Source: an uncultured Candidatus Saccharibacteria bacterium (GTDB lineage Bacteria > Patescibacteriota > Minisyncoccia > Sungbacterales > JACQCQ01). Taken from it: a DNA stretch of 16,160 nucleotides. Positions 1 to 16,160 of this stretch are shown here, piece after piece. The stretch is taken from assembly GCA_964428455.1 (NCBI GenBank), contig CAYRYI010000007.1:1-16160 (forward strand), given 5' to 3'. How positions within the stretch are numbered: position 1 is the stretch's first letter; every line of letters begins with the position of its first letter. Below the pieces are notes generated by a model. The model was not told the DNA's origin. It saw nothing but the letters and a program-made list of their open reading frames with translations, and did not search any database. Position numbers and translations under genes: made by a program.

Positions 1-111
1 TTTAGAAACCTGCAGCGAGGCGCCCTCTTACTTAAAACACTTTGGAGTGCGTTATAAGACGCCGCGGAGCGGCTTACCTAAAGCAAGCGAATAACCTCTC
101 TCTCAAACCCT

Positions 112-129
112 GCTTGCCAGCGGGCAAGC
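112..129. repeat. REP-like GC-rich palindrome (GCTTGCCAGCGGGCAAGC)
   Basis: Perfect 7-bp inverted repeat around a 4-nt centre. It is related to the CCTGCCTGCCGGCAGGCAGG element 50 bp downstream. Confidence 0.5.
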
Positions 130-171
130 TACCTTAAGAAAATCTCTAAGCGAAGACGGCTTTCCTGAAAA

Positions 172-191
172 CCTGCCTGCCGGCAGGCAGG
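172..191. repeat. REP-like palindrome CCTGCCTGCCGGCAGGCAGG (copy 1)
   Basis: 20-bp perfect palindrome. A near-identical copy (CCTGCCTACCGGCAGGCAGG) lies at 10761-10780. Confidence 0.55.
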
Positions 192-264
192 CGCTCGCGC
201 GACGAAATCGGCATGGTCTCCCCTCCGCCGAATGGCGGAGGGGAGCGATGAGGAGCGCGGCGAA

Positions 265-300
265 GCAAAAATCCTCGCTGGAGGATTTTTGCTGTTTTTC
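265..300 (+). terminator. Rho-independent terminator of an upstream + strand unit
   Basis: Hairpin GCAAAAATCCTC-GCTG-GAGGATTTTTGC followed by TGTTTTTC. It is preceded at 225-253 by a 12-bp GC hairpin (TCTCCCCTCCGCC GAAT GGCGGAGGGGAG). Confidence 0.6.
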
Positions 301-323
301 AGAAAGCCGTCGAGCGAACACCA

Positions 324-352
324 TTGACGTCCCCCGCCAAGAGTCGTATACT
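324..352 (+). promoter_or_regulatory. sigma70-like promoter for rny (TTGACG-17-TATACT)
   Basis: -35 TTGACG at 324-329, 17-nt spacer, -10 TATACT at 347-352. Confidence 0.5.
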
Positions 353-636
353 GCCAGCACGTTCGATTTTATTAACCTTGGAACTTAACTTTAGCGGGGC
401 CTCGATTCGCCTGCTGATGCTTGCCCCGTTACAACTACTTCAATCAACTGCACCAGCGGCGCTTTGCATTCTCTGATTGTTATTGATTGAAGGAAAGTAA
501 CTGCCGTACACGATTTGTAACGGGGTGAAAAACCTTACCAAACGCTGTGCTGACGCCAAAACCGACGACTGCATAAACGTGTAACACCCAACTGCTTCTC
601 ATCAGCAGTTCCTGATCGACGTTCCCCAACTTAATT
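353..636 (+). promoter_or_regulatory. Long (~280 nt) structured 5' leader of rny
   Basis: No ORF. Long-range inverted repeats GCCCCGTTACAA (423-434) and TTGTAACGGGG (514-524). No SD before the rny ATG. Confidence 0.4.
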
Positions 637-2181
637 ATGGAAGAACTTATTCGGCTGCCCCTGGCTGTCAGCATCGGGGCGTTGCTCTTGCTTGGCATTG
701 GCGCGGGCTTGGGCTATGTATTGCGCCAACTTATCTCGCGCCAGCGCGTCAATTCAATAGAGCTCCGCACGCAAAAACTCATCGAGGACGCGAAGGTCGA
801 GGCCAAAGAGATTTTAGTTGAAGCCAAAACCGGAGCCGTAAAAATCCTAGAGGAGGCAAAAAAGGAAGAAAAAAATCGCGAGCAGGAGATTAAGCGGCTC
901 CAGGACCGATTGGAAAATCGCGAGGGTCTTTTGGACCAAAAATTGCTGGATATCGAAACTCGCGAAAAAGACGTTGAGGCGCGCATTGAAAAAATCAAGA
1001 CGGTAAAAACCGAACTTGACGAAGCGCGGGCAAGAATCGAAAAGGAGCTTGAGCGCGTCGCCGGGCTCACAAAAGAAAGCGCCATTGAAGAACTCACGAA
1101 AACCATCGAGAAGGACCATGGGGAGACTCTGATGCAGCGCATCCGCAAACTTGAAACCTCGGGCCTTGATGAGTTGGAGCGGCGAGCTAAACAGATTCTC
1201 GCCACCATCATCCAGCGGGTTTCCACGCCCACCGTCTCGGAGGTAACAACCACAACCGTCCAGATCCCCAGCGATGAAATCAAGGGCAAGATCATCGGCC
1301 GCGAAGGCCGCAACATCCGGACGCTCGAGCGGGCTGCGGGAGTTGAGATCATCGTGGACGACACGCCGGGCGCTATTGTGATCTCGGCCTTTGATCCGGT
1401 GCGCCGGCACATCGCCAAAAACGCTCTGGAGCAGTTGATCGCCGACGGCCGAATTCAACCCGCGCGCATCGAGGAGGTCGTCGAAAAAGTTAGACAGGAC
1501 ATCGAGAGGCAGATCAAAGCCGCCGGCGAGGCCGCGGCCTTTGAGGTCGGCGTTTTTGACCTTGATCCGCGGCTGGTGTCGCTTCTGGGACGCTTGAAAT
1601 TCAGAACCTCATACGGCCAAAACGTGCTGGTGCATTCGATCGAAATGGCGCATATCGCCGGAATGCTCGCGGAAGAACTCGGCGGAGATGTAGTCATCGC
1701 CAAAAAGGGCGCCGTGCTTCACGACATCGGCAAGGCTGTGGATCATGAGGTGCAGGGAACGCACGTCGAGATCGGCCGCCGGATTCTGCAAAAATTCGGC
1801 GTGGACAATCGCATAATTCAGGCGATGCAGTCGCATCACGAGGAGTATCCGTATGAAACGCTTGAATCAATCTTGGTGCAGGTGGCGGATGTAATTTCGG
1901 CGGGGCGCCCGGGAGCGCGGCGCGATTCGGTGGAAAATTATCTGAAGCGGCTGCAGGATTTGGAGGCAATTGCGAATTCGTTCGAGGGCGTGGAAAAATC
2001 CTACGCAATTCAGGCCGGGCGCGAGATCCGCATCTTTGTTACGCCCGAAAAAATGAGCGACCTGGAGGCGCGGGAACTGGCGCGAAGCGTGGCGCATAAA
2101 GTTGAGAGTGAATTGAAATACCCCGGGGAAATTAAAGTGAACGTCATTCGCGAAACGCGCGCGATTGAATACGCGCGGTAA
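637..2181 (+). CDS. rny: Ribonuclease Y (N-terminal TM helix, coiled coil, KH domain, HD domain)
   Basis: 514 aa. N-terminal hydrophobic helix MEELIRLPLAVSIGALLLLGIGAGLGYVL, a charged coiled coil, and the KH motif GKIIGREGRNIRTLERAAGVEIIVDD. Also the HD motif HSIEMAHIAGMLAEE...LHDIGKA...H. This is the classic RNase Y architecture. Confidence 0.9.
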   Translation: MEELIRLPLAVSIGALLLLGIGAGLGYVLRQLISRQRVNSIELRTQKLIEDAKVEAKEILVEAKTGAVKILEEAKKEEKNREQEIKRLQDRLENREGLLDQKLLDIETREKDVEARIEKIKTVKTELDEARARIEKELERVAGLTKESAIEELTKTIEKDHGETLMQRIRKLETSGLDELERRAKQILATIIQRVSTPTVSEVTTTTVQIPSDEIKGKIIGREGRNIRTLERAAGVEIIVDDTPGAIVISAFDPVRRHIAKNALEQLIADGRIQPARIEEVVEKVRQDIERQIKAAGEAAAFEVGVFDLDPRLVSLLGRLKFRTSYGQNVLVHSIEMAHIAGMLAEELGGDVVIAKKGAVLHDIGKAVDHEVQGTHVEIGRRILQKFGVDNRIIQAMQSHHEEYPYETLESILVQVADVISAGRPGARRDSVENYLKRLQDLEAIANSFEGVEKSYAIQAGREIRIFVTPEKMSDLEARELARSVAHKVESELKYPGEIKVNVIRETRAIEYAR

Positions 2182-2302
2182 GAATTCTCAATTTACAATT
2201 TTCAATCAATTTTCAATTACGCAATTATCCAATGAAACTCTTGAAACATTGGGACATTGCAGCATTTATTGAAAATTGGTAGTTGAAAATTTTTCTGAAA
2301 CA

Positions 2303-3097
2303 ATGAAAGTGCTTATCTTCGGCGACATCTTCGGCCGACCGGGCCGAGAGGCGCTGGCAAAAATTCTGCCGCAATGGAAAAAAGAATTCGCGCCGGATTT
2401 GGTAATTGCCAACGGCGAGAATTTGTCGCACGGCCGGGGCATCAGTGAAACTACAATCGCCGAAATTCGCGCGGCCGGCGTTGATGTCATAACCGGCGGG
2501 AACCATATTCTTGAGGGAAAAAATTCCGACGCATTGCTTAACGACGAAAGTCTAAAGCTTATACGCCCGATAAACTTTATCCCCTCCCTGCCGGGGCGCG
2601 GGTGGCTTTTGATAAACGTAGCCGGTGTTGAGGTTCTTGTAATTAATGCCATCGCCCAGACTCACATGCGCTCGCAATACGATTCGCCGTATCTGGCGAT
2701 TGAGAACTTGCTAAAGCAAAATGACGAAGGCTCAAAGACGAAAGCCATCATTATTGACTGGCACGCCGAGACGACATCGGAAAAGATGGTGCTCGGCTGG
2801 TGGCTGGACGGAAAAGTTTCACTGGTCTATGGGACACACACTCATACACCAACAGCTGACGAGCGGATCCTCCCGCAGGGCACCGGTTTTATATCGGACA
2901 TTGGCATGACCGGGGCGCATAATTCCGTGATTGGCGAGGACCCGGGCCTCCGCATTGATATTCTGATCCATCAAAAGCAGACGAAGACCGACGTGGCCGC
3001 CGCTCCGCCTTATGAGGCGAACGCCATCATTGCCGAGATTGACACCGATACCGGCAAGTGCGCCAGAATCGAGAGGCTTCGTCAAATCCTTGCCTAA
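2303..3097 (+). CDS. ymdB: YmdB-like metallophosphoesterase (2',3'-cNMP phosphodiesterase family, TIGR00282-like)
   Basis: The ORF track starts at 2276, but the conserved N-terminus MKVLIFGDIFGRPGR begins at the ATG at 2303. Motifs GDIFG, GNH and GTHTHxPT are present. It sits directly downstream of rny, as in Firmicutes. Confidence 0.85.
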   Translation: MKVLIFGDIFGRPGREALAKILPQWKKEFAPDLVIANGENLSHGRGISETTIAEIRAAGVDVITGGNHILEGKNSDALLNDESLKLIRPINFIPSLPGRGWLLINVAGVEVLVINAIAQTHMRSQYDSPYLAIENLLKQNDEGSKTKAIIIDWHAETTSEKMVLGWWLDGKVSLVYGTHTHTPTADERILPQGTGFISDIGMTGAHNSVIGEDPGLRIDILIHQKQTKTDVAAAPPYEANAIIAEIDTDTGKCARIERLRQILA

Positions 3098-3211
3098 ATA
3101 AGCGCAATTCCTCTACAATGGGAACGTATTTGTTAATTCGCCAAGCTTGCGGGTAGATTGCTGGGCTTGCGAAATATAAAGGTCGAGACCACCAATAAAC
3201 TTGAAAACACT

Positions 3212-3484
3212 ATGAACAAAGCAGATTTAGTTGATGCAGTGCACACAAAGTTGCAGGGCACGAAAAAGTCCGCCGAGGAGGCTGTTGATACGGTCTTTGA
3301 CGGCATCACGGCGTCCCTCGCAAAGGGTCAGGAGGTTTCGATCTCGGGCTTCGGCACTTTCGTTGTGAGAAAGCGCGCCGCGCGCCAAGGCGTCAACCCG
3401 CGCACCGGCGAGAAAATTCAGATCAAGGCGACCACCACTCCAAAATTCCGCGCCGGCAAGAATTTGAAAGAGGCTGTCCGTTAG
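3212..3484 (+). CDS. hup: HU family DNA-binding protein
   Basis: MNKADLVDAVH...GFGTFVVRKRAARQGVNPRTGEKIQI (HU/IHF signature). The track ORF starts upstream at 3158, but the conserved MNK start is at 3212. Confidence 0.9.
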   Translation: MNKADLVDAVHTKLQGTKKSAEEAVDTVFDGITASLAKGQEVSISGFGTFVVRKRAARQGVNPRTGEKIQIKATTTPKFRAGKNLKEAVR

Positions 3485-3508
3485 CCGAGAGTTATCTCTA
3501 AACAAAAA

Positions 3509-3538
3509 ACGTCCCGATGACTATCGGGACGTTTTTTG
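3509..3538. terminator. Bidirectional rho-independent terminator
   Basis: ACGTCCCGAT-GACT-ATCGGGACGT flanked by an A-run on the 5' side and TTTTTT on the 3' side. It terminates hup (+) and could also stop - strand read-through from the 562-aa gene. Confidence 0.8.
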
Positions 3539-3780
3539 ATTCGGCCGGTCTTCGTTATAGCGCAGTTTTTCCAGAAACGCCCGGCCAAGATCAATTTTCC
3601 GCAAATCGGAAAATATTAGGATCATCCATAAGGCATCGGCTGTGTTGTAAAGATACCCCAACGAGTAAGACTGACCGAAGTGGGCTTAAACGCTAACTTT
3701 TCGGATGAGTCAAGTCTAAAAAATAGGTTCGATTCCTTCAGACATTCCTTCTCGCGAAATGCTATATTCCGCTGGTTTTA

Positions 3781-5469
3781 CTAGTAATAAATTCCCCGAG
3801 TTATCTCAAGAGCGAATGGCTCATCTTTGTTCCCAAGGAATAGCGCATCCTTTTTGAGTGTTAGTTCATGCAAAAAGTCCGGAGTCAGTTTTCTGTCATT
3901 TAGTTTTTCCAATACTTCGTCATAGAGAGTTTTAATCTCCTGCAAATGCTTCATCTCAATTTCATTCAATTCTACGTCAGACCCAGGCACTCGTCCTGTT
4001 TGCAACATCTCAACAATAAGAGGATACCGCCAAGTTTCTTTATCGATTTGAAATTCACTTCGGTCAGCTCTCTGATAGATTTTCGTAATTAAATCTCGCG
4101 CAAAAACTCCGGGGCCTGAAGCGCCCTCGCCCCAGGGATTGAAATGAGCCCAATCGAACGGCGCAAGAGGAATATAGTTATATCTGCGGACACCGGAAAT
4201 TTCATCCCGAACCTCCGGCCGTAATTGCGCATATCTAGTAATGGCTTCATCCATATACTCTTTGATAGCTAGGTGCTCTTCCCACCACTTTTCGCGGCGC
4301 TCGGCGATGATTCGGTCATTTTCCTGACGCTGCTGCTCTCTCCGCTGGCGTTCTTTCTCTAGCCCAACCCTATCCCGTTCTTCTCGGTCAGCTTTTTCCT
4401 TCTGCGCCTTCTGCTGTTTTTCCCGCTCTACCCTCTTTTTATCCTCCTGGGATTTAGTTATTGCATTAGGGATTGTAGTACCGCTAAAGAAGTCCTTGCA
4501 CAAACGCTTAAGCGTTTCAGTGGCCTCGTCGCCCAATAAGCCAGTTTCTGAATTTATCCGAGAAAAAATTTCATCTAAGGACCTAAGTCTTGCTTGTAAA
4601 GCATCTGCTGTTTTTTTATCTACCTTAGTTTCTCTGGCTATTTCTTCCAAAGCTTCGCCTACCGCAGCCATTCGGAGAGCAACGACTGAGTAAAAAGATT
4701 TTGACTCGGGATCTTTAGCTTCCGTTTTTATAATTTGTCTGAAAACATCTTGTGTTCTTGTGAATCCTCGGACAATTGACCCAACCCTATCAGCGAACTT
4801 TGTTAGGAAGGGATCGGTTGTACCGTATTTGCTGGCAAGATAAAAACCAATCCCATCAATGGCGCACTCCTTCAAGGTGGCATCTATAGCTTCTCGAGCG
4901 CGGTCTCGGTGCCGTGGCTCGATGGTATTCATCAATGAATCAATATCTGCCGCCCGTTTTTGAAGGAATCTCCCAGTTATATTCTCGAGAGACCAATCAA
5001 CCAAGTGCCCAACTTCATGAGGCCCAACCCAATCCACCAGCTTTTCTCTTTTCTGAATTTCTTTTAAATCGGTGCCCATTTCTATACTAATATGATCCGG
5101 CAAGGGGTGAACCCCGACTTGTAAACGTTGCTCGATTCTTAATGATTGCTTCAAGCCCATCCCAACCGAAACAGACCCAATTGCCGTGCCGTGTTCTGCT
5201 TCGGCAATTCCCGCAATATGATGCAAATCAACACCGCTTTCTTCCTGGTATAAATTCCGGAGATACTCTATTTTCGCGCTAACAACACCAAGAAGGTACT
5301 CTTTTCGTACCTCCTCAACAGCGGCGTTCTTGTTTTTCTCTTCTTCGATCTGAGTATTTGCTTCCTCGTAGTTCTCTGCTTCTCCAACCTCAACTTTGGA
5401 ACGAAGAATCTCAGCTTCTTCTCGAGCCTCTTTAAGCGAATATCTGCCCTCACCACCTTCTGGATTCAT
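3781..5469 (-). CDS. Large hypothetical protein with HExxH zinc-metallopeptidase motif and a highly charged coiled-coil segment
   Basis: 562-aa uninterrupted ORF. It has a HEVGHLVDW motif around residue 150 and a long E/K/R-rich heptad-like stretch (KRVEREKQQKAQKEKADREERDR...EQQRQENDR). Its AT-rich codon usage differs from the housekeeping block. TATACT lies 7 nt upstream of the ATG and there is no SD. Confidence 0.65.
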   Translation of the reverse strand: MNPEGGEGRYSLKEAREEAEILRSKVEVGEAENYEEANTQIEEEKNKNAAVEEVRKEYLLGVVSAKIEYLRNLYQEESGVDLHHIAGIAEAEHGTAIGSVSVGMGLKQSLRIEQRLQVGVHPLPDHISIEMGTDLKEIQKREKLVDWVGPHEVGHLVDWSLENITGRFLQKRAADIDSLMNTIEPRHRDRAREAIDATLKECAIDGIGFYLASKYGTTDPFLTKFADRVGSIVRGFTRTQDVFRQIIKTEAKDPESKSFYSVVALRMAAVGEALEEIARETKVDKKTADALQARLRSLDEIFSRINSETGLLGDEATETLKRLCKDFFSGTTIPNAITKSQEDKKRVEREKQQKAQKEKADREERDRVGLEKERQRREQQRQENDRIIAERREKWWEEHLAIKEYMDEAITRYAQLRPEVRDEISGVRRYNYIPLAPFDWAHFNPWGEGASGPGVFARDLITKIYQRADRSEFQIDKETWRYPLIVEMLQTGRVPGSDVELNEIEMKHLQEIKTLYDEVLEKLNDRKLTPDFLHELTLKKDALFLGNKDEPFALEITRGIYY

Positions 5470-5675
5470 ATGTTCAAGTATACCATCAGACTCTTCTGAC
5501 CTCTGAAAATAAATTCAGAATTCAGAACAGCGGACGAGTGAGCATCACTCGCCAGTGTTTAACGTGCCTTCGCACGGTGCTGTGGTCTCGCTCGCATGTT
5601 ATTCGGGAATGGCTAGTCCCTTACTTATCCATGCGAATCCCCACTTACGTCGGCACACGACGGCCCCCGCCGCGG

Positions 5676-6044
5676 CTACCTCCTCGACAGATGCTCGCGC
5701 TCACAAGGGTCCATATTGGTATGGCCCTCGAAGCAGCGCTCTGCATCAGTGAAGAGATCGCCCTCCGGATCCCACTGCTCGAATGGCAACTCATTCTCGC
5801 CGTTAGCGTCAAAGACTATGAGTCCGACGCGAGGCGAGAAGTACCAAACGTGCTCGCGGGCATCCGTGCGGCTGGTGAAGACGTAGGCCTTGGTCATCCG
5901 GTACCATCTCTCCCCTTCGGGGGAATAGACGGTAACACACGGAATGCCGAGTTCATCACAGCGCTTGAAAAACGCCGTGGTTTCCTCGTCATTGACCTCG
6001 CCCATACGCCGGAGCGACTCCAGCCGTTGGCGGATCTCGTCCAT
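5676..6044 (-). CDS. Hypothetical small acidic protein (122 aa)
   Basis: Perfect SD AAAGGAGG 7 nt upstream of the ATG. It is third in a same-strand run of three small ORFs. Confidence 0.55.
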   Translation of the reverse strand: MDEIRQRLESLRRMGEVNDEETTAFFKRCDELGIPCVTVYSPEGERWYRMTKAYVFTSRTDAREHVWYFSPRVGLIVFDANGENELPFEQWDPEGDLFTDAERCFEGHTNMDPCEREHLSRR

Positions 6045-6097
6045 GGCACACCTCCTTTCGTTTTCCCGGTTGCCAGCCGAGAAGTTTCGTAAGTGAG

Positions 6098-6319
6098 TTA
6101 GGGTGCGCGCTCTACGATCACCGTAGTGACGTAGTACGCGTGACGCGCGATTCCATTCATCCAGCTCGTCTCCGTCCGATAATCCATAGTGCCATGGAGC
6201 GCGAGACTGGTAGAGGCGGATACAACTCGCCAGCCCTTGCCGAGCTCCTGAAGACGATTCTCGAGCTCGTCCTCCGGCGTGAAGTTAAGCGATCTTACGA
6301 TGATAACCTTCTGTTTCAT
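6098..6319 (-). CDS. Hypothetical small protein (73 aa)
   Basis: SD AAAGGAGA, 7-nt spacer, ATG. N-terminus MKQKVIIVRSLNFTPEDELENRLQELGKGW. Confidence 0.5.
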   Translation of the reverse strand: MKQKVIIVRSLNFTPEDELENRLQELGKGWRVVSASTSLALHGTMDYRTETSWMNGIARHAYYVTTVIVERAP

Positions 6320-6356
6320 CGCGGTCTCCTTTCTTCCGCCGTTAGCGGAAATTTAA

Positions 6357-6509
6357 TCAGTCTGGGATGGAACCGAGTAGTGTATTCAACTCCTGATATG
6401 CTACTTCCATGGCCCTCTTCGCCAGCTCGATCTCTCCACGCTTCAATGCCGACTTCGCGCCCGCGAGAAGAACACCGATCTCTGCGAGTAGAACCTGATC
6501 GACTTCCAT
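6357..6509 (-). CDS. Hypothetical 50-aa helical peptide (below the 60-aa ORF-track threshold)
   Basis: AAGGAGA SD 7 nt upstream of an ATG. Translation is MEVDQVLLAEIGVLLAGAKSALKRGEIELAKRAMEVAYQELNTLLGSIPD*. It lies directly upstream of the 73-aa ORF. Confidence 0.4.
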   Translation of the reverse strand: MEVDQVLLAEIGVLLAGAKSALKRGEIELAKRAMEVAYQELNTLLGSIPD

Positions 6510-6536
6510 TTCTTGATCTCCTTAATTTTCAAGTGA

Positions 6537-6603
6537 AAGAACACGAGCGATTAATTTCGCTCTTCTGAATCTTCAAAACAGGAAAACTCGGAAGAGCGGC
6601 AGA
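6537..6603. repeat. Structured repeat family, copy A
   Basis: AAGAACACGAGCG-ATTAATTTC-GCTCTTCTGA-[22 nt]-GGAAGAGCGGC. Read on the - strand it is hairpin, then a GAGCG..CGCTC hairpin, then a U-rich tract, ending 25 nt before the SD of the 50-aa ORF. Confidence 0.6.
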
Positions 6604-6872
6604 CGATGTTCTGTTCGTCCGCCCTTTTGTGGGGCAGTTTTTTACGCTACGGGAGTTGGCCCAGGTCCTTCGACCGACCCCGTGCTGGAGGAGCGAACTG
6701 GAACTTTTCGCTCACAGCCGGGATCTTCCCGCCGCAACCTTCGGGCTAAGGATTACTTCGCCCTAATTAAGCCCGATCCAGATAATCGCCCCCTTTCAAT
6801 TCGGTTGTTATTAGGAACCCTGCGAGCGACCCCATCCTTACTCCGCCGGATGGCGGATTCGGACGGGCAAGC

Positions 6873-6929
6873 ATTTCGCTCTTCCGGGGGGCCGTTCTTA
6901 AAATTCGGCCCTCCAGAAGAGCGGGCGAG
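6873..6929. repeat. Structured repeat family, copy D
   Basis: ATTTCGCTCTTCC-[GGGGGGCCGttcttaaaattCGGCCCTCC]-AGAAGAGCGGGCGAG. Same outer stem as B and C, but a different inner hairpin. Confidence 0.55.
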
Positions 6930-6997
6930 TTTTATAAATGGGACCTCGATCGTGCCGCCTAAGCAGGCTCGCGAGGTATCGCCCCCCAATATAGATA

Positions 6998-7084
6998 AAG
7001 AACACGAGCGCAAGGCGCTCTTCTGACATCCGCATTTTGGTTGCGGAGTTTAGAAGAGCGGGCGAATGAGTCTTCTTATTCGCC
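6998..7084. repeat. Structured repeat family, copy B
   Basis: AAGAACACGAGCG...GCTCTTCTGA-[CATCCGCAttttggtTGCGGAG]-TTTAGAAGAGCGGGCGAATGAGTC, plus a second hairpin GGCGAAT...ATTCGCC. Positions 7016-7073 are identical to 8156-8213. Confidence 0.7.
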
Positions 7085-7239
7085 GCGGATTTTGTTGAAG
7101 CGGTTCCGTATAACCGCTCGAGATGGCAGCGGGGTGGAGGGACTCGCAGACCTTCTGTTGCCACGCCGTTCTCACGGCGCCGGATATCCAAGGTTAGTTG
7201 CTCTCCTCGGACTCCAGTAGGCCACTGAATCGCAGCGAT

Positions 7240-7497
7240 TCAGTCCAAGACTATCTGCCTTGGTGCGGGGTTGGGTTCTTCAACCCAAACCATGCAATAG
7301 CCGCCGTGTTGCAATTTGCATTGCAACCACCAGCGCCGCGGCACCACGCCAGAAGCCTCGACCTCCTCGACGCAATACCGGTTGACCGTGTAAAGAGCGG
7401 GATATTGCTCCCACCATTTACGCGCATCTTCCAGTACTTGCTCCGACTGGAGGAGCACGAGAGACAAATCGTCTCTCTGCATACAGAAGCGGTACAT
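7240..7497 (-). CDS. Hypothetical Trp/Cys-rich small protein (85 aa)
   Basis: SD TAAGGGGGTGAGTT directly before the ATG, the same context as the 84-aa ORF at 8058. An overlapping + strand ORF (7198-7788) has no such signal. Confidence 0.45.
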   Translation of the reverse strand: MYRFCMQRDDLSLVLLQSEQVLEDARKWWEQYPALYTVNRYCVEEVEASGVVPRRWWLQCKLQHGGYCMVWVEEPNPAPRQIVLD

Positions 7498-7803
7498 AAC
7501 TCACCCCCTTATTTGATTATTCCTCTCGAGTACCATCCCAGACGCGCCCTCGCGCGTGCTCGGCAGTCGCTCGGAGTACATTCACTCCTCGTTTGTAAAG
7601 ATCCCGCCGAAATTCTCAAAACTTTTGAGATCTTCGGTAGGAGGTCGAGATTTTATTTCGCTCGACCGATGGAGAGCTTTACCGTTTCTATGGCTCTCCT
7701 AGCCTGTTTCGGCTTTTCAGCCGCTCCGACATTGCGCTGGAGTTTTTCGTCGGACACCGCAGGCTCCGACTATCCGATACCTGACTAGTCTGGGACCTAG
7801 TCA

Positions 7804-8058
7804 TCATCGGCTGGGCTCGCGGCGCTTGCCGCGAGGGGGCCACTTCTCCGCTGTCGCGAGGATCTCGCGAGCGAAGAAATAATCCCCTATGTGTTCCGGA
7901 CGATCCGGCGGGATACGAACTCCGCGCGGATGACGGACCACGATGCCCTCTTTCCAACACCGATGGCCGTAGCCGGGAACAACCTTGCGCCATCGGTTCG
8001 GGAACTCCCCATCGCTGAGCGATGAGGTGTCCACAAGGACGTACCGGGGCTCTTTCAC
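7804..8058 (-). CDS. Hypothetical small basic protein (84 aa, GTG start)
   Basis: AAAGGGGGTGAAAAG-GTG. It is preceded on the - strand by repeat copy C. Confidence 0.4.
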   Translation of the reverse strand: MKEPRYVLVDTSSLSDGEFPNRWRKVVPGYGHRCWKEGIVVRHPRGVRIPPDRPEHIGDYFFAREILATAEKWPPRGKRREPSR

Positions 8059-8093
8059 CTTTTCACCCCCTTTTTTTGGTTATTTTTCATTAA

Positions 8094-8224
8094 GAACTTC
8101 GAGCGATTCCCTCTTTCATCCCGACAATTCGGGATTTCGGAGGGGGTAAGTATTTCGCTCTTCTGACATCCGCATTTTGGTTGCGGAGTTTAGAAGAGCG
8201 GGCGAATGAGTCCTCCCACTCGCC
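8094..8224. repeat. Structured repeat family, copy C (extended, carrying extra inserted hairpins)
   Basis: GAACTTCGAGCGATT-[CCCTC...CCCGACAATTCGGG...GAGGGGG insert]-ATTTCGCTCTTCTGA...AGAAGAGCGGGCGAATGAGTC, then a GGCGA..TCGCC hairpin. The 58-bp core is identical to copy B. Confidence 0.7.
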
Positions 8225-8261
8225 ACCCTTGGCATCGTCCCGGACATCTCCGGAATCGCGC

Positions 8262-8657
8262 CTAACGCCGTGGACACGGCGGAATGGCTATATCTCGCCA
8301 CTCACGAGTTTGATTGCGGTTGGAGTGAAGTTCCCATACCGGTTTCCCATAAGAGCGCCCCAACTCGCCCTGATGGTATCCGCCTGCTTGGCGGACCCGG
8401 TTCCCTATGCCCCGCGCTCTATCTAGCGCGGCCTCGATGTGGGACGTGCACGCGGCCTTGGCCACGGCTCGTTCAACCACACCCCCTCTCCGCCCTTTGC
8501 AATGGCGGCGGCTTCGGCATAGGTTTCTCTGGTACGGCGCCCGCGCGAGCGCCAGGGCGATGGTAGCTAGCCGCCGCTCCAGAGATCCTGCGCCCCCGAC
8601 GCTGCGAAAGGGCCGACAGGAGGATAGAGGTAAAACTACGTTATCAATGTTCGACAT
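8262..8657 (-). other. GC-rich (~65%) transcribed block immediately downstream of a consensus - strand promoter. It is either a leaderless 131-aa Arg/Gly/Ala-rich ORF or, more likely, a structured non-coding RNA
   Basis: TTGACA-16-TATAAT is positioned so that transcription would start at or near the ATG at 8657. The putative protein is low-complexity and no alternative frame is convincing. Confidence 0.3.
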
Positions 8658-8662
8658 CGTGC

Positions 8663-8690
8663 ATTATACTCGCCTGCAGAATTTTGTCAA
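8663..8690 (-). promoter_or_regulatory. Near-consensus sigma70 promoter on - strand (TTGACA-16-TATAAT)
   Basis: Reverse complement of 8685-8690 is TTGACA and of 8663-8668 is TATAAT. It sits in an AT-rich hub and is divergent from the + strand promoter at 8829. Confidence 0.6.
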
Positions 8691-8828
8691 GTCCATTTGA
8701 CACTTTATGATACGATAAATAGGTTTATTTGGCTTAAATACTTGCTAAATAAGATAATAGATGTTTATATGTGTTAACAGTTATCGGCATACTAAAATAA
8801 AGACAATAAATTGTTTTGTCCTTACCTA

Positions 8829-8857
8829 TTGACAAATATTTAGCTACGGACTATACT
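8829..8857 (+). promoter_or_regulatory. Near-consensus sigma70 promoter on + strand (TTGACA-17-TATACT)
   Basis: -35 at 8829-8834 and -10 at 8852-8857. It is followed by a GC-rich structured region ending at a strong terminator. Confidence 0.6.
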
Positions 8858-8863
8858 TGAGTT

Positions 8864-9207
8864 GCTCTTCAAAATCGCCTTTTCCGCGGGCAGGAATGCC
8901 CGCATAGGCCCATGAACCCTTACCCGGGGGCGCTCTGCCACCGGTATCGCTCCCGGAGGGGGTGAGATCATGCTCGACGGTTAACCAGCTGACCGTCGAC
9001 TGGCGGGGCCTAAGCCCCGCCAGGGGAATGGCTGGGATACCCGAGAAGAAAGGAGGAAAAGGGGATGTTCGACGGATAGTTCTCGTTTTCGCGGCGCGAC
9101 CTAGACGGCTGCGCCGGGCGGCGACAGCAAGTCGCCGTCGAAGGAAGTCCTTCATCGGAAAGGGCCCGGTTCGCGCATTGCGCGGCCGGGCCCTCATAAT
9201 TTTTATT
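8864..9207 (+). ncRNA. Candidate ~340-nt structured ncRNA of unassigned family
   Basis: Promoter to terminator with no credible ORF. It contains many GC hairpins (GCGGGCA-GGAA-TGCCCGC, CGGGGCC-TAA-GCCCCG, GACGGTtaaccagcTGACCGTC, GGCGAC-agcaa-GTCGCC). The terminal hairpin GGGCCCGGttCGCGC-ATT-GCGCGgCCGGGCCC at 9162-9193 is followed by a T-rich tract. Confidence 0.4.
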
Positions 9208-9218
9208 CGAGTTAAATC

Positions 9219-9968
9219 CTAGACGTGATCTGCGCCAAGCCAAGCTAGTTCAAAGACTAGGCGCATTGTATTTGCTATTTCCGGTTCTTCTATAATAGCC
9301 GTCATCGACTGACCGCGCAGCGTTGTAAGTGCAACCCTGGAACTATAAATTGATATGTCGGCTGAAAACGGAAACTTATCTTTCGGCACGAAACGTCTTT
9401 CTCCCGAGCTTACAAATCCCCCAAAAGGCCCATCGGCGCTTGTATAAATGGCTCTGATTTTAATTCCGAGTTCATCTCTCTTTTTAATAAATGCTTTGGT
9501 TTGTTCTAGCGGAAACAAATTTTTAACCTCATCGAAAGAATAAATTGCCAGAACTTCTTTCGCCCCAGATGAGAGAAGGTCTTCTCTGACGGCCTCTCTT
9601 CCTTCCGACCCTTCAAAGAATCTTACCCGCGGCCTGTCTCGCGAACCGGAAAATAACGCGTCCAGTTCCGGTAATATCTTTGAAAATTCATTTTCTTTTG
9701 TCCTTATTTCCTCTTCCTGCGTTCTGAATATTCTAAGCAAAACGCTCGGATTTTCCGCAGCGAATAAGATTTTGTTTTTCTTTTCAACCGTACTTACGAC
9801 CCCGCGCCTTTTGAGCGTTTCGAGGACGACATAAGTCGTCGCCCGATTGACTTTGGCCTTTGCGGCAATATCCTGAACTGCCGCGCTCCCCAATTCCAAG
9901 AGCGCGAGATAAACTCGCGCCTCTTTATCCGAAAATCCCAATTTCTTCAGCTCAAGCTCAAGCGGCAT
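9219..9968 (-). CDS. TrmB-family HTH transcriptional regulator
   Basis: N-terminal winged HTH EARVYLALLELGSAAVQDIAAKAKVNRATTYVVLETLKRRGVV, typical of TrmB. 249 aa, with a C-terminal sensing domain. Confidence 0.75.
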   Translation of the reverse strand: MPLELELKKLGFSDKEARVYLALLELGSAAVQDIAAKAKVNRATTYVVLETLKRRGVVSTVEKKNKILFAAENPSVLLRIFRTQEEEIRTKENEFSKILPELDALFSGSRDRPRVRFFEGSEGREAVREDLLSSGAKEVLAIYSFDEVKNLFPLEQTKAFIKKRDELGIKIRAIYTSADGPFGGFVSSGERRFVPKDKFPFSADISIYSSRVALTTLRGQSMTAIIEEPEIANTMRLVFELAWLGADHV

Positions 9969-10062
9969 ATGACACTATTATACCATTCCACCCTGTTGCA
10001 AACCGAGGCCCATGCTTTTTAGAGCGGTTGGGGACATTCTGAAAAAATCTGCTCCTGCGGAG

Positions 10063-10275
10063 TTAGGCGCTGTCCCAGTCGTTTTGAGTAACCCCGGCTT
10101 GCCGAAGTATTTCAGAAACGAGGTGTTTCGAAATATCTCCGCGGTGCGGATTCGGTATGCGGATTTTCAGATCGTTGTTTGCCATGAATAAATGCCGGCC
10201 GCCCGAATAGGGGCCGTCAAATCCCAAGCGGCGCAATTTCTGAACCAGTTTCCGCCACGAAACGTTTCTAGGCAT
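10063..10275 (-). CDS. hicA: HicA-family mRNA interferase toxin
   Basis: 70 aa. Its pattern matches HicA/YcfA (WRKLVQKLRRLGF...GGRHLFMA...IRIPNPHRGDISKHLVSEILRQAGV). It overlaps upstream hicB by 8 nt. Confidence 0.8.
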   Translation of the reverse strand: MPRNVSWRKLVQKLRRLGFDGPYSGGRHLFMANNDLKIRIPNPHRGDISKHLVSEILRQAGVTQNDWDSA

Positions 10276-10513
10276 TTCTTACCAGTTGCCGGCGATCAAC
10301 TTTAAATTCAAAACCCGGCACTTTTTCTCGCGCCCGCACCTTAAGAAAAATCCAGTCCTCTAAAACTTCTCGAAGTTCCGCCCGGCAACTTTCAAGACTT
10401 TTTGTGTTTGCCCAAACCCCCTTTAGTCCCGGTATCTCGCCAAAATACGTGCGATCTTTCAAAAGCTTGTACTTGGCTCCTTTAAGCTTTTTATCGATGA
10501 ATTCACTAAGCAT
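10268..10513 (-). CDS. hicB: HicB-family antitoxin
   Basis: 81 aa. YFGEIPGLKGVWANTKSLESCRAELREVLEDWI matches the HicB/UPF0150 fold. It is paired with hicA. Confidence 0.7.
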   Translation of the reverse strand: MLSEFIDKKLKGAKYKLLKDRTYFGEIPGLKGVWANTKSLESCRAELREVLEDWIFLKVRAREKVPGFEFKVDRRQLVRNA

Positions 10514-10623
10514 GTGGTGAAATGATAAACAATTTATGATTGAAAATCAACGCTTCGTTGCGGCGGAAATTTTCTGGGTGTCCCGGTGTTTTCTCGGCGC
10601 TATCTTATTGCAATGATTGAAAT

Positions 10624-10977
10624 CTATTTTGCGCCGCGCCTGGCAAGCAAATATGCCGAGCGGAAGTATGGAACCAATGCGGCGGCTTCCCGATTCGTTT
10701 TCGGCAGCGGAACCTCAAGCCATCTGCCGAAGGGCCGCCCCGCGTTGAAGAATTGGCGCACCTGCCTACCGGCAGGCAGGCTTCCCCTTTCCTTGAGCAG
10801 TTCGCGGCGATTGGCCTGCGGCACTTTTATGCCGAATGAATCCTCCATCACGAACGCAAAGAGTTTCGGCCCATAGAAAAATCCGGCGGAACCGAATAGA
10901 TGCCGGATATGGCGGCGCGGCCACTTGGCGGTTTTCGATTCTAAATACTTGATAAACGATGCGCGCGAAACTCCCAT
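10624..10977 (-). CDS. TfoX/Sxy N-terminal-domain family protein
   Basis: RHLFGSAGFFYGPKLFAFVMEDSFGIKVP...PF...WLEVP matches the TfoX_N pattern (R.MFGG.G.Y.dG.mFA.v.dd.lYLKvd). The frame is open to a TTG at 11064, so the start is uncertain. The gene contains a REP-like palindrome at 10761-10780. Confidence 0.5.
   Translation of the reverse strand: MGVSRASFIKYLESKTAKWPRRHIRHLFGSAGFFYGPKLFAFVMEDSFGIKVPQANRRELLKERGSLPAGRQVRQFFNAGRPFGRWLEVPLPKTNREAAALVPYFRSAYLLARRGAK
10761..10780. repeat. REP-like palindrome CCTGCCTACCGGCAGGCAGG (copy 2, inside a coding region)
   Basis: 19/20 identical to 172-191. It lies in-frame in the TfoX-like gene and encodes ...LPAGRQ.... Confidence 0.5.
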
Positions 10978-11138
10978 ACGGGGTGGTCGAGATCCAACTA
11001 TTGATGCTATTATAATACGCGATAGCGTATTATAATAGCGGACAGCAAGAAGGTAATTTCTCAAATTGACTTTACTTTAAGGCGCGCCTAATGTGTAGCC
11101 AGCGAGCACCTTCCCACTAACCATAAAGGAGGCCCGGG

Positions 11139-12290
11139 ATGACACACGCCGCCGCTCTCATCGTATTCGCGGTATCGGCGATGTTTCTATCTTCTCCCGC
11201 GGCCGCAGAGGGCGAGCCGCGGGCAGGGCTGGCCGCGAGGTCATGCAAAATGCCCGCGCCGCACAGTATCAAGGGAGTCTATCTCCCGGTGCCGAACGCG
11301 GAGAACCCCGCGGTGCTCGATCGCTTCATCGCGCTTGCCAAGCAGCGCGAGATCAACAGCTTCGTGATAGATGTGAACGAGTCGGGCAATTTTCTCATGG
11401 AGCATAACCGGAGAATCCTCCGGCGGCTCCACGACGAATGCATCTGGCCCATCGCGCGGCTCGTGGCGTTCAAGGCCGACCAGACGTGGTTTACCGACAT
11501 ATTTAACAGGCCCCTCGCAAAGAACGCTCTGCCGCGCGAGCTCCTGCGTAATCAGAGGGGCGAGGTTTGGCGCGATGCCGGCAACCATGCCTGGTTGAAT
11601 CCGTTTGATCGGATGGTTTGGAAGATCGCAGTCGATATGGCGATCTATGCCATTGACCTCGGATTTATGGAAATCCAGTTCGACTACGTCCGCTTCCCCA
11701 CCGATGGCCGCGTAAGCGAAATAGAATTTGGCGAGCCCGTCAGCAGTAGGGTGAGGGCTGAAACCATCACGGCTTTCATGGACTATGCCCAGCGCCGCAT
11801 CAAGACCGAGCGGCCGTGGGCCATGATCGCCGCGGATATTTTCGGCGAGGCTGCGATGGTAACGTCCAGCGCCGACCCGACCGGCAACGGGCAGAACCTC
11901 CGAGAGATTCTTCGCTTCGTGGATAGAATCGCTCCGATGGTTTACCCATCGCACTGGGCACCGGGCCGCTTCGGCTGTCCCATCCCGGCTGAATGTCCCG
12001 CCAAGGTGACGCGCTCGGCGCTGGCCGGGCTGGTTGCATACGTTCGGCAGACCTATCCCGGCGTTCAGATTTGCCCGTGGCTGCAGGATTTCCCGGCGCG
12101 CAACTGGCGCACCATCAAGGTTGTGCCGTATGGTCCGCGTGAGGTGCGCTTGCAGATCGATGCCGCCGAGGACCTAGGGCTAAGGTGCTGGATGCTCTGG
12201 AACCCTAAGCGCGTGAACGGCGGGAATCCTGTTCTGCACTACAGCGTCGAGGCCCTCCGTCTGCGGTTGCCAGCCATCGCCTCCGACTGA
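11139..12290 (+). CDS. Secreted TIM-barrel glycoside-hydrolase-like protein (GHL10/DUF4015-like)
   Basis: Signal peptide MTHAAALIVFAVSAMFLSSPAAAEG and SD AAAGGAGG 7 nt upstream. Motifs INSFVIDVNE, WLNPFD and EIQFDYVRFP are characteristic of the GHL10 family. Confidence 0.5.
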   Translation: MTHAAALIVFAVSAMFLSSPAAAEGEPRAGLAARSCKMPAPHSIKGVYLPVPNAENPAVLDRFIALAKQREINSFVIDVNESGNFLMEHNRRILRRLHDECIWPIARLVAFKADQTWFTDIFNRPLAKNALPRELLRNQRGEVWRDAGNHAWLNPFDRMVWKIAVDMAIYAIDLGFMEIQFDYVRFPTDGRVSEIEFGEPVSSRVRAETITAFMDYAQRRIKTERPWAMIAADIFGEAAMVTSSADPTGNGQNLREILRFVDRIAPMVYPSHWAPGRFGCPIPAECPAKVTRSALAGLVAYVRQTYPGVQICPWLQDFPARNWRTIKVVPYGPREVRLQIDAAEDLGLRCWMLWNPKRVNGGNPVLHYSVEALRLRLPAIASD

Positions 12291-12318
12291 AAGTTGCGCC
12301 GGAAGCGCCGGCGCAAAT

Positions 12319-12352
12319 CACCCCGACACGCGCGTGTCGGGGTGATTTTCTG
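12319..12352. terminator. Rho-independent terminator after the GH-like gene
   Basis: Perfect palindrome CACCCCGACACGCGCGTGTCGGGGTG followed by ATTTTCTGTT. Confidence 0.7.
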
Positions 12353-12356
12353 TTAT

Positions 12357-12429
12357 GGAGCGAGTGAGGGGAATCGAACCCCTGGCATCAGCTTGGAAAG
12401 CTGAGGTATTGCCACTATACGACACTCGC
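12357..12429 (-). tRNA. tRNA-Gly(UCC), CCA encoded
   Basis: On the - strand the sequence is GCGAGTG-TC-GTAT-AGTGGCAAT-AC...TCAGC-TTTCCAA-GCTGA-TGC-CAGGG-GTTCGATT-CCCCT-CACTCGC-T-CCA. The anticodon loop gives UCC. Confidence 0.85.
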
Positions 12430-12510
12430 AATTACACAAACATTCTGCAAAACTTTCCCAAAGAAGGCAACCGCAATTCACCCGACATCAAATTCAATTC
12501 ATATATCCCC

Positions 12511-12550
12511 AATACACATATTACACACTATAGTGTTTAATATGTGTATT
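12511..12550. repeat. 40-bp near-perfect AT-rich palindrome
   Basis: AATACACATATTA-CACACTATAGTGT-TTAATATGTGTATT. It lies ~80 nt upstream of tRNA-Gly on the - strand and is likely an operator or bidirectional element. Confidence 0.5.
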
Positions 12551-12646
12551 TGATAAAAGTCGGAAAATTCCGGTCGGGGGGCCGATCCGTCAGCTGACGG
12601 AGAACCTAGTCTGTATGCTTCTTCGCCCCGTTAGAAATCGAGTTAA

Positions 12647-12717
12647 TCGGGCTGCTGGGAATCGAACCCAGTCTGCATGCTCCCAAAGCATGTGTACTGC
12701 CGGTATACTACAGCCCG
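12647..12717 (-). tRNA. tRNA-Pro(UGG)
   Basis: CGGGCTG-TA-GTAT-ACCGGCA-GTAC-A-CATGC-TTTGGGA-GCATG-CAGA-CTGGG-TTCGATT-CCCAG-CAGCCCG-A. C1:G72, G37, anticodon UGG. No encoded CCA. Confidence 0.85.
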
Positions 12718-12822
12718 CCACACTAATTTAAAAATCAAATATCAAAAATAAAAATCATGGAAGTCGCGTCTGACGCGACCACATTCATTTTGATCTTTTC
12801 ATTTTGAATTTTGATTTCGCGG

Positions 12823-13212
12823 CTAGACGCCGCGCTGGTCCCAAACGGCGTTTTCGATATGGTCAATATGCTTGACTTTGAGCTCGCTGTCGAGGGTTAC
12901 GGAAATCACATCTATCTGCCATTCAACATCAGGATCAATTCTCTCTCTCACAAGATAGAGCTCGCACAACCCCTGCAGACGCCTGCGCTTTCGCCTGTCC
13001 ACCCGCTCCTCGGGACTGAATGCCTCCCTATGTGTCTCTATGCTGGTTTTTACCTCAACAAAATAGAGCTTTCCGCGCCTTTTCGCAACAATATCCAACT
13101 CCCCCATCGGCATCTCGTAGTTTTGGGCGACAACCGAGTAGCCCTTTGACTTAAGATGTTCCACGGCGGCCCTCTCCCCCGCCAGACCGATTTCCAAGTT
13201 TTTCAGAGCCAT
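12823..13212 (-). CDS. yraN: YraN-family (UPF0102) endonuclease
   Basis: GERAAVEHLKSKGYSVVAQNYEMPMGELDIVAKRRGKLYFVEVKT is the canonical YraN signature. 129 aa. Confidence 0.8.
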   Translation of the reverse strand: MALKNLEIGLAGERAAVEHLKSKGYSVVAQNYEMPMGELDIVAKRRGKLYFVEVKTSIETHREAFSPEERVDRRKRRRLQGLCELYLVRERIDPDVEWQIDVISVTLDSELKVKHIDHIENAVWDQRGV

Positions 13213-13265
13213 TTTTGAATCATATCCTGTTGTTCATGGTCGAACAACTGTTAATTCGCCCAATG

Positions 13266-13293
13266 TTGATATTTCTGTGAAACTGTTTATAAT
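13266..13293 (+). promoter_or_regulatory. sigma70-like promoter (TTGATA-16-TATAAT) for the LAGLIDADG gene
   Basis: Lies in the AT-rich intergenic region shared divergently with yraN. A hairpin AATGTTT-gtgatga-AACATT abuts the start codon. Confidence 0.5.
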
Positions 13294-13334
13294 GTTAATT
13301 GGTGTAACAATATCAATGTTTGTGATGAAACATT

Positions 13335-13748
13335 ATGAGTAATAAGTCAGAATTTTACAGAGCGGTCAGAGATGAAACTTATCGTACCAGAGAAGAGATA
13401 CGAGATAGAATAACCGATGAATACATCCTCGGGTTATTCGAGGGAGAAGGCTGTTTTGGGAACATGCGTGACGGCAGAGGAAACCAGGTGCCAGCGTTCA
13501 TGCTAAAGATGCATGTACGAGATAAGGAGCTTATTGAGGGCATAAGGGATTATTTAGGAGTGCCCGACAGAGTCTACGAATATAAGCACGGCGGTAGGCA
13601 TTATGCCCTACTTCAGATCAGAGACATTGGGACACTGAAAAATAAGATCGTACCAATCTTTCATACCAAGCTTCTTGGTCATAAAGGTACACAGTTGGAG
13701 GCGTGGTTAAAAAAATATCCGTACCTTAGGGGTCTACATCAAAAGTGA
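13335..13748 (+). CDS. Free-standing single-motif LAGLIDADG homing endonuclease (I-CreI-like size)
   Basis: 137 aa. ILGLFEGEGCF is the LAGLIDADG motif and ...KIVPIFHTKLLGHKGTQLEAWL is the typical C-terminal region. The gene is strongly AT-rich relative to its neighbours and is not embedded in any recognisable intron or intein. Confidence 0.75.
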   Translation: MSNKSEFYRAVRDETYRTREEIRDRITDEYILGLFEGEGCFGNMRDGRGNQVPAFMLKMHVRDKELIEGIRDYLGVPDRVYEYKHGGRHYALLQIRDIGTLKNKIVPIFHTKLLGHKGTQLEAWLKKYPYLRGLHQK

Positions 13749-13785
13749 GTAAATAAGCCAAAAAATCGTGTTTCATGACAAACAT

Positions 13786-13821
13786 CTAAAGGACATTCCG
13801 TTTAGACTGAATGTCCTTTAG
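13786..13821. terminator. Perfect 13-bp-stem hairpin between convergent HE gene and tRNA cluster
   Basis: CTAAAGGACATTC-cgtttagact-GAATGTCCTTTAG. Likely a bidirectional terminator. Confidence 0.55.
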
Positions 13822-13900
13822 ATATGTCCTATATAAATAGAGCTGGGAAGTGGGTAACGAAGGGATCGAACCTTCGGCCTCTGTCGTGTGAAGACAGCGC

Positions 13901-13927
13901 TCTGCTTCACCCTCCCACCTTTTTAGT
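13901..13927. repeat. Inverted repeat arm (partner at 14171-14191) forming a ~20-bp helix in the - strand transcript
   Basis: The + strand sequence ACTAAAGGTGGGAGGGTAAGC at 14171-14191 is the reverse complement of CACCCTCCCACCTTTTTAGT at 13908-13927, with small bulges. Confidence 0.6.
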
Positions 13928-13981
13928 GGACGCCTCTGGGACCCAACCAGCAATCTTCGTAACTTACCCCGTTAGGTTTAT

Positions 13982-14020
13982 TGGTGGGCGCAGTAGGTAT
14001 CGAACCTACGACCTTTGCAA
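13982..14020 (-). tRNA. tRNA-Glu(UUC) 3' half (exon 2, CCA encoded)
   Basis: T-TGCAA-AGGTC-GTAGG-TTCGATA-CCTAC-TGCGCCC-A-CCA. It completes the anticodon stem and acceptor stem of the 5' half at 14133-14168. Confidence 0.65.
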
Positions 14021-14132
14021 TGCTTGCCCCGTTAGATCTAAATATGGGCAGTACAGGATTTGAACCTGTGACCCCCGCAATGTGAATGCAGTGCTCTACC
14101 ACTGAGCTAACTGCCCATGAGATCTAATAGGG
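14021..14132 (-). other. 112-nt intron-like insert in the tRNA-Glu anticodon loop, consisting of tRNA-Val flanked by a 13-bp helix
   Basis: The 5' flank is CCCTATTAGATCTCAT and the 3' flank is TATTTAGATCTAACGGGGCAAGCA. CCCTATTAGATCT pairs with AGATCTAACGGGG at 12 of 13 positions. The junction falls at loop position 37/38, or 35/36 given the duplicated CA. Confidence 0.55.
14045..14116 (-). tRNA. tRNA-Val(CAC), complete, embedded inside the tRNA-Glu gene
   Basis: GGGCAGT-TA-GCTC-AGTGGTA-GAGC-A-CTGCA-TTCACAT-TGCGG-GGGTC-ACAGG-TTCAAAT-CCTGT-ACTGCCC-A. All four stems pair and the anticodon is CAC. Confidence 0.8.
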
Positions 14133-14168
14133 TGAAAATGCAACGCTCTACCACTGAGCTATGCGCCC
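14133..14168 (-). tRNA. tRNA-Glu(UUC) 5' half (exon 1)
   Basis: GGGCGCA-TA-GCTC-AGTGGTA-GAGC-G-TTGCA-TTTTCA. The acceptor 5' strand is exactly complementary to TGCGCCC in the 3' half. Confidence 0.65.
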
Positions 14169-14274
14169 TTGACTAAAGGTGGGAGGGTAAGCTGAGCTAG
14201 TCACCCTTATAAATCATACTTAGGCTATTGTAGCCAATATGAATTACCGAGACAAATTAAGCTTATCCTAAATA

Positions 14275-14302
14275 TTGACTTTTAGATAAATATTGATATA
14301 AT
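14275..14302 (+). promoter_or_regulatory. sigma70 promoter (TTGACT-16-TATAAT) for the SPFH operon
   Basis: Both hexamers are consensus-like. It lies 60-80 nt upstream of the SD GAAGGAGGA and ATG at 14381. Confidence 0.55.
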
Positions 14303-14380
14303 AGTGTTCATTGGATGGTTCGGTCGCAAACGCGGCCTTTGACATATAAATCAACCCACCAACTGAAGGAGGATCAACCA

Positions 14381-15484
14381 ATGAGAAGGCATCTTCGGCT
14401 GTACTATCCGTTCTACGCCACGGCCTTGATCGTCCTCGCATTTCTCCCGGGGTTCCTCGGGATCGGATGGGGGGAGATCCTAGGCTGGATGTCCCCCGAT
14501 GACCCTATCTTTTTCGGAATGGTAACACTCGGGGTCATCTCATTCATCGGGTTCCTGGTGATTCCCGCCGCATTCAGGTACGGCGCAATCGTGATCGTGC
14601 CGCCCATGAGCGCGGGGCTCGTCACTCATCTGGGGAAGCCGGCATGGCTTATCGCCAATGCCGATCTTCATCGGTACGAGTGGCTAAAGGGGCCGGAGTT
14701 CTTGCGGCGAATTGCCGGAGGACTCCGTATCGTCGGGATCCCCCGAATGCACAAGCTTCTCACCGTCAAGGTGACGAAGCTTGCCACGGTAGTGGAGAGG
14801 ACAGACGGCAATCTGACCACCTTCGAGCTCCAATTCGGCGCGCCGGAGGACGTGAAGTTCGTGTCACTGCGGGACCAGGTCCTGCAACTGGTCTTTTCTG
14901 ACCCGATCACCGCAAATGGCATTAGGCTAAAGATCTCGATGCGGGTTTTCTATCGCATCGACGACCCCAGGAAATTCTTCCTGGCGGCCGAGGACTGGAC
15001 GCGGATCGTGGTGGATCGGATCCGGCCGCTCGTGCGGCACATCGTAAGCTCGGAGACGTGGCCGGAGATCAACAAGCGTCGCACGGAACTCTCGGGCGGT
15101 ATCATGCGGGCGGTACAGGATCCAAGCCGTCCCATGCTTCGCGCAGGGGGTGTAGAAGACAATCGGTCCGTCGTTAAGTTCCTAATGCAGGAGTATGGCC
15201 TGATCATCCAGGCCTTCGAGTTCGGCGACATGCTCCCCGCCAAGTCCGACATCATCGAGGCGGGAGAACAGGCCTTCGAGGAAGCCCAGCGGATGCTGGG
15301 CGCCAGGGAGGTGGCTAAGTTCCTCCGCGACGAAAGCGCTGAAGAAGTAGCGGCGCGGCGCGAGGCCATGCGGCTCGCCATCGCGACGAAGGCCGCCGAG
15401 AACGTCAAGAATATCATCGTGGGCGGGCCCGTGCAGGAGATTTTCCAGCAGGTCTTTGGCCCAAGAGAGGAGCCAGGAAGATGA
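14381..15484 (+). CDS. SPFH/band-7 (stomatin/prohibitin-like) membrane protein
   Basis: Two N-terminal TM helices, then an SPFH-like core (...VTHLGKPAWL...TTFELQFGAPEDVKFVSLRDQVL...RVFYRIDDPRKFF...). The start is taken at the ATG at 14381, which has a strong SD; the ORF track begins further upstream. Confidence 0.6.
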   Translation: MRRHLRLYYPFYATALIVLAFLPGFLGIGWGEILGWMSPDDPIFFGMVTLGVISFIGFLVIPAAFRYGAIVIVPPMSAGLVTHLGKPAWLIANADLHRYEWLKGPEFLRRIAGGLRIVGIPRMHKLLTVKVTKLATVVERTDGNLTTFELQFGAPEDVKFVSLRDQVLQLVFSDPITANGIRLKISMRVFYRIDDPRKFFLAAEDWTRIVVDRIRPLVRHIVSSETWPEINKRRTELSGGIMRAVQDPSRPMLRAGGVEDNRSVVKFLMQEYGLIIQAFEFGDMLPAKSDIIEAGEQAFEEAQRMLGAREVAKFLRDESAEEVAARREAMRLAIATKAAENVKNIIVGGPVQEIFQQVFGPREEPGR

Positions 15485-15960
15485 TCGAGAGTCTGTGGGC
15501 AAGCGCAAGCGGCTACACCGCTGGGTCTGTCTCGGAATTCATCAAGGCGATCCCGTGGAGATATGTTATCGGCGGGCTTGTCATCGTCCTGCCGCCATTG
15601 ATCTTCTTCTGGAGCCGGCAGCGGGGATCCGCTTCTGCCAGCGGGCGGGCTGGAACCGCGCCCGCGCCAGCCAAGAAGGACGACAAGTTCAGGCTGGAGT
15701 CGCTGGCGCCGGTAGTGATGCTGGCGCTAGTGCTTGCCGCCATCGTCACACTCGCCGCCGCTATCGGGACCCATAATCCCGGCCTCTGGATGGGGTTCTG
15801 GGTTCTCGCGGCGGTAACGGCCATAGTTTCTACGGCCGGCGGGAAGTGGCTCGGGTACGCCATAACCTATGTGGCGCTTCTCGGGTCACTTTCGCTCTTC
15901 ATTGGGCTGCTCGTCGCGGCCCAGACCATTCCGTTCTTCAACAAGGTCCAGCTGCCCTAG
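15481..15960 (+). CDS. Small membrane protein, translationally coupled to the SPFH gene (ATGA overlap)
   Basis: 159 aa. Hydrophobic helices VIGGLVIVLPPLIFFW, VVMLALVLAAIVTLAAAI and LWMGFWVLAAVTAIV...LLGSLSLFIGLLVAA. The pairing resembles an SPFH-partner operon, though no NfeD-like OB-fold is evident. Confidence 0.5.
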   Translation: MIESLWASASGYTAGSVSEFIKAIPWRYVIGGLVIVLPPLIFFWSRQRGSASASGRAGTAPAPAKKDDKFRLESLAPVVMLALVLAAIVTLAAAIGTHNPGLWMGFWVLAAVTAIVSTAGGKWLGYAITYVALLGSLSLFIGLLVAAQTIPFFNKVQLP

Positions 15961-16005
15961 CCACGGCGGCTGGACCAGAAGTTCCGTCTCGGAGGTCCGA
16001 ACGGA

Positions 16006-16041
16006 AACCCCCGTCGCGTCGAACGCGACGGGGGTTTTATA
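16006..16041 (+). terminator. Rho-independent terminator
   Basis: AAACCCCCGTCGCGTC-GAA-CGCGACGGGGGTTTT followed by TTTTAT. Confidence 0.75.
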
Positions 16042-16160
16042 TATCAACAACCCATTTATTATTTATAGTTTATGTCTCACCCCTGTCTCTTCTTGCTATT
16101 ATTTCACGCTATAGCCACTTTGACTGAATAATTTGGTTGATGGGGTTTTGAGCGCGGCCT

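Follow-up and report, generated by a model that had tools for sequence, protein, structure and literature searches.

What is the role of the hairpin-forming repeats that lie between the very small genes of a swap-prone array in a groundwater Parcubacterium? The repeats were found in a 16,160-nt stretch of contig CAYRYI010000007.1, analyzed here at its full length and called the window. To our knowledge, almost nothing is known about gene control in bacteria of the Candidate Phyla Radiation (CPR), which are ultra-small and mostly uncultured symbionts. We describe the repeats as a two-hairpin, strongly structure-conserved junction element, not described before, that is neither a terminator nor an integron site and most likely acts in the RNA transcript.

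The pattern CGCTCTTC-N25-31-GAAGAGCG was found four times on the plus strand, at 6558-6598, 6877-6923, 7016-7060, and 8156-8200. An HMM and a covariance model, both built from related units, retrieved the same four copies and a degenerate fifth (5464-5557, minus strand), with nothing comparable in the rest of the 16-kb window. All five belong, as units, to the minus strand, on which the genes lie, and are confined to 5.4-8.3 kb. The copies and models confirmed what a first-pass annotation had proposed, namely a modular family of structured repeats with a conserved outer stem and swappable inner hairpins. The long identical core that it had seen in two copies corresponds to copies C and D, which have in common a 69-nt stretch at 94% identity with an identical run of ~57 nt. 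Each complete unit starts with a hairpin, P0, that directly abuts a second hairpin, P1, of 17-20 bp (CGCUCUUC...GAAGAGCG). The 3' arm of P1 is also one partner of a short hairpin, P3. A conserved NGUUCYUU motif lies 3' of P3, after a gap of 2 to 5 nt and ~30-45 nt ahead of the next start codon.

In the direction of transcription, unit D (8088-8224) comes first, with P0 at 8224-8201, P1 at 8200-8156, a covariance model score of 53.5 bits, and a z of -5.6. It carries GAGCGAAAU followed by a 42-nt inserted hairpin, the 3' arm of P3 (8106-8100), the motif AGUUCUUA (8098-8091), and a GTG start codon at 8058. Unit C (6993-7084; P0 7084-7061, P1 7060-7016, 73.3 bits) has GAGCGC/GCGCUC as P3 and the motif UGUUCUUU at 7004-6997, and no ORF after it. 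Strains L005, L014, and L016 have identical flanks here and an inner hairpin in which 9 of 29 nt are different; a DGR-type origin of this hypervariability was rejected, as the substitutions show no specificity for adenine and there is no reverse transcriptase. Unit B (6808-6948; 37.6 bits) has a weak P0, P1 at 6923-6877, a 43-nt inserted hairpin, the 3' arm of P3 at 6829-6823, and the motif GGUUCCUA at 6819-6812. Unit A (6534-6624) scores highest of the five (82.3 bits), with P0 at 6623-6598, P1 at 6598-6558, P3 formed by GAGCGA/UCGCUC, the motif UGUUCUUU again at 6544-6537, and an ATG at 6509. The degenerate unit E (5489-5553; 29.1 bits) retains P0 (GGCGAGUGA/UCACUCGUC) and P1 (CGCUGUUC...GAAGAGUC), lacks P3 and the motif, and lies upstream of a 562-aa gene; the module formed by its P0 and the 5' arm of P1 (X) follows a 122-aa gene in L039 and L057 and precedes a 563-aa gene in L054. 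The irregular spacing of the units (137-1140 nt) and the protein genes under purifying selection between them rule out a CRISPR array, in line with the first reading of the locus. TIGR arrays, suggested by the literature on Parcubacteria repeats, were rejected too, since the units are long hairpins separated by protein genes.

Several details of that reading had to be amended. The interior of copy A, taken as unstructured, forms GAGUUUUC/GAAGAUUC with G.U pairs on the minus strand. The pairing of CGAGCG with CGCTC holds and covaries in three sequence families; its restriction to three copies does not, since copy B has the CGAGCG element at 6823-6829 of the plus strand, behind the 43-nt inserted hairpin, so that all four copies are complete. 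Copy A is indeed immediately 5' of a small ORF, as had been said of both A and C, but C is followed by copy B, and the copies directly 5' of ORFs with Shine-Dalgarno (SD) sequences are A and D. A weaker fifth relative had been placed at 7645-7705, where only the common GAGCGAAAT and some hairpins are found and which both HMM and covariance model miss at E≤1. The outer pairing AGAACA/TGTTCT, presented as a general feature, is present in A-type units only. Treated as a pseudoknot or outer helix between the GAAC of the P0 loop and the GUUC of the motif, it was limited to the A, E5, and G types and, showing no covariation, was discarded.

The array is preceded by a sigma-70 promoter (8663-8690, minus strand; TTGACA-16-TATAAT, 12 of 12 consensus matches), which is conserved in L010 and L054 and has the form TTGACA-17-TATAAT at the same relative place in L056. 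Between it and the first unit there is a structured leader of ~430 nt (8226-8656, minus strand), with a minimum free energy of -199.7 kcal/mol (z = -3.68) that none of 100 shuffles equaled, and three pairs changed on both sides among three ~93%-identical sequences. The leader is non-coding, because its relatives carry 1-nt indels; those of L010 and L054 rule out a leaderless 131-aa ORF at 8262-8657. Downstream, and all on the minus strand, come an 84-aa gene of no known family (7804-8058, SD AGGGGG), a hairpin-rich intergenic stretch with GAGCGAAAU and GAUCUUUAC and no recognizable unit (7498-7803, containing 7645-7705), and an 85-aa gene (7240-7497, SD AAGGGGG). The spacer from unit B to unit A (6625-6807), conserved also in L046 and L054, has an SD-like GGGGG and no ORF and is perhaps the remnant of a cassette. 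Three further genes, of 50 aa (6357-6509), 73 aa (6098-6319), and 122 aa (5676-6044), follow one another from 6509 to 5676 without units between them, so the module is not obligatory. For the 73-aa and 122-aa genes dN/dS was 0.08-0.24; the 0.46-0.48 obtained for the 50-aa gene is uninformative, its substitutions being too few. The last gene of the array, the 562-aa gene (3781-5469, minus strand; dN/dS 0.34), has a lower G+C and no assigned function, and a bidirectional terminator at 3500-3541 comes after it.

The structure of the units is strongly conserved. In an ungapped, anchor-based MAFFT alignment of 18 distinct units, 93.1% of the P1 cells were paired, compared to 75.8% in shuffles, and none of the 500 shuffles reached the observed value; 10 of the 17 pairs were changed on both sides, the covariation score was 0.503 versus 0.162, and slid controls were only 37-53% paired. 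Thus, the compensatory changes that the first-pass annotation had advised looking for with a covariance model are abundant. The length of P1 stays at 17-20 bp despite the differences in sequence. P0, a hairpin of 8-11 bp with many compensatory variants (mean z = -3.4), ends 0±1 nt before P1 in ~19 of 22 units. The complementarity of P3 follows three unrelated P1 arm sequences (GAGCGA/UCGCUC, CAGGAGAA/UUUUUCUG, and GGGUG/UGCCC), and the mutual exclusion of P3 and P1 is kept with covariation, P1 (-19 to -34 kcal/mol) being far more stable than the 5-7 bp of P3 and prevailing in predictions. Between the P1 arms, which are 25-33 nt apart, the interior is selected for pairing and not for sequence, while the arms themselves are conserved beyond the needs of pairing.

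Different indicators agree that the folding strand is the sense strand, as had been proposed from the direction of the neighboring ORFs. The ratio of G.U to A.C pairs is 18:9, or 16:2 outside one conserved C.A position; P0 and P1 are more stable in sense than in antisense in 17 of 25 units; and the covariance model gives 70-89 bits to the sense strand and ~30 bits to the antisense. All units are in gene orientation, and the distance from the end of P3 to the SD-preceded start codon is 29-65 nt, mostly 30-36 nt.

Outside the window, related units came only from small-gene arrays that resemble this one, in other Parcubacteria and in one Saccharibacteria genome, always in gene orientation, and the HMM and covariance model scan found no match in the control locus L059 and 33 unrelated loci. 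Scanning 185,579 GTDB species genomes for exact patterns produced 12 single matches, one of them true (L026) and ~11 chance-like, close to the nine or so that we estimated for chance. In JGI metagenomes the same kind of scan had 26 matches, and L033, L039, L046, L054, and L055 were the five real ones; two exact-pattern scans of IMG/VR viral contigs gave one chance match in coding DNA and then zero, so that no phage link emerged from the patterns tested. Rfam 15, searched at permissive thresholds with the whole window and with 5400-9260 (units, leader, and a plus-strand RNA candidate), had no family match near its gathering score; within 5400-9260 at E≤10, the matches were all low-scoring, those over units D and B reaching 19 and 17.5 bits. 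This agrees with the initial view that the repeats fit no known family. It does not agree with the riboswitch that had been suggested, for which the variable inner hairpin also leaves no conserved ligand pocket. The architecture is kept across two CPR lineages in spite of a full sequence turnover of the stems, and in the Saccharibacteria array one unit of Parcubacteria type is found among units of another sequence type. The locus offers a structured element with strong covariation, missing from Rfam and present in both Parcubacteria and Saccharibacteria.

The motif 3' of P3 resembles BoxA. In E. coli BoxA reads UGCUCUUU and in phage lambda CGCUCUUA, to which the unit motifs UGUUCUUU and AGUUCCUU are comparable, and as in nut sites and rRNA leaders (BoxB plus BoxA) a hairpin stands beside an 8-nt core, N-G-Y-U-C-Y-U-N, predicted to be single stranded. 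In those systems the core is bound by NusB-NusE. NGUUCYUU fits both the consensus GYTCTTTAANA, which is gammaproteobacterial and may not be that of the host (PMC5725501), and the requirement of the 8-nt core for G2, C5, and Y6 (U/C6) (PMC3177189). NusB-NusE has a contiguous double-stranded RNA site beside BoxA (PMC3177189). There is precedent for BoxA less than 50 nt upstream of start codons, in untranslated stretches of long transcripts as predicted for the units (PMC5725501), and for BoxA ahead of long untranslated CRISPR arrays, where its role would be the one we propose for the units (PMC7665894). The motif is kept where both stems have fully diverged (L056, L057:69-160, and E1, E3, and E4 of the Saccharibacteria locus L026). 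The motif is a candidate Nus-factor site. Its full core was counted in ~17 of ~28 units (~60%, from a tally of the printed motifs), with G2 in all and C5 in most; the remaining units deviate at positions 6 to 8, some reading AGUUCCAA, AGUUCAUU, or AGUACAUU. Over the whole window the BoxA consensus was not enriched (32 matches with ≤2 mismatches, 26.7 expected). The motif is unpaired in the predicted folds of whole units A and D and often paired with the translation-initiation region in folds of 3' fragments. Considered as an anti-Shine-Dalgarno sequence that had evolved together with the ribosome site beside it, the pyrimidine motif paired no better with its own site than with permuted ones (P = 0.86), which removes one possible RNA-level role. 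No rRNA signatures were found in the 470 kb of sequence examined. The LAGLIDADG homologues are neighbors of UPF0102 and not rRNA-intron genes.

The explanation that we consider best, and somewhat probable, is that the repeats are cis-acting RNA junction modules, serving antitermination, RNA processing, or both, whose arms are also recombination hot spots. The promoter at 8690-8663 would drive the 430-nt leader and then the string of small protein genes as one long transcript, which at most gene junctions would fold into the abutting P0 and P1. P0 would form the end of the upstream segment, and P1 would take its 5' arm from the upstream segment and its 3' arm from the downstream one. P3, which is expected to form only when the 3' arm of P1 is free, might load Nus-type elongation factors together with the BoxA-like part, and RNA polymerase would thereby continue through the long untranslated hairpin-rich junctions. 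P0 and P1 may also insulate or process neighboring cistrons, P1 having in all units roughly two helical turns as in RNase III substrates: once the ~20-bp P1 was cut, as by RNase III, the upstream RNA would keep P0 as its 3' cap, and P3 could form on the downstream RNA and cap the 5' end. The P1 arms, conserved in sequence, would incidentally act as short homologies by which cassettes and inner hairpins are swapped between units and strains. The locus is a testable candidate for control of the Nus/BoxA or RNase III type in CPR protein-coding operons and, if the RNA modules are real, repeated regulatory RNA sequences would drive cassette exchange as a by-product.

Known RNA elements resemble the units in part. 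The intercistronic RNase III sites of phage T7 are related hairpins of ~20 bp with an internal mismatch, on a polycistronic transcript from a strong promoter, and by analogy the flanking hairpins of the units could remain as protective ends; the units differ in belonging to a chromosomal CPR array and in adding P0, P3, and the motif, and their cleavage is only predicted. The put RNA of phage HK022 consists of two adjacent stem-loops, together ~70 nt long, which work in cis on the polymerase that transcribes them. The units are likened to it by the architecture of their twin adjacent stem-loops, whereas put occurs once per operon just past the promoter. A nut site or rRNA leader element, likewise, is found once or twice per operon and not at most gene junctions, and the units add to it the P0-P1 twin hairpin, which sequesters a second BoxA-like octamer, CGCUCUUC. 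To have one BoxA for each gene, and not a single one for the operon, is unusual and counts against the RNA module, as does the fact that structure-specific processing leaves the sequence conservation of X and of the 3' arm (X') within a lineage unexplained; this could instead be due to concerted evolution or to a protein that recognizes the sequence in DNA or RNA.

The exchange of cassettes between relatives is visible at the same chromosomal place (TrmB ... HU/YmdB), where the arrays of close relatives hold different genes. Junctions fall inside the P1 arms, at X (8192/6928 versus L054; 5523-5525 versus L039, L057, and L046) and at X' (6887 versus L046), with gene conversion-like patches as well. 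The same P0+X or X'+gene module appears with different partners (G_L046 versus N_L039; E_win versus K_L057), and dS was 0.06 for unit A plus the 50-aa gene and 0.67 for the neighboring 73-aa gene. Each hairpin is assembled from two neighboring blocks, and the cassette boundary runs through its middle. Such hypervariability in small genes that are under purifying selection, with reshuffling between near-identical strains at the repeat arms, is of interest in itself. The suggestion of recombination sites survives in this weaker form, the conserved arms being where cassettes were exchanged, and fails for classical attC.

A stronger form, in which the units are DNA recombination sites of an integron-analogous system, is possible but unlikely. 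The hairpin would fold in single-stranded DNA, and a dedicated recombinase encoded elsewhere would cut the arms and insert or excise cassettes behind the fixed promoter and leader, giving an integron-like cassette system without an integron integrase. It would explain the different genes at the same place, the junctions within conserved arms, the modules with varying partners, the contrast in dS, the Parcubacteria-type unit in the Saccharibacteria array, and the conservation of the arms beyond pairing. The likeness extends to the layout, since in integrons too a fixed promoter is followed by small promoterless ORFs in one orientation with variable gene content, and attC sites, also in CALIN arrays, are likewise imperfectly palindromic, with stems that hold conserved bases around a variable center. 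However, attC folds on the bottom strand and the G.U bias of the units points to the sense strand; no recombinase, tyrosine recombinase included, was found among the window ORFs or the called genes of any 7-19 kb related locus (IntI is missing from CALINs as well); and there is no RYYYAAC/GTTRRRY pair in 5400-8300, as the first-pass annotation had noted. Over the window, the core search gave four matches (two loci, both strands) against 2.2±2.1 in shuffled sequence, none at a unit. Exchange took place at either arm and with conversion-like patches, as in homology-driven exchange, and not by a single crossover with the whole attC at the 3' end of the cassette. Furthermore, the first unit directly follows the leader and not a gene, a DNA site would have no use for the fixed-distance motif or for covariation of P3 with the 3' arm of P1, and the adjacent leader has RNA-type covariation too. 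A further view seems to us rather improbable: the locus would be a CPR gene-cassette platform, hitherto unrecognized, whose arms are recombined by a dedicated non-integron enzyme, the element being both DNA site and RNA module, with each cassette starting with a 3' arm and ending with P0 and a 5' arm behind a fixed promoter and leader.

That the units are attenuators or intrinsic terminators, where P3 and a U-rich tract stop transcription unless P1 forms as antiterminator and expression is graded, is very unlikely. A scan did flag GAGCGAAATTAATCGCTC+GTGTTCTTTC in unit A and GAGCGCCTTGCGCTC+GTGTTCTTTA in unit C as terminator-like, and the conserved P1/P3 exclusion would suit such a switch, but P1 is transcribed before P3 and, with the stabilities given above, always wins in predictions. 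In E5, K, J, F, and L056, P3 is followed by sequence that is not rich in U (AAAGUUCCAAAAC, AAGUUCCGGCUC, AAAGUUCAUUAC), contrary to the terminator described at first for each copy, terminator-like structures are not above shuffled sequence (6 in the region versus 3.9±1.8), and no switching sensor is evident.

We give very little credence to the view that the units are selfish miniature elements of the MITE, REP/BIME, BOX, or Correia type, spreading through intergenic DNA with no host function. Correia/NEMIS elements of Neisseria, REP/BIME and ERIC of enterobacteria, and pneumococcal BOX are hairpin repeats that, transcribed together with neighboring genes, can influence how mRNA is processed and how stable it is. 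The units are likewise modular, hairpin-forming, intergenic, and repeated, with inner modules swapped among copies, but those families are genome-wide, in both orientations, and mobile or selfish, whereas the units, which had also been compared to a small mobile element, are restricted to arrays in the window and the loci scanned, run in the direction of the genes, and keep a fixed distance to start codons. The single true match in the GTDB scan, with the others near the chance estimate, the lack of terminal inverted repeats with target duplications and of a transposase or RAYT nearby, and the persistence of the architecture in two CPR lineages with stems fully turned over speak against this origin as well. 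Equally hard to credit are decaying, functionless duplications or operators of a regulator that binds DNA, for instance the neighboring TrmB-family protein, whose gene is the conserved upstream neighbor in the window, L010, L054, and L056, since, even with arms that are inverted repeats of fixed sequence, the arm spacing varies, the interior is selected for pairing, the units lie 0.5-3 kb downstream of the promoter in the transcribed region, and neither the compensatory changes nor 93% pairing is expected under decay.

Among the products of the array, the small ORFs had no match in Pfam, PHROGs, or PADLOC, and the 122-aa protein had only seven homologues, with 77-96% identity. The small genes include zinc-ribbon-like and membrane proteins.

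The contig, from Rifle aquifer groundwater, belongs to a CPR bacterium annotated at NCBI as Parcubacteria group bacterium GW2011_GWB1_52_7 / GWA1_51_12. The array of small genes is bordered on one side by housekeeping genes (RNase Y, YmdB, and HU) and on the other by a TrmB-family regulator, HicAB, a DUF4015 protein, and tRNAs. Between 3781 and 8058 all genes lie on the minus strand, each with a strong Shine-Dalgarno (SD) sequence, and none had a match in Pfam, PHROGs, or PADLOC. Those of 73, 122, and 562 aa are under purifying selection (dN/dS of 0.08 to 0.34 against relatives). The promoter upstream of the array (8690-8663) matches the consensus at 12/12 positions and is followed by a 430-nt leader whose folding beats all shuffles (z = -3.68); in relatives, this leader shows compensatory pairs and 1-nt indels that break the frame.

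The repeat family noticed in the first-pass annotation is real. The pattern CGCTCTTC-N25-31-GAAGAGCG occurs in four copies, at plus-strand positions 6558-6598 (unit A), 6877-6923 (B), 7016-7060 (C), and 8156-8200 (D), with 94% identity between units C and D across 69 nt. Searches with a profile HMM and a covariance model, both derived from related units, returned just these four and a degenerate fifth (unit E, 5464-5557), all on the minus strand; the rest of the window, a control Parcubacteria locus, and 33 unrelated loci gave nothing comparable. Neither model picked up the weaker relative proposed at 7645-7705, whose likeness to the units is limited to GAGCGAAAU and some hairpins.

On the gene strand, every unit has the same order of parts: P0, P1, AAAU, P3, an NGUUCYUU motif, SD, and start codon. 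P0 is a hairpin of 8 to 11 bp ending 0±1 nt ahead of P1, a hairpin of 17 to 20 bp with CGCUCUUC/GAAGAGCG as its outer 8 bp, a C.A mismatch at position 9 in many units, and a variable inner part. AAAU comes 3' of P1. P3 (GAGCGAA...UUCGCUC) takes in the terminal bases of the P1 3' arm, which makes P1 and P3 mutually exclusive. The motif is found 2 to 5 nt 3' of P3, and the next gene, with its SD, comes after it; the start codon of that gene lies 29 to 65 nt (mostly 30 to 36) beyond the end of P3. In units B and D, the P3 loop contains a further hairpin of ca. 42 nt, because of which the 3' half of unit B had been overlooked; the inner segment of unit A, described as unstructured, pairs on the gene strand through G.U pairs.

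Among the matches of exact-pattern scans, the true relatives were from a single Saccharibacteria genome (L026) and JGI metagenome contigs L033, L039, L046, L054, and L055, to which protein-guided look-ups added L056 and L057, for a total of ca. 28 distinct units. Two pattern scans of viral contigs gave no relatives. In L026 (MAG CAYJUX010000005.1, 5240-6870), each gene of an array of small membrane-protein genes has ahead of it a twin-hairpin unit, with another type of sequence (CUCCCACC.../...GGCGGGAG followed by GGGAAGUUCCUUGA); behind these genes come a 60-aa ORF rich in cysteine and a single Parcubacteria-type unit.

The structure of the units is under selection. P1 was assessed on a MAFFT alignment of 18 distinct units, ungapped around the anchors and thus not fitted to structure. 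Standard pairs made up 93.1%, compared to 75.8% in column shuffles (the observed value was reached in 0/500), and the covariation score was 0.503 versus 0.162; slid registers gave 37 to 53% pairing. Compensatory change, which the first-pass annotation had proposed looking for, was found on both sides of 10 of the 17 P1 pairs, in 58 cells. P0 sequences come in at least ten versions, all of which keep pairing (e.g., GGCGAGU/AUUCGCC, AGUGAGU/AUUCACU, GGCGAGA/UCUCGCC, and GCGAACG/CGUUCGC). Units with wholly different stems in L056, L057:69-160, and elsewhere in L026 (CUCCUGUC/GACAGGAG, CCCACCAAA/UUUGGUGGG, and CUCCCACC/GGCGGGAG) keep the architecture, i.e., abutting hairpins, a P3 that pairs with the new 3' arm, and AGUUC, with folding z-scores of -4 to -5.7. 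Even between strains that are almost identical, 9/29 positions of the unit C inner hairpin differ, and pairing is retained.

Several features bear on whether RNA or DNA folds. G.U pairs outnumber A.C oppositions 18:9 and, as seven of the nine A.C cases fall at the single conserved C.A position, 16:2 elsewhere. The gene strand gives the more stable P0 plus P1 in 17 of 25 units and scores 70 to 89 bits with the covariance model, against ca. 30 bits for the opposite strand. All units are oriented like the genes, at a fixed distance from start codons. Taking strand, position, promoter, and leader together, we favor an RNA element within one long transcript.

Relatives have the promoter, leader, and chromosomal position in common and differ in their genes, with breakpoints within the P1 arms. 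At window 8192/6928, P0 and the P1 5' arm of unit D are fused to the inner hairpin of unit B in L054 and L046; at 5523-5525, L039, L057, and L046 have the same parts of unit E fused to other inner hairpins and other genes; and at 6887, the P1 3' arm of unit B and its downstream part are fused to a foreign P0, 5' arm, and inner hairpin in L046. The exchangeable block therefore runs from a P1 3' arm to the following P0 and P1 5' arm, and by sequence comparison a hairpin is re-formed at each junction. Unit A with orf50, the 50-aa gene (6357-6624), has 97% identity to its L054 and L046 counterparts (dS of ca. 0.06), next to a dS of ca. 0.67 for the neighboring 73-aa gene orf73 (6098-6319), which points to recent cassette-scale exchange between lineages. 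In L026, one Parcubacteria-type unit sits amid units of another type. Such mobility might be taken to mean that the units are DNA sites for cassette recombination, a reading we regard as unlikely; junctions at both arms and patch-like replacement of inner hairpins fit homology-driven recombination at conserved arms, although a dedicated recombinase may conceivably take part. The likeness to attC sites suggested earlier is superficial and the units are not members: RYYYAAC/GTTRRRY cores are absent, the wrong strand folds, no integrase lies within reach, and exchange occurs at two places. Elsewhere, 12 SNPs clustered in the AT-rich divergent promoter region (8676-8783) split otherwise almost identical strains into two haplotypes, which suggests a recombined patch, and strain L001 lacks exactly 75 nt (window 8227-8301) that adjoin the unit D P0 foot on its upstream side.

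The 3' motif is the sole primary sequence kept through complete stem turnover. It reads UGUUCUUU in units A, C, G, M, and N, AGUUCUUU or AGUUCUUC in R, I, and L057:69, AGUUCUUA in unit D, and AGUUCCUU in I_L046 and three Saccharibacteria units. It broadly fits the gammaproteobacterial BoxA consensus GYTCTTTAANA of Nus-factor targets lying ≤50 nt from start codons (PMC5725501) and also the 8-nt core of the NusB-NusE-BoxA structure, where G2, C5, and U/C6 are critical and a dsRNA site is contiguous with BoxA (PMC3177189), an arrangement that would suit P3. BoxA-dependent antitermination acts on the long untranslated arrays of CRISPR loci (PMC7665894). Around 40% of the units deviate from this core, and the BoxA consensus is not enriched across the window. 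A role as anti-SD co-adapted to its own gene was tested and rejected.

On balance, we consider it probable that the units function in cis at the RNA level, presumably as junction modules of a polycistronic RNA, with antitermination and processing deserving roughly equal weight. P3 and the BoxA-like motif would recruit elongation factors, allowing polymerase to read through the long untranslated, hairpin-rich junctions, and the role of P0/P1 would be to insulate cistrons or to process them. If an RNase III-type enzyme cut the ca. 20-bp P1, P0 would remain as a 3' cap, and the P1 3' arm would be released to form P3 instead, a 5' cap ca. 4 nt from the new end; this refolding would explain the bases shared by P1 and P3 and their co-variation. 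The units would work like known intercistronic signals such as nut or rRNA-leader signals and T7 RNase III sites, belonging to none of them, and no known RNA family matched them. Attenuation or termination, read earlier from a U-rich tract behind each copy, is improbable: such a tail follows P3 in only some units, and P1 out-competes P3. A selfish repeat is very doubtful, as copies are confined to arrays, share one orientation, and keep a set position with respect to start codons; functionless duplication or an operator is equally hard to credit. This family, real, structurally selected, and apparently new to description, is linked to a hypervariable small-gene array of CPR bacteria.

Facing away from the array, a near-consensus plus-strand promoter (TTGACA-17-TATACT, 8829-8857) precedes a G+C-rich sequence of ca. 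330 nt with a terminator-like hairpin, GGGCCCGG...CCGGGCCC plus UCAUAAUUUUUAUU, at its far end (8829-9205 with the promoter). This sequence matched no Rfam family, is kept in L054 with 13 two-sided compensatory pairs, and has at its 5' end the BoxA-like UGCUCUUCAAAAU (UGUUCUUCA in L010 and L054); it probably gives rise to a small or medium-sized RNA of a new kind, whose control region is shared with the array. Upstream of the TrmB gene is a HicA/HicB toxin-antitoxin pair (10063-10513); in the place of HicA, some related assemblies (e.g., L003 and L004) have a different 59-aa gene called on the opposite strand and others no called gene. A free-standing LAGLIDADG endonuclease ORF (13335-13748, plus strand) adjoins a UPF0102/YraN-like nuclease gene (12823-13212, minus strand), and the pair is kept in Parcubacteria contigs L059 to L061, so the former is not an rRNA-intron gene. 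Beside tRNA-Val, tRNA-like fragments are repeated (13850-13883/13984-14017 and 14085-14120/14137-14172), with a marginal 62-nt tRNA match at 13851-13912, and may represent tRNA pseudogenes or a split tRNA.

Follow-up and report, generated by a model that had tools for sequence, protein, structure and literature searches.

A divergent-promoter hub in the window (the whole 16,160-nucleotide stretch of DNA analysed) probably heads a three-part module of the Patescibacteria, consisting of a TrmB/TrmBL2-like regulator gene, the hub itself and two transcripts, one of which (RNA1) appears to be a tiny-ORF RNA. On sequence comparison we put the probability of this reading at about 60%. A literature search returned no description of an RNA1-type RNA in Patescibacteria, and on our best reading the family was previously undescribed, the nearest design being the mccA transcript. 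At the sequence level we established the promoters, the signals that bound the transcripts, and the conserved architecture, and from such signals and conservation alone we infer that RNA1 is transcribed and translated. The features are as follows.

8180-8657, minus strand: RNA2, a putative GC-rich noncoding RNA or long leader running from promoter P2.
8663-8690, minus strand: promoter P2, TTGACA-16-TATAAT (12/12 match), predicted to feed RNA2 and the small-ORF array.
8669-8828, no strand: AT-rich hub between P1 and P2 (29.4% GC).
8685-8702: candidate operator, inverted repeat TGTCAA-N6-TTGACA, overlapping the -35 element of P2.
8814-8836: candidate operator, imperfect inverted repeat TTTTGTCC-N7-TTGACAAA, overlapping the -35 element of P1.
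8829-8857, plus strand: promoter P1, TTGACA-17-TATACT (11/12 match), predicted to feed RNA1.
8864-9207, plus strand: RNA1, a putative tiny-ORF RNA of 344 nt, convergent with the trmB-like gene.
8864-8969, plus strand: 5' domain of RNA1, lineage-specific, with 86% identity in the relatives L092 and L097.
8955-8984, plus strand: SD1 (GGAGGGGGTGA, 8955-8965) and mini-ORF1 (ATG CTC GAC GGT TAA, 8970-8984; MLDG).
8974-8999 and 9000-9023, plus strand: two stable hairpins directly 3' of mini-ORF1.
9050-9079, plus strand: SD2 (AAGGAGG at 9050-9056, within AGAAAGGAGG) and mini-ORF2 (ATG TTC GAC GGA TAG, 9065-9079; MFDG).
9085-9160, plus strand: 3' hairpins of RNA1, which differ between species.
9162-9207, plus strand: intrinsic terminator, an 8-bp GC stem around a second stem, then a T run.
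9219-9968, minus strand: trmB-like regulator gene (249 aa), convergent with RNA1, the candidate regulator of the hub.

The two promoters are divergent and near-consensus sigma70 sites, as the first-pass annotation had stated, with the starts of their -35 elements 139 bp apart (140 in that annotation). P2 is the sole perfect (12/12) sigma-70 site across the whole window, and the hub region held five promoter-like sites compared to 1.5 +/- 1.3 in shuffles. P1 was kept in all close relatives and P2-like divergent promoters were found in 35 non-redundant relatives; the 35 non-redundant hubs in which both promoters matched at 11/12 or better had a median -35 to -35 spacing of 137 bp and 30% GC. Hub DNA was 91-92% identical to that of L092 and L097, while trmB DNA reached only 68-69%. 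With position and architecture kept in dozens of relatives, the hub is, on these comparisons, a control region, which upholds what had been proposed from the window by itself. The high between-species identity of the hub, RNA2 and the RNA1 5' domain could reflect recent transfer instead of constraint. The TGTCAA-N6-TTGACA palindrome at P2 also occurs in L092, L094, L095, L097, L098 and L099 (11/35 hubs overall), and additional TTGACA/TGTCAA copies were present in 22/35 hubs. Strain SNPs in the hub (n = 12) every time involve A, and both SNP haplotypes are equidistant from the sister species. DGR-like targeted variation of the hub was rejected, with no template repeat or reverse transcriptase in the window and SNP patches elsewhere too.

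The gene convergent with RNA1, a link absent from the first-pass annotation, encodes a product with a winged-helix (wHTH) domain that matches Pfam TrmB (PF01978; E = 3.9e-17). Its AF2 model (pLDDT 84.9) was matched over its full length by Foldseek to TrmBL2 (5bqt/5bpd; E ~1e-12) and TrmB (3qph; 2.6e-9). These matches place the predicted protein in the TrmB family, whose members join an N-terminal winged helix via a coiled-coil to a C-terminal domain. Linkage between trmB and RNA1 is conserved. The window comes from a Parcubacteria/Sungbacteria-like genome of groundwater origin. The order of trmB-like gene, convergent RNA1, AT-rich hub and divergent transcript recurred wherever a close relative had sufficient flanking sequence, and also in many distant Patescibacteria, ultra-small bacteria of groundwater. 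Among distinct loci with sufficient flank, all 14 whose TrmB identity was at least 56% had a convergent promoter with a match of at least 11/12 and, 126-149 bp from it, a divergent partner. Against the module reading, roughly half of the more distant loci anchored on TrmB had no promoter or no MG-type ORF under the criteria used. Homology of RNA1 was established solely via synteny and promoter position, as profile nhmmer reached the closest species only, and nhmmer searches with RNA1 or RNA2 of the window alone against 80 genome loci returned no RNA1 homologues. Genomes resembling Sungbacteria on the one hand and Falkow-, Azam-, Terry- and Berkelbacteria on the other have kept the module, which is likely to be physiologically important.

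RNA1 had been described from the window as a discrete, highly structured, terminator-bounded plus-strand transcript without a known family, and at the level of sequence this description holds. Its folding energy was -185 kcal/mol (z = -7.4 against dinucleotide shuffles; z = -5.0 for the opposite strand); its GC content, estimated at about 65%, measured 62.2%. The terminator stem (GGGCCCGG...CCGGGCCC, 9162-9193) is followed by TCATAATTTTTATT, and was left unflagged by the scan tool because the T run begins 6 nt past the stem. L092 and L097 carry a homologous terminator hairpin followed by TCATCTTTTTT, and a GGCCCGG...CCGGGCC terminator is kept in L011, L092, L094, L097, L174, L175 and L178. A serine recombinase lies near locus L174. 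The end of the terminator is 11 nt from the trmB stop codon, and in nearly all loci this convergent distance is ~10-40 nt. The RNA1 sequence is weakly conserved, the family-wide constants being a strong SD, a tiny ORF, a post-stop hairpin and a terminator. In the predicted fold of the window copy, SD1/AUG1 is paired with 8911-8921 (CAUGAACCCUU) and SD2/AUG2 with 8866-8885. This predicted SD sequestration is limited to the lineage of the window, L092 and L097, and general SD gating (riboswitch or thermosensor) was rejected, pairing of the mini-ORF SD and AUG being no higher than in 150 ordinary genes. An RNA1-RNA2 duplex was likewise rejected, its RNAduplex energies being not better than with shuffled RNA2.

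The first-pass annotation had reported GGAGGGGGTGAGATC-ATG CTC GAC GGT TAA as the only coding feature of RNA1, and it is indeed present at 8955-8984; mini-ORF2 is a second of its kind. The mini-ORF is not incidental: tiny SD-led ORFs are the only RNA1 feature conserved across Patescibacteria. Mini-ORF1 reads ATG GGT GAT GGC TGA in L092 and ATG GGC GAT GGT TAA in L097. Second mini-ORFs occur in relatives too, and L095 carries ATG CTC GAC GGA TAG, to be compared with mini-ORF2. An SD followed by an [A/G]TG-GG ORF of at most 12 codons was found on the sense strand of 42 of 81 non-redundant RNA1 candidates, compared to 3 on the antisense strand and a mean of 2.2 (maximum 9) in shuffles. When all SD-led mini-ORFs were taken together, residue 2 was Gly in 51 of 86; 80 had a third sense codon, and of these 36 encoded Asp there and 8 Glu. 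A codon tally gave GGC (26), GGA (15) and GGT (10) at codon 2, GAC (16), GAT (9) and GAA (7) at codon 3, ATG (44) and GTG (7) as starts, and TAA (23), TAG (21) and TGA (7) as stops. Of 55 sites, 50 (91%) had an in-frame stop within 8 sense codons, compared to 24 of 110 (22%) in the other two frames. ORF1 orthologues varied mainly at third positions (window, L092 and L097; L094, L175 and L011; L015, L110 and L018). We argue for translation because of these synonymous wobble changes, the ATG/GTG and stop swaps and the in-frame stops, which together demonstrate coding-type selection acting on the mini-ORFs. The predicted family has 3-7 codons and the consensus Met-Gly-Asp/Glu-x; the window copies diverge from it, position 2 being Leu or Phe. 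At the C-terminus the family has Gly, Ala, Ser, Lys, Asp, Arg and other residues, with Asn in a few.

The pattern SD-[A/G]TGGGNGAY was almost confined to this position: it gave 84 matches across 1.28 Mb of loci, 80 of them in the RNA1 position, at most 800 nt downstream of trmB homologues (overlapping matches at one site were left unmerged, and distinct sites are fewer). The remaining four came from a single site in L085 and another in L159, the latter entering the count three times, and lay just upstream of trmB with a terminator of their own. The 50 nt downstream of the mini-ORF stop had a mean fold z of -2.7, and a post-stop hairpin of 10-21 bp and unrelated sequence was found in 12/12 two-ORF relatives (z -2.3 to -7.1). 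RNAalifold gave 14 pairs changed on both sides. Compact versions of RNA1 in L062 (~80 nt) and L086 (~110 nt) consist of a leader, SD, mini-ORF and terminator alone.

On the other arm of the hub, the GC-rich minus-strand block had been put down as either leaderless-coding or structured RNA, and the coding half of that alternative has fallen away. RNA2 was 86-87% identical to its counterparts in L092 and L097, yet indels disrupt the frame and every frame contains stops, and the block was judged noncoding because this degree of conservation coexists with frame-breaking indels; on alignment evidence it is a conserved noncoding RNA. Its fold (z = -5.9) ends 3' in a CGCTCTTC...GAAGAGCG hairpin (8156-8200), and no Rfam match was obtained for it. 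The leaderless 131-aa ORF at 8262-8657 was dismissed, as it is not conserved in relatives. A homologue search with the 84-aa ORF returned two near-identical proteins only, and its match to a family of ~100-aa CxxC proteins in the same hub arm was weak (tblastn E = 0.46).

Of the known systems compared, mccA, which encodes the heptapeptide precursor of microcin C in E. coli and H. pylori, comes closest. It shares with RNA1 a short transcript, a strong SD, a tiny ORF and a terminator, and the compact L062 and L086 versions have exactly the same layout. The mccA transcript (105-107 nt) is abundant, ribosome-bound and ribosome-stabilised, with ribosome-dependent termination (PMC4231749), and MccA peptide sequences are not conserved (PMC6495379). 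In contrast, the predicted RNA1 peptides have 3-7 residues with conserved Gly2 and Asp3 and, a few apart, do not end in Asn, the residue nucleotidylated in microcin C. RNA1 is linked to a TrmB-like gene and is chromosomal in Patescibacteria, and its Sungbacteria-type members have two tandem cistrons. No mccB-E type gene lies nearby: Pfam domains for mccB (ThiF/E1-like), export or immunity were absent both from the ten ORFs scanned in the window and from the genes tabulated for its strain-variant contigs L001-L010. Minigenes (lambda bar; axe-txe) also consist of a 2-6-codon ORF led by a strong SD and act via the ribosome (peptidyl-tRNA drop-off); RNA1 differs in the conservation of peptide residues 2 and 3 and in standing alone as a conserved gene, driven from a consensus promoter of its own. 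Leader peptides and attenuators (mgtL, ermCL, cat86, trpL) likewise set a tiny ORF beside stable hairpins, and the acidic and small peptide composition of RNA1 recalls the ribosome-destabilising sequences of mgtL type, but the RNA1 unit has no downstream gene and its terminator faces the 3' end of a convergent one. An attenuation leader was rejected on this layout, the terminator being followed by the convergent trmB stop at 9219 with no structural gene downstream.

Rgg/SHP, ComR/ComS and PrgX/PrgQ of Gram-positive bacteria resemble the locus in having a tiny peptide gene adjacent to, and often convergent with, a regulator gene. Their peptides, however, have at least 17 residues and undergo export and processing, and TPR proteins serve as the regulators, whereas the RNA1 ORFs of 3-7 codons leave no room for a leader and the regulator fold is that of TrmBL2/TrmB. 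Dual-function sRNAs (RNAIII/hld, SR1/SR1P, SgrS/SgrT) are structured, sRNA-sized transcripts with a small ORF as well, but theirs encode 26-43 residues, and in RNA1 the ORF is the sole family-wide conserved element. A phage or mobile-element origin of RNA1 was dropped on searches of viral contigs, which gave no match to the RNA1 5' domain and a single match to the mini-ORF pattern, within a coding region.

Our preferred reading is that RNA1 comprises two tandem cistrons, each with a very strong SD, a 4-codon ORF and a stop codon at the base of a stable GC-rich hairpin, closed by an intrinsic terminator just before the convergent trmB stop codon. The strong SDs would load ribosomes that make a small or acidic peptide of 3-7 residues and terminate against the hairpin. 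By analogy with mccA, ribosome occupancy would probably stabilise RNA1 and aid termination ahead of trmB. The TrmBL2-like protein probably represses both promoters via the -35-containing TGTCAA/TTGACA inverted repeats. The output of RNA1 may be the peptide itself or the success or failure of the ribosome on the N-terminal Gly/Asp sequence, which we weight about equally. It is a tentative extension that RNA1 encodes a ribosomally made family of fMet-Gly-Asp-x tri- to heptapeptides under TrmBL2-like control, acting either as a signal within or between cells or as an RNA that traps ribosomes and senses the translation state. No enzyme modifying the peptide, exporter or receptor was identified, which counts against the preferred reading.

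The sensing role can also be taken further, with the mini-ORFs as translation sensors and not peptide genes, in which fragile early elongation (responding to Mg2+, energy state or ABC-F factors) would set ribosome occupancy and so RNA1 stability, or the choice between termination and read-through antisense to trmB, so that the regulator would come under feedback. Being a sub-variant of the tiny-ORF reading, the idea is compatible with it, and as the specific mechanism it is possible at best. The convergent layout with a terminator close to the trmB stop, kept in nearly all loci, and the strong hairpin at the stop codon would suit it, as would the precedent of a tiny ORF with ribosome-controlled termination in mccA. 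In E. coli, N-terminal acidic residues cause pausing or ribosome destabilisation, offset by bulky residues (PMC11282234; bioRxiv 10.1101/2021.02.02.429294). The predicted RNA1 peptides consist of Gly, Ala, Ser and Asp/Glu, the composition reported to maximise this effect, yet in the window lineage position 2 is a bulky Leu or Phe. In many relatives 100-250 nt separate the mini-ORF from the terminator, in two loci RNA1 precedes trmB on the same strand and has a separate terminator, and an alternative anti-terminator pairing was not found, all of which weaken the sensor mechanism. We regard it as unlikely that RNA1 is purely noncoding, an sRNA or sponge whose SD-like purine tracts bind 30S (STAB-SD) or a protein (CsrB/RsmZ), with incidental mini-ORFs. 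The very stable fold, the several GGA motifs and the conserved 5' domain would fit such an RNA, and so would the complementarity of AGAAAGGAGG to the 3' end of 16S rRNA, for which we took the canonical bacterial sequence, presumably though not necessarily that of the host. Wobble variation, the interchange of start and stop codons and the excess of in-frame stops nevertheless point to a reading frame, and the family shares nothing beyond SD, ORF, hairpin and terminator. The loop GGA at 8890-8898 (hairpin 8885-8903) reads UCA/UCC in L092 and L097, and a CsrB/RsmZ-type (CsrA) sponge was rejected, this loop being unconserved and no repeated GGA-loop unit being present family-wide.

A diverged housekeeping RNA is highly improbable, in agreement with the earlier comparison by eye against tmRNA, RNase P, SRP and 6S RNA. 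What recalls tmRNA is a partial 5' stretch of the window copy (GGGGGTGAGATCATGCTCGACGG) and a short ORF, but RNA1 has no tRNA-like domain or tag frame. The resemblance is coincidental: close relatives read ATGGGYGAT at this spot, and L038 has a genuine tmRNA (122 bits, 2640-3025) besides a separate RNA1 adjoining trmB. The Rfam search that the first-pass annotation had proposed assigned RNA1 to no family at gathering score and gave nothing meaningful at E<=10. There was no tmRNA-clan match over 8100-9400 at gathering score or E<=10, ARAGORN found 3 tRNAs and 0 tmRNA in the window, and the RNase P, SRP and 6S models matched neither in the window nor at the RNA1 position of 11 related loci. Equally slight is the chance that the locus is a protein gene on the minus strand, where a frame of 117 codons is open (8844-9197) and is annotated as a gene on GCA_001004435.1 (L004) and also in L005 and L010. 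Its Arg/Pro-rich sequence, typical of GC-rich non-coding DNA, has no Pfam match and is skipped by most gene callers, and L092 and L097 show a broken or unrelated frame (longest open stretches of 78 and 92 codons, of other sequence); as it is not conserved in relatives, this ORF was rejected.

Much of bacterial diversity belongs to the CPR/Patescibacteria, whose genomes are tiny and whose cells are reported to have only tens of ribosomes; to our knowledge almost nothing is known of their regulation and RNA biology. If the tentative extension to a peptide family is true, the fMet-Gly-Asp-x peptide genes would be among the shortest conserved genes known, and an SD with 3-4 small or acidic codons and a roadblock hairpin at the stop would be a new translational control device and not a variant of mccA or of leader peptides. 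The RNA1 locus makes a concrete case that ORFs much shorter than any annotation cut-off can be functional, in loci that get mis-annotated, as with the spurious 117-aa protein on the opposite strand of a GenBank contig. These results suggest RNA1 as a candidate family for RNA and small-ORF databases.

The window is a contig of Patescibacteria (CPR) from aquifer metagenomes. The product of its trmB-like gene (9219-9968, minus strand) has the same sequence as a protein named "Parcubacteria group bacterium GW2011_GWB1_52_7" and is present on many near-identical groundwater contigs, GCA_001004435.1 among them. The protein contains a TrmB winged-helix domain, and its AF2 model (pLDDT 85) matched archaeal TrmBL2 and TrmB over the full length. 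Foldseek gave E ~1e-12 against TrmBL2, a chromatin protein of archaea and a relative not usually seen for a protein from bacteria. Next to this gene, an AT-rich hub between two divergent promoters separates a predicted plus-strand transcript (RNA1) from a minus-strand GC-rich block (RNA2):

8690..8663, minus strand: promoter TTGACA-16-TATAAT (12/12), driving RNA2
8829..8857, plus strand: promoter TTGACA-17-TATACT (11/12), driving RNA1
8864-9207, plus strand: RNA1, from its promoter-predicted 5' end to its terminator
8955-8965, plus strand: SD1, the Shine-Dalgarno sequence of ORF1
8970-8984, plus strand: ORF1 (MLDG), ATG CTC GAC GGT TAA
9050-9056, plus strand: SD2, the Shine-Dalgarno sequence of ORF2
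9065-9079, plus strand: ORF2 (MFDG)
9162-9193, plus strand: terminator of RNA1, a long GC hairpin followed by a T run, ending 11 nt ahead of the convergent trmB-like stop codon
8180-8657, minus strand: RNA2, ~480 nt and GC-rich, a noncoding RNA or leader from the 12/12 promoter, with no Rfam family

The 5' ends of the RNAs are predictions from promoter positions. Two divergent near-consensus promoters had been proposed in the first-pass annotation, and a promoter scan bore them out (12/12 and 11/12), with 139 bp between their -35 starts. The minus-strand promoter is the sole perfect site in the 16 kb window, and the hub region held five promoter-like sites compared to 1.5 ± 1.3 in shuffles; in these genomes, promoters close to consensus are by no means rare, at a density of ~1.8 per 10 kb of the loci examined. 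GC content was 29% between the promoters. The plus-strand transcript is GC-rich as annotated, at a measured 62% rather than the ~65% first given. Each -35 hexamer is a half-site of a TGTCAA-N6-8-TTGACA inverted repeat, and such repeats recur in relatives; we infer that the TrmB-like protein binds these TGTCAA/TTGACA repeats. The hub was 91-92% identical between species, whereas trmB DNA of the same species was only 68-69% identical, and the high identity of the hub and RNA2 block may partly reflect gene transfer.

We compared ~160 loci (L-numbers) gathered by searches anchored on TrmB-like homologues. The layout was common to all 14 distinct sequences that had a TrmB identity of 56-66% and sufficient flank: a promoter scoring no less than 11/12 lay 250-530 nt past the trmB stop and faced trmB, a divergent partner promoter lay 126-149 bp off within the AT-rich hub, and RNA1 closed with a terminator adjoining the trmB stop. 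Across all loci, 35 non-redundant hubs had both promoters at 11/12 or better, with a median spacing of 137 bp and a mean GC of 30%. At the thresholds used, the signature was absent from roughly half the distant loci. The sole sign of a mobile setting came from one relative (L174 106-1449), in which ~1 kb separates the module of trmB, RNA1 and hub from a large serine recombinase gene.

The element recurring across the set was a strong Shine-Dalgarno sequence followed by a tiny ORF. A Shine-Dalgarno with an [A/G]TG-GG ORF of at most 12 codons was found on the sense strand in 42 of 81 non-redundant RNA1 candidates; the same pattern gave three on the antisense strand and a mean of 2.2 in shuffles. 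The pattern was highly specific: of 84 matches across 1.28 Mb of loci, 80 fell where RNA1 lies, although matches that overlap at a site were left unmerged, so that distinct sites are fewer. The four exceptions come from L085 and L159, whose mini-ORFs (MDD with MGDTH, and MGD with MAD, respectively) are located upstream of trmB and followed by a terminator of their own. Residue 2 was Gly in 51 of 86 SD-led mini-ORFs, and residue 3 was Asp in 36 and Glu in eight of the 80 that extend to a third sense codon. Codons were mixed (Gly GGC/GGA/GGT, 26/15/10; Asp GAC/GAT, 16/9), starts were ATG or GTG and stops TAA, TAG or TGA, with a stop within eight sense codons in frame at 50 of 55 sites compared to 24 of 110 for the two remaining frames. 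Orthologues of ORF1 in the closest species vary at wobble positions (L092, ATG GGT GAT GGC TGA; L097, ATG GGC GAT GGT TAA), and MGDEGN, MGDEGD and MGDEG in L015, L110 and L018 use GGC, GGA or GGT for Gly and GAT or GAC for Asp. The Leu/Phe variant ATG-YTC-GAC-GGW-TAR was seen again as the second ORF of L095. Because of this codon usage, the exchange of starts and stops, the in-frame stops and the wobble differences, the mini-ORFs bear, at the sequence level, the signature of a translated frame and not of an RNA motif. Compact members (L062, L086) consist of leader, Shine-Dalgarno, mini-ORF and terminator with nothing else, and the mini-ORF is therefore taken as the functional core.

RNA1 folded at -185 kcal/mol (z = -7.4; opposite strand, z = -5.0). 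Its primary sequence was kept only in the closest species, L092 and L097, with 86% identity across the first ~105 nt and a conserved terminator. A very stable hairpin follows each mini-ORF (mean z of -2.7 for the 50 nt past the stop codon), and all 12 of the two-ORF relatives fold the segment between their ORFs into a GC-rich hairpin of 10-21 bp whose sequence is unrelated (z -2.3 to -7.1). RNAalifold on the window, L092 and L097 retained these helices, 14 of the pairs differing at both bases. In the window lineage, the conserved 5' domain would mask both start regions through predicted pairing of 8911-8921 with SD1/AUG1 and of 8866-8885 with SD2/AUG2; this is not a family-wide feature. An antisense ORF of 117 aa (8844-9197, minus strand), called on several strain contigs including GCA_001004435.1 (L004), lacks conservation and is a probable mis-annotation.

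RNA1 had been considered of no known family and, by eye, none of tmRNA, RNase P, SRP or 6S RNA. Both judgements held, as RNA1 fitted none of the four when tested: Rfam returned only tRNAs at gathering score in the window and no credible match at E ≤ 10 in 8100-9400 and 5400-8700, and ARAGORN found no tmRNA in the window. Rfam also gave no match at the RNA1 position in 11 of the compared loci; L038 has a genuine tmRNA elsewhere in the locus.

The minus-strand block had been left as either leaderless-coding or structured RNA. It was 86-87% identical in L092 and L097, with 1-nt and 6-nt frame-breaking indels and stops in all frames, and is therefore not a leaderless gene but a conserved noncoding RNA or long leader (fold z = -5.9). 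Fast-evolving small ORFs with very strong Shine-Dalgarno sequences lie 3' of RNA2. These form an array of five (122, 73, 50, 85 and 84 aa; 5676-8058, minus strand) with long structured spacers, the very strong Shine-Dalgarno occurring in at least three; Pfam gave no credible match for the five (best E = 0.03, none reaching gathering score). A search of 5.8 billion proteins gave just two relatives, at 99% and 70% identity, for the 84-aa protein, first of the array, whose kinship to a conserved ~100-aa CxxC...CxxC family is remote at best. That family and a ~150-aa family (L027/L044/L060) occupy the hub arm opposite RNA1 in other lineages (L011, L013, L027, L043, L044, L046), without a Pfam match for CxxC members L027 and L044, the N-terminally trimmed L011 ORF or one ~150-aa member (L044). 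Between the small ORFs lies a hairpin family (6558-6598, 6878-6924, 7016-7060, 8156-8200) with stem CGCTCTTC...GAAGAGCG and variable interiors. RNA1 also starts with GCTCTTC. One copy carries a compensatory change in L003 (7030 C>T with 7046 G>A), and related copies occur in L095, L097 and L174.

Among ten strain contigs (L001-L010, >99% identical to the window), RNA1 had a single change (8909 C>T) and the hub 12, clustered at 8676-8783. The latter form two haplotypes (12 differences in 108 nt; compare L001, L003, L006, L008, L009), all differences involving A on the plus strand. Both are equidistant from the sister species L092/L097, and we tentatively read them as old alleles or recombination. 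Further SNP patches occur elsewhere in the window; dense ones at 15476-15786 and 16116-16132, within a small membrane-protein ORF (15481-15960) and just past it, suggest recombination tracts. Another neighbour is a HicA-toxin/UPF0150 (HicB-like) pair directly upstream of trmB (10063-10513), listed by gene callers on some strain contigs (e.g., L007) and absent from the lists of others. Three further stretches (13335-13748, 13851-13912 and 14137-14172) cover a free-standing LAGLIDADG endonuclease ORF between tRNA genes, a marginal tRNA-like match (29.2 bits, uncalled by ARAGORN) and, 52 nt off, a tRNA-Val-like fragment that shares 83% identity with a portion of the real gene.

By analogy, the closest precedent for RNA1 would be the mccA transcript, an abundant 105-107-nt RNA that is bound and stabilised by the ribosome and shows ribosome-dependent termination (PMC4231749). 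RNA1 appears closest to it in working, yet its peptide has no C-terminal Asn, and mccB is absent from the ten scanned ORFs of the window and from the gene tables of contigs L001-L010. RNA1 is no leader peptide, as no gene follows it, and no CsrB-like sponge, as its GGA loops are unconserved; nor is it an Rgg/SHP pair, as the regulator fold differs and a pro-peptide is lacking. No account of this RNA emerged from literature searches. Sequence and comparison together show the promoters, the terminator, the conserved synteny, a constraint of coding type on the mini-ORFs and the post-stop hairpin.

RNA1 would thus be a dedicated tiny-ORF RNA on whose very strong Shine-Dalgarno sequences ribosomes would load; AGAAAGGAGG complements the canonical bacterial 16S rRNA 3' end, which may differ from the host's own. 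A peptide of 3-7 residues would be made, with translation ending at the foot of the hairpin. Two outputs are weighted about equally. The peptide itself may be the effector, since residues 2 and 3 are conserved and the ORF is duplicated in tandem, or the translation event may act as a sensor, since the N-terminal residues, small or acidic, match the make-up of sequences on which early-elongating ribosomes of E. coli pause or become unstable (PMC11282234; bioRxiv 10.1101/2021.02.02.429294). The near-invariant convergent position against trmB would allow read-through to act on the regulator. From sequence, we classify RNA1 as a putative tiny-ORF-bearing small RNA of an undescribed, phylogenetically broad family in Patescibacteria.

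Follow-up and report, generated by a model that had tools for sequence, protein, structure and literature searches.

The LAGLIDADG gene and its setting

The window analyzed in this study, i.e., the entire 16,160-nt stretch of DNA from an uncultured Patescibacteria genome (contig CAYRYI010000007.1), contains an open reading frame (ORF) at 13335..13748 on the plus strand which begins with ATG and encodes 137 amino acids with the motif ILGLFEGEGCF. This gene is divergent from yraN (12823..13212, minus strand; Pfam E = 1.5e-21), which encodes a PD-(D/E)xK nuclease of the UPF0102 family, and convergent with a tRNA cluster (13851-14206, minus strand), in the orientation already described by the first-pass annotation. 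The start given there for the feature, 13266, corresponds to the -35 hexamer of a promoter-like site, TTGATA-16 nt-TATAAT (13266..13293, plus strand), with a spacer that includes GTGAAACTGT. The site lies 41 nt 5' of the ATG, matches the consensus at 11 of 12 positions and has both hexamers identical in the allele of contig L001, though the spacer there is 10% divergent. A scan of the 2.3-kb region yielded 7 such sites vs. 2.9 expected, so the site by itself is only suggestive. Of the proposal that the gene has its own consensus promoter, the consensus match and its retention in L001 thus stand, while the role as a putative promoter of the endonuclease gene is suggestive.

The identity of the ORF product as a genuine single-domain LAGLIDADG endonuclease, with its predicted active site intact, is confirmed by profile, alignment and model comparisons. 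The profile search proposed in the first-pass annotation gave a LAGLIDADG_1 match of 34.8 bits (E = 3.4e-8; profile positions 1-100 of 102 covered) against the curated Pfam cut-off of 23.1 bits, with a sub-threshold match to LAGLIDADG_3, and phmmer matches to PDB sequences included I-HjeMI, I-AniI, bI3 maturase and I-OnuI (down to E = 3e-15). The AF2 model (pLDDT 88.6) has an alpha-beta-beta-alpha-beta-beta-alpha fold (H28-38, E39-45, E51-60, H61-74, E80-85, E88-95, H98-109), for which Foldseek returned a probability of 1.00 to I-AniI, I-OnuI, I-HjeMI, bI3 and I-TnaI (5gkk). The LAGLIDADG helix comprises residues 28-38 (Y30-I-L-G-L-F-E-G-E38-G-C-F); E38 aligns with D16 of I-AniI as well as with the acid of the second I-AniI motif, and K117, which together with Q120 forms the active-site pair within 'LLGHKGTQ', aligns with K227 of I-AniI; these I-AniI residues have catalytic roles. 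The catalytic acid, on which the LAGLIDADG call had been made to depend, is thus present and invariant: G37-E38-G39, K117, G118 and Q120 are identical in all of 26 close homologs, and 27 species-level loci retain them. The gene is under strong purifying selection (dN/dS ~0.07), and its ortholog in GenBank already carries a LAGLIDADG endonuclease annotation. The family is small, with 245 representatives (sequence clusters) among 1.84 billion proteins, and the partners within the family are all single-domain proteins of 138-174 amino acids. From the single motif and the 137-aa size, the protein is expected to act as a (putative) homodimer, and we infer that it cleaves DNA. LAGLIDADG homing endonucleases cut a long target (~18-22 bp) site-specifically, leaving 4-nt 3' overhangs, and in their core fold the LAGLIDADG helix lies at the interface of the dimer or of the two domains.

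The endonuclease gene is free-standing, residing in neither a group I intron nor an intein, as had been noticed from the sequence: Rfam searches at gathering thresholds and at E ≤ 1 revealed no group I intron or other RNA family around the ORF, only tRNAs and spurious hairpin matches, and the ORF is in frame with no host ORF and interrupts no host gene. Encoding inside a group I intron, an archaeal intron or an intein is usual for this class of enzymes, not obligatory, and free-standing members are known. The contrast between an AT-rich patch and GC-rich neighbors also holds, with a GC content of 0.43 in the ORF vs. 0.53 in the rest of the window and ~0.60 in the flanking protein genes. This low GC content is family-wide (on average 9.4 points under that of the host locus) and correlates with host GC (r = 0.75), giving no sign of recent import; a recent horizontal acquisition, as AT-richness might suggest, was therefore rejected, and the tracking of host GC argues for long residence. 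A phage origin was rejected as well, since no close relatives were found in viral contigs.

Association with yraN and relation to the tRNA cluster

Wherever a locus with a relative (≥36% identity) was recovered (~30 Patescibacteria species), the gene occupies the 5' flank of yraN. The two genes are adjacent in 27 of the 27 species-level loci in which both are intact, as well as in L078, L080 and L081, and yraN also adjoins the decayed copy in L069 and the copy in L037 (a contig that ends inside yraN). The usual arrangement is divergent; in one clade the genes form a tandem operon with overlapping ORFs (ATGA in L035, 18 nt in L038 and, as suggested by its coordinates, ATGA also in L042), an overlap that suggests co-expression and possibly a shared function. 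The converse association is patchy. Only 3 of 48 fully flanked yraN loci, from a metagenome scan based on five YraN sequences, carry the endonuclease gene. It is missing from L093, L126 and L127, whose YraN proteins are 69-71% identical to that of carrier L018 and which share the carrier order tRNA-Val - yraN - tRNA-Pro - tRNA-Gly, and also from the region upstream of yraN in L102 (YraN 74% identical; a short contig with a different tRNA-Val). For the yraN allele of the window itself, the gene is present on all 10 contigs among the matches listed. The nearest outgroups of the enzyme (≤34% identity) lie in 23S rRNA genes and, in a Rfam scan of four distant loci, one of these also had a group I intron match.

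In four loci only (L019, L033, L036, L041), comM, recognized by its Mg_chelatase/ChlI domains, is located ~1 kb downstream. According to a recent preprint, YraN is an ssDNA endonuclease that works with ComM in transformation by processing D-loops; the preprint contains no mention of LAGLIDADG proteins (10.1101/2024.02.06.579203). A limited check of the literature found no report of the yraN linkage or of the palindromic box described below.

The first-pass annotation had proposed that the enzyme might be the homing or processing factor for the inserts of the nested tRNA genes, and had suggested a presence/absence comparison. In that comparison, the gene does not co-vary with the inserts, and all four combinations of gene and tRNA-Val state occur in a 2 x 2 table that was partly scored by eye: gene present with nested tRNA-Val (the window, L007, L012, L017, L081), gene present with uninterrupted tRNA-Val (L018, L078), gene absent with nested tRNA-Val (L085, L086, L093, L126) and gene absent with uninterrupted tRNA-Val (L084). 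The pattern expected of a tRNA-intron factor, i.e., co-occurrence with interrupted tRNAs and no uninterrupted target alleles in carriers, was not found. A counterexample is L078, from a sister species, in which a 91%-identical enzyme is encoded beside an uninterrupted ortholog of the outer tRNA-Val of the window; the window itself combines the enzyme with an 'empty', uninterrupted inner tRNA-Val that is interrupted in sister strains, including L003. Among the more distant carrier loci, approximately half have no tRNA within 6 kb, with yraN always adjacent, and the synteny tRNA-Val - yraN - tRNA-Pro also exists without the endonuclease gene. Thus, the gene follows yraN, not tRNAs, and the tRNA cluster is a bystander that reflects ancestral synteny rather than a target. 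The proposed role for the inserts is not borne out, and neither is the view that the gene had targeted the tRNA region. The accompanying suggestion of an independently mobile selfish gene, taken without that target, comes close to our best reading.

Palindromic boxes, allelic variation and gene histories

The ORF of the window is bracketed by two copies of a palindromic box with the consensus TGTTT[C/G]-N4-[C/G]AAACA, copies of which often bracket the endonuclease ORF in relatives. Box 1 (ATGTTTGTGATGAAACA, 13316..13332) is the upstream arm of an inverted repeat and ends 2 nt before the start codon, and box 2 (TGTTTCATGACAAACAT, 13769..13785) is the downstream arm, 20 nt past the stop codon. 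The arms (17 nt) are 94% complementary, a score reached by 0 of 100 shuffles, and a G>C difference at 13324 in the L001 allele makes the repeat a complete 17/17 match. Box 2 is kept in L078, L017, L012 and L007, where it can fall in the last codons ('VSRQTV'), and bracketing copies are present in the window, L025 (21 nt), L027 (a perfect 19-nt palindrome on both sides), L024 and L041. By exact matching to GTTTCA-N4-RAAC, 15 boxes were found within 150 nt of endonuclease gene ends (9 kb) vs. 10 in the other 268 kb of the same loci, a ~45-fold enrichment. Roughly half of the carrier loci have no exact box, and significant inverted repeats around the ORF occur in only 5-6 of the 28 carrier loci; hence, the bracketing is frequent, not universal.

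In four loci without the gene (L083, L084, L086, L101), the start codon of yraN is immediately preceded by a single box, after which come the GGACAT repeats also seen behind box 2 of the window. The cassette thus has the appearance of an insertion between box and yraN start, a comparison made at the motif level, since the DNA of carrier L018 and that of gene-less L093/L126 are too divergent for the insertion junction to be aligned. An 18-bp-stem hairpin (ATCTAAAGGACATTCCGT / ACTGAATGTCCTTTAGAT, 13784..13823), located between the endonuclease gene and the tRNA cluster, belongs to this conserved GGACAT/ATGTCC repeat zone, with similar repeats in L016, L012, L078, L093 and L101, and is a putative terminator or protein site. 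The box as a general competence operator was considered and rejected, as none of the four loci with comM/dksA has a box near these genes.

Two strains differ chiefly around the 5' parts of both genes. An alignment of the window with contig L001 (4442 nt) shows 39 differences, 36 of which fall into a patch of ~460 bp (13189..13650) made up of the 5'-terminal 24 nt of yraN, the intergenic spacer and three-quarters of the endonuclease ORF from its 5' end (7 differences per 21 nt in the 5' end of yraN, 12 per 122 in the spacer and 17 per 414 in the ORF), while the flanks differ by ~0.1% and the strains are otherwise ~99.9% identical. Such a mosaic is as expected of a gene-conversion tract centered on the cassette, judging from the alignment. 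On a larger scale, the enzyme and YraN trees agree in 96% of strongly resolved quartets and their distances are correlated (Mantel r = 0.65), so these genes largely share their history. Some departures and losses are evident: L081 has a clade-A YraN (69-74% identity), yet an enzyme of another subfamily, with only 34-41% identity to the rest; the enzymes of clades A and B are 52-63% identical, compared with 32-40% for the YraN proteins; and decayed copies have an internal deletion (L069) or an in-frame stop (L037).

Candidate roles of the enzyme and related systems

Our best, though tentative, reading is that the enzyme may be a homing endonuclease that is free-standing, site-specific and resident at the flank of yraN in Patescibacteria, a role to which we give slightly less than even chances. 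The gene would then be carried in a free-standing cassette whose position in the chromosome is fixed, 5' of yraN in the interval up to the tRNA-Val locus, and its product, a homodimer-type (single-motif) enzyme, would cut a (pseudo)palindromic target in gene-less alleles, for which the best candidate is the TGTTT[C/G]-N4-[C/G]AAACA box abutting the yraN start in gene-less relatives. Repair of the break from a carrier allele would then transfer the cassette and adjoining yraN sequence, and natural transformation would supply the donor DNA. Patescibacteria hosts are naturally transformable. DNA cleavage, target identity, homing and dimerization are thus putative elements of this scheme. The common insertion site, the patchy distribution, the replacement in L081, the decayed copies, the bracketing boxes and the mosaic patch would all be compatible with homing, and the outgroups in 23S rRNA genes, a classical homing-endonuclease setting, were also counted in its favor, as were the small size of the family and the lack of close relatives among viral contigs. 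Several observations weigh against it: the shared history of enzyme and YraN fits vertical co-inheritance at least as well (even if it could also be obtained via co-conversion of the adjacent 390-bp yraN), dN/dS is 0.07 despite presence on 10 of the 10 contigs listed, where a purely selfish fixed element should decay, the intact boxes on both sides of the gene in carriers are not the simple 'split target' expected after homing, an exact box is missing from roughly half of the carrier loci, and the tracking of host GC speaks for long residence.

A side-by-side comparison with known systems reveals partial likenesses. The enzyme resembles I-CreI, I-TnaI and I-ShaI in having one LAGLIDADG_1 domain of ~140 amino acids, a predicted alpha-beta-beta-alpha-beta-beta-alpha fold and a helix-end acid and, by analogy, in having (pseudo)palindromic DNA as its expected substrate. 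Those enzymes have the rRNA gene as their target and are themselves products of rRNA group I introns or insertions, whereas the enzyme of the window is free-standing, intergenic, located beside a protein gene and at most 34% identical to the rRNA-borne relatives found. In phage T4, the free-standing homing endonuclease genes seg and mob perform 'intronless homing', which probably proceeds by cleavage near the insertion site with co-conversion of the flanks. The gene of the window is likewise a stand-alone gene of patchy presence between conserved genes, and its divergence patch (13189-13650) resembles such flank co-conversion; however, seg and mob encode GIY-YIG or HNH enzymes in a phage, in contrast to a LAGLIDADG enzyme in a bacterial chromosome that is tied, as a family, to one host gene across a class-level bacterial radiation. 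I-AniI and the bI3 maturase, which the enzyme of the window matches best in both sequence and structure, are two-domain monomers encoded in mitochondrial group I introns that aid the folding of their own intron, whereas this gene has no intron. Single-domain enzymes of CPR rRNA inserts are proven active homodimers, as exemplified by I-ShaI from the same phylum (PMC11270868).

The rival reading to be weighed most seriously, possible but rather less probable than not, is that the gene is no parasite, or no longer one, and serves in a subset of Patescibacteria as a co-opted host gene: a long-standing functional partner of YraN and, through YraN, a third component of the ComM/YraN transformation D-loop system acting at the boxes. 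It might introduce or mark a site-specific break or nick there, or regulate yraN, and would have been vertically inherited as part of a two-gene module and lost in many lineages; a nuclease of this kind would start or direct recombination, e.g., of transforming DNA or of the neighboring polymorphic tRNA cassettes. Adjacency to yraN in divergent or tandem-overlapping form over deep divergence (enzyme identity down to ~36%) is consistent with such a partnership, as are the 96% quartet agreement with Mantel r = 0.65, the invariant catalytic residues with a dN/dS of 0.07 and presence on 10 of the 10 contigs listed, the adjustment of GC to the host, the proximity of comM (L019, L033, L036, L041) and the reported role of YraN as the ComM-partner ssDNA endonuclease in transformation (10.1101/2024.02.06.579203). 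On the other hand, most yraN loci lack the gene, including those of close relatives with identical synteny; a different enzyme lineage sits at the same site in L081 and decayed copies exist; the YraN/ComM system was described without a LAGLIDADG component (10.1101/2024.02.06.579203); and site-specific homing with co-conversion yields adjacency and shared history too. Yeast HO offers an analogy for the co-opted reading only, in that it is stably inherited, free-standing and kept under selection, as the co-opted enzyme would be. HO is a domesticated, intein-derived LAGLIDADG enzyme with two domains and zinc fingers, and the host uses its break to start gene conversion; it thus has a known host process, in contrast to the enzyme of the window, for which none is known.

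The remaining explanations appear much less probable. A non-catalytic relic or DNA-binding regulator that would only bind the boxes, e.g., autoregulating itself and yraN, would account for their position at the promoter or start codon of the first gene (yraN in gene-less loci, the enzyme gene in carriers) and for the single box upstream of the operon in L035 and L038; it is improbable, since the invariance of E38, K117 and Q120 over deep divergence is hard to explain without catalysis, and the box persists in gene-less loci and is, therefore, independent of the endonuclease protein. Still more doubtful, indeed very improbable, is a factor for the tRNA inserts, either cutting uninterrupted tRNA-Val/Ala/Glu genes or acting on the inserts as an RNA maturase or splicing factor, despite the physical proximity in the window and several relatives, the bifunctional I-AniI and the bI3 maturase among the best PDB sequence matches, and the polymorphism of the nested tRNA units between strains, which implies that something moves them. 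This role is contradicted by the occurrence of all four combinations, with an enzyme beside the uninterrupted outer tRNA-Val ortholog in L078, by the uninterrupted inner tRNA-Val of the window and the many carriers without a tRNA within 6 kb, and by the retention of catalytic residues in the window enzyme. The dedicated maturase bI3 is not known to have DNA-cleavage activity. A comparison by eye of the boxes with the tRNA insert junctions found no similarity beyond the trivial TTCAC of the Val anticodon loop. The idea of an EndA-like two-piece RNA splicing endonuclease (LAGLIDADG plus PD-(D/E)xK), reportedly due to Bujnicki and Rychlewski in 2001, was dropped in view of the role reported for YraN on DNA and of loci that have the inserts but not the gene. 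Finally, the ORF could belong to a group I intron or another self-splicing element that escaped recognition; such elements are where LAGLIDADG genes usually reside, and pairing of the 17-nt inverted repeat might conceivably enclose the ORF in an RNA stem. This explanation has a probability close to nil, given that Rfam intron matches are absent even at E ≤ 1, the ORF is bordered by the start of a protein gene and the 3' end of a tRNA rather than by an interrupted host gene, the surrounding non-coding sequence amounts to only 122 nt on one side and 97 nt on the other, and in one clade the ORF overlaps yraN.

Overall, free-standing LAGLIDADG genes of bacterial chromosomes are usually annotated and then ignored, and the present analysis describes a small family of such endonucleases (~245 clusters) that is tied in position to a single host gene, yraN. 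The connection with the nested tRNA genes, attractive as it was, proved wrong, and these genes need a separate explanation. If the enzyme is a homing element, as we tentatively prefer, it would represent a clean case of bacterial intron-less homing at a defined chromosomal site with a palindromic candidate target, for which natural carrier and empty alleles are available, and a potential source of compact meganucleases. If it is instead a co-opted YraN partner, it would be a rare instance of homing-endonuclease domestication in bacteria and would add something new on recombination in Patescibacteria; as a co-opted recombination nuclease, it would be a bacterial counterpart of the yeast HO endonuclease.

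The LAGLIDADG gene and its protein

The ORF at 13335-13748 (+ strand; ATG start, 137 aa, motif ILGLFEGEGCF) was confirmed, by sequence and model comparisons, as a free-standing, single-domain and apparently functional LAGLIDADG gene. In a profile search, its product matches Pfam LAGLIDADG_1 with 34.8 bits (E=3.4e-8; threshold 23.1 bits), its matches among solved LAGLIDADG enzymes include I-HjeMI, I-AniI, bI3 maturase and I-OnuI (best E=3e-15), and an AlphaFold2 model computed with 26 homologs as input (mean pLDDT 88.6) has the canonical alpha-beta-beta-alpha-beta-beta-alpha order and retrieved LAGLIDADG enzymes only in Foldseek, homodimeric I-TnaI among them. The assignment made in the first-pass annotation is thus upheld, and this extends to the catalytic acidic residue: a HMMER alignment pairs E38 with D16 and K117 with K227 of I-AniI, two residues with catalytic roles in that enzyme, and G37-E38-G39, K117, G118 and Q120 are 100% conserved across 26 homologs (53-97% identity) and retained in 27 species-level loci at identities down to ~36%.

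The gene also stands alone, as had been proposed, since an Rfam scan around the ORF found only tRNA, even at E<=1, and no interrupted host gene was found around it. The consensus promoter claimed for it corresponds to a promoter-like site, TTGATA-16-TATAAT (+ strand, 11/12 consensus match), whose -35 hexamer at 13266 is the left coordinate first given; the ORF itself begins at 13335. Family membership as such is ordinary and already caught by automatic annotation, the nearest named homolog being a Candidatus Sungbacteria MAG protein annotated as 'LAGLIDADG family homing endonuclease'.

The AT-rich character of this patch is real (GC 0.43 in the ORF, 0.53 in the window, ~0.60 in the genes on either side). 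Low ORF GC relative to the surroundings is observed in 27/27 loci (mean -9.4 points) and correlates with host GC (r=0.75, 27 loci); it is therefore a family property, and AT-richness as a mark of recent import is ruled out. Between two same-species alleles dN/dS is 0.07, and pN is 0.05 against a 91%-identical ortholog, for which synonymous sites are saturated.

Pairing with yraN and the palindromic boxes

The window is a groundwater scaffold of Rifle type. The gene is divergent from a Pfam-based YraN/UPF0102 gene (12823-13212, - strand), beside which lie tRNA-Gly and tRNA-Pro (- strand). Homologs 60-97% identical to the endonuclease all occur on contigs with the same divergent pair, yraN(-)/endonuclease(+). 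A broader scan took a single genome for each GTDB species and gave 61 loci. A yraN homolog directly adjoins the endonuclease gene at every one with at least a 36% identity match (L017-L042), in hosts comprising Sung-, Lipton-, Colwell- and Jorgensenbacteria, Paceibacterota and other Patescibacteria MAGs. These partners of yraN are all single-domain (138-174 aa), most commonly divergent from it with a spacer of 25-125 nt; in L035, L038 and L042 the two genes share a strand with the endonuclease gene first, its ORF overlapping yraN by ATGA in L035 and by 18 nt in L038, and the coordinates of L042 suggest an ATGA overlap as well. No yraN was found near matches of 34% identity or less (Aquificaceae, Gammaproteobacteria, Anaerolineae, archaea, a Kuenenbacteria MAG), and three of four such distant matches scanned lie inside 23S rRNA genes (L043, L049, L057), and L043 in addition matches a group I intron. 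At four loci (L019, L033, L036, L041), the endonuclease gene has ~0.6-1.6 kb on its 3' side genes for a zinc-finger protein of DksA/TraR type and for ComM (Mg_chelatase/ChlI/Mg_chelatase_C), and yraN on its other side, so that the cassette is within a yraN-comM neighbourhood. YraN is described as an ssDNA endonuclease needed for natural transformation, with the ComM helicase as its partner on the transformation D-loop (2024-26 preprint 10.1101/2024.02.06.579203).

A 17-nt inverted repeat (13316-13332/13769-13785, 16/17 match; score reached in 0/100 shuffles) surrounds the ORF and is 17/17 in the allele on contig L001. Each of its arms is one copy of a box with palindromic sequence, TGTTT[C/G]-N4-[C/G]AAACA, and box-type repeats also surround the ORF in L025 (21 nt), L027 (a perfect 19-nt palindrome on each side), L024 and L041. 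Exact GTTTCA-N4-RAAC was counted 15 times in the 9 kb that lie no more than 150 nt from gene ends vs. 10 times in the other 268 kb. Four gene-less loci (L083, L084, L086, L101) have a single box 0-5 nt upstream of the yraN ATG, followed by GGACAT/ATGTCC repeats as after the downstream box of the window; from this order, the cassette seems to have been placed between the box and the start of yraN. No mention of a free-standing clade, constant yraN pairing or bracketing palindromic boxes was found in two papers: one shows that LAGLIDADG enzymes with a single domain, encoded in rRNA insertions of CPR bacteria, are active, and lacks the term 'free-standing' (PMC11270868); the other, the YraN preprint, makes no reference to LAGLIDADG.

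The GGACAT/ATGTCC zone (window 13784-13833, with equivalents in L016, L012, L078, L093 and L101) includes an 18-bp-stem hairpin, located at 13784-13823 by an inverted-repeat scan, and separates the tRNA cluster from the yraN/endonuclease region, conserved with or without the endonuclease gene; it may represent a terminator or protein-binding sites. In the clade whose operon has overlapping ORFs, the palindrome TGTTTGTGCACAAACA (perfect in L035, 5945-5965; L038 5940-5960 with one central mismatch), lies ~30-45 nt 5' of the first start codon and is a 'G-type' variant of the window's box. Elsewhere in the window, a perfect hairpin with a 15-bp stem (12315-12348, AAATCACCCCGACACG/CGTGTCGGGGTGATTT), likely a bidirectional terminator, separates a convergent DUF4015 gene from tRNA-Gly; 9219-9968 encodes a TrmB-like regulator; and an ORF at 10624-11064 (- strand) has a TfoX_N match below threshold (27.5 vs. 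30.1 bits), TfoX proteins being competence regulators in other bacteria.

The nested tRNA locus and its proposed link to the enzyme

Nesting at 13851-14206 (- strand throughout) was verified via in silico excision. The outer tRNA-Val(CAC) (14206-14189 + 13908-13851) is a clean tRNA once its D-loop insert (14188-13909, 280 nt, 11-bp closing stem ACCCTCCCACC/GGTGGGAGGGT) is removed; the middle tRNA (14168-14136 + 14023-13985), Ala(UGC) or Glu(UUC) by junction choice, has in its anticodon loop a 112-nt insert carrying an intact inner tRNA-Val(CAC) (14116-14045). The inserts matched no Rfam intron family, and a literature search found no description of such a three-level locus; for tRNAs of Patescibacteria, group I introns have already been published (PMC13011429). 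In sister strains (contigs L003 and L166), the place of the intact inner tRNA-Val is taken by an interrupted tRNA with one more tRNA-Val unit inside; the extra 118-nt unit (tRNA-Val with a 12-bp flanking stem, CCCCGTTGCAAT/ATTGCAACGGGG; L003 1028-1147) corresponds to window site 14083/14084, in the uninterrupted anticodon loop. Given this strain-level polymorphism, the inserts appear to have been recently gained, lost or reshuffled.

By eye, multi-insert tRNAs (D-arm/D-loop, anticodon loop, T-arm) are also seen in the relatives L007 (1900-2360), L012 (980-1440) and L016 (3100-4660), all on the - strand, with insert modules shared across species (e.g., GGGAAATTTAGYGAGCC..., GGGTTTTGC...GCAAAAC) and conserved junctions (TTTCACCC ... 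GGG(C)AAGCAT). Within the interrupted region of L016 (~1.5 kb) is an ORF of 146 aa that matches no Pfam family. Three copies of the motif CTAACGGGG(Y)(R)AG lie on the window's - strand (12622-12630, 13966-13974, 14026-14034), 9-12 nt past the 3' ends of tRNA-Pro, the middle tRNA and the inner tRNA-Val, and the tRNA-Pro 3' flank (12560-12646) has a hairpin, TCCGTCAGCTGACGGA, resembling one within the L016 insert; this hints that small hairpin modules around tRNA genes form a family.

The enzyme had been proposed as a homing or processing factor for these inserts, to be checked by their joint presence and absence. All four combinations are seen: carriers with nested (window, L007, L012, L017, L081) and with ordinary tRNA-Val (L018, L078), and gene-less loci with nested (L085, L086, L093, L126/L127) and with ordinary tRNA-Val (L084). 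On sequence comparison, L078 is decisive against the link: its enzyme and YraN are 91% and 86% identical to the window's, its tRNA-Val, orthologous to the outer tRNA of the window, is uninterrupted, and it keeps the downstream box and the GGACAT zone. Were these tRNA genes its targets, the enzyme would not be expected alongside uninterrupted alleles, and the uninterrupted tRNA-Val of L078 and the intact inner tRNA-Val of the window, both beside the enzyme, tell against such targeting. Of the more distant carriers, only around half have a tRNA gene within 6 kb. The inserts also do without an adjacent endonuclease gene; the gene-less loci are metagenome contigs, whose genomes may hold a copy elsewhere.

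Mobility and host-module readings

Several observations, the boxes described above among them, speak for mobility. A metagenome scan with YraN as seed gave 80 loci, 48 of them with at least 500 nt on each side of yraN, and the endonuclease gene is present in 3 of these 48. L093, L126 and L127 have the same order as carrier L018, tRNA-Val(CAC) - yraN - tRNA-Pro - tRNA-Gly, and a YraN with 69-71% identity to its YraN, yet no endonuclease gene; L102 (YraN 74%; 1.2-kb contig, tRNA-Val anticodon TAC) has none upstream. In L081, YraN is typical of the window's clade (69-74% identity) but the endonuclease, at only 34-41% identity to all the other enzymes compared, belongs to a separate subfamily (best match 55%). 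Enzyme identity within clade A (window, L078, L017, L080; 63-69%) is hardly higher than between it and clade B (L018, L007, L013; 52-63%), whereas YraN identity is 67-86% within clade A vs. 32-40% between the clades. Decayed copies lie beside yraN in L069 (5343-5640, a clear pseudogene with the N-terminal 60 aa, a frame-shifted C-terminal fragment and the core deleted) and in L037 (375-830, one in-frame TGA). The window and L001 are 99.1% identical across 4442 nt, and 36 of their 39 differences fall within 13189-13650 (yraN start 7, 122-nt spacer 12, ORF 17), with only 3 in the 3.9 kb upstream of the patch; L003, which has this patch too, shows only 3 more aligned differences over the 1.3 kb on its downstream side. 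Such a mosaic patch resembles a conversion tract, and the 7 substitutions in the 21 nt of yraN codons 2-8 (13189-13209; 0 in the remaining 366 nt of the gene, between otherwise near-identical strains) could mark its edge or a target-site immunity polymorphism.

We tentatively read the gene as one for a LAGLIDADG homing endonuclease that is free-standing and site-specific and resides at the 5' flank of yraN: the enzyme would dimerize and cleave its target, and the gene would be transferred, with the palindromic box as the likeliest candidate recognition element. A co-opted nuclease acting with YraN/ComM, the main rival, is rather unlikely; the following observations speak for a host module. Enzyme and YraN pairwise identities correlate (Mantel r=0.65, 0/2000 permutations, 27 loci), and quartets resolved in both distance matrices are concordant in 62%, 81% and 96% of cases with rising resolution margin. 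Among the matches listed, 10/10 contigs with the window's exact YraN have the endonuclease gene, which thus seems to have reached fixation in this population and is nevertheless subject to strong purifying selection, and in one clade the overlap of the two ORFs suggests translational coupling. However, homing with co-conversion of the adjacent 390-bp yraN could likewise give a shared history, so that these points are compatible with mobility. A non-catalytic regulator binding the boxes would be an improbable identity for a protein with an invariant E38; a factor for tRNA inserts is more doubtful still, with uninterrupted tRNA-Val in carriers and inserts in gene-less loci, and a hidden intron hardly credible around an ORF within no split gene. 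Overall, of the independently mobile selfish gene once suggested to target the tRNA region, the tRNA targeting is abandoned and a homing-type gene at the yraN flank is favoured, and the host-module evidence keeps alive its reading as a partner of YraN.

Follow-up and report, generated by a model that had tools for sequence, protein, structure and literature searches.

Nested tRNA genes in a CPR bacterium: probable serial insertion of tRNA-carrying, MITE-like cassettes

The tRNA locus at positions 13851–14206 of the window, the 16,160-nt stretch of DNA analysed here, most probably arose by the serial insertion of tRNA-carrying, MITE-like replacement cassettes. On the minus strand, on which the tRNA, repeat-arm and promoter features described below lie, a tRNA-Val(CAC) is enclosed within two tRNA halves, and both halves lie within the D-loop of a third tRNA, confirming the nesting proposed in the initial annotation. 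A MITE- or SINE-like tRNA carrier that inserted successively into tRNA genes had been among the explanations suggested there, and it is now supported by an empty site in a related genome (L130) and by a dispersed family of inverted repeats. The further suggestion that the locus is degenerate debris fits the present state of the outer layers, but not the innermost tRNA-Val(CAC), which is intact.

The outermost layer is the resident tRNA-Val(CAC), whose 5′ fragment (nt 1–15, GGGTGACTAGCTCAG, 14206–14192) matches the uninterrupted tRNA-Val(CAC) at L130:2514–2586 exactly over its initial 15 nt. Its 3′ fragment, extending from the D-stem AGAGC to the discriminator base (13903–13851), matches the L130 tRNA at 52/53 nt and gives a partial Rfam tRNA match of 29.2 bits. 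Between these fragments lies the outer cassette, bounded by a 5′ inverted-repeat arm CTTACCCTCCCACCTTT (CTTA followed by CCCTCCCACCTTT; 14191–14175) and a 3′ arm AAAGGTGGGAGGGTGAAG (AAAGGTGGGAGGG followed by TGAAG; 13922–13905), which pair with each other through 14 perfect pairs, a one-base bulge and 3 further pairs. Inside it are the two halves of the middle tRNA, as located by ARAGORN on a hand-spliced sequence: a 5′ half at 14168–14133 and a 3′ half at 14022–13982, which reads CAT-TGCAA...TGCGCCC-A-CCA with an encoded CCA; the halves pair at 7/7 positions of the acceptor stem, 5/5 of the anticodon stem and 5/5 of the T stem. The inner cassette (14132–14023) interrupts this tRNA after TTCA (nt 35/36) and consists of the arm CCCTATTAGATCT (14132–14120), a spacer, a tRNA-Val(CAC), a second spacer and the arm AGATCTAACGGGG (14039–14027) with a terminal CAAG. 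The 13-bp helix reported to bracket the inner tRNA does comprise 13 positions, but one is a U·G pair and one an A×C mismatch. The innermost tRNA-Val(CAC) (14116–14045), called by ARAGORN and scoring 71.7 bits against the Rfam tRNA model, is the sole intact gene within the nest. A fourth, partial layer at 13976–13927, recognized by comparison with 14039–13982, contains the 3′ arm once more, as CCTAACGGGGTAAG, and after it a tRNA 3′ half that has decayed and has no 5′ partner; a similar extra 3′ copy is present in locus L171 and in the tRNA-less repeats L145, L150, L152 and L163. A consensus scan detected a single promoter candidate for the entire nest, TTGTCT-17-TACAAT at 14255–14227, some 20 nt ahead of the 5′ end of the outer tRNA. 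This block is conserved at the orthologous L130 locus and may serve as the promoter of the nest.

The middle tRNA had been read as tRNA-Glu(UUC). That identity has to be withdrawn, as the UUC anticodon depends on the splice point chosen: when the cassette is removed at the ends defined by its repeat family, the remaining sequence shares 87% identity with an intact tRNA-Val(CAC) in relative L257; it has two additional T in its loop and retains CAC there. Even with the best-supported cassette boundaries the loop is 9 nt long, and this comparison marks the middle tRNA as a pseudogene of Val(CAC). A tRNA finder with intron models had been recommended as a check; ARAGORN, run with such models on the raw sequence, calls the inner gene only, and the outer and middle genes (as tRNA-Val(cac) and tRNA-Glu(ttc)) are called only after manual splicing at the junctions first proposed. 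The recommended folding of the precursor bore out the arrangement, in that the minimum-free-energy fold of 368 nt recovers the nested cloverleaves with a z-score of −6.3, and 0/100 shuffles fold as well. The nest structure is 99.7–100% identical across nine contigs from different samples and archives, making an assembly artefact very unlikely. The one polymorphism among these samples, 14076 G/A, converts U27·G41 to U27-A41 in the innermost tRNA and thus preserves its structure.

The L130 genome has the same gene order as the window (protein identities of 83% for Band_7, 91% for LAGLIDADG and 86% for UPF0102) and carries at the orthologous site an uninterrupted tRNA-Val(CAC), L130:2514–2586. 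A comparison of homologous loci, proposed at the outset with an uninterrupted tRNA-Glu in mind, thus found the outer tRNA-Val whole. When positions 14191–13904 are removed, the window aligns with L130 over the whole intergenic region at 85% identity, and the outer tRNA equals the L130 tRNA except for 1 nt and a missing TGGT. By this alignment the interruption is an insertion at the DNA level, of 288 nt, which replaces the TGGT of the D-loop. The empty site GCTCAG|TGGT|AGAGC, set against the filled one, reveals a 4-nt replacement with neither a target-site duplication nor directly repeated sequence at the junctions, which rules out classical transposition with target duplication. Because the G18–G19 of the TGGT are gone, no excision could restore the outer D-loop. 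The 288-nt insertion is a composite cassette with a nest already inside it; as to its source, the best match among 240 fetched loci was only 76% identical.

The inverted-repeat arms belong, on the evidence of pattern searches and alignments, to a dispersed repeat family. Those of the inner cassette are a mutated form of a CCCCGTTAGAT...ATCTAACGGGG(CAAG) repeat from CPR nests, and the 3′ arm occurs in three copies within the window; the core of the outer arms, CCCTCCCACCTTTTT/AAAAGGTGGGAGGG, also flanks a tRNA-Val in relative L253. A metagenome search with CCCCGTTAGA-N70–100-TCTAACGGGGYAA identified at least 120 loci. Among the matches listed, 125/131 contain no tRNA, and the tRNA-carrying ones lie, in 6/6 cases, inside the halves of a cognate tRNA. 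Several copies are present on some contigs (four on L238) and tandem copies in L173, and TTCA...CAAG ends are also found away from tRNAs. The end motifs CCCGCCTGCCAAAGC and CCTGCCCGCCAT occur among nests in both orientations relative to the tRNAs, and the arms of L251 show no pairing with each other. Internal mismatches of the shell helices, counted on the tRNA-sense strand with equal penalties for G:T and A:C, comprise 36 G:T and 34 A:C (p = 0.9), that is, without the wobble bias of an RNA helix. The flanking tetranucleotides of tRNA-less copies do not co-vary, and the tRNA-less repeats match no known RNA family in Rfam. These tRNA-less repeats are intergenic within operons and have internal hairpins.

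A search for two D-arms 20–50 nt apart returned at least 119 genome loci, mostly from CPR (44 labelled CPR/Patescibacteria among the 80 nest-pattern loci listed), and 73/125 of the two-D-arm matches listed parse as nests. Across the strict nests examined, outer and inner copies nearly always share their anticodon: nt 34–35 are identical in 33/46, as compared with a permutation mean of 7.2 and a maximum of 17 in 2000 trials. Most exceptions inspected have displaced or decayed loops (the Phe family, the window and L020), and L124 pairs the same amino acid with a different anticodon. Outer and inner acceptor stems are identical in only 3/46 strict nests, and both X-in-Y and Y-in-X arrangements are seen. 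Stem pairing further indicates that the outer copies decay across the family. Inner stems have 917/952 Watson-Crick pairs, 27 G:T, 0 A:C and 8 other, whereas outer stems have 801/952 Watson-Crick, 74 G:T, 37 A:C and 40 other, so that 8% of outer but 0.8% of inner positions are unpairable, a pattern repeated in every shell family. The outer anticodon stem is still 5/5 paired in about half of the strict nests, and in the window the middle and outer stems remain perfectly paired, such that stem decay is not yet visible at 13851–14206. The window also contains a second, older nest at 12717–12574, composed of an intact tRNA-Pro(UGG) (12717–12647), a cassette 3′ arm ATTTCTAACGGGGCGAAG (12638–12621) and the decayed 3′ half of a tRNA-Pro (12620–12574), whose T-loop holds a 16-nt palindrome. 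Its 5′ side is lost; intact Pro-in-Pro nests with the same arms are found at L149, L240 and L248.

On the reading that we favour, the locus would have started as a single resident tRNA-Val(CAC) with its own promoter, whose D-loop was entered by a small non-autonomous inverted-repeat cassette bearing its own tRNA-Val(CAC). This outer cassette would have been built earlier in like fashion, by entry of a CCCCGTTAGA/TCTAACGGGG-family cassette with Val(CAC) into a Val(CAC) gene at nt 35/36. Every insertion would inactivate the gene entered, and the cargo tRNA, which serves the same codon as the gene entered and points the same way, would presumably be co-transcribed from the host promoter and take over. 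Cells would survive only with a cargo matching the destroyed gene, and we infer that the anticodon shared by outer and inner copies reflects such selection for complementation; the outer halves would then decay as pseudogenes. The cassettes encode no transposase, integrase or homing endonuclease and, at 110 and 288 nt with arms of 13 and 17 nt, hold no other feature than tRNA sequence. No autonomous copy with the same inverted repeats 200–5000 nt apart was present in 1.8 Mb of fetched loci. When 924 ORFs lying within 2.5 kb of nests were clustered, mainly apparent housekeeping families emerged, with at most 9 loci each, along with a small GIY-YIG-like ORF, recognized by sequence motif only, in 5 loci and an integrase-like ORF cluster confined to 6 loci, of which at least one is non-CPR. 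The absence of a target-site duplication sets the cassettes apart from classical DDE-type MITEs, and the element, with its 4-nt terminal extensions, replaces a CA/TG dinucleotide. Random transposition followed by survivorship predicts copies at neutral sites; that tRNA-carrying cassettes were found inside cognate tRNA genes only, never at neutral sites, instead suggests targeting or spread by homologous recombination.

Alternatively, the cassettes could be bacterial RNA introns of a new type, in which the helix aligns the splice sites for an endonuclease and a ligase such as RtcB and both the outer and inner tRNAs mature. The entire unit does lie on one strand behind a single promoter-like site, and it is predicted to fold into nested cloverleaves with the z-score of −6.3 noted above. 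Removal of the cassette in several families leaves an exact 7-nt anticodon loop, as with a clean intron (CCC...GGG in the Thr, Met and Ile families, giving TTCG|TAA or TTCA|TAA). Several Val nests are interrupted at 37/38, where archaeal and eukaryal introns canonically lie, and the 5/5 outer anticodon stems of about half of the strict nests could be taken in the same sense. Yet in the window the replacement of TGGT relative to the ortholog makes G18–G19 irrecoverable, and the middle tRNA would be left with a 9-nt loop. In the window and in the 46 strict nests inspected, the two junctions face each other at the base of one continuous helix, which is not a bulge-helix-bulge, and pairing of exon nt 30–33 or 32–35 with the 3′ end of the intron, as in that motif, fails. 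In agreement with the initial annotation, the insertion is not a group I intron: no Rfam group I core matched at the gathering score in the window, nor at E ≤ 10 with permissive filters in 13500–14500. The ten window ORFs scanned gave no match to EndA or RtcB. The excess of unpairable positions in outer stems extends to the families with clean loops, the helices lack a wobble bias and are inverted at the DNA level, the L251 arms are unpaired, and the same arms flank tRNA-less intergenic repeats; moreover, nothing about an intron would call for a tRNA cargo with the host's own anticodon. Nor is this a split or permuted tRNA gene, given that an intact tRNA of the same anticodon lies between the halves and the outer copies decay. 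The empty site in L130, the missing bulge-helix-bulge and group I core and the unpairable outer stems thus speak against the novel intron or trans-splicing arrangement first envisaged, and we consider an RNA intron very improbable. Equally small is the chance that the well-preserved nests (Thr, Met and Ile at 35/36, Val at 37/38) undergo helix-guided, protein-dependent RNA removal yielding two tRNAs per gene. Were this so, it would constitute a third kind of bacterial tRNA intron, of which the window would be a decayed relic, and it would be a living case of mobile hairpin elements on their way to becoming tRNA introns, at archaeal and eukaryal positions.

The nest could also act as an RNA scaffold, its outer halves and helices aiding the folding of the inner tRNA, its processing (e.g. 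by RNase III) or its regulation. Outer acceptor stems of the Thr nests L033, L039, L084 and L116 differ in sequence and are nonetheless 7/7 paired, with the outer anticodon stem lost, and a GC-rich clamp beside the inner tRNA might block its mispairing with the similar outer halves. The window and L251 share the junction block CAAGCATTGCAAAGGTCGTAGG without a difference, despite ~63% protein identity, but horizontal movement of a cassette predicts such blocks as well. A plain gene suffices in relative L130, the outer stems decay overall, the helices lack the mismatch bias expected of RNA, the arms of L251 do not pair, and remnants such as the window tRNA-Pro lose an entire side; a scaffolding role is accordingly hard to credit. 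A similarly slight probability attaches to collaborative homing, whereby the product of the single-domain LAGLIDADG ORF (Pfam 3.4e-8) located ~100 nt from the nest would cut an intact tRNA-Val, for example at the centre of GCTCAG|TGGT|AGAGC, with the break repaired from, or protected by, an allele bearing the cassette. LAGLIDADG enzymes leave 4-nt 3′ overhangs, which would match the replaced TGGT at the centre of the D-arm palindrome, and the tRNA-Pro across the gene pair also bears a nest remnant. The gene, however, adjoins the uninterrupted tRNA allele of L130 equally, and its homologs in five relatives (53–73% identity) always stand in a divergent pair with a UPF0102 gene, whatever genes follow downstream; it thus behaves as part of a resident chromosomal pair and lies outside the insertion, and the mobile or processing connection once suspected for it is not supported. 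No homolog was detected by tblastn near 119 other nest loci, no nuclease family recurs near nests except the GIY-YIG-like ORF in 5 loci, and the loss of TGGT is explained equally by replacement of TG by the element plus one substitution.

Serial insertion of replacement cassettes remains the preferred reading, and several known systems resemble it in part. Bacterial MITEs and palindromic repeats (Correia/NEMIS, RUP, ERIC, REPINs) are noncoding elements of 100–130 nt with 10–20 bp terminal inverted repeats. The cassettes share with them their size, terminal inverted repeats, lack of coding capacity, internal hairpins and many intergenic copies per contig, but differ in replacing 4 nt at the empty site without target-site duplication and in that a subset carries complete tRNA genes and sits in the loops of cognate tRNA genes. 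Archaea such as Nanoarchaeum and the Thermoproteales possess bulge-helix-bulge introns and split or tri-split tRNA genes, with interruptions at loop positions including 37/38 and the D-loop. As in the nests, GC-rich complementary sequences adjoin the halves, a gene may have several interruptions, and related sequences between interruptions suggest mobility; the nest halves, in contrast, lie in cis around a whole tRNA without a bulge-helix-bulge, their interrupted copies are redundant and decaying, and the host of the nest is bacterial (RNase Y and YmdB are encoded in the window). Integron attC sites were considered and rejected: GTTAGAT/ATCTAAC fit the core and inverse core, but in reversed order, and other shell families lack them. 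In the tRNA-dependent lysogeny of actinobacteriophages, an essential tRNA gene of the host is disrupted on integration and is not rebuilt by the inserted element (Guerrero-Bustamante and Hatfull 2024, PMC10865867). The same logic would underlie the same-anticodon rule of the nests, which likewise combine insertion into a tRNA gene that is not reconstituted with a cargo tRNA of the same isotype. The lysogeny elements are, however, whole prophages, tens of kb in size, that have a tyrosine integrase as well as an att core of ~10 bp, whereas nest cassettes measure 110–290 nt, have a tRNA as their only gene, lack a direct-repeat core, leave the halves adjacent within tRNA loops, and nest. A phage origin was rejected: when 50,697 phage records were searched by blastn, only the inner tRNA was matched, at 78–84% identity, and two pattern scans of viral contigs yielded no match. 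Group I introns have been described in bacterial tRNA genes, among them at position 35/36 in Patescibacteria (Nakagawa et al. 2026, PMC13011429). They share with the nests the phylum and the anticodon loop, often at exactly 35/36 (PMC13011429); the inner cassette differs in being 110 nt, mostly tRNA, with no catalytic core detectable by Rfam at E ≤ 10, and the junction and decay data favour unspliced DNA insertions. Nested tRNAs are not mentioned by Nakagawa et al. (2026, PMC13011429), and full-text literature searches found no account of nested tRNA genes in CPR.

If the cassette history is correct, tRNA genes in CPR, whose genomes are small and whose tRNA sets had been regarded as minimal, would be sites of repeated invasion and replacement. 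A cassette of ~100 nt could afford to invade an essential gene by supplying the substitute itself, a logic earlier described for whole prophages. The functional tRNA-Val at one locus would differ between close relatives, and this difference, together with the X-in-Y and Y-in-X arrangements, points to horizontal exchange of tRNAs at a fixed chromosomal position. For annotation, standard tRNA finders report the innermost gene only, and the halves may pass for introns, split genes or odd isoacceptors, as exemplified here by the false tRNA-Glu. The insertion points (D-loop, 35/36, 37/38 and T-loop) are also places where archaeal and eukaryal tRNA introns occur, and the nests thus offer a bacterial system for testing whether tRNA introns originated as mobile insertions. 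The host of the nest described here is an uncultured groundwater (CPR) bacterium, and similar nests are present in many other CPR genomes.

The window is a scaffold of the Rifle groundwater metagenomes, with a GenBank twin (LCQT01000024.1, assembly GCA_001004285.1). Its genes, which encode RNase Y, YmdB, a TrmB-type regulator, DUF4015, a YraN-like UPF0102 protein, a single-domain LAGLIDADG protein and a Band_7 protein, identify the host organism as bacterial, and all named homologs of its proteins come from genomes of the Candidate Phyla Radiation (CPR). Re-reading the minus strand gave the same nested layout as the initial annotation. The 5′ piece of an outer tRNA-Val(CAC) (14206-14192) and its 3′ piece (13903-13851), both read from the sequence, flank an outer helix of 14+3 bp (14191-14175 against 13922-13905). 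Inside it, the halves of a middle tRNA (14168-14133 and 14022-13982) enclose an inner helix of 13 positions (14132-14120 against 14039-14027) and a complete inner tRNA-Val(CAC) (14116-14045; ARAGORN, Rfam). A fourth, partial layer (13976-13927), also on the minus strand and absent from the initial annotation, repeats the 3′ helix arm and continues into the decayed 3′ half of a tRNA. The middle and outer halves pass as tRNAs in ARAGORN once spliced by hand; on the unspliced nest ARAGORN, also with intron models, and Rfam report the inner gene only, plus a weak partial match to the outer 3′ piece. The predicted fold of 368 nt gives the nested layout (z = -6.3), as expected if the halves co-fold. 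The structure recurs in nine contigs from different samples and archives at 99.7-100% identity and is therefore real. The Rifle contigs vary at a single site of a 376-nt region, position 14076, where the window has G and six others have A; the inner tRNA's anticodon stem then pairs U27-A41 in place of U27.G41, so that the structure is preserved.

The origin of the outer layer is revealed by a 40.9-kb groundwater contig (locus L130), which carries a Band_7 homolog of 83% identity and shares the window's gene order, UPF0102 / LAGLIDADG / tRNA / Band_7 (protein identities of 91% for LAGLIDADG and 86% for UPF0102). At the position of the nest it has a single uninterrupted tRNA-Val(CAC), GGGTGACTAGCTCAGTGGTAGAGCGCTGTCTTCACACGACAGAGGTCGAAGGTTCGATCCCTTCGTTACCCA, the counterpart of the window's outer tRNA. 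Without window positions 14191-13904 (288 nt), the intergenic regions of the two loci are collinear over their full length at 85% identity, and the tRNAs differ by one base and by a missing TGGT that the insertion has replaced. The outer interruption thus arose by insertion of DNA into a resident tRNA gene, and G18-G19 of the outer tRNA cannot be recovered by any RNA excision. A promoter-like site upstream of the nest falls inside the block conserved between the two loci. L130 also has a solo hairpin (1815-1838, minus strand; CCTGCCTGCTGGCAGGCGGGG) between its UPF0102 and LAGLIDADG genes, with the CCTGCC/GGCAGGCGGG motif of another cassette family and no cargo.

In relatives reached through LAGLIDADG homologs, the tRNA-Val loci likewise house nests of several layers. 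The junction in one of these, CTGCATTTTCA|CCCTCCCACCTTTTT[Val]AAAAGGTGGGAGGG|CAAGCATTGCAG (L253), equals the window's middle-tRNA junction combined with its outer helix, and another (L257) holds an intact tRNA of the same type as the middle one, GGGCGGC...TTGCA TTCACAT TGCAA. If the inner cassette ends at CAAG, as taken from the ends seen throughout the repeat family, the middle tRNA reads TTGCA-tt-TTCA|CAT-TGCAA and is 87% identical to the L257 gene. So read, it is a Val(CAC) gene interrupted at 35/36 with two extra T. Its earlier assignment to tRNA-Glu(UUC) is accordingly withdrawn; a UUC anticodon arises only when CAAGCA is discarded.

Nests are widespread. A pattern of two D-arms 20-50 nt apart, a spacing too close for tandem genes, occurs at no fewer than 119 loci among species-representative genomes; CPR/Patescibacteria account for 44 of the 80 listed, the others including Ignavibacteriota, Omnitrophota and Chloroflexota. 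Among the matches listed, 73 of 125 parse as nests, and 46 meet strict criteria. Insertion points lie at 35/36 before TAA in Thr, Met-type CAT and Ile genes, at 37/38 in several Val genes, in the D-loop in the window and the outer layers of L105 and L124, and in the T-loop in L251, L257 and the window's Pro remnant; L024, L047 and L105 are triple nests. Loci outside the CPR (L016, L030 and L090, Ignavibacteriota where labelled, with the unlabelled L101 and L102; L034, Omnitrophota, with the unlabelled L110; and L059, Chloroflexi, with the unlabelled L109, L114 and L119) are nests or arrangements of a 5′ fragment plus a full tRNA, with arm sequences of their own, e.g. TCCCGATAATTTC/GAAATTATCGGGA; in L059-type loci the break follows the anticodon arm. 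The tRNA-Phe(GAA) nests L036, L053, L055, L071, L078 and L083 have two insertions each, a tRNA-carrying cassette directly after the 5′ anticodon-stem strand and, between the ensuing CTGAAAA loop and the 3′ strand, a second hairpin without cargo (TTTTACCCCG...CGGGG). The sole paper on tRNA interruptions in the phylum concerns group I introns at 35/36 and makes no mention of nests (PMC13011429), and a survey of CPR rRNA insertions makes no mention of tRNAs (PMC11270868). We found no description of nested tRNA genes in full-text literature outside subscription journals, and an earlier report is possible.

The cassette belongs to a repeat family, of which the helices form the ends. A few end motifs recur at genome loci: CCCCGTTAGAT...ATCTAACGGGG, often with TTCA and CAAG outside; CCCGCCTGCC...GGCGGGCAGG, with the DNA-level inversion CCTGCCCGCC...GGCAGGCGGG; CCCCGYACC...GGTRCGGGG; and CCCCCACACC.../CCCTCCCACC... 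The window's inner arms are the first of these with a CG-to-TA mutation. A metagenome scan for arms of this motif with 70-100 nt between them returned at least 120 loci. Among the matches listed, 125 of 131 lack a tRNA; these repeats, 100-130 nt long and mostly intergenic, contain internal hairpins, with as many as four copies on one contig (L238) and tandem copies in some cases (L173). The other six have a tRNA between the arms, and each is enclosed by the two halves of a cognate gene (Pro in Pro, Val in Val). The tRNA-less repeats match no Rfam family, and pattern scans found none of the family in viral contigs. In the tandem arrays of L173 and L213, a 3′ arm and the next unit's 5′ arm form a perfect hairpin, ATTTCTAACGGGG-CAAG-CCCCGTTAGAAAT, a hint that the elementary unit may be a hairpin open to insertion in its loop. 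The four tRNA-less CCCCGTTAGA...TCTAACGGGG repeats of L238 (788, 5168, 8380 and 14107) are interspersed among the genes of a Liv-type amino-acid ABC transporter operon, near a B12-radical-SAM gene; as this gene content looks non-CPR, the family may extend beyond the CPR.

Of the three readings proposed initially, namely an intron or trans-splicing arrangement, successive insertion of a MITE/SINE-like tRNA-carrying element, and debris, serial insertion of a tRNA-carrying element with inverted-repeat flanks best explains the window nest. Outer and inner copies have the anticodon in common: nt 34-35 agree in 33 of 46 strict nests (permutation mean 7.2, maximum 17), and most of the exceptions inspected have displaced or decayed loops or another anticodon for the same amino acid. 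Acceptor stems are identical in just 3 of the 46, which means that the inner gene did not arise by local duplication. The outer copies decay. Across 56 nests selected by criteria neutral to transition type, inner stems have 917/952 Watson-Crick pairs, 27 G:T, 0 A:C and 8 other, and outer stems 801/952, 74, 37 and 40; the outer G:T excess above the inner baseline is about equal to the A:C count, as expected of neutral decay, and decay affects all shell families, including those with clean junctions. The debris reading applies to the outer layers as they now stand. Selected RNA helices tolerate G.U and not A.C, whereas internal mismatches in the shell helices of 77 distinct nests number 36 G:T against 34 A:C on the sense strand (p=0.9). 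Relative to the tRNAs, end motifs are found both ways round, and the two arms of L251 belong to different families and are unable to pair. At the window locus, RNA splicing is unsupported given the insertion relative to L130, the irrecoverable G18-G19 and junctions that both lie at the base of a single helix, which is not bulge-helix-bulge geometry; for the nest family it is unlikely. Rfam detected no group I core in the window nest, in agreement with the initial exclusion of a group I intron.

X-in-Y and Y-in-X arrangements both occur (L251 vs L257, L040 vs L129), and related species have different functional tRNA-Val genes at the same locus. The host promoter would drive the cargo tRNA, and insertions would survive only where the cargo stands in for the gene destroyed. 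The logic is that of tRNA-dependent lysogeny in actinobacteriophages, at ~1/500 of the scale and with no integrase involved. The shells are similar to MITEs and palindromic intergenic repeats, except that target duplications are missing, TTCA|core|CAAG replacing CA and the reverse form CTTG|core|TGAA replacing TG. No enzyme travelling with the cassettes was found among ORFs near nests or in fetched loci. That tRNA-carrying cassettes are seen in cognate tRNA genes only suggests either hairpin-loop targeting or the spread of whole nested alleles by homologous recombination, which could follow DNA uptake.

The nearby LAGLIDADG gene had been considered a plausible mobile or processing partner, a link that does not hold: the gene also adjoins the uninterrupted allele in L130, homologs are absent near the other nest loci, and in relatives (53-73% identity) a divergent UPF0102 gene accompanies it every time, while the genes downstream vary. 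The two are a resident gene pair lying by chance between two tRNA loci. It is speculation that a LAGLIDADG homodimer cut at TGGT and so caused its loss; the replaced TGGT is the centre of a D-arm palindrome, suiting homodimeric cleavage, but replacement of TG by the element, following the family rule, plus one substitution explains the loss equally well. A stable chromosomal LAGLIDADG gene partnered with a second nuclease-family gene is itself unusual. The divergent pair (UPF0102 having a YraN-like nuclease fold) was present in the window (12823-13748), L130, L251-L258 and every relative examined, at identities as low as 53%, and tRNA-Pro and tRNA-Val lie close to it.

On the minus strand, a tRNA-Pro(UGG) (12717-12647) precedes a cassette 3′ arm, ATTTCTAACGGGGCGAAG, and the decayed 3′ half of a second Pro tRNA (region 12574-12717); nothing of the 5′ side is left, and the whole is an older nest that has lost it. 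L257, in contrast, has retained a 5′ arm, CCCCGTTATCT, immediately upstream of tRNA-Pro. The T-loop of the decayed Pro 3′ half contains a perfect 16-nt palindrome, TCCGTCAGCTGACGGA (12586-12601), and L251 and L257 also have hairpins inserted in the T-loops of their outer tRNA-Val copies. Finally, a hairpin directly 3′ of tRNA-Gly(UCC), CACCCCGACACG-CG-CGTGTCGGGGTG (12319-12344, minus strand), resembles the cassette arms in its CCCCG/CGGGG style and has no T run after it; it may be either an empty shell or a hairpin for processing or termination.
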